IMG/VR virus record: IMGVR_UViG_2563366931_000002 | DNA from: a virus | Taxonomy: Duplodnaviria; Heunggongvirae; Uroviricota; Caudoviricetes | Length of the DNA stretch: 14,469 nt | Reading direction: 5' to 3' (one strand) | Shown: one piece after another, positions 1 through 14,469 of the stretch | Layout of the letters: each line of letters opens with the position of its first letter | How positions within the stretch are numbered: position 1 is the first letter of the stretch | Program-made: the position numbers and the translations under genes | The notes under the pieces: model-generated | What the model was told of the DNA's origin: nothing | Seen by the model: the letters and a program-made list of their open reading frames with translations, nothing else | Database searches by the model: none

Positions 1-2220
1 GGGCTTGCCGGTGCGATCACCCTGCCGATGGTGGGGGCCACCTCGCTGGCGGTGGCGACCGGAGCGCTGGCGTATGCCTGGTATCAGGGCAACTCAACCC
101 TGTCCGATTTCAACAAAACGCTGGTCCTTTCCGGCAATCAGGCGGGACTGACGGCAGATCGTATGCTGGTCCTGTCCAGAGCCGGGCAGGCGGCAGGGCT
201 GACGTTTAACCAGACCAGCGAGTCACTCAGCGCACTGGTTAAGGCGGGGGTAAGCGGTGAGGCTCAGATTGCGTCCATCAGCCAGAGTGTGGCGCGTTTC
301 TCCTCTGCATCCGGCGTGGAGGTGGACAAGGTCGCTGAAGCCTTCGGGAAGCTGACCACAGACCCGACGTCGGGGCTGACGGCGATGGCACGCCAGTTCC
401 ATAACGTGACGGCGGAGCAGATTGCGTATGTTGCTCAGTTGCAGCGTTCCGGCGATGAAGCCGGGGCATTGCAGGCGGCGAACGAGGCCGCAACGAAAGG
501 GTTTGATGACCAGACCCGACGCCTGAAAGAGAACATGGGCACGCTGGAAACCTGGGCAGACAGGACAGCACGGGCATTCAAATCCATGTGGGATGCGGTG
601 CTGGATATTGGTCGTCCTGATACCGCTCAGGAGATGCTGATTAAGGCAGAGGCTGCGTTTAAGAAAGCAGACGACATCTGGAATCTGCGCAAGGATGATT
701 ATTTTGTTAACGATGAAGCGCGGGCGCGTTACTGGGATGATCGTGAAAAGGCCCGTCTTGCGCTTGAAGCCGCCCGAAAGAAGGCTGAGCAGCAGAGTCA
801 ACAGGACAAAAATGCGCAGCAGCAGAGCGATACCGAAGCGTCACGGCTGAAATATACCGAAGAGGCGCAGAAGGCTTACGAACGGCTGCAGACGCCGCTG
901 GAGAAATATACCGCCCGTCAGGAAGAACTGAACAAGGCACTGAAGGACGGGAAAATTCTGCAGGCAGATTACAACACGCTGATGGCGGCGGCGAAAAAGG
1001 ACTATGAAGCGACGCTGAAAAAGCCGAAAGGCGTGAAGGTGTCTGCGGGCGATCGTCAGGAAGACAGTGCTCATGCTGCCCTGCTGACGCTTCAGGCAGA
1101 ACTCCGGACGCTGGAGAAGCATGCCGGAGCGAATGAGAAAATCAGCCAGCAGCGCCGGGATTTGTGGAAGGCAGAAAGTCAGTTCGCGGTACTGGAGGAG
1201 GCGGCACAACGTCGCCAGCTGTCCGCACAGGAGAAATCCCTGCTGGCGCATAAAGACGAGACGCTGGAGTACAAACGCCAGCTGGCTGTACTTGGCGACA
1301 AGGTCACCTATCAGGAGCACCTGAACGCGCTGGCGCAGCAGGCGGATAAGTTCGCACAGCAACAACGGGCAAAACGGGCCGCCATTGATGCAAAAAAACG
1401 GGGGCTGACTGACCGGCAGGCAGCGCGGGAAGCCACGGAACAGCGCCTGAAGGAACAGTATGGCGATAATCCGCTGGCGCTGAATAACGTCATGTCAGAG
1501 CAGAAAAAGACCTGGGCGGCTGAAGACCAGCTTCGCGGGAGCTGGATGGCAGGCCTGAAGTCCGGCTGGAGTGAGTGGGAAGAGAGCGCCACGGACAGTA
1601 TGTCGCAGGTTAAAAGTGCTGCCACGCAGACCTTTGATGGTATTGCACAGAATATGGCGGCGATGCTGACCGGCAGTGAGCAGAACTGGCGCAGCTTCAC
1701 CCGTTCCGTGCTGTCCATGATGACAGAAATTCTGCTTAAGCAGGCAATGGTGGGGATTGTCGGGAGTATCGGCAGCGCCATTGGCGGGGCTGTTGGTGGC
1801 GGCGCGTCCGCGTCAGGCGGTACAGCCATTCAGGCCGCTGCGGCGAAATTCCATTTTGCAACCGGAGGATTTACGGGAACCGGCGGCAAATATGAGCCAG
1901 CGGGGATTGTTCACCGCGGTGAATTTGTCTTCACGAAGGAGGCAACCAGCCGGATTGGCGTGGGGAATCTCTACCGGCTGATGCGCGGCTATGCCACCGG
2001 TGGTTATGTCGGTACACCGGGCAGCATGGCGGACAGCCGGTCGCAGGCGTCCGGGAAGTTTGAGCAGAATAACCATGTGGTGATTAACAACGACGGCACG
2101 AACGGTCAGATAGGGCCACAGGCGCTGAAGGCGGTTTATGACGTAGCCCGTAAGGCGGCAATGGATGTTGTGACCGGGCAGATGCGTGATGGTGGTCTGT
2201 TCTCCGGAGGTGGACGATGA
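1..2220 (+). CDS. H: Tail tape-measure protein, lambda gpH-like, 5'-truncated by the window edge (the reading frame is open from base 1; the ATG at 28 is internal)
   Basis: Frame 1 is open from position 1 to the TGA at 2218..2220. The translation is Ala/Gln/Lys-rich and predicted helical, with a Gly-rich C-terminal region, as in lambda gpH. It sits immediately upstream of M-L-K-I-J in the conserved lambda order, and its stop overlaps the M start (ATGA at 2217..2220). Confidence 0.9.
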   Translation, partial: GLAGAITLPMVGATSLAVATGALAYAWYQGNSTLSDFNKTLVLSGNQAGLTADRMLVLSRAGQAAGLTFNQTSESLSALVKAGVSGEAQIASISQSVARFSSASGVEVDKVAEAFGKLTTDPTSGLTAMARQFHNVTAEQIAYVAQLQRSGDEAGALQAANEAATKGFDDQTRRLKENMGTLETWADRTARAFKSMWDAVLDIGRPDTAQEMLIKAEAAFKKADDIWNLRKDDYFVNDEARARYWDDREKARLALEAARKKAEQQSQQDKNAQQQSDTEASRLKYTEEAQKAYERLQTPLEKYTARQEELNKALKDGKILQADYNTLMAAAKKDYEATLKKPKGVKVSAGDRQEDSAHAALLTLQAELRTLEKHAGANEKISQQRRDLWKAESQFAVLEEAAQRRQLSAQEKSLLAHKDETLEYKRQLAVLGDKVTYQEHLNALAQQADKFAQQQRAKRAAIDAKKRGLTDRQAAREATEQRLKEQYGDNPLALNNVMSEQKKTWAAEDQLRGSWMAGLKSGWSEWEESATDSMSQVKSAATQTFDGIAQNMAAMLTGSEQNWRSFTRSVLSMMTEILLKQAMVGIVGSIGSAIGGAVGGGASASGGTAIQAAAAKFHFATGGFTGTGGKYEPAGIVHRGEFVFTKEATSRIGVGNLYRLMRGYATGGYVGTPGSMADSRSQASGKFEQNNHVVINNDGTNGQIGPQALKAVYDVARKAAMDVVTGQMRDGGLFSGGGR

Positions 2221-2546
2221 AAACCTTCCGCTGGAAAGTGAAACCGGGTATGGATGTGGCTTCGACTCCTTCCGTCAGGGAGGTGCGCTTTGGTGATGGT
2301 TACTCCCAGCGCGCGCCTGCCGGGCTGAATGCCAACCTGAAAACGTACAGCGTGACGCTTTCTGTCCCCCGTTGGGAGGCCACGGCGCTGGAATCGTTTC
2401 TGGCAGAGCACGGAGGCTGGAAAGCCTTTCTGTGGACGCCGCCTTATGACTGGCGGCAGATAAAGGTGATCTGCGCAAAATGGACGTCGCGGGTCAGTAT
2501 GCTGCGTGTTGAGTTCAGCGCAGAGTTTAAACAGGTGGTGAACTGA
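2217..2546 (+). CDS. M: Minor tail protein M (tail tip), lambda gpM-like, 109 aa
   Basis: 109-aa ORF with the same length and N-terminus (MKTFRWKVKPG...) as lambda gpM as I recall it. Start overlaps the tape-measure stop (ATGA); stop overlaps the L start (TGATG). Confidence 0.9.
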   Translation: MKTFRWKVKPGMDVASTPSVREVRFGDGYSQRAPAGLNANLKTYSVTLSVPRWEATALESFLAEHGGWKAFLWTPPYDWRQIKVICAKWTSRVSMLRVEFSAEFKQVVN

Positions 2547-3244
2547 TGCAGGATATCCGGCAGGAAACACTGAATGAATGCACCCGTGCGGAGCAGTCGG
2601 CCAGCGTGGTGCTCTGGGAAATCGATCTGACAGAGGTCGGTGGTGAACGTTATTTTTTCTGTAATGAGCAGAACGAAAAAGGTGAGCCGGTTACCTGGCA
2701 GGGGCGGCAGTATCTGGCGTATCCCATTCAGGGGAGTGGTTTTGAACTGAATGGCAAAGGCACCAGTACGCGCCCCACGCTGGCAGTCTCTAACCTGTAC
2801 GGTATGGTCACCGGGATGGCGGAAGATCTGCAGAGTCTGGTCGGCGGAACGGTGGTCAGGCGTAAGGTTTACGCCCGTTTTCTGGATGCGGTGAACTTCG
2901 TCAACGGAAACAGTGACGCCGATCCGGAGCAGGAGGTGATCAGCCGCTGGCGCATCGAGCAGTGCAGCGAACTGAGCGCGGTCAGTGCCTCCTTTGTGTT
3001 GTCCACACCAACGGAAACGGATGGTGCTGTTTTTCCGGGGCGCATCATGCTGGCCAACACCTGCACCTGGACCTATCGCGGTGATGAGTGCGGTTATAAC
3101 GGTCCGGCTGTCGCGGATGAATATGACCAGCCGACGTCCGATATCACGAAGGATAAATGCAGCAAATGCCTGAGCGGCTGTAAGTTTCGCAATAACGTCG
3201 GCAACTTTGGCGGCTTCCTTTCCATTAACAAACTTTCGCAGTAA
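2546..3244 (+). CDS. L: Minor tail protein L (tail tip), lambda gpL-like, 232 aa, with C-terminal cysteine cluster
   Basis: 232-aa ORF matching lambda gpL in length and position. C-terminal Cys motif (C-x9-C ... C-x2-C-x3-C) is consistent with the Fe-S cluster reported for gpL. Translationally coupled to M. Confidence 0.9.
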   Translation: MQDIRQETLNECTRAEQSASVVLWEIDLTEVGGERYFFCNEQNEKGEPVTWQGRQYLAYPIQGSGFELNGKGTSTRPTLAVSNLYGMVTGMAEDLQSLVGGTVVRRKVYARFLDAVNFVNGNSDADPEQEVISRWRIEQCSELSAVSASFVLSTPTETDGAVFPGRIMLANTCTWTYRGDECGYNGPAVADEYDQPTSDITKDKCSKCLSGCKFRNNVGNFGGFLSINKLSQ

Positions 3245-3249
3245 ATCCC

Positions 3250-3993
3250 ATGACACAGACAGAATCAGCGATTCTGGCGCACGCCCGGCGATGTGCGCCA
3301 GCGGAGTCGTGCGGCTTCGTGGTAAGCACGCCGGAGGGGGAAAGATATTTTCCCTGCGTGAATATCTCCGGTGAGCCGGAGGCGTATTTCCGTATGTCGC
3401 CGGAAGACTGGCTGCAGGCAGAAATGCAGGGTGAGATTGTGGCGCTGGTCCACAGCCACCCCGGTGGTCTGCCCTGGCTGAGTGAGGCCGACCGGCGGCT
3501 GCAGGTGCAGAGTGATTTGCCGTGGTGGCTGGTCTGCCGGGGGACGATTCATAAGTTCCGCTGTGTGCCGCATCTCACCGGGCGGCGCTTTGAGCACGGT
3601 GTGACGGACTGTTACACACTGTTCCGGGATGCTTATCATCTGGCGGGGATTGAGATGCCGGACTTTTATCGTGAGGATGACTGGTGGCGTAACGGCCAGA
3701 ATCTCTATCTGGATAATCTGGAGGCGACGGGGCTGTATCAGGTGCCGTTGTCAGCGGCACAGCCGGGCGATGTGCTGCTGTGCTGTTTTGGTTCATCAGT
3801 GCCGAATCACGCCGCAATTTACTGCGGCGACGGCGAGCTGCTGCACCATATTCCTGAACAACTGAGCAAACGAGAGAGGTACACCGACAAATGGCAGCGA
3901 CGCACACACTCCCTCTGGCGTCACCGGGCATGGCGCGCATCTGCCTTTACGGGGATTTACAACGATTTGGTCGCCGCATCGACCTTCGTGTGA
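3250..3993 (+). CDS. K: Tail tip assembly protein K (lambda gpK-like), with MPN/JAMM and NlpC/P60-type motifs; full-length ORF 247 aa, alternative internal start at 3394 would give 199 aa
   Basis: The translation contains a JAMM-type motif (HSHPGGLPWLSEAD, i.e. H-x-H-x7-S-x2-D) with an upstream Glu (PAESCGF), followed by an NlpC/P60-like Cys (GVTDCYTLF) and His (NHAAIY). The ORF starts 6 bp after the L stop. The last 103 bp overlap gene I in a different frame, as in lambda. Confidence 0.85.
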   Translation: MTQTESAILAHARRCAPAESCGFVVSTPEGERYFPCVNISGEPEAYFRMSPEDWLQAEMQGEIVALVHSHPGGLPWLSEADRRLQVQSDLPWWLVCRGTIHKFRCVPHLTGRRFEHGVTDCYTLFRDAYHLAGIEMPDFYREDDWWRNGQNLYLDNLEATGLYQVPLSAAQPGDVLLCCFGSSVPNHAAIYCGDGELLHHIPEQLSKRERYTDKWQRRTHSLWRHRAWRASAFTGIYNDLVAASTFV

Positions 3994-4562
3994 AAACGGG
4001 GGCTGAAGCCATCCGGGCACTGGCCACACAGCTCCCGGCGTTTCGTCAGAAACTGAGCGACGGCTGGTATCAGGTACGGATTGCCGGGCGGGACGTCAGC
4101 ACGTCCGGGTTAACGGCGCAGTTACATGAGACTCTGCCTGATGGCGCTGTGATTCATATTGTTCCCAGAGTCGCCGGGGCCAAGTCAGGTGGCGTATTCC
4201 AGATTGTCCTGGGGGCTGCCGCCATTGCCGGATCATTCTTTACCGCCGGAGCCACCCTTGCAGCATGGGGGGCAGCCATTGGGGCCGGTGGTATGACCGG
4301 CATCCTGTTTTCTCTCGGTGCCAGTATGGTGCTCGGTGGTGTGGCGCAGATGCTGGCACCGAAAGCCAGAACTCCCCGTACACAGACAACGGATAACGGT
4401 AAGCAGAACACCTATTTCTCCTCACTGGATAACATGGTTGCCCAGGGCAATGTTCTGCCGGTTCTGTACGGTGAAATGCGCGTGGGGTCGCGGGTGGTCT
4501 CTCAGGAGATCAGCACGGCAGACGAAGGGGATGGTGGTCAGGTTGTGGTGATTGGTCGCTGA
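3891..4562 (+). CDS. I: Tail tip assembly protein I (lambda gpI-like), 223 aa
   Basis: 223-aa ORF, the same length as lambda gpI, with a Gly/Ala-rich hydrophobic C-terminal segment. Starts inside the 3' end of K (overlap 3891..3993). GAGAGG Shine-Dalgarno-like sequence upstream. Confidence 0.85.
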   Translation: MAATHTLPLASPGMARICLYGDLQRFGRRIDLRVKTGAEAIRALATQLPAFRQKLSDGWYQVRIAGRDVSTSGLTAQLHETLPDGAVIHIVPRVAGAKSGGVFQIVLGAAAIAGSFFTAGATLAAWGAAIGAGGMTGILFSLGASMVLGGVAQMLAPKARTPRTQTTDNGKQNTYFSSLDNMVAQGNVLPVLYGEMRVGSRVVSQEISTADEGDGGQVVVIGR

Positions 4563-4582
4563 TGAAAAACGTTTATGTGAAA

Positions 4583-4604
4583 CCGCCTCCGGGCGGTTTT
4601 GTCG
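4583..4604 (+). terminator. Possible weak hairpin / attenuator between I and J (AACCGCC-loop-GGCGGTT followed by TTGTCGTTT)
   Basis: Inverted repeat read directly in the I-J intergenic spacer, followed by a T-rich run. Weak; it may only be an mRNA structure element. Confidence 0.3.
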
Positions 4605-4621
4605 TTTATGGAGCGTGAGGA

Positions 4622-7600
4622 ATGGGTAAAGGCAGCAGTAAGGGGCATACTCCGCGCGAAGCGAAGGACAACCTGAAGTCCACGCAGTTGCTGAGTGTGA
4701 TCGATGCCATCAGCGAAGGGCCGGTTGAAGGTCCGGTGGATGGATTAAAAAGCGTGCTGCTGAACAGTACGCCAGTGCTGGACAGTGAGGGGAATACCAA
4801 TATCTCCGGCGTCACGGTGGTGTTCCGGGCCGGTGAGCAGGAGCAGACACCGCCGGAGGGATTTGAATCCTCCGGCTCCGAGACGGTGCTGGGTACGGAA
4901 GTGAAATACGACACGCCGATCACCCGGACCATCACGTCGGCAAACATTGACCGACTGCGTTTTACCTTCGGCGTGCAGGCACTGGTGGAAACCACCTCAA
5001 AGGGGGACAGGAATCCGTCGGAAGTCCGCCTGCTGGTTCAGATCCAGCGTAATGGTGGCTGGGTGACGGAAAAAGACATCACCATTAAGGGCAAAACCAC
5101 CTCGCAGTATCTGGCCTCGGTGGTGGTGGGTAACCTGCCGCCGCGCCCGTTCAATATCCGGATGCGCAGGATGACGCCGGACAGCACCACAGACCAGCTG
5201 CAGAACAAAACGCTCTGGTCGTCATACACCGAAATCATCGATGTGAAACAGGGCTACCCGAACACGGCACTGGTCGGCGTGCAGGTGGATTCGGAGCAGT
5301 TCGGCAGCCAGCAGGTGAGCCGTAATTATCATCTGCGCGGGCGCATTCTGCAGGTGCCGTCGAACTATAACCCGCAGACGCGGCAATACAGCGGTATCTG
5401 GGACGGAACGTTTAAACCGGCATACAGCAACAACATGGCCTGGTGTCTGTGGGATATGCTGACCCATCCGCGCTACGGCATGGGGAAACGTCTTGGTGCG
5501 GCGGATGTGGATAAATGGGCGCTGTATGTCATCGGCCAGTACTGCGACCAGTCAGTGCCGGACGGCTTTGGCGGCACGGAGCCGCGCATCACCTGTAATG
5601 CGTACCTGACCACACAGCGCAAGGCGTGGGATGTGCTCAGTGATTTCTGCTCGGCGATGCGCTGTATGCCGGTATGGAACGGGCAGACGCTGACGTTCGT
5701 GCAGGACCGACCATCAGATAAGGTGTGGACCTATAACCGCAGTAATGTGGTGATGCCGGATGATGGCGCGCCGTTCCGCTACAGCTTCAGCGCCCTGAAG
5801 GACCGCCATAATGCCGTTGAGGTGAACTGGATTGACCCGAATAACGGCTGGGAGACGGCGACAGAGCTTGTGGAGGACACGCAGGCCATTGCCCGTTACG
5901 GTCGTAACGTCACGAAGATGGATGCCTTTGGCTGTACCAGCCGGGGGCAGGCACATCGCGCCGGGCTGTGGCTGATTAAAACAGAACTGCTGGAAACGCA
6001 GACCGTGGACTTCAGCGTGGGCGCAGAAGGGCTTCGCCATGTGCCGGGCGATGTCATTGAAATCTGTGATGATGACTATGCCGGTATCAGCATCGGCGGG
6101 CGCGTGCTGGCGGTAAACAGCCAGACCCGGACGCTGACGCTCGACCGTGAAATCACGCTGCCATCCTCCGGTACCACGCTGATAAGCCTGGTTGACGGAA
6201 GTGGCAATCCGGTCAGCGTGGAGGTTCAGTCCGTCACCGACGGCGTGAAGGTGAAAGTGAGCCGTGTTCCTGACGGCGTTGCTGAATACAGCGTGTGGGG
6301 GCTGAAGCTGCCGACGCTGCGCCAGCGCCTGTTCCGCTGCGTGAGTATCCGTGAGAACGACGACGGCACGTATGCCATCACCGCCGTGCAGCATGTACCG
6401 GAAAAAGAAGCCATCGTGGATAACGGGGCGCACTTTGACGGCGACCAGAGCGGCACGGTGAATGGTGTCACGCCGCCAGCGGTGCAGCACCTGACTGCCG
6501 AAGTCACCGCAGACAGCGGGGAATATCAGGTGCTGGCGCGCTGGGACACGCCGAAGGTGGTGAAGGGTGTGAGCTTTATGCTTCGCCTGACCGTAACAGC
6601 GGATGACGGCAGTGAGCGGCTGGTCAGCACGGCCCGGACGATGGAAACCACTTACCGCTTCACACAACTGGCGCTGGGGAACTACAGGCTGACAGTCCGG
6701 GCAGTAAATGCGTGGGGGCAGCAGGGCGATCCGGCGTCGGTATCGTTCCGGATTGCCGCACCGGCAGCGCCGTCGCGGATTGAGCTGACGCCGGGCTATT
6801 TTCAGATAACCGCCACGCCGCATCTTGCGGTTTATGATCCGACGGTACAGTTTGAGTTCTGGTTCTCGGAAAAGCGGATTGCGGATATCAGGCAGGTTGA
6901 AACCACAGCACGCTATCTTGGCACGGCGCTGTACTGGATAGCCGCCAGTATCAATATCAAACCGGGCCATGATTATTACTTTTATATCCGCAGTGTGAAC
7001 ACCGTTGGCAAATCGGCATTCGTGGAGGCTGTCGGTCAGCCGAGTGATGATGCATCAGGCTATCTGGATTTTTTCAAAGGAGAAATCGGGAAAACACATC
7101 TGGCCCAGGAGCTGTGGACGCAGATTGATAACGGTCAGCTTGCGCCTGACCTGGCTGAAATCAGGACGTCCATTACGGATGTCAGCAATGAAATCACACA
7201 GACCGTCAATAAGAAACTGGAAGACCAGAGTGCAGCGATCCAGCAGATACAGAAAGTTCAGGTTGATACAAATAATAACCTGAACAGCATGTGGGCTGTG
7301 AAGCTGCAGCAGATGCAGGACGGACGCCTTTATATTGCGGGTATCGGTGCCGGTATTGAGAACACCCCTGACGGCATGCAGAGTCAGGTGCTGCTGGCGG
7401 CAGACAGGATTGCGATGATTAATCCTGCGAATGGCAACACAAAACCGATGTTTGTTGGTCAGGGCGATCAGATATTCATGAACGACGTGTTCCTGAAACG
7501 CCTGACGGCCCCCACCATTACCAGCGGTGGAAATCCACCGGCATTTTCCCTGACACCGGACGGAAAGCTGACCGCTAAAAATGCGGATATCAGTGGCAGT

Positions 7601-8119
7601 GTGAATGCGAACGCCGGGACGCTCAACAATGTCACGGTAAATGAAAACTGTACGATTAAGGGCATGCTGGAGGCGACTCAGGTCAGAGGTGACTTCGTTA
7701 AAGCTGTATCCAAATCATTCCCGAAACAGGCTGGTACGTGGGGTAATACGGAAACACCAAACGGGACGGTTACAGTCACCATCAGCGATGATCATAACTT
7801 TGACCGTCAAATCATTATTCCGCCCATTATCTTTAACGGAATAGCGTATAGCGATCCGGGAAGTGGTAATAACCCGGGAGGTACAAGATACACGGGTTAT
7901 GGTTTTGAAGTTCGCAAAAACGGTGTATTAATCGCATCCAGAGAAACTAAAGGGGCCATTCCCGGTAGCTACAGTGCGGTTATTGATATGCCGAGTGGCA
8001 GGGGAAGCGTCACTCTGGAGTTTAAGATTTTCCAGAAAGGCAATCAGGGCGCAGGTAACATCACAGACTGTACGGTGATTGTGACCAAAAAAGCTGCTTC
8101 CGGTATCAGTATCCGTTGA
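4622..8119 (+). CDS. J: Host specificity protein J (central tail fibre / tail tip), lambda gpJ-like, 1165 aa
   Basis: Very long ORF downstream of I, with a GAGG Shine-Dalgarno 5 bp upstream. The N-terminus ([29 protein letters not shown]...) and most of the body match lambda gpJ as I recall it. It is about 30 codons longer than lambda J, and the 3' end drifts to lower GC. Confidence 0.92.
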
Positions 8120-8140
8120 AATATTTATAACCCCAATACG

Positions 8141-8164
8141 GGCGCCAGAAATGGCGCCTTTTTT
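8141..8164 (+). terminator. Rho-independent terminator downstream of J (GGCGCC-AGAAAT-GGCGCC stem-loop plus TTTTTT)
   Basis: Perfect 6-bp GC stem with a 6-nt loop at 8141..8158, immediately followed by a T6 run, 22 bp after the J stop and just before the fibre gene. Confidence 0.6.
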
Positions 8165-8179
8165 ATTTGTGGAGTGAGT

Positions 8180-10549
8180 ATGGCAGTACAGATTTCAGGT
8201 GTGCTGAAAGATGGTGCGGGAAAACCAATACAGAACTGCACTATTCAACTGAAGGCAAAGCGTAACAGCACCACGGTACTGGTGAACACGGTGGCCTCTG
8301 AAAATCCGGATGAAGCCGGGCGTTACAGCATGGATGTTGAGTATGGCCAGTACAGCGTTATCCTGCTTGTTGAAGGTTTTCCGCCTTCACATGCCGGAAC
8401 CATTACCGTCTATGAAGGTTCCAGACCAGGTACGCTGAATGATTTTCTCGGTGCCATGACGGAAGATGATGTCATGCCGGAAGCATTGCGTCGTTTTGAG
8501 GAAATGGTGGAAGAAGCGGCACGCAACGCCGAAGCCGCCTCTCAGAGCGCAGCGGCGGCAAAGAAATCCGAAACTGCAGCGGCATCATCGAAGAACGCGG
8601 CGAAAACCTCAGAAACGAATGCAGCTAATAGTGCACAGGCGGCAGCGACCTCAAAGACTGCATCGGCAAACTCCGCGACAGCAGCCAAAAAATCAGAAAC
8701 CAACGCGAAAAACAGCGAGACAGCCGCAAAGACGAGCGAAACCAACGCAAAGTCCAGCCAGACGGCAGCGAAAACCAGCGAAACGAATGCCAAAGCCAGT
8801 GAAACTGCGGCAAAAAACAGCCAGGTTGCAGCAGCCCAAAGCGAGAGCGCGGCAGCCGGTTCTGCGACTTCAGCAGCTGGATCAGCAACTGCTGCGGCTA
8901 ACAGCCAGAAAGCTGCGAAGACGAGTGAAACTAACGCAAAGTCCAGCCAGACGGCAGCGAAGACCAGCGAAACGAATGCCAAAGCCAGCGAAACTGCGGC
9001 GAAAAACAGCCAGGATGCAGCAGCCCAAAGCGAGAGTGCCGCAGCTGGTTCTGCAAGTGCGGCGGCTTCTTCTGCCACTGCATCAGCCAACAGTCAAAAA
9101 GCAGCAAAAACCAGTGAAACCAACACAAAGGCGAGCGAGACTGCGGCGACTAACTCGGCGAAAGCATCCGCTGCAAGCCAGATGGCTGCAAAAGCAAGTG
9201 AAGACGCAGCCAGGGAGTACGCAAGCCAGGCAGCTGAGCCGTATAAACAAGTTTTGCAGCCGTTGCCTGATGTGTGGATACCGTTTAATGACTCGATGGA
9301 TATGATTACAGGATTTGGCCCGGGATATAAAAAAATAACAGTGCGCGATGATGTGGTCACTATACCATCCGACAAAATTGTCCCGTTTTCCCGCGCGAGT
9401 TCCGCGACCTATATCAATAAGTCCGGCGCTCTTACCATTGCAGAAATTAATGAGCCACGTTTTGAAAAAGAAGGGCTGTTAATTGAAGGGCAGAGAACAA
9501 ATTACTTCACAAACTCAAACGCTCCGGAATTGTGGAATAAAAATCCAGGCCTGAAGATAAGCGAGACAAAAACCGATTCCAGGGGTTTTAAATATGCAAC
9601 GTTTACCCCAGAAAAATATTTAGATAGTTCTGGCTCATATGGAATTATATCAGGGGCAGCAGCAAATAAGATAGCGGTAGTCAAAAATGATGCAGTTACA
9701 ATATCCTTTAGAGCAAAAGGGGATAATGTAAGATTTGCGGCTAGATTTGATAAAGGGGATTCGCCAGTTGCTGTAGCTGCCATTTTTATTGATAGCGCCA
9801 CACTAGATACATTCACGTCTGGAGCAGATGCGTCTAATATTGCTGTGAAAAATGTTGTTCGTGACGGTGAGTGGGTTGCTGTAGAGGCTGTTTATAAAGT
9901 AACAGACGACTCTACATATATTAACGGCGCCATTCTGATGTCAAACAAACTGGGTGCTAATTTTGATAAGACTAGTTTTATGGATGTAACCACCCCTCAA
10001 ATAGAGCTAGGTTCTTGCTTATCATCATTTATTGTCACACCAGGTGTTCCTGCGACAAGGGCGAGTGATATGGTTATTTTTTCAACCAGAAATAACATAA
10101 GTTCTGTCCCTTTAAGCTGTCTTGTTGAAATACATAAAAATTGGGACTCTACGCCAAATCAGGCCCCACGAATTTTAACCACTATTGGCGTGGCGACTAA
10201 TGATGAACAACTGGTATTGGCTTTCAGGACGCCTACAAGTCCGGATGTAGAACCTTTACCTTATGTTCAGTTTGGAGTGAGATCTGCATATCTTAGTCCA
10301 TCTGTGAAGGCCGGGCGCAAAATGATTGCTGGTTTTGTCTGTAATAGCTCGACTGAATTTCGTTGCTGTTGTAATGGTTACCTGTCACCTGTTCAGACTT
10401 CGTCATGGAAGAATACCGGAGCTGCACATGAAATACGTATTGGGGGAACTTCTGCTGGAGGAGAACGTCACTTGTTTGGTCACGTTCGTAACCTGAGAAT
10501 ATGGCATAAAGAATTAACTGATGCGCAAATGGGGGAGAGTATTAAATGA
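8180..10549 (+). CDS. stf: Side tail fibre protein (Stf-like), mosaic: conserved lambda-Stf-like N-terminal domain, Ala/Ser/Thr-rich repeat shaft, low-GC C-terminal domain (possibly ConA/LamG-like lectin fold). The ORF track starts at GTG 8174; the ATG at 8180 with GGAG 5 bp upstream is the more likely start.
   Basis: The N-terminus from the ATG (MAVQISGVLKDGAGKPIQNCTIQLKAKRNSTTV...GRYSMDVEYGQYSVIL) closely resembles the lambda Stf N-terminus as I recall it. The central region has KTSETNAK / AAKNSQ repeats. The 3' half falls to roughly 40% GC. The C-terminal motif (HLFGHVRNLRIWHKELTDAQM) resembles the end of LamG-like jellyroll domains; this is inference. Confidence 0.8.
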   Translation: MAVQISGVLKDGAGKPIQNCTIQLKAKRNSTTVLVNTVASENPDEAGRYSMDVEYGQYSVILLVEGFPPSHAGTITVYEGSRPGTLNDFLGAMTEDDVMPEALRRFEEMVEEAARNAEAASQSAAAAKKSETAAASSKNAAKTSETNAANSAQAAATSKTASANSATAAKKSETNAKNSETAAKTSETNAKSSQTAAKTSETNAKASETAAKNSQVAAAQSESAAAGSATSAAGSATAAANSQKAAKTSETNAKSSQTAAKTSETNAKASETAAKNSQDAAAQSESAAAGSASAAASSATASANSQKAAKTSETNTKASETAATNSAKASAASQMAAKASEDAAREYASQAAEPYKQVLQPLPDVWIPFNDSMDMITGFGPGYKKITVRDDVVTIPSDKIVPFSRASSATYINKSGALTIAEINEPRFEKEGLLIEGQRTNYFTNSNAPELWNKNPGLKISETKTDSRGFKYATFTPEKYLDSSGSYGIISGAAANKIAVVKNDAVTISFRAKGDNVRFAARFDKGDSPVAVAAIFIDSATLDTFTSGADASNIAVKNVVRDGEWVAVEAVYKVTDDSTYINGAILMSNKLGANFDKTSFMDVTTPQIELGSCLSSFIVTPGVPATRASDMVIFSTRNNISSVPLSCLVEIHKNWDSTPNQAPRILTTIGVATNDEQLVLAFRTPTSPDVEPLPYVQFGVRSAYLSPSVKAGRKMIAGFVCNSSTEFRCCCNGYLSPVQTSSWKNTGAAHEIRIGGTSAGGERHLFGHVRNLRIWHKELTDAQMGESIK
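8727..8865 (+). repeat. Intragenic direct repeat copy A (139 bp) within the fibre shaft; repeat period 189 bp (63 codons)
   Basis: Aligned by eye to 8916..9054 with about 10 mismatches in 139 bp. It encodes AKTSETNAKSSQTAAKTSETNAKASETAAKNSQ.AAAQSESAAAGSA. Confidence 0.85.
8916..9054 (+). repeat. Intragenic direct repeat copy B (139 bp) within the fibre shaft; more diverged partial copies flank it
   Basis: Near-identical to 8727..8865 at nucleotide level. Flanking sequence (about 8560..8726 and 9055..9180) contains degenerate versions of the same unit. Confidence 0.85.
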
Positions 10550-10827
10550 AAGATTTAACACTCAAATTTGCAGACAGGGCCGACTTTTCGGCCTTTATGG
10601 AGAGCATTGGCTATTATGATGACGAGTTGATGCAGGATGATATTCTTATTGACGTGATAGGTAACGTGTACAAAGAAACCGGAGAACTGACTGAAGATGG
10701 CGAACCGGTATGTGTTAAGGAAGACGGATATTTTGTAAACGTGCGCATCATTAATGATGCAAAAAAATCGTCAATATTCGATGAATACGCGGTTGTTGTT
10801 GAACATCAACTTCGTGGCTGGATGTGA
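10546..10827 (+). CDS. Hypothetical small acidic protein (93 aa), translationally coupled to the fibre gene; function unknown
   Basis: The ATG overlaps the fibre stop (ATGA) and has a GGGGGAG Shine-Dalgarno-like sequence about 8 bp upstream. Low GC like the fibre 3' half. No motif I recognise. Confidence 0.5.
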   Translation: MKDLTLKFADRADFSAFMESIGYYDDELMQDDILIDVIGNVYKETGELTEDGEPVCVKEDGYFVNVRIINDAKKSSIFDEYAVVVEHQLRGWM

Positions 10828-10836
10828 GGGAGACAA

Positions 10837-11541
10837 ATGGCTACATCGACAGTAATTCCGGGAGACATCACCACGCTGAAGGGAGATGTCAGTAAAGCGA
10901 AGGAAGATATTTCCTCAATTAACAGTAAAGTATCAACGCTTCAGACTGATATGACCAGTGCAAAGCAGGATATCAGCTCCAGATACACAAAAACTGAAGT
11001 TGATAATAAGCTGAAAAACAAAGTGGAAGTGAACGATCTGGAAAGTGGTCGTTATGGCGGAGATTTTTATCCACTGACAGGTCGTGAAGCGTTTTATTTA
11101 TGGAATTTGGCCACGACTACAGCGGCGGCAAACCTTTATCTTAATCCTGACCCTGCAATTTCGTCTGTACTGCGGTCAACATCGTCTATCCGCTATAAGC
11201 ATTCAGTAGAGACGATAGATTCAGAGCACGCCGATCTCATTTTCAGGATGCGCCCTGTATGGTACAGGTCACAATGCGAAAATGACAGGCGTGACTGGGG
11301 ATTCTACGGATTGATTGCCGAGGAAGTAGGAGAAATTGCCCCTCAGTTTGTACACTGGCGATCAGCTAACGAAGATGATGCACGGGAAGCTATTTCCAGC
11401 AATGGCCTTGTTGCCGAAGGTGTAATGTACGAACGTCTGGTTGTTCCACTGATTCACCATATCCAGAAACTGACCGAAAGAGTTGATGAACTTGAGTCAG
11501 AATTGAAGTTGTTATCAACTTCCCGAAGCGATATCGGATAA
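10837..11541 (+). CDS. Short tail-fibre-like protein: N-terminal coiled coil plus C-terminal intramolecular-chaperone (peptidase S74-like) domain, 234 aa
   Basis: GAGGGAG Shine-Dalgarno upstream of the ATG. The N-terminal roughly 70 aa have heptad-like Ser/Thr/Lys/Asp periodicity. The C-terminus carries motifs typical of fibre/endosialidase C-terminal chaperone domains: SSIRYKHSVETID (Ser-x4-Lys), MRPVWYR, GLIAEEVGEIAPQFV, GVMYERLVVPLIHHIQKLTERVDELE. Confidence 0.7.
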   Translation: MATSTVIPGDITTLKGDVSKAKEDISSINSKVSTLQTDMTSAKQDISSRYTKTEVDNKLKNKVEVNDLESGRYGGDFYPLTGREAFYLWNLATTTAAANLYLNPDPAISSVLRSTSSIRYKHSVETIDSEHADLIFRMRPVWYRSQCENDRRDWGFYGLIAEEVGEIAPQFVHWRSANEDDAREAISSNGLVAEGVMYERLVVPLIHHIQKLTERVDELESELKLLSTSRSDIG

Positions 11542-11551
11542 AGGAGGAGTA

Positions 11552-11845
11552 ATGGATATAACACCTTTTCTTCATGCGCTTTGTGCTGTGGCTGCGCAGG
11601 TACTGATTGGTCTTTTTACCGGAAACTGGGTTTACGGGGCGATAGCCGGTTGTACGTTCTTCATTGCGCGTGAACACACCCAGGCAGAATATCGCTGGAT
11701 TGAAATGTTCGGGCATGGCAAGCGAATGAATATGCCGTGGTGGGGCGGTTTTGATTCGCGCGCATGGGATGTGGCAAGCCTGATGGATTTTGCTGTGCCG
11801 GTGGTGGCGTGTCTGCTGGTCTGGCTGTTGGTTAATCGTGGGTGA
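11552..11845 (+). CDS. Hypothetical small membrane protein (97 aa, 2-3 predicted transmembrane helices), last gene of the co-directional tail-region cluster
   Basis: Strong AGGAGG Shine-Dalgarno 6 bp upstream of the ATG. Hydrophobic stretches FLHALCAVAAQVLIGLF, VYGAIAGCTFFIA and LMDFAVPVVACLLVWLLV. No family recognised. Confidence 0.55.
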   Translation: MDITPFLHALCAVAAQVLIGLFTGNWVYGAIAGCTFFIAREHTQAEYRWIEMFGHGKRMNMPWWGGFDSRAWDVASLMDFAVPVVACLLVWLLVNRG

Positions 11846-12046
11846 AAAAAGGTGAGCTGTATATGCAACGGAGGAAGAAAGATCGTTGCTGGAAGCCTGA
11901 AAAAAGTATCGGGTGCTGCTAAACCGTGTGGACACTTCCGTAGCACCAGATATCGAGTGGCTTATTCAACCATAATAAACAGTATGTATATCATAGGTTA
12001 TTAATTGTGAGTTTTTTCGGTGTGTTATTTGTTTGTTTGATGTTAT

Positions 12047-12062
12047 GGAAGGTGCGAATAAG
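12047..12062. repeat. IS5 terminal inverted repeat (transposase-distal end)
   Basis: GGAAGGTGCGAATAAG read directly; matches the 13226..13241 reverse complement at 15 of 16 positions. Confidence 0.9.
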
Positions 12063-12192
12063 CGGGGAAATTCTTCTCGGCTGACTCAGTCATTTCATTT
12101 CTTCATGTTTGAGCCGATTTTTTCTCCCGTAAATGCCTTGAATCAGCCTATTTAGACCGTTTCTTCGCCATTTAAGGCGTTATCCCCAGTTT

Positions 12193-13218
<1,026 letters not shown>

Positions 13219-13225
13219 TCAGGGA

Positions 13226-13241
13226 CTTGTTCGCACCTTCC
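13226..13241. repeat. IS5 terminal inverted repeat (transposase-proximal end)
   Basis: CTTGTTCGCACCTTCC read directly; reverse complement GGAAGGTGCGAACAAG. Confidence 0.9.
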
Positions 13242-13245
13242 TTAT

Positions 13246-13719
13246 GCTTTTGCGCCCCAAAAGGTTGTTTAGATGTATTTTATCAATTGATTTTCAATAT
13301 CGTTTAATAAAGAAAAATTAAGCAAGCTGGATGTTGGTTTTTTGTTAATTGGATGGTTCTAATAATGTTTTTTTACTGTTGTTGAATGTGACTTGATAAG
13401 AAATGCAAGTAAAAATGATACTCTTTTTATTTTAAATTCAAACGGTTGACATATATATAGCAAGAGGTTTCAGGTGCGTTGTAGTGAGTTTATGTTAATA
13501 AAAAGTATAGTAAGCGTTGAAAAATGTAACTTTGAAATACGTTAGAATAAAAAACAATATACATATAATAATTTAATCTTAAATGAAATTTATTAAAATT
13601 TGCAAACTATAATTTTGTGTATAAAAATATAAATGCACATCATCCTGATTATGATTGTGTATTTAATTGGTTGTTATTTGACTGCTATCAACTTGTTTTA
13701 ATTTTATGATAGGTGCAAG
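13246..13719 (+). promoter_or_regulatory. Strongly AT-rich intergenic region upstream of the AraC-family gene; likely promoter / nucleoid-protein (H-NS-type) silencing region
   Basis: About 470 bp of roughly 25-30% GC DNA with many -35/-10-like hexamers (for example TTGACA at 13446..13451, TATAAT at 13564..13569). An AGGTG Shine-Dalgarno lies just upstream of the ATG at 13720. The exact promoter cannot be resolved by eye. Confidence 0.4.
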
Positions 13720-14469
13720 ATGGATTATGTTTGCTCCGTAGTTTTCATCTGTCAATCATTTGATTTAATTATAAACAGGAGAGTTATCTCGTTCAAAAAA
13801 AATTCATTGTTTATTGTAAGCGACAAAATTAGAAGGGAGTTACCAGTATGCCCCTCTAAACTAAGAATTGTTGATATAGATAAGAAAACATGTTTATCCT
13901 TTTTTATCGACGTGAATAATGAGCTGCCTGGCAAATTTACTCTTGATAAGAATGGCTATATTGCTGAAGAGGAACCTCCATTATCGCTTGTTTTTTCTCT
14001 GTTTGAAGGGATTAAAATAGCAGACTCACACTCCCTTTGGTTAAAAGAAAGACTATGTATATCCTTACTTGCCATGTTCAAAAAACGCGAAAGTGTAAAT
14101 TCTTTTATACTAACAAATATAAATACATTCACCTGTAAAATTACTGGAATAATCAGTTTTAATATTGAGCGGCAATGGCATTTAAAAGATATTGCGGAAT
14201 TGATTTATACGAGTGAAAGTTTAATAAAAAAAAGATTAAGGGATGAAGGAACGTCATTTACTGAAATATTGAGAGATACTAGGATGAGGTATGCAAAAAA
14301 ACTCATAACTTCAAACTCTTATTCTATCAATGTCGTAGCCCAGAAATGTGGCTATAACAGTACTTCATATTTCATATGTGCATTTAAAGATTATTATGGT
14401 GTCACGCCATCTCATTATTTTGAGAAAATAATCGGCGTCACAGATGGAATAAACAAAACAATTGACTGA
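13720..14469 (+). CDS. appY: AraC/XylS-family transcriptional activator, AppY-like (249 aa), prophage cargo
   Basis: 249-aa ORF with a C-terminal AraC-type helix-turn-helix ([44 protein letters not shown] ... [31 protein letters not shown]). Very AT-rich codon usage. Length, N-terminus ([14 protein letters not shown]...) and prophage-end context match E. coli AppY as I recall it. Confidence 0.7.

What the first reader, a model, noticed from the sequence alone, without database searches (positions are those of the whole stretch)
7150..8119. 3' end of J drifts to lower GC: probable divergent receptor-binding region
GC in 60-bp samples falls from about 55% in the J body to about 42-47% in the last few hundred bases (for example 7801..7920). 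From memory of lambda J, the protein also departs from it in parts of this region, and the ORF is about 30 codons longer. The C-terminal part of gpJ determines receptor specificity (LamB in lambda), so this prophage probably uses a different outer-membrane receptor.
Basis: partly seen in the sequence, partly recalled or inferred. Interest (0 to 1): 0.4.

Follow-up and report, generated by a model that had tools for sequence, protein, structure and literature searches.

The report
Mosaic J tail-tip gene, 434-type receptor domain
The tail-tip gene J of this E. coli prophage is lambda-like for its first 800 codons but ends in the receptor-binding module of phage 434, which uses the porin OmpC instead of lambda's LamB; this is a common and already described kind of module swap, so the finding is correct but ordinary.

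Summary
The GC drop is real, with three corrections. The J body is 60% GC, not 55%. Lambda, 434 and ev099 J change composition at the same gene position, so over half of the drop is shared with lambda J.

J (4622-8119, 1165 aa) is a four-part mosaic:
- aa 1-803: 98% identical to lambda J.
- aa 804-949 (helical shaft and upper fibre): about 52% identical to both lambda and 434. It holds 28 of the 33 extra codons.
- aa 950-997: a conserved junction.
- aa 998-1165 (receptor-binding domain): 42% identical to lambda with 17 gap columns, but 93% and gap-free to 434 J.

Published work shows that 434 J confers OmpC dependence. The window and 434 domains differ mostly at synonymous sites (dN/dS 0.09), which argues for conserved function.

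This was inferred, not tested.

The same J occurs in sequenced phages (ev099, cdtI, Ayreon). Its receptor module is in 39% of complete E. coli genomes. Modular exchange of this region is already published. Low interest.

The parts
4622..8119 (+). J gene (central tail fibre / tip attachment protein J), 1165 aa, intact ORF
   Evidence: ORF list and translation. Pfam finds Phage-tail_3, FNIII-A_GpJ, Ig_J, Ig_J_second, Phage_Tail_Tip and Ig_GpJ_C. A 100% identical locus is annotated gpJ.
4622..7029 (+). Lambda-like module: hub domains and the two FNIII/Ig domains (aa 1-803). The shared GC change point at 6796 lies inside it.
   Evidence: 98% aa identity to lambda and 99% to 434 over aa 1-805. The last long run identical to lambda ends at 7029. 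GC is 0.600 up to 6781 and 0.518 for 6782-7036, and lambda does the same.
7030..7468 (+). Variant module: alpha-helical shaft plus upper central straight fibre (aa 804-949). It includes 28 extra residues (about 7127-7219) relative to lambda and 434.
   Evidence: 52-53% aa identity to lambda and 434 with 28 gap columns; 100% to ev099. It covers the gap between Pfam Ig_J_second (ends aa 818) and Phage_Tail_Tip (starts aa 872). The inserted part shows a 3-4 hydrophobic spacing (L844, I847, I851, V854, I858, V862, L865) read from the sequence printed, and a/d occupancy of 0.75. A low-confidence AF2 model places helices at aa 811-821, 826-836 and 843-877.
7469..7612 (+). Conserved junction in the lower central straight fibre (aa 950-997); probable recombination linker between modules
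   Evidence: Three runs identical to lambda (7469-7497, 7499-7527, 7544-7612). 96% aa identity to lambda over aa 951-1005. It corresponds to lambda aa 964, which was chosen as the chimera junction in PMC11338833.
7613..8116 (+). Receptor-binding module of the 434 type (aa 998-1165; Pfam Ig_GpJ_C covers aa 1029-1164)
   Evidence: Over aa 1006-1165: 42% identical to lambda (17 gap columns), 93% to 434 (0 gaps), 97% to ev099, 46% to A8 gpJ (PDB 9wca). GC 0.469 and GC3 0.47. dN/dS against 434 is 0.086 with dS 0.42.
8140..8169 (+). Terminator-like hairpin and T-run directly after J; stf follows at 8180 with no lom gene between
   Evidence: Terminator scan. Alignment to 434 shows that the ~670-bp lom cassette is absent.

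Best explanation
J of this prophage is a recombinant built from exchangeable modules.
- The N-terminal 803 residues (tail-tip hub and two FNIII/Ig domains) are the lambda version.
- Residues 804-949 (helical shaft and upper fibre) are a 'long' allele with four extra heptads.
- Residues 950-997 are a conserved stretch that serves as a homologous-recombination linker.
- Residues 998-1165 are the phage 434 version of the Ig-like receptor-binding domain.

By analogy with the solved lambda gpJ-LamB complex, a trimer of this domain would insert its four bottom loops into a trimeric porin. All four loops are remodelled by indels relative to lambda. The porin is most likely OmpC, as for 434. Binding would then be relayed up the fibre to open the tail tip.

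The GC decline has two components. One is a drop at gene nt 2175 that all lambda-type J genes share. The other is the lower synonymous-site GC of the swapped-in modules, which have separate evolutionary histories.

Shown: the mosaic structure, the breakpoints, the composition and the allele identities. Inferred: OmpC as receptor and the mechanics of the longer shaft.
For: - Segment identities and breakpoints.
- Same six-domain Pfam architecture as gpJ, including Ig_GpJ_C.
- Homology to solved lambda gpJ and A8 gpJ chains, E 1e-113 to 5e-121.
- 434 J confers OmpC use: PMC11101478 and PMC3509688.
- Gap-free 93% identity to the 434 receptor domain, with dN/dS 0.086 at dS 0.42, indicating long purifying selection on the protein.
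- dS of the receptor domain is three times that of the J body (0.42 vs 0.14), so the histories differ.
- Receptor-domain alleles in phage records fall into discrete classes. 74 records are at least 90% identical and all the rest are below 60%.
- All four combinations of long or short shaft with 434-type or other receptor domain exist: Kati and Stx2_EH2201 (long + 434-type), 434 (short + 434-type), PhiR55_1 and PhiR57_1 (long + other), lambda (short + lambda-type).
- GC3 falls from 0.74 to 0.47, so the drop lies at synonymous sites and is not only amino-acid composition.
- Modularity of residues 960-1132 is published in PMC6646904.
- Context: a 100% identical tail region in strain CFSAN061770 belongs to a full-length lambdoid prophage that carries a porin gene between Q and the lysis genes.
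Against: - No adsorption or host-range data exist for this allele.
- None of the phages with this exact J (ev099, cdtI, Ayreon, phi458) had a receptor assignment in the papers I could search.
- The window differs from 434 at 11 residues of aa 1006-1165. About seven of them (Q1036, A1037, N1047, S1077, I1136, Q1138, G1143) lie near the four loop/indel hot spots (lambda 1012, 1048, 1077, 1107).
- In lambda a handful of substitutions in this region switch use to OmpF (PMC6646904), so a shift of receptor or of OmpC-allele range cannot be excluded.
- The structural model was of low confidence (pLDDT 44).
Confidence: 0.78

Rival explanations
1. The receptor-binding domain is of the 434 family, but its loop substitutions have moved it to another receptor, for example OmpF, the prophage-type porin NmpC/Lc, or only certain OmpC alleles.
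For: There are 11 substitutions against 434 in aa 1006-1165, about seven of them near the four loop hot spots (with hot spots from PMC6646904). Two OmpC-binding gpJ chimeras, A8 and 1A2, differ in which OmpC alleles they accept (PMC11338833).
Against: dN/dS is 0.086 over a synonymous divergence of 0.42. There are no indels against 434, whereas receptor-class differences go with indels at all four loops.
Confidence: 0.15
2. The GC drift is a compositional property of the J gene itself (protein composition, or the start of the lower-GC half of lambdoid genomes) and says nothing about module exchange or receptor.
For: The change point at 6796 lies in lambda-identical sequence, and lambda J has its change point at the same place (0.593 to 0.532). 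GC stays low in stf downstream (0.476).
Against: The drop is nearly twice as large as in lambda (0.106 vs 0.061). The excess maps to the swapped modules. GC3 of the receptor domain is 0.47 here and 0.49 in 434, against 0.61 in lambda. dS also differs between modules. This rival is partly true, for the 6796-7029 stretch, but does not account for the rest.
Confidence: 0.1
3. The prophage is defective and J is a relic, so no receptor is in use.
For: The window carries an IS (transposase ORF 12193-13209) and a tail-fibre-assembly pseudogene near appY. The site is that of the defective DLP12 prophage of K-12.
Against: J and all tail genes H-M-L-K-I-J-stf are intact ORFs. The identical locus in CFSAN061770 belongs to a prophage with a full set of integrase, recombination, repressor, replication, Q, lysis, terminase, head and tail genes. 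dN/dS shows constraint. The IS lies outside the tail genes.
Confidence: 0.1

Closest known systems
Phage 434 J (central tail fibre; OmpC-dependent), also carried by lambda h434 hybrids
   Same: Hub and FNIII region 99% identical. Receptor-binding domain (aa 1006-1165) 93% identical without gaps. Same terminator after J.
   Different: The shaft and upper-fibre module (aa 804-949) is only 53% identical and 28 residues longer here. There are 11 substitutions in the receptor domain, several near the loops. 434 has lom after J and the window does not.
Phage lambda J (LamB-dependent; PDB 8IYK, 8XCJ, 8XCK)
   Same: Same gene order and same six Pfam domains. aa 1-803 are 98% identical and the junction aa 951-1005 is 96% identical.
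   Different: The receptor-binding domain is 42% identical, with indels at all four loop hot spots. The shaft is 28 residues shorter in lambda. GC3 of the receptor domain is 0.61 in lambda against 0.47 here.
J of sequenced phages ev099, cdtI, Ayreon, phi458, Kati, mEp332, PhiR34_1
   Same: Full-length nucleotide matches of 95-98% with the same module combination, long shaft plus 434-type receptor domain. The cdtI receptor domain is 99.4% identical.
   Different: Only point differences. I found no published receptor assignment for any of them.
A8 gpJ chimera (engineered OmpC-binding lambda gpJ; PDB 9wca/9wcb; PMC11338833)
   Same: An OmpC-directed receptor domain grafted onto lambda J at the same conserved junction (lambda aa 964). 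It is the best PDB sequence match (E 5e-121).
   Different: Only 46% identical in the receptor domain, so it is a different OmpC-binding class. It has the short lambda shaft.

Membership tests
Lambda-type tip attachment protein J (central tail fibre) | Domain architecture: hub (Phage-tail_3), FNIII-A, two Ig/FNIII domains, tail-tip fibre, C-terminal Ig receptor-binding domain | tested here: met
   All six Pfam families are above their cut-offs and in the expected order.
Lambda-type tip attachment protein J (central tail fibre) | Position at the end of the H-M-L-K-I-J tail gene block | tested here: met
   ORF order in the window and annotation of a 100% identical locus.
Lambda-type tip attachment protein J (central tail fibre) | Forms the trimeric tail tip and central fibre of the virion | not testable with these tools
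   Inferred from 98% identity to lambda J over aa 1-803 and matches to solved chains.
434-type (OmpC-dependent) J receptor-binding domain | Close, collinear sequence match to the 434 J C-terminal domain | tested here: met
   149/160 identical (93%), 0 gaps. Alleles of at least 90% identity form a class separate from all others, which are below 60%.
434-type (OmpC-dependent) J receptor-binding domain | Protein sequence conserved by selection relative to 434 | tested here: met
   dN/dS 0.086 at dS 0.42.
434-type (OmpC-dependent) J receptor-binding domain | Adsorption or infection requires OmpC | not testable with these tools
   Known for 434 J from the literature; no data for this allele.
Lambda LamB-type J receptor-binding domain | High identity to lambda J over the C-terminal ~150 residues | tested here: not met
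   39% identity with 17 gap columns over aa 1029-1164.
FhuA-dependent lambdoid tail tip (HK022 / phi80 type) | C-terminal end of the J-like protein resembles that of HK022 | tested here: not met
   Only the fibre region aligns (38% over 104 aa). Nothing aligns to the receptor domain. That HK022 uses FhuA is from my own knowledge.
FhuA-dependent lambdoid tail tip (HK022 / phi80 type) | cor exclusion gene downstream of J | tested here: not met
   No Cor-annotated gene between J and appY in the identical annotated locus. HK022 has one.

The most novel reading that the evidence does not exclude
The 'long' helical-shaft allele may matter in its own right. It has 28 extra residues (four heptads) with a Gly/Pro break at aa 838-842. 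It reassorts independently of the receptor domain, and it is the majority form in E. coli: 3562 of 5426 complete genomes carry it, so lambda's solved short shaft is the less typical version. This segment sits just before the stretch that switches from helix to strand when lambda's tail opens. The long allele could therefore change the stand-off distance or the triggering threshold of the tail tip, for example to match O-antigen or capsule thickness. Its indels were noted in 2018 as unexplained.
Probability: 0.2. Interest if true: 0.35.

Novelty: already known. Interest (0 to 1): 0.15.

Why it matters
It predicts that this widespread prophage type adsorbs through OmpC rather than LamB. That matters for predicting host range, superinfection patterns and the usefulness of this J as a delivery-vector part. 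The principle (an exchangeable C-terminal specificity module in J) and this very allele are already in the literature and databases, so it adds an annotation rather than a discovery. One modest gap remains: the PDB copy searched holds no solved structure of a 434-type receptor domain, and the function of the variable-length shaft is unstudied.

Tried and rejected
- I looked for published receptor assignments for phages carrying this exact J (ev099, cdtI, Ayreon, phi458, mEp and PhiR phages). None was found.
- I checked whether the OmpC-binding chimeras A8 and 1A2 of PMC11338833 carry this receptor domain. They do not. The sequences read from the supplement and the PDB chain show different classes, with A8 46% identical.
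- A single-sequence AlphaFold2 model of aa 800-1165 was of low confidence (pLDDT 44). I used it only for secondary structure and ran no fold search.
- I rejected the idea that the extra ~30 codons lie in the receptor domain: 28 are in the shaft.
- I rejected a FhuA-type tail tip.
- I did not run the large protein-database searches, because the phage and E. coli genome collections already answered the question.

Full report
**Context.** The window is E. coli chromosomal DNA. It carries the tail end of a lambdoid prophage: tape-measure gene H (partial), M, L, K, I, J, a side tail fibre gene and small fibre-associated ORFs. Host genes start with appY. 49 complete genomes match at least 80% of the window; the listed top matches are 100% identical over 92% of it, and the missing 8% is an insertion sequence present only in the window. 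In one such genome (CFSAN061770) the same tail region belongs to a full-length lambdoid prophage at the tRNA-Arg/intD site. That prophage has recombination, repressor, replication, Q, lysis, terminase, head and tail genes, and a porin gene between Q and the lysis genes.

**The observation.** J runs from 4622 to 8119 (1165 aa).
The example 7801-7920 is 0.433.
- A single change point fits best at 6796, with LLR 18.7 against a maximum of 8.7 in 500 block shuffles.
- Lambda J, 434 J and ev099 J all have their best change point at the same gene position, nt 2175. Their drops are 0.593 to 0.532, 0.595 to 0.501 and 0.604 to 0.494.
- The stretch 6782-7036 is 96-98% identical to lambda and already down to 0.518.
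- More than half of the drift is therefore shared with lambda J, and the rest is allele-specific.
- Third-position GC falls from 0.74 (body) to 0.60, 0.57, 0.64 and then 0.47 in the last 495 nt. In lambda the last part is 0.61 and in 434 it is 0.49. The effect is thus at synonymous sites and not just protein composition.

**Anatomy.** I aligned J with lambda J (1132 aa), 434 J (1137 aa) and ev099 J (1165 aa). Four segments emerge:

| Segment | Window nt | aa | Identity |
|---|---|---|---|
| Hub and FNIII/Ig domains | 4622-7029 | 1-803 | 98% lambda, 99% 434 |
| Shaft and upper fibre | 7030-7468 | 804-949 | 52-53% lambda and 434, 28 gap columns; 100% ev099 |
| Conserved junction | 7469-7612 | 950-997 | 96% lambda |
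| Receptor-binding domain | 7613-8116 | 998-1165 | 42% lambda (17 gap columns), 93% 434 (0 gaps), 97% ev099 |

Pfam finds the full gpJ architecture: FNIII-A_GpJ 86-207, Phage-tail_3 330-496, Ig_J 610-714, Ig_J_second 716-818, Phage_Tail_Tip 872-1000 and Ig_GpJ_C 1029-1164.

The published lambda structure names these parts hub domains, FNIII-1 and FNIII-2, alpha-helical shaft, central straight fibre and receptor-binding domain (PMC11101478). In it, four bottom loops of the receptor-binding domain insert into LamB.

The first diverged block starts exactly at the end of FNIII-2 and covers the shaft. It holds 28 of the 33 extra codons. The inserted residues show a 3-4 hydrophobic spacing, read from the sequence printed, after a Gly/Pro break at aa 838-842. 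A low-confidence AF2 model puts helices at aa 811-821, 826-836 and 843-877.

The gaps against lambda in the receptor domain fall at the four indel hot spots that PMC6646904 proposed as surface loops: lambda 1012, 1048, 1077 and 1107.

**What the receptor domain is.** Two papers state that putting the 434 J gene into lambda makes the phage use OmpC, the 434 receptor, and that the C-terminus of J sets specificity. Several results tie the window's domain to the 434 class:
- Against 434 the window's domain has 37.5 synonymous and 13.5 non-synonymous differences (dS 0.42, dN 0.036, dN/dS 0.086). In the J body dS is only 0.14. The two alleles are old lineages whose protein has been held constant, and the domain has a history separate from the body.
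- In the phage collection, 74 records carry a domain at least 90% identical. All others are below 60%. They fall in steps at about 46, 43, 41, 39 (lambda) and 38%, which suggests discrete specificity classes.
- The best PDB matches are the engineered OmpC-binding 'A8 gpJ 713' (9wca) and lambda gpJ. A8 is only 46% identical in this domain, so it is a different OmpC class. No 434-type domain has been solved.
- The J-like protein of HK022, a FhuA phage (my own knowledge), aligns only in the fibre (38% over 104 aa) and not in the receptor domain. No cor gene follows J here.

**Module exchange.**
- The long shaft allele is at least 95% identical in 65 phage records, while lambda and 434 have the short one at 44-45%.
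- All four combinations of shaft and receptor domain exist: long with 434-type (Kati, Stx2_EH2201), short with 434-type (434), long with another class (PhiR55_1, PhiR57_1), and short with lambda-type (lambda).
- The junction between the two modules is the conserved island. [quoted passage not shown]
- PMC6646904 had already concluded that residues 960-1132 are an independently recombining module. It also noted unexplained indel peaks upstream, which probably correspond to the shaft indel seen here.

**How common it is.** The whole gene matches phages ev099 (98.1%), cdtI (97.0%), Ayreon, phi458, Kati, PhiR34_1 and mEp332 along its full length. The receptor module is found in 2092 of 5426 complete E. 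coli genomes and the long shaft module in 3562.

**Interpretation and limits.** The best estimate is OmpC. This is an inference from homology.
- 11 residues differ from 434 in aa 1006-1165, and about seven lie near the loop hot spots.
- Related OmpC-binding gpJ variants differ in which OmpC alleles they accept.
- A shift in allele range is therefore plausible, and a shift of receptor cannot be excluded.
- I found no receptor assignment for any phage with this exact J.
- From my own knowledge, the lambdoid phage PA-2 uses OmpC and carries the lc porin gene at the position where the related prophage has its porin gene. That fits the OmpC reading but was not tested here.

**Verdict.** Interest is low.

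Noticed in passing
window 8120-8180: There is no lom gene between J and the side tail fibre gene. The window aligns to the 434 J end plus terminator and then jumps to the lom-stf intergenic region. The ~670-bp lom cassette of lambda, 434 and ev099 is missing, and one terminator-like hairpin (8140-8159 plus T-run) remains.
   Followed up: partly
window 12193-13209 (- strand), about 12.0-13.2 kb: A 338-aa DDE transposase ORF (Pfam DDE_Tnp_1 and DUF772), probably an IS5-family element. It sits between the tail-fibre-assembly pseudogene and appY. It is absent from the otherwise 100% identical loci listed among the best-matching E. coli genomes.
   Followed up: partly
L005 (NZ_CP023142.1 3693793-3694875), outside the window: The full prophage that shares this tail region carries a porin gene annotated ompC between the Q antiterminator and the lysis genes. 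This is the nmpC/lc position of DLP12 and PA-2 (my own knowledge). A phage-borne porin next to an OmpC-type J suggests receptor down-regulation as superinfection exclusion.
   Followed up: no
window 8180-11845: The side tail fibre region comprises a 789-aa Stf (phage_tail_N, weak Laminin_G_3 at the C-terminus), a 93-aa ORF, a 234-aa ORF with a Peptidase_S74 (intramolecular chaperone) domain and a 97-aa ORF. GC falls to 0.39-0.45 from about 9300 on, a second and deeper compositional drop than the one in J.
   Followed up: no
window 7030-7468: The long helical-shaft allele of J (28 extra residues) is present in 3562 of 5426 complete E. coli genomes, so lambda's short shaft is not the usual form. 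More distant relatives of this segment (33-35% identical, and longer) occur in Ralstonia phages.
   Followed up: partly
window 13200-14469: A very AT-rich stretch (GC 0.24-0.34) surrounds and includes appY, in sharp contrast to the prophage tail genes.
   Followed up: no

Follow-up and report, generated by a model that had tools for sequence, protein, structure and literature searches.

Two small genes behind a lambda-type side tail fibre gene probably complete the fibre, and a third probably encodes an independent inner-membrane protein

Three small genes follow the side tail fibre gene (stf) in the window, the whole 14,469-nucleotide stretch of viral DNA that we analysed, and the question they raise is whether they belong together and what they do. 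An earlier note on this DNA had taken the trio to be one low-GC cargo cassette near the prophage end and the most likely seat of undescribed biology. We found that ORF93 and ORF234 probably complete the side tail fibre and that ORF97 is probably an independent inner-membrane gene, with neither part a defence system. The features of the locus are as follows.

8140..8159, + strand: intrinsic-terminator-like hairpin between J and the fibre gene (8-bp stem, 6 GC pairs, then a T-run)
8180..10549, + strand: Stf, side tail fibre, proximal (phage_tail_N, Laminin_G_3, phrog_1419)
10546-10827, + strand: ORF93 (93 aa)
10837-11541, + strand: ORF234 (234 aa)
11182-11541, + strand: C-terminal S74 intramolecular chaperone of ORF234 (PF13884 above cut-off)
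11552-11845, + strand: ORF97 (97 aa)
11865..11975, + strand: tfa remnant, lambda-type tail fibre assembly pseudogene (PGAP annotation, strain 118UI)
12048..13241, – strand: IS5 insertion, transposase 12193-13209 (DDE_Tnp_1 and DUF772 matches)

The description of the trio in the earlier note held up: the three ORFs are tightly spaced and have good Shine-Dalgarno sequences. The ATG of ORF93 overlaps the fibre gene stop (ATGA, a 4-nt overlap), which fits translational coupling, 9 nt separate ORF93 from ORF234, 10 nt separate ORF234 from ORF97, and a Shine-Dalgarno-like sequence precedes each start (GGGGAGAG for ORF93, GAGGGAG for ORF234 and AAGGAGG for ORF97). Each protein matches a PHROG family (ORF93, E 2e-46; ORF234, E 2e-138; ORF97, E 4e-58), and the same stretch is present, identical, in hundreds of RefSeq E. 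coli genomes, where it is annotated as three CDSs. Judged by sequence, ORF93, ORF234 and ORF97 are real genes rather than chance reading frames; antisense and overlapping ORFs of the region gave no family match, and the region has no RNA families or tRNAs. We also found that ORF93 is acidic (pI 4.19; 21 D+E versus 9 K+R), that ORF234 has coiled-coil-like ends and the fibre-type chaperone motif ascribed to it, and that ORF97 is a hydrophobic protein (GRAVY 0.56) with three predicted helices. With the exception of the S74 domain of ORF234, none of the three falls into a Pfam or NCBIfam family of defined function; the earlier note could likewise name none.

The fibre gene itself is a composite. 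Stf has a lambda-Stf-type N-terminus (phage_tail_N, E 2e-67), an Ala/Ser-rich, repeated shaft and a lectin-like (LamG/galectin-type) C-terminal module of ~420 aa (about 9287-10543) with a Laminin_G_3 match; it also matches phrog_1419 over its full length and a GTA head-spike-fibre domain, and Pfam found no S74 domain in it. The N-terminus, the position after J and the tfa remnant resemble lambda Stf/Tfa; however, the lectin-type module replaces the distal half of Stf, and ORF93, which sits in the Tfa position, has no Caudo_TAP or other Pfam match. The coordinates of the tfa remnant were transferred to the window by offset from the annotation of strain 118UI, in which PGAP marks the identical sequence as incomplete with an internal stop. 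At the other end, the hairpin between J and the fibre gene delimits stf-ORF93-ORF234-ORF97 as a late-operon sub-unit, and a terminator is annotated at the matching position in phage 21.

When we looked at other phages, we found the order lectin-type fibre, ~92-aa protein and a protein starting M(A/V)T.T.IP.DI..LK in the lambdoid phages PhiR49_1 and 2G7b, the Nonagvirus ESCO3, T1-like KarlJaspers, T5-like IrisVonRoten (gp22-gp23-gp24) and the Dhillonvirus KarlBarth. The last protein of the block ends in an S74 domain in all of these except KarlBarth, and rV5-like naswa has the fibre and the small protein. HMM searches found both the common fibre module and an ORF93-family protein in each of these phages, and in further lineages the fibre module and an ORF93-family gene co-occur. 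The C-terminal module of the Stf type is found in 9 phages from 6 lineages and ends ...GERHLFGH(V/I)RN(F/L)RIWHK.LTD.Q. Even the spacing recurs: the 4-nt overlap and ~10-nt gap of the window are also present in IrisVonRoten, virulent T1-like phages likewise share the gene spacing, and ESCO3, 2G7b and KarlBarth have near-equivalent spacing.

IrisVonRoten (Bas32) thus shares with the window its gene order and spacing, the lectin-type C-terminal module of the first gene, an ORF93 homologue (gp23, 38% identity) and, in gp24, both the N-terminal motif of ORF234 and an S74 end. In contrast to the 234-aa stub in the window, gp24 has 574 aa and two receptor-binding domains; IrisVonRoten is also virulent and lacks ORF97, and its proximal fibre attaches to a collar of the T5 type instead of a tail tip of the lambda type. 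The BASEL authors modelled its distal fibre Gp24 as attached to a proximal fibre bearing a galectin-like domain (PMC11990801). The closest full-length relatives of ORF234 (~58% identity, 200-225 aa) come from about 45 virulent Drexlerviridae, as in KarlJaspers (bas06_0037/0036/0035), where a lectin-type fibre gene and an ORF93 homologue again come before the relative, although these phages lack ORF97 and have a T1-type fibre N-terminus. At the concept level, the arrangement resembles the branched LtfA/LtfB fibres of T5-like DT57C, in which the second fibre is attached via the first and not directly to the tail (PMC4728585, PMC10713586); in DT57C, however, gp107-gp109 are contiguous and no small intervening gene is listed.

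To see how the block varies among close relatives, we compared 80 IMG/VR prophage loci. A lectin-type fibre gene is followed by an ORF93-family gene in 79 of them; the order fibre, ORF93, S74 gene, ORF97 is found in 69, with S74 alleles of 227/234 aa or ~346 aa, and in 10 ORF97 follows ORF93 with the S74 gene missing. Thus, it is the middle gene that is exchanged, between flanks that do not change. Phage 21 shows the shorter arrangement: CPT_21_23 ('hypothetical protein', 53% identical to ORF93) and CPT_21_24 ('putative membrane protein', 94% identical to ORF97) come after a lectin-type Stf as in the window, but there is no S74 gene between them, and sitABCD cargo is next. Homology, gene order, motifs and allele swapping were thus all observed directly, and ORF93 and ORF234 belong, with conserved synteny, to a lateral (side) tail fibre module of standard type, which strictly virulent phages carry as well.

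These data bear on the proposal that the trio is a single accessory cassette (a moron, superinfection exclusion or anti-phage defence) inserted at the hotspot that separates the fibre genes from the end of the prophage. Its location near the prophage end, the missing named functions and the low GC of ORF93 (0.408) and ORF234 (0.448) speak for it, and the GC contrast with the H-to-J genes (0.555-0.597) is real. However, the low GC is common to the fibre 3' half (0.419) and so marks an exchangeable receptor-binding module, not cargo. The cassette is contradicted for ORF93 and ORF234 by the presence of their fibre module in strictly virulent T1-like, T5-like, Nonagvirus, Dhillonvirus and rV5-like phages, which have no lysogenic cargo, and because the S74 gene swaps or drops out between constant flanks, the trio is not a unit. 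We found no promoter-like site within or ahead of the three genes and no PADLOC match for any of them; the sole PADLOC match was the fibre to LmuB (E 0.087), which is non-significant. We therefore consider a single cassette highly improbable. Fibre homology with conserved synteny, which the earlier note had set against its own proposal, is what we found for ORF93 and ORF234, with ORF97 separate. The real moron zone of related phages (ybcY, a hydrolase, ompT, sitABCD) begins past ORF97, and only ORF97 is left as undescribed biology in the trio.

Within the fibre module, ORF93 is an obligate, constant downstream partner of the lectin-type fibre. Its homologues are present in 183 phage records and lie directly 3' of a fibre gene among the matches listed. 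ORF93 matches phrog_1361, and its AF2 model (pLDDT 82.7) predicts a small alpha+beta protein. We infer that ORF93 is an assembly factor or connector; as a chaperone, it would fold or cap the lectin-like module of Stf in the slot that Tfa occupies in lambda-type fibres.

ORF234 starts with the motif MATSTVIPxDIxxLK (10837-10896), which it has in common with IrisVonRoten gp24 and other second-fibre proteins, and has a short tip and a Peptidase_S74 domain (PF13884) at residues 116-172 (27.5 bits versus the Pfam cut-off of 22). The S74 domain, the Ser-x4-Lys dyad at its start (S116-x4-K121; SSIRYK at residue 116) and the terminal coiled coil resemble those of endosialidases and the T5 L-shaped fibre pb1; in contrast to these, the domain lies on a very short polypeptide with its own gene, and cleavage is predicted. 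In the S74 family, the chaperone drives trimer folding and then self-cleaves, and the known S74 domains (endosialidase, T5 pb1) act in cis on their own polypeptide. ORF234 is probably a short distal fibre subunit with an N-terminal motif, a trimeric coiled coil, a tip and an S74 chaperone, and it is presumably physically attached. The chaperone would fold the trimer and then cut itself off at Ser116, and ~115 residues would stay on the virion.

There is almost no receptor-binding domain in ORF234 between the coiled coil and the chaperone, and it could instead be a trans-acting assembly chaperone of Stf that is discarded after folding. S74 is its only recognisable domain, the coiled coil and the cleavage site are just ~45 residues apart, Stf has no S74 domain of its own, and the BASEL annotation calls the KarlJaspers and PeterMerian homologues 'putative lateral tail fiber chaperone', where we read ORF234 as a distal fibre. 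However, phage 21, PhiR40_1 and the 10 prophage loci described above carry this fibre type and ORF93 without the S74 gene, indicating that the fibre does not need it. The N-terminal motif is also found in real distal fibres with receptor-binding domains (IrisVonRoten gp24; 2G7b gp24, 345 aa), ORF234 aligns in cis to the distal end (the last 238 positions) of the single-chain fibre family phrog_3299 (1385 positions), and cis action is the rule for known S74 domains. Discarded chaperone is thus a reading that deserves weight but is somewhat unlikely.

ORF97 differs from its neighbours. Its GC of 0.527 (~0.53), as compared to 0.41-0.45 in the neighbouring genes, supports its being separable, and it is an independent gene at the end of the fibre operon of temperate phages. 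Among fibre-block phages, ORF97 is present in all four temperate lambdoid phages and in none of five virulent phages; virulent HC6 has it only as a decayed remnant. The AF2 model is confident (pLDDT 91.6) and has three helices, and the match is to phrog_1443 (PHROG 1443), which is unannotated. Across Gamma- and Betaproteobacteria the family has 25 invariant residues, including His, Glu and Asp, with a near-invariant Cys; the central loop averages 5.5 K+R per protein, as compared to about 0 elsewhere. Escherichia and Comamonas members are 60% identical, far above the conservation of neighbouring genes. ORF97 is thus predicted to be a three-helix inner-membrane protein of a highly conserved, widespread, uncharacterised family, and its invariant polar loop, rich in Arg/Lys, is predicted to lie on the cytoplasmic side.

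The family is present in 1900 of 5426 complete E. coli genomes (35%), in 1-7 copies. Homologues lie 3' of receptor-binding genes in lambdoid, P22-like and P2-like prophages. In Gally and 611R6 they follow a P22-like tailspike, in Aeromonas they follow P2-like fibres and in phiHAP-1 tfa, and in Comamonas prophages they come shortly after J. This position at the end of a fibre or tailspike module is that of Cor (T1, phi80), Llp (T5), gtrABC/oafA (P22-like) and fun(Z) (P2), and homologues occupy the tailspike-int conversion interval in P22-like phages and a fun(Z)-like slot in phiHAP-1. Our best guess, a tentative one, is that ORF97, from its place in the inner membrane, affects the host envelope, perhaps by masking or modifying a receptor or glycan precursor or by closing a route of entry. 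Its purpose would be comparable to that of Cor, Llp and Gtr, although ORF97 belongs to none of these families: it has no sequence or fold relation to them or to the oafA and fun(Z) products, is not a lipoprotein or a glycosyl- or acyl-transferase, and is neither receptor-specific nor lysogen-expressed in LF82. Its extreme conservation beside highly variable receptor-binding proteins argues against receptor-specific masking.

Published LF82 RNA-seq data, from one strain, bear on expression (PMC9928086). Expression of the ORF97 homologues PERCE_24 and GALLYPH_17 rises and falls with that of the fibre or tailspike gene; it is just 1.2-1.8 times prophage background in LB, and neither gene is among the called morons. 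An ORF97 homologue rises 8-fold in macrophages (PMC9928086). Such near-background levels in LB lysogens speak against classical lysogenic conversion. They also weigh against superinfection exclusion of the T4 Imm or HK97 gp15 type, an inner-membrane block of genome entry, which would suit a small inner-membrane protein beside receptor-binding genes at classical conversion loci that is kept in temperate phages and missing or decayed in virulent relatives. Lysogen expression of at most about 1-2 times background tracks late genes, and co-resident prophages give E. coli genomes up to 7 copies, which argues against a general block to phages carrying ORF97. Together with the conservation, the homologues at core chromosomal sites and the lack of a PADLOC match, these data make exclusion unlikely.

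Those non-phage chromosomal homologues suggest a general cellular role. The gene that they follow is pirin in four Aeromonas species, ligA in one Sphingomonas genome and a MAG related to it, and pnp in an alphaproteobacterial MAG; the ligA and pnp sites also cover unclassified Pseudomonadota MAGs. ORF97 could accordingly be a captured bacterial housekeeping or stress membrane protein (for example, for metal or membrane homeostasis) that benefits the host, has no infection role and hitch-hikes with the conserved fibre gene 3' ends. The invariant His, Glu and Asp, the near-invariant Cys and the macrophage response fit this, as does the movement of ORF97 with 3'-end pieces of the S74 gene (75 nt in Gally, a 37-codon fragment in 611R6, a decayed remnant in HC6). 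However, expression in LB lysogens is near background, several lineages have ORF97 overlapping the fibre gene or right next to it, and strong purifying selection within phage genomes points to a benefit felt by the phage itself. We regard capture as rather unlikely.

A lysis role (holin, antiholin or lysis-timing factor) is very unlikely. ORF97 has about 100 aa and three transmembrane helices, as class I holins do, its homologues are co-expressed with late genes, and one family member has a weak Phage_holin_8 match (E 0.04). In a metagenomic prophage (L164), the homologue is directly followed by two holin-like genes, a GH108 endolysin and spanins; the arrangement in a Comamonas prophage (L011) is similar. 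In contrast, ORF97 lacks a charged C-terminal tail, its invariant polar loop sets it apart from holins, which are poorly conserved, and in the lambdoid and P22-like phages of E. coli a long distance separates it from lysis cassettes that are already complete; its non-phage chromosomal homologues also argue against lysis.

Beyond the prophage end, the IS5 insertion accounts for ~1.19 kb that is extra in the window as compared to the otherwise collinear strain 118UI. It lies between the prophage end and appY, outside the fibre module.

The window carries the distal half of a lambda-type tail operon from an E. coli prophage at the DLP12 site, and strain 118UI and many other RefSeq genomes carry the identical stretch followed by appY-ompT-envY. 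The features are as follows:

Upstream of the fibre gene: tape-measure gene (partial), then M, L, K, I and J
4622-8119: J
8180-10549, + strand: side tail fibre gene (Stf)
10546-10827, + strand: ORF93
10837-11541, + strand: ORF234
11552-11845, + strand: ORF97
11865-11975: remnant of the lambda-type tail fibre assembly gene tfa, 3' of ORF97, which PGAP annotates as incomplete and interrupted by a stop codon
12048-13241: IS5 copy between the tfa remnant and appY, transposase at 12193-13209 on the - strand; missing from the otherwise collinear 118UI
Downstream of the IS5 copy: appY

The earlier note described the three small ORFs, with their spacing and ribosome-binding sites, correctly. ORF93 is acidic (pI 4.19), ORF97 is hydrophobic with three helices in its AF2 model, and the low GC reported for the first two ORFs holds (0.408 in ORF93 and 0.448 in ORF234, with 0.419 in the 3' half of the fibre gene and 0.555-0.597 from H to J). 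All three ORFs match PHROG families (ORF93 E 2e-46, ORF234 E 2e-138, ORF97 E 4e-58) and are therefore conserved phage genes. We found nothing when we searched for RNA families, tRNAs and overlapping or antisense ORFs around them; antisense ORFs at 11390-11935 and 11632-11946 and a small ORF at 11852-12004 have no family match and were treated as non-coding, except for the annotated tfa remnant.

The Stf protein consists of a lambda Stf N-terminal domain, an Ala/Ser-rich repeated shaft and a C-terminal module of ~420 residues, in which Pfam and NCBIfam detect a concanavalin/LamG-type signature and a 'GTA head spike fibre' domain. We built HMMs of this lectin-type module and of the ORF93 family and tested them on nine loci from six lineages. 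The window Stf matches the ~420-aa module HMM with E 2e-209 and ends in IRIGGTSAGGERHLFGHVRNLRIWHKELTDAQ, as do the fibres of eight other phages. All nine loci have this module at the C-terminus of the fibre, with the ending ...GERHLFGH(V/I)RN(F/L)RIWHK.LTD.Q, and a gene of the ORF93 family adjoining it. The start of ORF93 overlaps the stop codon of the fibre gene, and the ~92-aa homologue lies immediately downstream, the arrangement that we use to recognise the module. By tblastn, ORF93 homologues are present in 183 phage records and lie directly after a lateral fibre gene among the matches listed; the phages include virulent T1-like, T5-like, Nonagvirus/Seuratvirus, Dhillonvirus and rV5-like phages. 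The tfa remnant downstream of ORF97 suggests that the lectin-type module and its partners displaced an older Stf/Tfa distal end.

ORF93 occupies the same position as Tfa of lambda-type fibres and may work alike, but it lies outside the Tfa family: at E <= 0.1 it matches neither Caudo_TAP (Lambda/Mu/P2-type Tfa) nor any other family of Pfam or NCBIfam, and fold comparison found no related fold. Its AF2 model is a small alpha+beta fold (pLDDT 82.7) with no informative neighbour in fold comparison. ORF93 may act as an assembly factor or cap for the C-terminal module of the fibre. A 174-aa gene that precedes an ORF97 homologue in a metagenomic prophage (L164) had looked by eye like a relative of ORF93; the ORF93 HMM does not detect it, and the link is only indirect, through a match of both to phrog_18574.

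For ORF234, the earlier note had proposed a coiled coil and a fibre-type chaperone motif, and both are borne out. Residues 116-172 match positions 1-57 of the 58 in PF13884 (Peptidase_S74, an intramolecular chaperone domain) with 27.5 bits against a gathering cut-off of 22 (E 3.9e-6), above the Pfam threshold, and the ends of the protein are coiled-coil-like. The S74 domain forms the C-terminal end (116-234), and residues 1-70 are coiled-coil-like. The domain opens with SSIRYK at residue 116, which places S116 and, five residues on, K121, a spacing that we take to be the catalytic dyad arrangement, as in endosialidase and T5 pb1. The same S-x4-K spacing is present in 2G7b gp24, ESCO3_80, KarlJaspers_35 and IrisVonRoten gp24. 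The whole of ORF234 aligns to the last 238 positions of the 1385-position fibre family phrog_3299; the same sequence is therefore the distal end of single-chain fibres elsewhere. By the tests that can be run on a sequence alone, ORF234 is an S74 protein; it probably forms trimers, and its chaperone domain would be released by autoproteolysis after folding.

In ~45 virulent Drexlerviridae, the ORF93 homologue is followed directly by a full-length homologue of ORF234 (~58% identity, 200-225 aa). The first 15-20 residues of ORF234 (MATSTVIPGDITTLK) recur in same-position proteins of other phages, which vary widely in length: 345-351 aa in the lambdoid phage 2G7b and the Nonagvirus ESCO3, ~220 aa in the T1-like KarlJaspers, 98 aa in the Dhillonvirus KarlBarth and 574 aa in gp24 of the T5-like IrisVonRoten. 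The motif M(A/V)T.T.IP.DI..LK opens the third gene in the window and in all five of these phages. The IrisVonRoten layout is that of the window, with gp22, a 4-nt overlap, gp23 (92 aa), a gap of ~10 nt and gp24. In the AlphaFold-Multimer model by the authors of the BASEL collection, gp24 is a distal fibre that carries an intramolecular chaperone and is attached to a long proximal fibre with a galectin-like domain (PMC11990801). Judged from sequence and gene order, ORF93 and ORF234 belong to the side-tail-fibre module, with attachment of a distal protein predicted. They are further members of an already known module type, the two-part lateral fibres with S74 chaperones.

To see how constant this arrangement is, we compared the 80 closest IMG/VR prophage loci. 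The order lectin-type fibre, ORF93, S74 gene (ORF234 or its allele), ORF97 is found in 69, with S74 gene alleles of 227/234 aa or ~346 aa, while 10 of the 80 have the fibre, ORF93 and ORF97 without an S74 gene, as do phage 21 and PhiR40_1. Thus, the trio does not co-occur as a unit; the S74 gene swaps or drops out, and is an exchangeable part between constant flanks. Because these 10 loci keep ORF93 without the S74 gene, ORF93 goes with the C-terminal module of the fibre and not with the S74 gene. ORF234 could alternatively be a trans-acting chaperone for Stf, a reading to which its S74 domain lends itself, but the same fibre type exists without any S74 gene, which argues against it. For host-range engineering, the locus is a natural plug-in point, where the distal S74 gene is of 234 aa, ~346 aa or absent.

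The earlier note had read the three genes as a cargo cassette. That reading is refuted for ORF93 and ORF234, which are fibre-module genes, and leaves ORF97 as one conserved, common and unexplained membrane protein. The suggestion of defence cargo likewise fell away: PADLOC-DB 2.0 matched zero families for the three proteins at E <= 0.1, and no defence system is present. Across Pfam, NCBIfam and PADLOC, the S74 domain was the sole match for the three ORFs. Literature on phages IdasGreatGrand and PhiR49_1, on phage 21 with sitABCD and on ECOR13 prophages held nothing on them, and neither the Gifsy-1 Stf paper nor an LF82 CRISPRi preprint addresses them. Annotators can now relabel two 'hypothetical' genes, of types found in anything from several hundred to a few thousand complete E. 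coli genomes, as components of the side-tail-fibre module, and prophage searches for cargo or defence genes should begin 3' of ORF97, not 3' of the fibre gene.

Of 5426 complete E. coli genomes, 1900 (35%) carry ORF97, with a median copy number of 2 and at most 7, and every annotation calls it hypothetical. Lambdoid phages with differing neighbour genes share it at 93-97% identity; further homologues are found in Leclercia, Pantoea, Aeromonas and Comamonas (55-65% identity) and in sphingomonads, other Alphaproteobacteria and Desulfovibrio (40-58%). When 1.8 billion proteins were searched with a profile, 432 cluster representatives matched, and the 150 of these that were listed are all of 58-146 aa and show no domain fusion. 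In a 30-member alignment, 25 positions are invariant, mostly in AREHTQAEYRWI...G.GKR.NMPWWGGFD.R.W, plus D2, H8, Q16 and D79. The AF2 model (pLDDT 91.6) has helices at 4-23, 26-52 and 74-96. Loop 40-73 holds 5.5 K+R per protein, with ~0 elsewhere, so by the positive-inside rule the loop probably faces the cytoplasm.

ORF97 fails membership of every family tested. Among the 30 members, Pfam gave scattered non-significant matches at E <= 10 (PhoR in 5 of 30 at E 0.1, Phage_holin_8 in 1 of 30 at E 0.04), and the profile found nothing among PDB sequences. We considered a Cor/Llp-like lipoprotein on account of a lipobox-like I-A-G-C34 and rejected it: 2 of 30 members have another residue in place of the Cys, the hydrophobic stretch before it is 30 residues long with no basic n-region, and AF2 models residues 26-52 as one continuous helix. 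Nor does ORF97 have the features of a class I holin beyond its size and helices; the C-terminus ends 2-3 residues past helix 3 with 0.8 K+R and so has no charged tail, the window has no endolysin, and ORF97 homologues adjoin lysis cassettes only in L164 and in a Comamonas locus (L011). The likeness to Cor, Llp, Gtr and fun(Z) is one of position alone.

To describe the genomic contexts of the family, we used neighbours at GTDB loci only if they were confirmed by Pfam or PHROG or came from the collection's own gene calls, as crude maps are unreliable in high-GC genomes. In E. coli lambdoid phages, ORF97 closes the fibre block. In the P22-like Gally and 611R6, the family lies between the tailspike (in 611R6 also an O-acetylase) and int; in P2-like Aeromonas prophages, the homologue and a fibre gene with a terminal S74 domain overlap at the fibre stop codon; phiHAP-1 has the homologue ahead of the sheath gene, in overlap with tfa; and in Comamonas and Acidovorax prophages, it lies shortly 3' of J-like proteins with a small gene between. 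In L164, a lectin-type fibre module, the phrog_18574 protein, the ORF97 homologue and a lysis cassette follow in that order, so the tail-fibre and lysis modules abut there. This cassette (7296-9190) comprises two holin-like membrane proteins, a GH108 endolysin and i- and o-spanins, and the Comamonas locus (L011 7300-8521) has two similar holin-like genes ahead of a 183-aa gene.

ORF97 moves with fragments of S74 genes: Gally retains 75 nt of the 3' end of ORF234, and 611R6 retains a 37-codon fibre fragment. In the virulent Escherichia phage HC6 (L171 3462-3621), we found an unannotated, decayed ORF97 remnant, a 51-codon ORF that retains IPWWGGFDWRAWD, directly after a tailspike with an S74-chaperone-like C-terminus. 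Among phages with the fibre block, the homologue is present in all four temperate phages and in none of the regions examined in five virulent ones. Other family members lie after pirin in four Aeromonas species (L101, L105, L107, L112), after ligA (NAD-dependent DNA ligase) in a Sphingomonas genome and a related MAG (L157, L160), and after pnp (PNPase) in an alphaproteobacterial MAG (L138). These sites are apparently not prophages, and the family is thus not purely viral.

Homologues of ORF97 are present in three prophages of strain LF82 (Perceval, Tritos and Gally), which allowed us to consult published lysogen transcription. The moron screen of this strain does not list the homologues and reports Gally as without morons (PMC9928086). 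In LB, normalised counts in Perceval are 6.7 for the fibre gene, 14.5 for the 92-aa gene and 11.5 for the 97-aa gene (PERCE_24), the last against a background of ~6.5; SitD, listed as 5-fold above background, has 32 (PMC9928086 tables). The Gally homologue (GALLYPH_17) tracks the tailspike, with 18.3 against a median of 15.6, or 1.2 times background (PMC9928086). Both homologues lie below the 5-fold cut-off in this one strain in LB, and neither is called a moron. The Perceval fibre, 92-aa and 97-aa genes co-vary and are flagged up (log2FC 4.85, 3.73 and 3.0), with J at 2.05 and lom falling (PMC9928086 S1/S4), in a comparison that we read as macrophage versus in-vitro growth. In LF82, the expression of ORF97 is therefore that of a gene in the fibre transcription unit.

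In the window, a consensus scan of the + strand from 8000 to 12300 found no sigma-70-like promoter, the ORF234-ORF97 gap is only 10 nt, and no convincing terminator follows. ORF97 does show the deviating base composition of a moron, with a GC of 0.527 apart from 0.408 and 0.448 upstream and 0.406 downstream. A terminator-like hairpin (8140-8159) follows J and separates it from the fibre block; together with the fibre-block log2FC values above that of J, it hints at a separate, condition-responsive promoter for the block.

A role for ORF97 must fit its linkage to receptor-binding genes, its temperate bias and decay in a virulent phage, late co-expression, an extremely conserved polar pocket that probably faces the cytoplasm, multicopy occurrence and cellular homologues, and none of the readings fits every observation. 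We rank first, tentatively, an envelope-directed role in receptor display, a glycan precursor or the entry route, an entry block included. A host-physiology gene that merely hitch-hikes is ranked second and is rather unlikely, a part in lysis timing is third and improbable, and a part in fibre assembly is fourth and more improbable still. ORF97 is the part worth an experiment, as it is among the commonest unannotated E. coli prophage genes, is conserved across proteobacterial classes, has a confidently predicted model and sits in prophages beside receptor-binding genes, yet is without an assigned function in E. coli annotation. Speculatively, ORF97 could represent a new class of phage-borne inner-membrane effectors of ~97 residues and three helices, with an invariant cytoplasm-facing His/Glu/Asp/Arg pocket, carried beside receptor-binding genes by temperate phages of all three tail types. 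The target of such proteins would be a universal envelope component, for instance a polyprenyl-phosphate-linked glycan precursor or a conserved inner-membrane entry factor; by binding or modifying it they would change receptor display or block genome entry, and the chromosomal relatives would represent the ancestral cellular reaction. This fuller proposal is a doubtful one.

Away from the three ORFs, J is intact in the window (1165 aa) and annotated as frameshifted in 118UI (L001 6224-9720), so the window prophage may be less decayed. The fibre shaft contains long alternative-frame or antisense ORFs (8466-9305 on the + strand, 8542-9090 on the - strand and neighbours) that coincide with Ala/Ser-rich direct repeats (8711-8960 versus 8900-9149, 84% identity) and extreme AT skew; they look like composition artefacts. 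In the plaque-forming lambdoid phages PhiR49_1 and 2G7b (L002 9538-13369, L003 7943-11774), the ORF97 gene is followed by ybcY, tfa fragments, an alpha/beta hydrolase and ompT, the same cargo as at the DLP12 end in E. coli chromosomes.

Follow-up and report, generated by a model that had tools for sequence, protein, structure and literature searches.

Two nearly identical blocks of coding DNA stand in tandem inside a fibre gene of a tailed phage (Caudoviricetes; IMG/VR record IMGVR_UViG_2563366931_000002), and the question raised by this locus is whether they are a fixed feature of the fibre or a means by which its length is altered. The initial annotation of this stretch of 14,469 nucleotides, hereafter the window, favored the latter: the blocks were regarded as substrates for unequal recombination or replication slippage, and as a plausible source of fibre-length polymorphism between lysogens. 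Here we follow up that proposal through the gene itself, its homologues in other phages and prophages, and the behavior of comparable repeats in other rod-shaped surface proteins.

Results

A lambda-type side tail fibre with a different distal module

The gene that contains the repeat encodes a Stf-like protein of 789 aa (8180..10549, + strand). The open reading frame as listed extends over 8174-10549 from a GTG at 8174; GGAG is present at 8171-8174, followed by the ATG at 8180 that is given here as the start, and the nearest homologues are 789 aa long. We identify the gene as the side tail fibre of a lambda-like E. coli prophage because the protein carries an N-terminal PF08400 domain (E = 1.8e-67) and because the gene lies directly after a homologue of lambda J (4622-8119), in which six gpJ-type Pfam families score above their own cut-offs. 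A match to the tail protein family phrog_1419 was also obtained, and with a tape measure gene (28-2220) upstream in the same module, the fibre gene occupies the place of a lambdoid side tail fibre gene, downstream of J in a lambda-type tail module. It is 100% identical in E. coli 118UI and about 50 other complete genomes.

The N-terminal collar domain (8180..8461, +) is homologous to residues 1-94 of the lambda Stf collar. In phmmer searches it matched PDB chain 9e7m_Ta (Ur-lambda tail fiber protein residues 1-94) with E = 1.5e-49, and the same chain was the best Foldseek match, at 83% identity; this domain attaches the fibre to the tail tip (PMC12617516). Beyond the collar, a PDB sequence search with the fibre returned only three weak depolymerase matches (E about 6e-4), which cover short helical segments and are uninformative for the repeat. 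The AF2 monomer model of the whole chain was poor (pTM 0.38), and only its secondary structure and its confident C-terminal part were used. That part lies outside the repeat (9491..10549, +) and consists of beta-rich, lectin-like domains that presumably bind the receptor, with pLDDT of 75-94 over about residues 440-610, a PF13385 (Laminin_G_3) match at E = 3.2e-07, and Foldseek matches to neurexin LNS, galectin and CBM domains. Downstream of the fibre gene are an ORF of 93 aa without known function and then a 234-aa protein with an S74 chaperone domain, and no match to the Tfa family was found among the downstream ORFs in Pfam and PHROG searches. The lambdoid combination of a Stf distal region with a Tfa-type assembly chaperone gene was not found here; the distal module differs, and the chassis is that of a lambdoid side tail fibre.

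The shaft

The shaft comprises 34 uninterrupted heptads (residues 115-352; 8516..9229, +) of the pattern A-x-x-S-x-x-A, with Ala at position 1 in 30, Ser at position 4 in 32 and Ala at position 7 in 25 of them, and helix is predicted by AF2 at residues 104-226, 237-309 and 315-357. From the position of the gene and the homology of its N-terminal domain with Ur-lambda Stf, in which a proximal coiled coil occupies residues 102-393, after the collar (PMC12617516), the shaft is probably a trimeric alpha-helical coiled-coil rod, and the run of 34 heptads would correspond to the proximal trimeric coiled coil of that fibre. Against this reading stand the Ala/Ser core, which is unusual for a coiled coil, and the AF2 run, which is of a monomer and gives the shaft a pLDDT of only 37-61. 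A rod of this kind would keep the lectin-like domains that presumably bind the receptor at a distance from the tail tip. The isolated shaft gave no Pfam match even with E relaxed to 10, and the Phage_fiber_2 repeat (PF03406) was on this ground rejected as the identity of the repeat unit. Long ORFs in alternative frames also cover the repeat (8466-9305 on the + strand, 8542-9090 on the - strand); we treat them as by-products of Ala-rich GCN codons.

Two tandem units of nine heptads

The blocks at 8727..8865 and 8916..9054, which had been estimated to differ at about 10 positions, differ at exactly 10 of 139, and their claimed spacing of 189 bp is likewise exact and in frame, each block beginning at an equal codon position. 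Nine of the differences (8728, 8737, 8743, 8773, 8800, 8812, 8848, 8851 and 8857) are synonymous third-position changes; the one at 8826 alone alters the protein, from Val to Asp. This similarity is far above chance: 129/139 positions are identical at an offset of 189 against 86/139 at the second-best offset of 210, and a 24-mer common to both blocks occurs twice in the window against zero expected from 200 shuffles. With Tandem Repeats Finder, a period of 189 bp was obtained over 8711-9149 (2.3 copies, 84% matches, no indels) together with nested periods of 21 bp and 42 bp, which fits the more degenerate flanking copies of the initial annotation.

The two blocks are the conserved cores of tandem 63-codon units in the rod, unit A (8726..8914, +; nine heptads), which includes the first block, and unit B (8915..9103, +), which includes the second. 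They are arranged head to tail and in frame with long identical stretches, that is, as a coding tandem repeat, and are followed by a degenerate partial third unit (9104..9149, +), as the 2.3 copies indicate. The identity profile at offset 189 falls off after 8940. The longest perfect A/B matches, at 8744-8772 (29 nt), 8774-8799 (26 nt) and 8827-8847 (21 nt), lie in a core of unit A (8744..8847, +) that has no fixed A/B difference across alleles. Since one unit is exactly nine heptads, neither reading frame nor heptad phase is disturbed when a unit is gained or lost. With the textbook alpha-helical rise of about 0.148 nm per residue, the rod changes by about 9 nm per unit.

Length variants among relatives

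Comparison of orthologues, which had been suggested as a check, revealed copy-number differences in multiples of 189 bp. Shaft length was measured between the fixed anchors GAMTEDD and PLPDVW in the 120 best protein homologues, where the anchors are 207 aa apart in 10, 270 aa in 102 and 333 aa in 6, with one homologue each at 200 aa and 214 aa. The three main classes are alleles of one, two and three units, which differ by whole units between unchanged flanks. All other length variants between the anchors are whole heptads (-1, -2, -7, -8, -9 and +9), and the spans in complete genomes add one variant at -4 heptads. The true unit of length change is the heptad (21 bp), of which the 189-bp step is simply the largest and most frequent multiple.

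More than 90% of the alleles sampled have the two-copy form. It is present in 112 of 120 sampled IMG/VR contigs (about 93%), in all full-length matches of a spread sample of complete genomes, and in two other Escherichia species; copy classes in complete genomes were taken from spread samples and best-match samples. One-copy alleles occur in the complete genomes MSB1_4I, AVS0655 and CB209, and in the cultured phage IdasGreatGrand (allele L128). Three-copy alleles are very rare: none was found among the best 40 complete-genome matches, a marker was present in three exact copies in one IMG/VR contig only, and every three-copy allele found comes from a draft or metagenome assembly, these being six separate protein clusters from different projects; GCA_016595135 and IMGVR_UViG_2541047862_000009 are among the assemblies with such alleles.

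No length change was found within a clone, as the gene is 2376 bp long in all of 50 complete genomes in which it is identical, and variation within a clonal lineage, as expected of a contingency locus, was absent from these 50. The variation therefore separates diverged prophages, and not lysogens of one clone. A literature search on repeat, heptad or length variation in side tail fibres found no paper describing the polymorphism; its coverage was incomplete, and it is accordingly weak evidence of novelty.

Exchange between the units

Units were painted by means of 16 sites at which, in 91 two-copy alleles, the difference between A and B is fixed to at least 90%; diagnostic sites lie at unit offsets 2, 17, 122, and 140 onward. 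The one-copy alleles L001 and L128 read AAB...B, and among three-copy alleles the middle unit reads BBA...A in L002 and L003, BA...A in L006 and BBBA...A in L127. Judged by these sites, the one-copy alleles are A/B chimeras and the middle unit of the three-copy alleles is the reciprocal B/A chimera, with at least two exchange intervals. Chimeric units are found at the junctions, as reciprocal products of gain and loss; they change type within the near-identical block, and the core at 8744..8847 contains most of the natural exchange points. Together with the series of one-, two- and three-unit alleles, the chimeras support the earlier proposal that unequal recombination alters fibre length in steps of 63 residues.

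Age of the units

Unit A is 3-8 nt from the A-type units of other alleles and 27 nt from unit B of its own gene, and unit B is 5-10 nt from the B-type units of other alleles; across alleles, units are 23-30 nt apart between types against 2-14 nt within a type. Between A and B, dN is 0.009 and dS 0.40 in the core, and dS over the whole unit is 0.72. By these distances A and B are old paralogues, conserved as protein under strong purifying selection. A fresh duplication was rejected on account of the core dS and of each unit being nearer to its orthologues elsewhere than to its neighbor. In the three-copy alleles L002 and L006, however, no difference separates units 1 and 2 over 171 nt, and so those duplications are recent. 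Single units have a minimum distance of 0-5 nt from B units, where the B-to-B median is 8, and are nested within B-unit diversity. Given this nesting and their A-type 5' sites, the single-unit allele was judged unlikely to be the ancestor, in what is an unrooted comparison. Among 74 distinct alleles, 8 of 11 core sites have a state that is characteristic of one unit but segregates in the other as well. The identical A units of three-copy alleles, the two or more exchange intervals, the nested single units and the shared polymorphisms together show that exchange between units continues.

Discussion

What the sequences show, from the anatomy of the repeat and the series of alleles to the chimeric junctions and purifying selection, is in our judgement probably best explained by A and B units within a coiled-coil rod, where occasional out-of-register exchange alters the length of the fibre. 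Homologous exchange between the near-identical A and B cores, still occurring, would occasionally produce a one-unit allele (an A/B chimera) or a three-unit allele (A, B/A chimera, B), and the 21-bp and 42-bp periodicities would permit smaller whole-heptad changes in like manner. The pathway may be RecA, Red or slippage, and rod length may in turn influence adsorption. Several observations weigh against this explanation: copy number is stable on short time scales, as the single gene length in 50 genomes indicates, two copies dominate both the IMG/VR contigs and the spread sample of complete genomes, and the three-copy alleles are very rare and confined to draft or metagenome assemblies.

The same observations could be read as those of a static structural repeat, in which an ancient A/B duplication is kept for rod length, the likeness in DNA is a by-product of protein constraint, and copy change is too rare to matter. 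The age of the duplication (dS of core and whole unit), the orthology of A and B across alleles, the dominance of two copies even in the other Escherichia species, and the constancy among 50 identical lysogens are in line with it. We nevertheless consider it quite unlikely, since three-copy alleles with two A units identical over 171 nt, at least two exchange intervals, one-copy alleles nested within B diversity and polymorphisms shared between A and B columns are difficult to reconcile with a repeat at rest. That the one- and three-copy alleles are artefacts, arising from repeat collapse or mis-traversal in short-read assemblies, is highly improbable. The provenance of the three-copy alleles and their absence from the best 40 complete-genome matches would agree with this, and the 171-nt identical units of L002 and L006 could in principle be traversed wrongly; but one-copy alleles are present in complete genomes and a cultured phage genome, the two A units of L003 and of L127 differ at 9 sites, which is impossible from a graph loop, and the three-copy alleles form six separate protein clusters from different projects. 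Moreover, A and B differ at 27 sites, and their longest common run in the window is 29 nt. Typical final assembler k-mers exceed this length.

A further possibility, which we hold only tentatively, and which is compatible with the preferred explanation, is that the shaft DNA serves mainly as homology for swaps of receptor-binding modules between lambdoid phages, length change being a side effect. The 5' part of the gene is matched in 4845 of 5426 E. coli genomes and at least 80% of the gene in only 71; ends of homology recur at query positions about 356, 473, 585, 630, 894, 1143-1163 and 1320; 19 IMG/VR contigs (the 257-aa class) join the same shaft to a different C-terminal junction; and the region just past the shaft is common to T5-like phages (76%). 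On the other hand, mosaic junctions also occur outside the 189-bp units, module exchange has no demonstrated need of a tandem arrangement as such, and at the protein level purifying selection on the units is strong.

Occasional out-of-register exchange, as we prefer to read the locus, can be set beside known systems. Ur-lambda Stf (PDB 9E7M/9MGH; PMC12617516) is alike in that its gene follows J and in having a homologous collar, then a long helical rod, and a part for receptor binding at the distal end. Megablast similarity to lambda-type phages, in contrast, ends within the beginning of the shaft (query position 473), and at megablast sensitivity no 189-bp A/B units were seen in those phages; distally, moreover, the present fibre has a tandem lectin-like beta-sandwich, whereas lambda has a gp37-like region. 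Streptococcal M proteins form size variants by recombination between intragenic repeat blocks, and share with the phage fibre a heptad-based coiled coil at the surface, tandem in-frame blocks, and longer and shorter variants generated by homologous exchange. M protein variants arise often inside a single strain and have been tied to escape from immunity, whereas no variation within a clone was seen for the phage fibre. In adenovirus fibres, too, the number of shaft repeats sets the distance from virion to knob and differs among related viruses, but that shaft is not an alpha-helical heptad array; it is built as a triple beta-spiral from repeats of roughly 15 residues, which are not near-identical in DNA. 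Phages of lactococci and Streptococcus thermophilus carry collagen-like Gly-X-Y tracts in tail fibre and host-specificity genes. These are likewise rod-forming repeats in phage fibre genes, where in-frame deletions, duplications and exchanges of modules are concentrated; they differ in being a collagen triple helix motif with much shorter repeat units. Variation of this kind is well known from tandem repeats in rod-shaped surface proteins, and the length change described here is therefore ordinary behavior of fibre-gene repeats and no new mechanism.

It may be speculated, and we regard this as rather unlikely, that rod length is itself a selected, heptad-quantised trait, the two-unit length being restored or retained in more than 90% of fibres although repeated gain and loss of the nine-heptad unit leaves alleles with mosaic A/B units. 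If true, stabilising selection would keep the rod at about 35 nm, a length fitted to how deep a layer of O-antigen or capsule on the host surface the lectin-like tip has to reach, and the rare one-unit and three-unit alleles would be adaptations to hosts with thinner or thicker layers.

In conclusion, these genes provide a natural allele series for a lambda-type side fibre, with 25, 34 or 43 heptads on otherwise similar fibres. The series includes cultured phages with one unit (IdasGreatGrand) and two units (HannyBb), and could serve to find out whether the reach of the fibre matters for adsorption to E. coli strains that differ in their surface layers. The units also point to places where fibre length might be engineered, or receptor-binding modules swapped, safely and in phase.

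Results

Parts of two tandem 63-codon units in the shaft of the side tail fibre, A (8726-8914) and B (8915-9103), had been described in the initial annotation as near-identical 139-bp blocks spaced 189 bp apart in frame and flanked by more degenerate copies. The observation is correct in every detail. Blocks 8727-8865 and 8916-9054 show exactly 10 mismatches in 139 positions and lie 189 bp apart at the same codon position of the enclosing ORF, and the degenerate flanking copies are borne out. Of the ten differences, nine are synonymous and fall at third codon positions; the tenth replaces Val with Asp. Identity is 129/139 at offset 189 compared with 86/139 at the next best offset, and a 24-mer common to both blocks occurs twice against an expectation of zero in shuffled sequence. 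Tandem Repeats Finder gives a period of 189 bp across 8711-9149 (2.3 copies, 84% matches, no indels), within which 21-bp and 42-bp periods are nested. The core (8744-8847 of unit A) holds no fixed A/B difference and contains all of the longest perfect A/B matches (29, 26 and 21 nt). Two alternative-frame ORFs over the repeat, of 279 aa (8466-9305, plus strand) and 182 aa (8542-9090, minus strand), most likely reflect the Ala-rich GCN codon composition rather than real genes.

The shaft consists of 34 consecutive heptads without a break (residues 115-352, window 8516-9229), with Ala at position 1 in 30, Ser at position 4 in 32 and Ala at position 7 in 25. The 63-residue unit is exactly nine heptads, and the two nested DNA periods correspond to one and two heptads. 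With the textbook helix rise of about 0.148 nm per residue, rod length would come to about 35 nm for all 34 heptads and to about 9 nm for one unit. An AF2 monomer model places helix at residues 104-226, 237-309 and 315-357 with low confidence, as expected since one chain of a trimer was modelled. No Pfam family matched the shaft. In the side tail fibre of Ur-lambda, the tail-tip collar is made up of residues 1-91 and, after a short linker, residues 102-393 form the proximal trimeric coiled coil (PMC12617516); the present shaft is probably the counterpart of this lambda coiled coil, with a small-residue core.

As the initial annotation had proposed, orthologues were compared for length differences in multiples of 189 bp, measuring the distance from GAMTEDD (end of the collar) to PLPDVW (past the shaft) in the best 120 homologues. 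The main classes, 207 aa (10 proteins), 270 aa (102) and 333 aa (6), are separated by exactly 63 residues and correspond to one, two and three unit copies; single proteins measured 200 and 214 aa. Among 120 IMG/VR contigs retrieved with the 24-mer, 112 carry two copies 63 residues apart. Other variants of the anchor distance are short by 1, 2, 7 or 9 whole heptads, a further allele is short by 8 in a different register, and complete genomes added a variant short by 4 and again one short by 1. Heptad phase is kept in every in-frame class among these indels.

One-copy, three-copy and other alleles were then compared unit by unit at DNA level. A-type units differ among themselves by 2-14 nt and B-type units by 3-13 nt, whereas 23-30 nt separate A from B. 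A and B are therefore old paralogues, and each has its orthologues in other alleles, in agreement with Nei-Gojobori estimates (core dS 0.40, dN 0.009; whole unit dS 0.72, dN 0.044). Painting with 16 sites at least 90% fixed between A and B in 91 two-copy alleles showed that the single unit of L001 and of phage IdasGreatGrand (L128) is A-type at the two 5' sites and B-type thereafter. The middle unit of the three-copy alleles L002 and L003 is B-type at these two 5' sites and A-type thereafter; in L006 the switch falls past the first site and in L127 past the third. The one-copy and the middle-unit patterns are those expected of the reciprocal products if exchange occurred out of register inside the core, with at least two exchange intervals among them. 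In L002 and L006 the two A units match perfectly across 171 nt, and these duplications are thus recent; the two A units of L003 and L127 are 9 sites apart. Because single units fall inside B-unit diversity (0-5 nt from the nearest B unit, where the median distance between B units is 8), the comparison favors loss of a unit from two-copy alleles over a single-copy ancestor. Of 11 core sites, 8 show in one unit, as a segregating variant among 74 distinct two-copy alleles, the state that typifies the other unit, the trace that would be expected of repeated exchange or conversion between units.

It is unlikely that the one-copy and three-copy alleles are assembly errors. One-copy alleles give single ungapped matches in the complete genomes MSB1_4I, AVS0655 and CB209, and one occurs in the complete genome of a cultured phage. 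The artefact reading is less firmly dismissed for the three-copy class, which comes from draft or metagenome assemblies only and is absent from the top 40 complete-genome matches, but two of its alleles carry diverged duplicate units, beyond what a graph loop can create.

The locus is not hypervariable. The fibre gene is 100% identical in E. coli 118UI and about 50 further complete genomes, and its length was 2376 bp in 50 of 50 complete genomes with the identical gene. The shaft is present in about 970 of 5426 complete E. coli genomes; every full-length match in a spread sample of complete genomes had the two-copy length, a form also found in two other Escherichia species. In a one-genome-per-species collection the 24-mer is confined to Escherichia, bar one apparently mis-binned contig. 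A 2.8-kb contig (JAGZNZ010000051.1) with this Escherichia phage fibre gene is assigned to a Collinsella MAG, probably through a binning error.

The window is the tail end of a lambda-like prophage. A tape measure gene (28-2220) and small tail-tip genes precede a 1165-aa J homologue (4622-8119) that scores above cut-off for six gpJ-type Pfam families. The fibre ORF was called at 8174-10549. Its true start is likely 8180, since GGAG at 8171-8174 precedes ATG 8180 and homologues are 789 aa long; the mechanical start, GTG 8174, falls inside this Shine-Dalgarno-like motif, and ATG 8180 gives 789 aa. The 60-bp gap between J and the fibre gene (8120-8179) has no lom, as in phage HannyBb, and bears a strong terminator-like hairpin (GGGCGCC-AGAAAT-GGCGCC, then a T run, 8140-8166); many relatives (L001, L002, L004-L006, phage IdasGreatGrand) have a 199-aa Ail/Lom gene there. 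Three small genes follow at 10546-11845. The first, a 93-aa ORF of unknown function (phrog_1361), overlaps the stop codon of the fibre gene; the second encodes a 234-aa protein that ends in an S74 intramolecular chaperone domain; the third is a 97-aa ORF. The S74 protein has 346 aa in several relatives and 234 aa in phage IdasGreatGrand, and this second fibre-like protein therefore exists in two length forms. An IS5-family DDE transposase (12193-13209, minus strand) and an AraC-type regulator running off the window end (13720-14469, plus strand) may mark the edge of the prophage or an insertion into it.

Discussion

By collar domain and gene position, the fibre belongs to the lambdoid Stf-type family. 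Its N-terminus matches PF08400 (E 1.8e-67) and the solved Ur-lambda side tail fibre collar domain (E 1.5e-49), which is also the top Foldseek match (83% identity). It differs from that family in its distal module, and family searches of the window proteins found no Tfa-type chaperone with it. The C-terminal 350 residues, modelled by AF2 as confident beta structure resembling the lectin folds of LamG, galectin and CBM domains, presumably bind the receptor.

Module exchange, too, seems to be common at the shaft: in most E. coli genomes the match is limited to the 5' part of the fibre gene and stops at recurring end points, and 19 contigs join this shaft to a different distal junction. Positions 9269-10005 (shaft junction and first lectin-like domain) share about 76% DNA identity with fibre genes of the T5-like lytic phages T5_ev219 and JLBYU40, and the distal module is therefore common to temperate lambdoid and T5-like phages. 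In the three-copy relative L002, a resolvase/invertase (Pin-like) gene lies downstream of the fibre cluster (L002 positions 7460-8050, minus strand), an arrangement shared with invertible fibre segments of the e14 and Rac type; the window lacks a gene of this kind.

Our results favor the proposal that the repeat changes shaft length in 63-residue steps, supported as it is by the allele series and the chimeric units, with rarity and age as caveats. The expectation of length polymorphism between lysogens holds between diverged prophages but not among lysogens of one clone, since genomes with the identical gene have the same length and the two-copy length prevails. The literature searched, with incomplete coverage, yielded no published description of this polymorphism. 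Coding tandem repeats are familiar from rod-shaped surface proteins such as streptococcal M proteins, adenovirus fibre shafts and the collagen-like tracts of dairy phage fibres, and the present repeat behaves as these do. It is a fresh example of an already known behaviour, modest in import.

Follow-up and report, generated by a model that had tools for sequence, protein, structure and literature searches.

A small S74-domain protein encoded beside the side tail fibre of a lambda-like Escherichia coli prophage: a probable short subunit of a multi-protein fibre

INTRODUCTION

In proteins such as K1F endosialidase, GA-1 gp12 and T5 pb1, which end in an intramolecular chaperone (IMC) domain, hundreds of spike or fibre residues stand before the domain. 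The stretch of prophage DNA analysed here (the window, 14,469 nt) contains an open reading frame (ORF) of 234 codons, termed here the S74 gene, in which only 115 residues do so, and therefore the chaperone, with 119 aa, exceeds the mature product in size. This raises the question of whether such an ORF is a gene in its own right and, if it is, what its product contributes next to a complete side tail fibre. The original prediction had left three options side by side: a fibre-attachment adaptor in the form of a short stalk, a recombination remnant, or a trimeric decoy.

RESULTS

The C-terminal half is a Peptidase_S74 chaperone domain

The 234-aa protein was matched by the Pfam profile Peptidase_S74 (PF13884) with E=3.9e-6 and 27.5 bits, a significant match given the curated cut-off of 22 bits. 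The alignment covered aa 116-172 and profile positions 1-57 of 58, with position 1 falling on Ser116. Both Ser116 and Lys121, the dyad of the Ser-x4-Lys motif SSIRYK, were invariant in an alignment of 27 sequences with identities down to 28%, and the orthologues and the 346-aa allele described below likewise matched Peptidase_S74 in Pfam. The motif series read earlier from the sequence was found where it had been placed, i.e., SSIRYK is followed by MRPVWYR (aa 138-144), by GLIAEEVGEIAPQFV (aa 158-172) and by a C-terminal heptad helix (aa 198-232). In the AF2 model the pLDDT was ~90 across aa 120-234, and the best Foldseek match of this model was the MyRF ICA domain 7dc3 (E 1e-5, prob 1.0), with the endosialidase IMC 3gw6 and the GA-1 IMC 3gud among the other top matches. 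The best PDB match at the sequence level was the IMC of 8hqz_d (1076 aa, 'L-shaped tail fiber assembly'), a chain that we take to be DT57C LtfA; it was matched through its IMC and a TKTEVD repeat, and SSIRYK was aligned with its TSGIEYK. By profile, invariant residues and predicted fold, the C-terminal half is a genuine Peptidase_S74 IMC domain of the auto-cleaving type, as the original prediction had proposed.

The C-terminal position of the domain and its Ser-x4-Lys dyad are as in K1F endosialidase (3gw6), GA-1 gp12 (3gud), T5 pb1 and MyRF ICA (7dc3), and so are the predicted fold and the long terminal heptad helix. Unlike in those proteins, cleavage is here predicted from sequence and fold. 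The IMC would be released by autoproteolysis after trimerization, and cleavage at Ser116 is expected to generate fragments of 12.5 kDa (115 aa) and 13.8 kDa (119 aa) from the 26.3-kDa full-length protein.

The S74 gene is intact and under purifying selection

The ORF begins with an ATG at 10837, and GAGGGAG is located just upstream (Table 1). All the related loci carry either GGAG-type sites or a 2-nt coupling spacer ahead of the S74 gene. The dN/dS ratio, calculated from 8 alleles, was ~0.2, which indicates purifying selection on the gene; by part of the protein it was 0.17 for the tip (aa 66-115) and 0.14 for the IMC. The gene was intact in 74 of the 76 IMG/VR loci that could be assessed, and of 5426 complete E. 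coli genomes, 723 carried it with at least 80% coverage, at several integration sites. The viable lambdoid phages IdasGreatGrand and PhiR49_1 carry it as well. The 234-aa ORF is thus a genuine gene, small and conserved, of a lambda-like prophage of E. coli.

Neither phage_tail_N nor any other N-terminal (tail-attachment) domain was detected in the protein with Pfam and NCBIfam, and Tfa-type profiles (Tfa, gp38, DUF4376) from Pfam, NCBIfam and PHROGs did not match it. No signal peptide or other secretion feature was found. In the literature searched, no function was assigned to this protein or to its Drexlerviridae orthologue, and the module that carries the gene is not covered in the Eligo preprint on lambda Stf engineering. 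The only virion proteome found for a carrier phage, that of swan01, lists five abundant proteins, neither fibre protein being among them; since it is limited to these five, it is uninformative either way.

The S74 gene is the third gene of a fibre cassette

The prophage that carries the cassette is a lambdoid E. coli prophage at the DLP12/appY site. The S74 gene adjoins the primary fibre gene and shares its transcription unit. The fibre and 93-aa genes overlap by ATGA, the following spacers of 9 nt and 10 nt hold Shine-Dalgarno sequences, and no promoter-like or terminator-like site was found among the cassette genes (Table 1). The 791-aa primary fibre was matched in Pfam by phage_tail_N (E=1.8e-67) and Laminin_G_3 (E=3.2e-7), in NCBIfam by GTA_spike_fiber (E=4.7e-15) and in the PDB by the RcGTA head spike fibre 6tb9 (E=5e-4). 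Its shaft region contains tandem repeats of 21, 42 and 189 nt, its C-terminal 420 aa are hypervariable among prophages, and no IMC was detected in it with Pfam. The 93-aa gene was found between the fibre gene and the S74 gene in all the lineages checked. Its product had no match in Pfam, NCBIfam or the PDB, apart from PDB sequence hits to GAPDH that were discarded as chance matches, and its AF2 model was unusable (pLDDT 43, from a shallow alignment).

Downstream, the 97-aa gene accompanies the cassette in lambdoid prophages, and the tfa remnant, which was also observed downstream of the cassette in other prophages, is a fossil of the stf-tfa module that has been replaced. The cassette itself consists of the side tail fibre, the 92-93-aa protein and, as its third gene, the S74 protein. 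Within it, two S74 alleles were paired freely with at least 10 divergent variants of the fibre C-terminus, and the 93-aa protein was at least 90% identical throughout.

Table 1. Features of the fibre cassette and of the S74 protein, in window coordinates
Feature	Position	Strand	Remarks
Primary side tail fibre, 791 aa	8174..10549	+	phage_tail_N, Ala/Ser-rich heptad-repeat shaft, C-terminal ~430-aa GTA-head-spike-fibre / ConA-like domain
93-aa protein, phrog_1361	10546..10827	+	start overlaps fibre stop (ATGA)
Spacer, 9 nt	10828..10836	+	holds end of Shine-Dalgarno sequence (tGAGGGAGacaaATG)
S74 gene, 234 aa	10837..11541	+	short fibre protein with C-terminal S74 intramolecular chaperone
Conserved N-terminus, aa 1-20	10837..10896	+	MATSTVIPGDITTLKGDVSK; proposed docking segment
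Heptad coiled-coil stalk, aa 8-49	10858..10983	+	predicted helix to ~aa 60
Non-helical tip segment, aa 66-115	11032..11181	+	distal end if cleaved
Peptidase_S74 IMC domain, aa 116-234	11182..11538	+	includes terminal heptad helix, aa 198-232
Ser-x4-Lys motif SSIRYK, aa 116-121	11182..11199	+	Ser116, Lys121; predicted autocleavage site
97-aa small hydrophobic protein, phrog_1443	11552..11845	+	strong Shine-Dalgarno sequence AGGAGG
tfa 3'-end remnant, ~110 nt	11865..11975	+	PGAP annotation of 100% identical region in strain 118UI, mapped onto window

A short stalk and a non-helical tip precede the chaperone

The part that precedes the IMC had been described as about 110 residues of heptad-like coiled coil with no receptor-binding body. 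The length of the coiled coil did not hold, because a clean heptad register was found only in aa 8-49, about six heptads with ILVAIIVLMAIR at the a/d positions. In this region 92% of the a/d positions and 0% of the other positions are hydrophobic. AF2 placed helices at aa 9-47 and aa 52-60, and no heptad pattern was observed in aa 50-115. The stalks of different alleles vary in length by 7 or 14 residues, and weak matches of the stalk to the LPP zipper and to the P22 gp26 needle were obtained.

The N-terminus (aa 1-20) is common to the 346-aa allele and the Drexlerviridae orthologues, with 12-17 of the 20 residues identical (60-85%) in all the lineages, as compared with 57% for the whole protein against Drexlerviridae. 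Two families, phrog_4563 and phrog_19752, matched aa 1-33 alone, and when the N-terminal 45 residues were used as a query for alleles with other distal parts only fragments were retrieved. The motif IPxDITxLKxDVS of the N-terminus recurs inside the stalk of some alleles, so that the conservation of the N-terminus may reflect the coiled coil rather than a docking surface.

The tip (aa 66-115) has its homologue in long single-chain fibres, in the segment directly before the IMC, and its residues T94 and N99 were conserved or invariant in the 27-sequence alignment. In 3367 relatives the homology unit begins at ~aa 85-93. The AF2 monomer had no confident structure for aa 59-111, and the pLDDT of the tip was <50, which is uninformative for a fold that depends on the trimer. 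The claim that the protein lacks a receptor-binding body was therefore overstated, since this non-helical segment corresponds to a pre-IMC fibre segment, but what would remain after cleavage is indeed very small (115 aa, 12.5 kDa).

Alleles and orthologues link the protein to long fibres and to virulent phages

In other prophages a 346-aa allele, with the same neighbours, occupies the slot of the S74 gene. It resembles the 234-aa protein in the first ~20-30 residues (68% identity over aa 1-31) and in its canonical C-terminal S74 domain, but a ~195-aa beta-rich body replaces the heptad stalk and the 50-aa tip, and its IMC is only ~25% identical. The two alleles are common over aa 1-~20 and then diverge, and the ~195-aa body matches distal fibre ends. 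As for the 234-aa protein, its aa 38/49-234 share 50-59% identity with the C-termini of fibres that consist of one chain of 539-1243 aa and bear phage_tail_N, Phage_fiber_2 and Gp34_trimer domains.

The order fibre, 92-93-aa protein and ~231-aa S74 protein is kept in virulent T1-like Drexlerviridae, and four more divergent lineages have the same three-gene order. Between the lambdoid and the Drexlerviridae cassettes the identity is 43% for the fibre, 47% for the 92-93-aa protein and 57% for the S74 protein. The Warwickvirus orthologues, e.g., PeterMerian bas05_0029 and SECphi27 gp79 ('chaperone of endosialidase'), are full-length (55-59% identity over 91-93% of the S74 protein), and the authors of the BASEL collection labelled the former a 'putative lateral tail fiber chaperone'. 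These carriers differ from the lambdoid prophages in that they are virulent and have an unrelated fibre attachment domain, and neither the 97-aa gene nor a tfa remnant follows the cassette. Although the primary fibres of the two groups have unrelated N-termini for attachment to the tail, the N-terminus of the S74 protein is 75% conserved between them. In five Drexlerviridae isolates grown on K-12 the S74 gene was matched in two pieces, and in orkinos it is annotated as two overlapping ORFs; this suggests that the gene is dispensable there, unless sequencing errors account for the split. The copies in orkinos, AV105, JLBYU19, ityhuna and JLBYU10 appear to be frameshifted.

DISCUSSION

The S74 protein is probably a short piece of a side tail fibre built from several proteins, a distal or branch subunit that is trimerized by a cis-acting, self-cleaving IMC. 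Two observations argue that it is a structural part of the fibre and not a chaperone alone, namely the homology of aa 38/49-234 to the ends of long fibres, and the 346-aa allele that brings a beta-rich body to the same slot. The gene would be expressed within the late operon, its translation coupled to that of the 93-aa gene upstream, as the coupling signals suggest. Given the identity of the domain, aa 116-234 may then set three chains in register, and, from the way the family works, the chaperone would nucleate the folding of a short beta-structured tip (aa ~66-115) and of the stalk (aa ~8-60). The Ser116/Lys121 dyad would cleave the chain at Ser116, so that the 13.8-kDa chaperone departs and a trimeric stalk of ~12.5 kDa per chain is left as the mature product. 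We infer both this cleavage and the attachment that would follow it, in which the conserved N-terminus would dock on the C-terminal region of the primary fibre or on the 93-aa protein, and the docked stalk would become either the outermost tip of the fibre or a branch at its side. A docking site inside the module is indicated by the conservation of the S74 N-terminus in phages whose fibre attachment domains are unrelated, and also by the free combination of S74 alleles with fibre variants in the presence of a 93-aa protein that is nearly constant. The hypervariable lectin-like domain of the 791-aa fibre would provide strain-specific glycan binding, and the much more conserved short subunit, in its 234-aa and 346-aa alleles, would provide a second contact. 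Among the three original options, the adaptor or short stalk came closest, although the evidence favours something narrower, a distal or branch subunit from a three-gene cassette in which a 346-aa allele can take the same slot.

The nearest precedent is found in the T5-like phages DT57C and DT571/2, whose branched fibres consist of LtfA and LtfB, the second, S74-bearing protein being attached via a short conserved N-terminus (PMC4728585, PMC10713586). Like LtfB, the S74 protein is the product of a second fibre gene beside the primary one, lacks a tail-attachment domain, ends in an S74 domain and starts with a short conserved segment for which docking on the primary fibre is proposed. It differs in that its mature part is much shorter and in that a 93-aa gene lies between the two fibre genes; furthermore, LtfA has its own IMC and the 791-aa fibre does not. 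With lambda Stf/Tfa the cassette shares the place after J and the phage_tail_N domain of the primary fibre, but the distal part of stf and tfa have been replaced, with ~110 nt of tfa left, and help in folding, which in lambda comes from Tfa, is expected here from the IMC in cis.

Alternatively, the protein could be an assembly chaperone that acts in trans and stays out of the virion. With its S74 domain and coiled coil it would help the 791-aa fibre to trimerize or fold, in place of the lost Tfa, and would then be discarded. The BASEL label is in line with such a role, the primary fibre has no IMC of its own, and with tfa reduced to a remnant beside the cassette another assembly aid may be needed. 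We nevertheless consider this role unlikely, because to our knowledge every characterised S74 domain acts in cis on its own chain. Such action in cis has been described (PMC4728585; Schulz 2010, as cited). In addition, the part before the cleavage site is homologous to the mature distal ends of long fibres and under constraint as strong as that on the IMC, and a complete beta-rich fibre body is present in the 346-aa allele. Nor was co-variation observed between the S74 alleles and the hypervariable C-terminus of the fibre, which is what they would need to fold. A mixed role also seems improbable, in which a trans-acting or dual-use device would assemble together with the lectin-tipped fibre that lacks a chaperone, with the 93-aa protein as a potential bridge, and would serve as a trimerization seed or a capping stalk. 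Self-cleavage would then leave a minimal 12.5-kDa trimer as a conserved second receptor contact or as a regulator of the exposure of the hypervariable domain. It is doubtful, too, that the cleaved trimeric stalk sits elsewhere on the particle as an independent short fibre or whisker, or is a free decoy. The S74 gene moves together with the region encoding the fibre C-terminus and the 93-aa gene between families with unrelated tails and fibre attachment domains, it is translationally coupled to these genes, and its product lacks a signal peptide, a secretion feature and a known tail-attachment domain; the decoy of the original prediction found no support.

The proposal that the gene is a non-functional recombination remnant, i.e., the 3' end of an ancestral long stf left after a new distal module was inserted upstream, draws on the C-terminal end. 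Over their last 150-190 residues the S74 protein and long Stf proteins are homologous, a 958-aa Stf (P0066) has identical last ~20 residues and shows 80% DNA identity from window position 11251 through the 97-aa gene and the tfa remnant, and phrog_3299 matches the S74 protein at profile positions 1147-1384 of 1385. Against it, the ORF starts independently, behind a Shine-Dalgarno sequence, and its conserved N-terminus is absent from the long fibres. Purifying selection acts on the gene, almost every locus has an intact copy, and the three-gene order has been conserved in the compact genomes of virulent phages, where the gene keeps its position. For these reasons the ORF is not the 3' fragment of a disrupted gene. 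A remnant is therefore very improbable and this option of the original prediction was rejected. Even less likely is a fusion of the 93-aa and 234-aa ORFs into one protein by occasional read-through of the stop codon. In 10 of the 12 loci examined the two ORFs share a frame, with a single stop and 2-4 codons between them, and this stop is TGA in the lambdoid loci except L005. It is TAA, however, in Drexlerviridae, in L005 and in metagenomic loci, and one lineage has a 2-nt spacer that places the genes in different frames; on these two observations the fusion was rejected, and GGAG sites precede the ATG in nearly all loci.

If the dual-use or trans role were true, this would be the first demonstrated case of an IMC domain that serves a polypeptide other than its own, and no smaller IMC client would be known. 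With a client of 115 residues and a chaperone of 119, the S74 protein is a handy small natural substrate for the study of trimer nucleation by an IMC; in other respects it represents an expected variation on modular phage fibres. The cassette is common: 13% of complete E. coli genomes have it, as do many T1-like phages of phage collections. If the S74 protein is a conserved second tip on a fibre with a hypervariable main domain, it would be relevant to the prediction of host range, and it would also matter for the engineering of lambda- or T1-based delivery particles, since three genes, and not one, would have to be moved.

The chaperone domain and the stalk of the S74 protein

The original prediction assigned an auto-cleaving intramolecular chaperone (IMC) domain to the C-terminal half of the 234-aa product (here, the S74 protein). 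The ORF and the motif positions were as described (SSIRYK, aa 116-121; MRPVWYR, aa 138-144; GLIAEEVGEIAPQFV, aa 158-172), and the Pfam Peptidase_S74 profile matched above its curated cut-off (27.5 bits versus 22, E=3.9e-6), beginning exactly at Ser116. Across 27 aligned relatives, with identities as low as 28%, Ser116 and Lys121 were invariant, as were P140, V141, Y143, R144, G158, I160-E162 and P169. The AF2 model had a pLDDT of ~90 across aa 120-234, and its best structural matches were the MyRF ICA domain (7dc3, E 1e-5), the endosialidase IMC (3gw6) and the GA-1 chaperone (3gud); the sole solved relative found by sequence was the C-terminal end of the 1076-aa L-shaped tail fibre chain 8hqz_d. 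On the strength of the Pfam match, the invariant residues, the fold and the 8hqz_d match, it is near certain that this half is a bona fide IMC domain.

The coiled coil of ~110 residues that was thought to precede the domain was found only in part, with heptads at aa 8-49 (the stalk) and no heptad signal at aa 50-115. A clean register was limited to the stalk, where the a/d positions (ILVAIIVLMAIR) were 92% hydrophobic, versus 0% at the other positions, and the predicted helix stopped at ~aa 60. Alleles differed in stalk length by 7 or 14 residues. For eight lambdoid alleles, dN/dS was 0.36 for aa 1-65, 0.17 for aa 66-115 (the tip segment) and 0.14 for the IMC, so that the tip segment, which is homologous to the pre-IMC tips of fibres, is constrained.

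Gene order at the prophage tail end

The window comprises the tail end of an E. coli lambdoid prophage that is integrated beside appY-ompT-envY (the DLP12 position), and its segment 10546-11900 was 100% identical to many sequenced strains, e.g. 118UI.

Features of the tail-fibre region in the window
Feature	Coordinates	Strand	Remarks
Tape-measure-like gene, then M, L, K, I, J	J = 4622-8119	+	
Side tail fibre, 791 aa	8174-10549	+	
93-aa ORF	10546-10827	+	
S74 gene, 234 aa	10837-11541	+	
97-aa ORF	11552-11845	+	phrog_1443
tfa (tail-fibre-assembly) gene remnant	11865-11975	+	3′ end, ~110 nt
IS5-family element	12044-13244		between tfa remnant and appY; imperfect terminal inverted repeats 12044-12062, 13226-13244
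IS5-family DDE transposase, 338 aa	12193-13209	-	

The IS5-family element is absent from the otherwise identical 118UI locus. Directly 3′ of J there is a terminator-like hairpin with a T-run (8140-8159), and lom, present between J and the fibre gene in most related prophages, is absent here (8120-8173). A tfa 3′ remnant lay downstream of the cassette (fibre, 93-aa and S74 genes) in the window and in every lambdoid locus inspected, which suggests that the cassette displaced a distal stf-tfa module via recombination within tfa.

The 97-aa protein, a candidate membrane moron or exclusion protein, has hydrophobic stretches at ~aa 5-25 and ~75-95; its gene has a strong Shine-Dalgarno sequence and a dN/dS of ~0.26. 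The query 10546-11900, which also takes in this gene and the tfa remnant, matched 2453 genomes, versus 999 for 10700-11541, and hence the 97-aa gene may be commoner than the S74 gene. The Drexlerviridae cassette lacks it, and a 57-aa truncated ORF occupies its position after a 958-aa single-chain Stf.

The S74 ORF is an independent, maintained gene

As judged from sequence, the evolutionary link between the S74 protein and long fibres is real. The protein matched PHROG 3299 at profile positions 1147-1384 of 1385, and an exhaustive HMMER search gave 3367 relatives, in which a shared unit (~aa 85-227) forms the C-terminus of proteins of 140-1284 aa. The closest long relatives (539-1243 aa, 50-59% identity beginning at aa 38/49) were side tail fibres with phage_tail_N, Phage_fiber_2 or Gp34_trimer domains. 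The last ~20 residues of the 958-aa Stf were identical to those of the S74 protein, and its locus had 80% DNA identity from window position 11251 through the 97-aa gene.

This kinship raises the possibility that the ORF is a recombination remnant, one of the options in the original prediction, and thus the 3′ fragment of a disrupted long fibre gene, which that prediction had named as a refuting outcome. We consider this highly improbable, as it is contradicted by the evidence for maintenance. The gene has its own ATG after GAGGGAG, 9 nt past the stop of the 93-aa gene, whose start overlaps the fibre stop (ATGA). These are signals of translational coupling, and a search for promoter-like or terminator-like sites between the cassette genes found none. 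Overall dN/dS was ~0.2 (eight lambdoid alleles), and among 80 IMG/VR contigs with the 93-aa gene the gene that follows it was intact in 74 of the 76 assessable cases. Of 5426 complete E. coli genomes, 723 carried the S74 segment at a coverage of at least 80%, and it occupied several prophage sites. In BL21(DE3), where the adjoining fibre gene lies beside an IS3 element and is labelled a partial pseudogene, the ORF is intact. The gene is also kept in virulent phages, and viable phage isolates (IdasGreatGrand, PhiR49_1 and PhiR55_1) carry it too.

The cassette in virulent phages and the exchange of its parts

The decisive context was provided by virulent T1-like phages (Drexlerviridae, genus Warwickvirus), which carry the same three genes in identical order, with the primase and SSB genes on either side. 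The three encode a lateral tail fibre of ~655 aa (43% identity to the window, over the shaft end and the C-terminal domain), a 92-aa protein (47%) and a 231-aa S74 protein (57%). The N-terminal attachment part of their fibre is unrelated to the lambdoid phage_tail_N domain. The order was kept in four additional divergent lineages from metagenomes. The S74 gene, the 93-aa gene and the fibre C-terminal region are inherited together. Four extra small same-strand genes (235, 107-123, 163-176 and 85-94 aa), which neither the window nor Warwickvirus genomes contain, follow the cassette in two phage contigs from metagenomes (L097, 2713-4680; L099, 2142-3972).

Between prophages, the C-terminal ~420 residues of the fibre (aa 369-791, window 9278-10546) formed at least 10 clusters with only ~40% mutual identity, in a sample in which the 93-aa protein was at least 90% identical. 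The fibre C-terminal ~430 residues matched NCBIfam 'GTA_spike_fiber' and Laminin_G_3, and weakly the RcGTA head spike fibre (6tb9). Given this hypervariability and the resemblance to 6tb9 and ConA-like lectins, the region is probably a strain-specific glycan-binding domain. The fibre shaft (8677-9149) consists of nested tandem repeats of 21, 42 and 189 nt (7, 14 and 63 aa; SETNAKxSETAAK-like), and is heptad-based, probably a coiled coil, and prone to length variation.

Elsewhere among lambdoid prophages, the 93-aa gene is followed by one for a 346-aa protein, which shares its first ~20-30 residues with the 234-aa type (68% identity, aa 1-31) and continues with a ~195-aa beta-rich body matching distal ends of long fibres and a canonical S74 domain (E=6e-14). 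The ~234-aa type was counted 51 times and the 346-aa type 23 times in the 80 IMG/VR loci, and every major fibre C-terminal cluster occurred with both.

A proposed short subunit of the side-fibre module

Taken as a whole, the reading that we consider moderately probable is that the S74 protein is a self-cleaving, trimeric short subunit docked within the side-fibre module. By analogy with the S74 family, the IMC would align three chains in register and nucleate the tip and stalk, and Ser116/Lys121 would then cleave at Ser116, giving a trimer of 12.5 kDa per chain and a released 13.8-kDa chaperone. The genomic context suggests that the mature stalk would dock by its conserved N-terminus onto a component of the co-transferred module. 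This partner should lie inside the module, because the two phage groups have unrelated tails and unrelated fibre attachment domains, and should be conserved, because S74 alleles occur in free combination with divergent fibre C-termini. Candidates are hence the 93-aa protein and a conserved stretch where the fibre C-terminal region starts (aa ~360-445, ~75% identity between phage families). For the attachment itself the odds are about even. Although 12-17 of the first 20 residues are identical in every lineage, the N-terminal motif recurs inside the stalk of some alleles, so that its conservation may be structural, and not that of a docking surface.

The S74 protein could instead act in trans as a chaperone for the fibre, as the BASEL annotation of the Drexlerviridae orthologue has it and as would fit the loss of tfa. 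This would leave unexplained the homology to fibre tips, the constraint on aa 66-115 and the 346-aa allele with its full body, and S74 alleles do not co-vary with the fibre domain to be folded; we regard it as unlikely. A free-standing whisker or decoy is unsupported, and about as unlikely. The 93-aa and S74 ORFs are in frame in 10 of 12 loci (window 10825-10839; L002-L006, L093-L100 of the compared set), split by one stop and 2-4 codons (spacers of 6, 9 or 12 nt), which would be compatible with a fusion produced by read-through. However, read-through is unlikely, because most non-lambdoid loci have TAA stops and the spacer is 2 nt in one lineage, and such a fusion is the remotest of the explanations weighed here.

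In phage orkinos (L093, 3001-3739) the annotation splits the S74 gene into two overlapping ORFs, and in AV105, JLBYU19, ityhuna and JLBYU10 it matches in two pieces; all five are K-12-grown Drexlerviridae. The gene may have been lost or be dispensable on rough laboratory hosts, or the split may be a sequencing error. The former would agree with an accessory role in the fibre, as phages can do without lateral fibres on rough strains (PMC10713586).

The S74 domain family, multi-protein or branched lateral fibres and the coiled coil plus S74 architecture (class TC7 in a coliphage fibre atlas) are already described, and databases label the protein 'tail fiber domain-containing protein' or 'chaperone of endosialidase'. 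In the literature we found no description of a cassette common to lambdoid prophages and Drexlerviridae or of two S74 alleles with a common N-terminus, and no functional test of the S74 protein. The proposed subunit resembles the branched fibres of T5-like phages, in which the primary fibre carries a second S74-bearing protein whose N-terminus is likewise short and conserved (LtfA/LtfB; PMC4728585, PMC10713586). The single unusual trait of the S74 protein is its size, in that the chaperone exceeds its client.

Follow-up and report, generated by a model that had tools for sequence, protein, structure and literature searches.

The gene called X throughout this report, a 97-amino-acid ORF on the plus strand at positions 11552-11845 of the window, and its homologues lie directly 3' of a tail fibre or tailspike gene across many unrelated types of phage. 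This synteny is our strongest result, and the pattern seen at the level of the family is more interesting than the single gene. The window, that is, the whole stretch of 14,469 nucleotides that was analysed, covers the tail end of a lambdoid prophage, which lies at the DLP12/argU-side locus of E. coli. Its genes are ordered H (partial), M, L, K, I, J, three genes encoding proteins of 791, 93 and 234 amino acids, X, IS5 and appY. Strain 118UI carries the same stretch without IS5, followed by appY, ompT, envY and nfrA. The features surrounding X are:

8174..10549, plus strand: side-tail-fibre-like protein of 791 aa, GTG start, PHROG 1419/5939
10546..10827, plus strand: ORF of 93 aa, PHROG 1361, unknown function, overlapping the stop of the 791-aa gene
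10837..11541, plus strand: short tail fibre of 234 aa with an S74 intramolecular chaperone domain at aa 116-172, directly upstream of X
11542..11547, plus strand: Shine-Dalgarno AGGAGG, 4 nt before the ATG of X, read from the sequence
11552..11845, plus strand: X, predicted inner-membrane protein of 97 aa, PHROG 1443, UniRef name 'Ybl63', WP_000355607.1 (analysed by dN/dS and AlphaFold2)
11865..11975, plus strand: remnant of a tail fibre assembly gene, from the 118UI annotation of the identical stretch (offset 4499)
12047..13241, minus strand: IS5 (transposase 12193-13209), flanked by TTAT on either side and inserted between appY and the end of the prophage

X starts with the ATG at 11552, ends with the TGA at 11845 and encodes 97 amino acids. 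The ORF and its strong AGGAGG, both pointed out in an earlier note on this DNA, are readily read in the sequence, with 4 nt separating the Shine-Dalgarno from the start codon. The leader AAAGGAG(G/T)AGTAATGGATATA is common to X of the window and its homologue in the phage Gally. X matches the PHROG 1443 profile over its full length (E = 3.5e-58, residues 1-96 of 97 against profile positions 1-96 of 97), has 450 clusters of homologues and shows dN/dS values of 0.17-0.34 against five homologues, confirming that it is a genuine gene under purifying selection. The earlier note had recognised no family; one does exist, as PHROG 1443 and under the UniRef name 'Ybl63' carried by the exact sequence, with no function assigned to it. 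The GC content of X (52.7%) is, as previously remarked, nearer to that of the tail core from H to J (55.5-59.7%) than to that of the three neighbouring fibre-region genes (40.8-47.6%). X had also been described as the last plus-strand gene before IS5, which holds for intact genes, but the pseudogene remnant at ~11865-11975 intervenes.

To survey the position of X, selected neighbours were checked with Pfam and PHROG, longest-ORF calling being unreliable in high-GC genomes. The arrangements found were:

Tritos, lambda-like: fibre, X, then pin and int
Gally, P22-like: tailspike, X, int
Aeromonas and Leclercia HP1/P2-like prophages: start of X abutting or overlapping the fibre stop, with further tail and baseplate genes after it
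Citrobacter lambda-like prophage: J, pectate-lyase tailspike, X
Ackermannviridae genome of 160 kb, virulent: X between two tailspike genes
PhiR41_1, SSU5-like phage-plasmid of 108 kb: J, Stf, Stf, 92-aa ORF, X
EC.W1-9, another temperate phage type: 'eliminase' tailspike, X, holin, endolysin, integrase
Desulfovibrio: X after a tailspike
Chelativorans: X after a tail protein
Phage HC6 (L006 3965-4120): decayed, unannotated fragment of X after an S74-type fibre
Kuttervirus KFSST3 (L165 3501-3656): decayed, unannotated fragment of X after a tailspike-cluster gene

Thus, the position at the end of the tail cluster that the earlier note considered for lambdoid prophages is conserved far beyond them. 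In virulent Aeromonas jumbo phages, too, a copy of X adjoins a protein with a weakly fibre-like N-terminus, and the decayed fragments in HC6 and KFSST3 point to repeated gain and loss of the gene. The proteins encoded upstream of X carry an S74 chaperone, a pectate-lyase, a P22 head-binding or a ConA-like lectin (PHROG 5939) domain. The 791-aa protein of the window itself combines a prophage tail fibre N-terminal domain with a ConA-like lectin/glucanase domain; tail proteins of the PHROG 5939 type are found directly upstream of X in Chelativorans, with a 4-nt overlap, and within ~300 nt upstream of it in Pantoea and Comamonas. Such domains are typical of fibres that bind or cut glycans, and, judging from the domain families, all of these proteins may bind glycans. 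A link of X to the S74 self-chaperone domain was considered and rejected: the domain is absent from the Gally tailspike, one Aeromonas fibre and the pectate-lyase tailspikes.

X does not follow the fibre that precedes it. Copies 94-97% identical to one another lie behind fibres of 234, 346 and 676 amino acids. Between the 346-aa and 234-aa fibres the similarity is limited to 32 residues at the N-terminus and a weak match in S74; the 676-aa and 234-aa fibres have nothing significant in common, and the Gally tailspike is unrelated to the 234-aa fibre. Neither of the two longer fibres thus has a receptor-binding region in common with the 234-aa one. Near-identical copies behind unrelated fibres indicate that X is not matched to the receptor of the adjacent fibre, and a tie between X and that fibre's receptor specificity was rejected on these grounds. 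What looks like an exchange is seen when an Agtrevirus-like Ackermannviridae genome (L160 4398-7311) is compared with pSal-SNUABM-02 (L162 3001-6089). The former encodes an 845-aa tailspike and X where the latter encodes a 1011-aa protein and no X; the swap comprises the distal part of one tailspike together with X, and the two genomes become homologous again 14 nt past the stop codon of X. With the right border just after X, the mobile unit appears to be the fibre plus X. X is the unchanging right-hand member of a 'receptor-binding-protein cassette' that can be swapped.

Copies of X also occur on bacterial chromosomes, in Sphingomonas arvum as well as in several MAGs of Alphaproteobacteria, and resemble their flanks in GC content. 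Three of them follow ligA within a recN-(hydrolase)-ligA-X arrangement (L152 5933-8282 in Sphingomonas arvum; L155 5881-8225 and L137 5395-8258 in two unclassified Alphaproteobacteria/Pseudomonadota MAGs). These ligA-adjacent copies, next to the gene for NAD-dependent DNA ligase, have native GC and Arg-rich C-terminal tails. Other chromosomal sites are downstream of genes for pnp, AMP nucleosidase, cytidine deaminase and DAHP synthase, and an all-against-all comparison of neighbours found no conserved partner gene at the alphaproteobacterial loci. These copies, with native GC in recN-ligA-X and other housekeeping contexts, would suit a general cellular membrane protein (a small enzyme, an ion-conducting unit or a regulator) that hitch-hikes beside fibres, serving as a conserved flank at which fibre cassettes recombine and having a role unrelated to receptors. 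The 94-97% identical copies behind unrelated fibres and the one swap border right after X fit such a passenger as well. Nevertheless, the linkage to fibres persists across very different phages, with start and stop codons that often overlap or abut, which argues that co-expression is under selection, and the phage copies are under purifying selection; we regard a mere passenger as quite improbable.

An exhaustive profile search collected 447 representatives of the family at 50% identity. The best 150 of these 447 relatives are all stand-alone proteins of ~60-146 aa, typically ~90-110 aa, and hence offer no domain fusion that would hint at function. X matched no Pfam family (E ≤ 0.1), no NCBIfam model and no PADLOC anti-phage defence model at E ≤ 1; 115 diverse relatives matched no meaningful Pfam family (E ≤ 1), a few of them showing weak matches to the PhoR N-terminal hairpin, VirB3 and holin_8 models. 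PDB sequences searched by profile yielded nothing, nor was there a fold match, and a literature search with the accession, the PHROG identifier, the motif and 'Ybl63' returned nothing relevant. Scanning IMG/VR with X recovered near-identical E. coli prophages only.

Three helices, at aa 4-23, 26-52 and 74-96, are indicated both by hydropathy and by AlphaFold2 modelling from 69 homologues (mean pLDDT 92.5, pTM 0.74), in line with the two to three transmembrane helices suggested before. X can therefore be predicted, with confidence, as a membrane protein of three helices, with the following parts:

11561..11620, plus strand: predicted helix 1, aa 4-23; near-invariant His8, and Gln16 in close relatives
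11627..11707, plus strand: predicted helix 2, aa 26-52; 14 hydrophobic residues, then invariant Arg40-Glu41 and Gln44-Ala45-Glu46-Tyr47-Arg48-Trp49
11669..11767, plus strand: most conserved core, aa 40-72, AREHTQAEYRWI..G.GKR.NMPWWGGFD.R.W, with ~5 Lys/Arg
11771..11839, plus strand: predicted helix 3, aa 74-96; conserved Asp79 and Pro83

The hydrophobic part of helix 2 is only ~14 residues long and continues into the invariant polar segment REHTQAEYRW. Arg40 and Glu41 do not vary in the 115 diverse members, His8, Gln44, Ala45, Glu46, Trp72 and Pro83 are at least 90% conserved, and Arg48, Arg58 and Asp79 stand at 85-95%. The register of a helical hairpin would place His8, Glu41 and Asp79 at equal depth near one face of the membrane. 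Lys and Arg residues average 5.3 in the 34-residue loop after helix 2, 0.1-0.2 in the turn between helices 1 and 2 and ~0.7 in each tail, a distribution that favours an N-in, loop-in, C-out orientation; the core of aa 40-72 is probably cytoplasmic by this count. Homologues from Sphingomonads and some from enterics have longer C-terminal tails rich in Arg, which argue for the opposite orientation and leave the topology uncertain.

To learn when X may be expressed, we considered its signals in the window together with published RNA data. X is separated by 10 nt from the TAA of the 234-aa fibre gene, whose last base is 11541, and no promoter or terminator was predicted between the two genes in a consensus-only promoter scan. 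The short gap and the lack of predicted signals suggest that X of the window is co-transcribed with the fibre genes, and is probably a late gene rather than one expressed from the prophage. An intrinsic terminator precedes X in Tritos (fibre/X, L002 5965-5987) and in Gally (tailspike/X, L003 4789-4819) and none does so in the window, indicating that X is wired into transcription differently between phages; the Gally copy, GALLYPH_17, has a strong terminator and 200 nt of AT-rich spacer ahead of it. The RNA data concern prophages of E. coli LF82, not the strain of the window (PMC9928086, tables S1 and S4). There, the Tritos copy TRITO_22 (97% identical) yielded 1-17 reads in LB, DMEM and macrophages, with a log2FC of 0.2, while the three fibre-region genes upstream of it rose by log2FC 5.4-7.9; an ORF placed like the 93-aa ORF of the window reached log2FC 7.85 in macrophages. 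GALLYPH_17 (77% identical) was at prophage background in LB (18 versus a median of 15.6) and increased in macrophages by log2FC 4.9, along with the tailspike and mnt genes. Neither copy is among the morons named by those authors (PMC9928086). Together, these data argue against steady expression of X from a dormant prophage.

This bears directly on the suggestion of the earlier note that X is a prophage-expressed moron conferring superinfection exclusion or lysogenic conversion. The description of X as a small membrane protein and an accessory gene at the end of a tail-fibre cluster stands; expression in lysogens, the part of the idea for which transcriptomes had been proposed as a check, is not supported, with no promoter predicted in the window, a silent Tritos copy and a Gally copy at background in LB and induced in macrophages. 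Several observations do speak for a moron: the place of X after the tail fibres at the prophage end and in the tailspike-int slot of Gally, a GC content unlike that of its neighbours, and the Gally copy, a separate unit behind a terminator, going up ~30-fold in macrophages or DMEM. Against it, the window copy has a 10-nt gap to the fibre gene and no predicted promoter, neither LF82 copy was called a moron, X also occurs in virulent phages (Ackermannviridae and the Aeromonas jumbo phages) and inside tail operons, and its chromosomal copies lie in housekeeping contexts such as ligA and pnp. If a moron is taken to be a unit with its own promoter and terminator that is transcribed in the uninduced lysogen, X does not look like one, with the caveat that the Gally copy is induced in macrophages. 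We consider a moron unlikely.

The suggestion of the earlier note is borne out in part, X being an accessory membrane gene of the host-recognition module. Our best explanation, to which we give a rough probability of only 0.3, is that X is an accessory of the envelope or receptor pathway acting on a conserved inner-membrane component, most plausibly of undecaprenyl-linked glycan assembly. In the window, as far as its sequence tells, X would be made late, together with the fibre genes and not from the repressed prophage. It would act through the near-invariant polar cluster of His8, Arg40-Glu41, Gln44, Glu46, Arg48 and Asp79, which the helix register would bring to one, probably cytoplasmic, membrane face. 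The cluster would recognise a component of the inner membrane that has stayed conserved from Alpha- to Gammaproteobacteria and, as a best guess, disturb the way in which surface glycans are put together on undecaprenyl phosphate at this membrane. Receptor display may then be lowered or altered, providing exclusion or preventing readsorption independently of the particular receptor of the neighbouring fibre.

The choice of glycan assembly follows from the types of fibre domain upstream of X, from X standing in place of O-antigen conversion genes and from charged residues that are invariant in an enzyme-like manner. O-antigen conversion genes lie 3' of tailspikes in several phages, as gtrABC in P22, oac in Sf6 and the polymerase inhibitors such as Iap in epsilon15 and D3; their products are serotype-specific membrane proteins that act on the assembly of undecaprenyl-linked glycans. 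X occupies the slot after the tailspike in two temperate lineages, Gally (tailspike-X-int) and EC.W1-9 (tailspike-X-lysis genes), a slot that we take to hold O-antigen conversion genes in P22 and epsilon15. X differs from these genes in that it matches neither the GtrA nor the acyltransferase Pfam models, is not constitutive in lysogens according to the LF82 RNA-seq, and is found in virulent phages, inside tail operons and conserved across host classes.

A second comparison is with Cor (T1, phi80, N15, HK022) and Llp (T5), which are likewise small accessory genes beside receptor-binding or tail-fibre genes of temperate and virulent phages. Cor and Llp act on the entry pathway and not on the virion; they are outer-membrane lipoproteins with a signal peptide and a lipobox, and each blocks the receptor of its own phage (FhuA). 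X resembles them as a small accessory gene beside fibre genes in phages of both lifestyles. However, its N-terminus MDITPFLHALC has neither a basic n-region nor a lipobox ([LVI][ASTVI][GAS]C), Cys11 being preceded by H-A-L and not conserved. X is, moreover, modelled as a three-helix inner-membrane protein and does not co-vary with the adjacent fibre. The Pfam, NCBIfam and PADLOC scans found no homology of X to Imm, Cor/Llp, Gtr, holin or defence families.

Several points count against the glycan-assembly reading. Sequence and structure searches give X no apparent relative of known function. The closest studied copy, that of Tritos (97% identical), was silent in all conditions tested. Late expression leaves little time to change glycans already on the surface. 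X abuts the lysis cassette in beta-proteobacterial prophages. Finally, X is carried on the chromosomes of Sphingomonads, which are not known to have classical LPS.

The lack of a match between X and the receptor used by the adjacent fibre is also what would be expected of a block downstream of adsorption. X could prevent the entry of phage DNA at the inner membrane, like T4 Imm, P22 SieA and HK97 gp15, acting during infection or, where it has its own promoter, in lysogens. These proteins of the inner membrane are small and expose little of themselves outside the bilayer, and their genes are not linked to fibre genes in the manner of X. X is small and, by its model, almost wholly embedded in the membrane, and it is present in temperate and virulent phages alike. 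On the other hand, the Pfam scans gave no similarity to Imm_superinfect or other families, Imm_superinfect not being among the 25 Pfam families matched by most of the 115 relatives at E ≤ 1. The same X is found in sipho-, myo- and podoviruses, whose crossing of the inner membrane differs; its strictly conserved charged cluster, which sets it apart from these proteins, resembles a catalytic or ligand site more than an arms-race interface; and there are chromosomal copies beside ligA. An entry block seems doubtful to us on balance.

The context of X in Comamonas, Acidovorax and Pantoea keeps a role in lysis alive as a rival. In lambda-like prophages of these genera a lysis cassette immediately follows X (L087 8300-10033; L112 8320-9693; L117 8301-9576; L127 8337-9841 in beta-proteobacterial and Pantoea prophages), consisting of one to three small membrane proteins, a 67-aa pinholin-like one included, a SAR-type lysozyme (Phage_lysozyme) and Rz/Rz1, with the Rz1 lipoprotein embedded in Rz. 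X could accordingly be a holin, an antiholin or a regulator of lysis timing. Class I holins such as lambda S and P22 gp13 have three helices, an N-out/C-in topology, a basic cytoplasmic C-terminus and a gene adjacent to that of the endolysin. With ~100 aa and three predicted helices X has their size and shape, it lies just upstream of holin, endolysin and spanin genes in the prophages above and in EC.W1-9, and two family members match Phage_holin_8 weakly (best E = 0.0027). Yet those cassettes already hold one to three other small membrane proteins, including the pinholin-like one, and in most other phages X lies beside fibre genes and apart from the lysis genes, as in the E. coli lambda-like, P22-like, HP1/P2-like and Ackermannviridae genomes; the window has no endolysin gene. 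X itself matches none of the holin families in Pfam, lacks both a dual-start motif and a charged C-terminal tail (it ends in ...VNRG), its 34-residue central loop is long and highly conserved, unlike that of holins, and its Lys/Arg distribution favours N-in/C-out. Chromosomal copies exist as well. A lysis function is therefore, in our judgement, very unlikely.

A further possibility starts, like the glycan-assembly reading, from undecaprenyl-linked glycans and has X act as a 'fibre guardian' that masks or shuts off their assembly so that new fibres escape trapping at the membrane. Fibres that bind or cut glycans would fold in the cytoplasm, where their target glycans form on undecaprenyl phosphate at the inner face of the membrane. 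X, produced alongside the fibres from one cassette, might use its invariant His/Arg-Glu/Glu/Asp cluster as a minimal enzyme or lipid-carrier binding site, and virions, once released, would encounter less receptor on debris. The alphaproteobacterial chromosomal copies could then represent a cellular ancestor regulating the same pathway. We rate this as a long shot. The probability that is left falls to something outside the best explanation and the four rivals weighed above.

No other parts of phage genomes are exchanged and engineered as much as the genes of host recognition, and the conserved X travels with these genes in lambda-like, P22-like and P2-like phages, a phage-plasmid and virulent Ackermannviridae. 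Should X control receptor display, entry or fibre assembly, this would affect the engineering of host range, in which cassettes are usually moved without X, would bear on exclusion between gut coliphages and would help to annotate thousands of 'hypothetical' genes. X is very small for a protein with a strictly conserved charged cluster that is also found on bacterial chromosomes, and thus an attractive structural and biochemical target.

The window holds several minor features of its own. The junction formed by IS5 between the prophage end and appY was found in 0 of 5,426 complete E. coli genomes. The S74 domain of the 234-aa 'mini-fibre' is of a self-cleaving type, and the mature part would comprise ~115 residues after cleavage. 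The first 32 residues of this fibre match the N-terminus of the 346-aa Tritos fibre and are probably an attachment module. ORFs comparable in position and size to the 93-aa ORF accompany X in Tritos and PhiR41_1. The tail fibre assembly pseudogene just 3' of X has an internal stop and lacks its N-terminus, and this remnant suggests that an older pair of fibre and chaperone was once located here. The terminal repeats of the IS5 element read GGAAGGTGCGAA and TTCGCACCTTCC.
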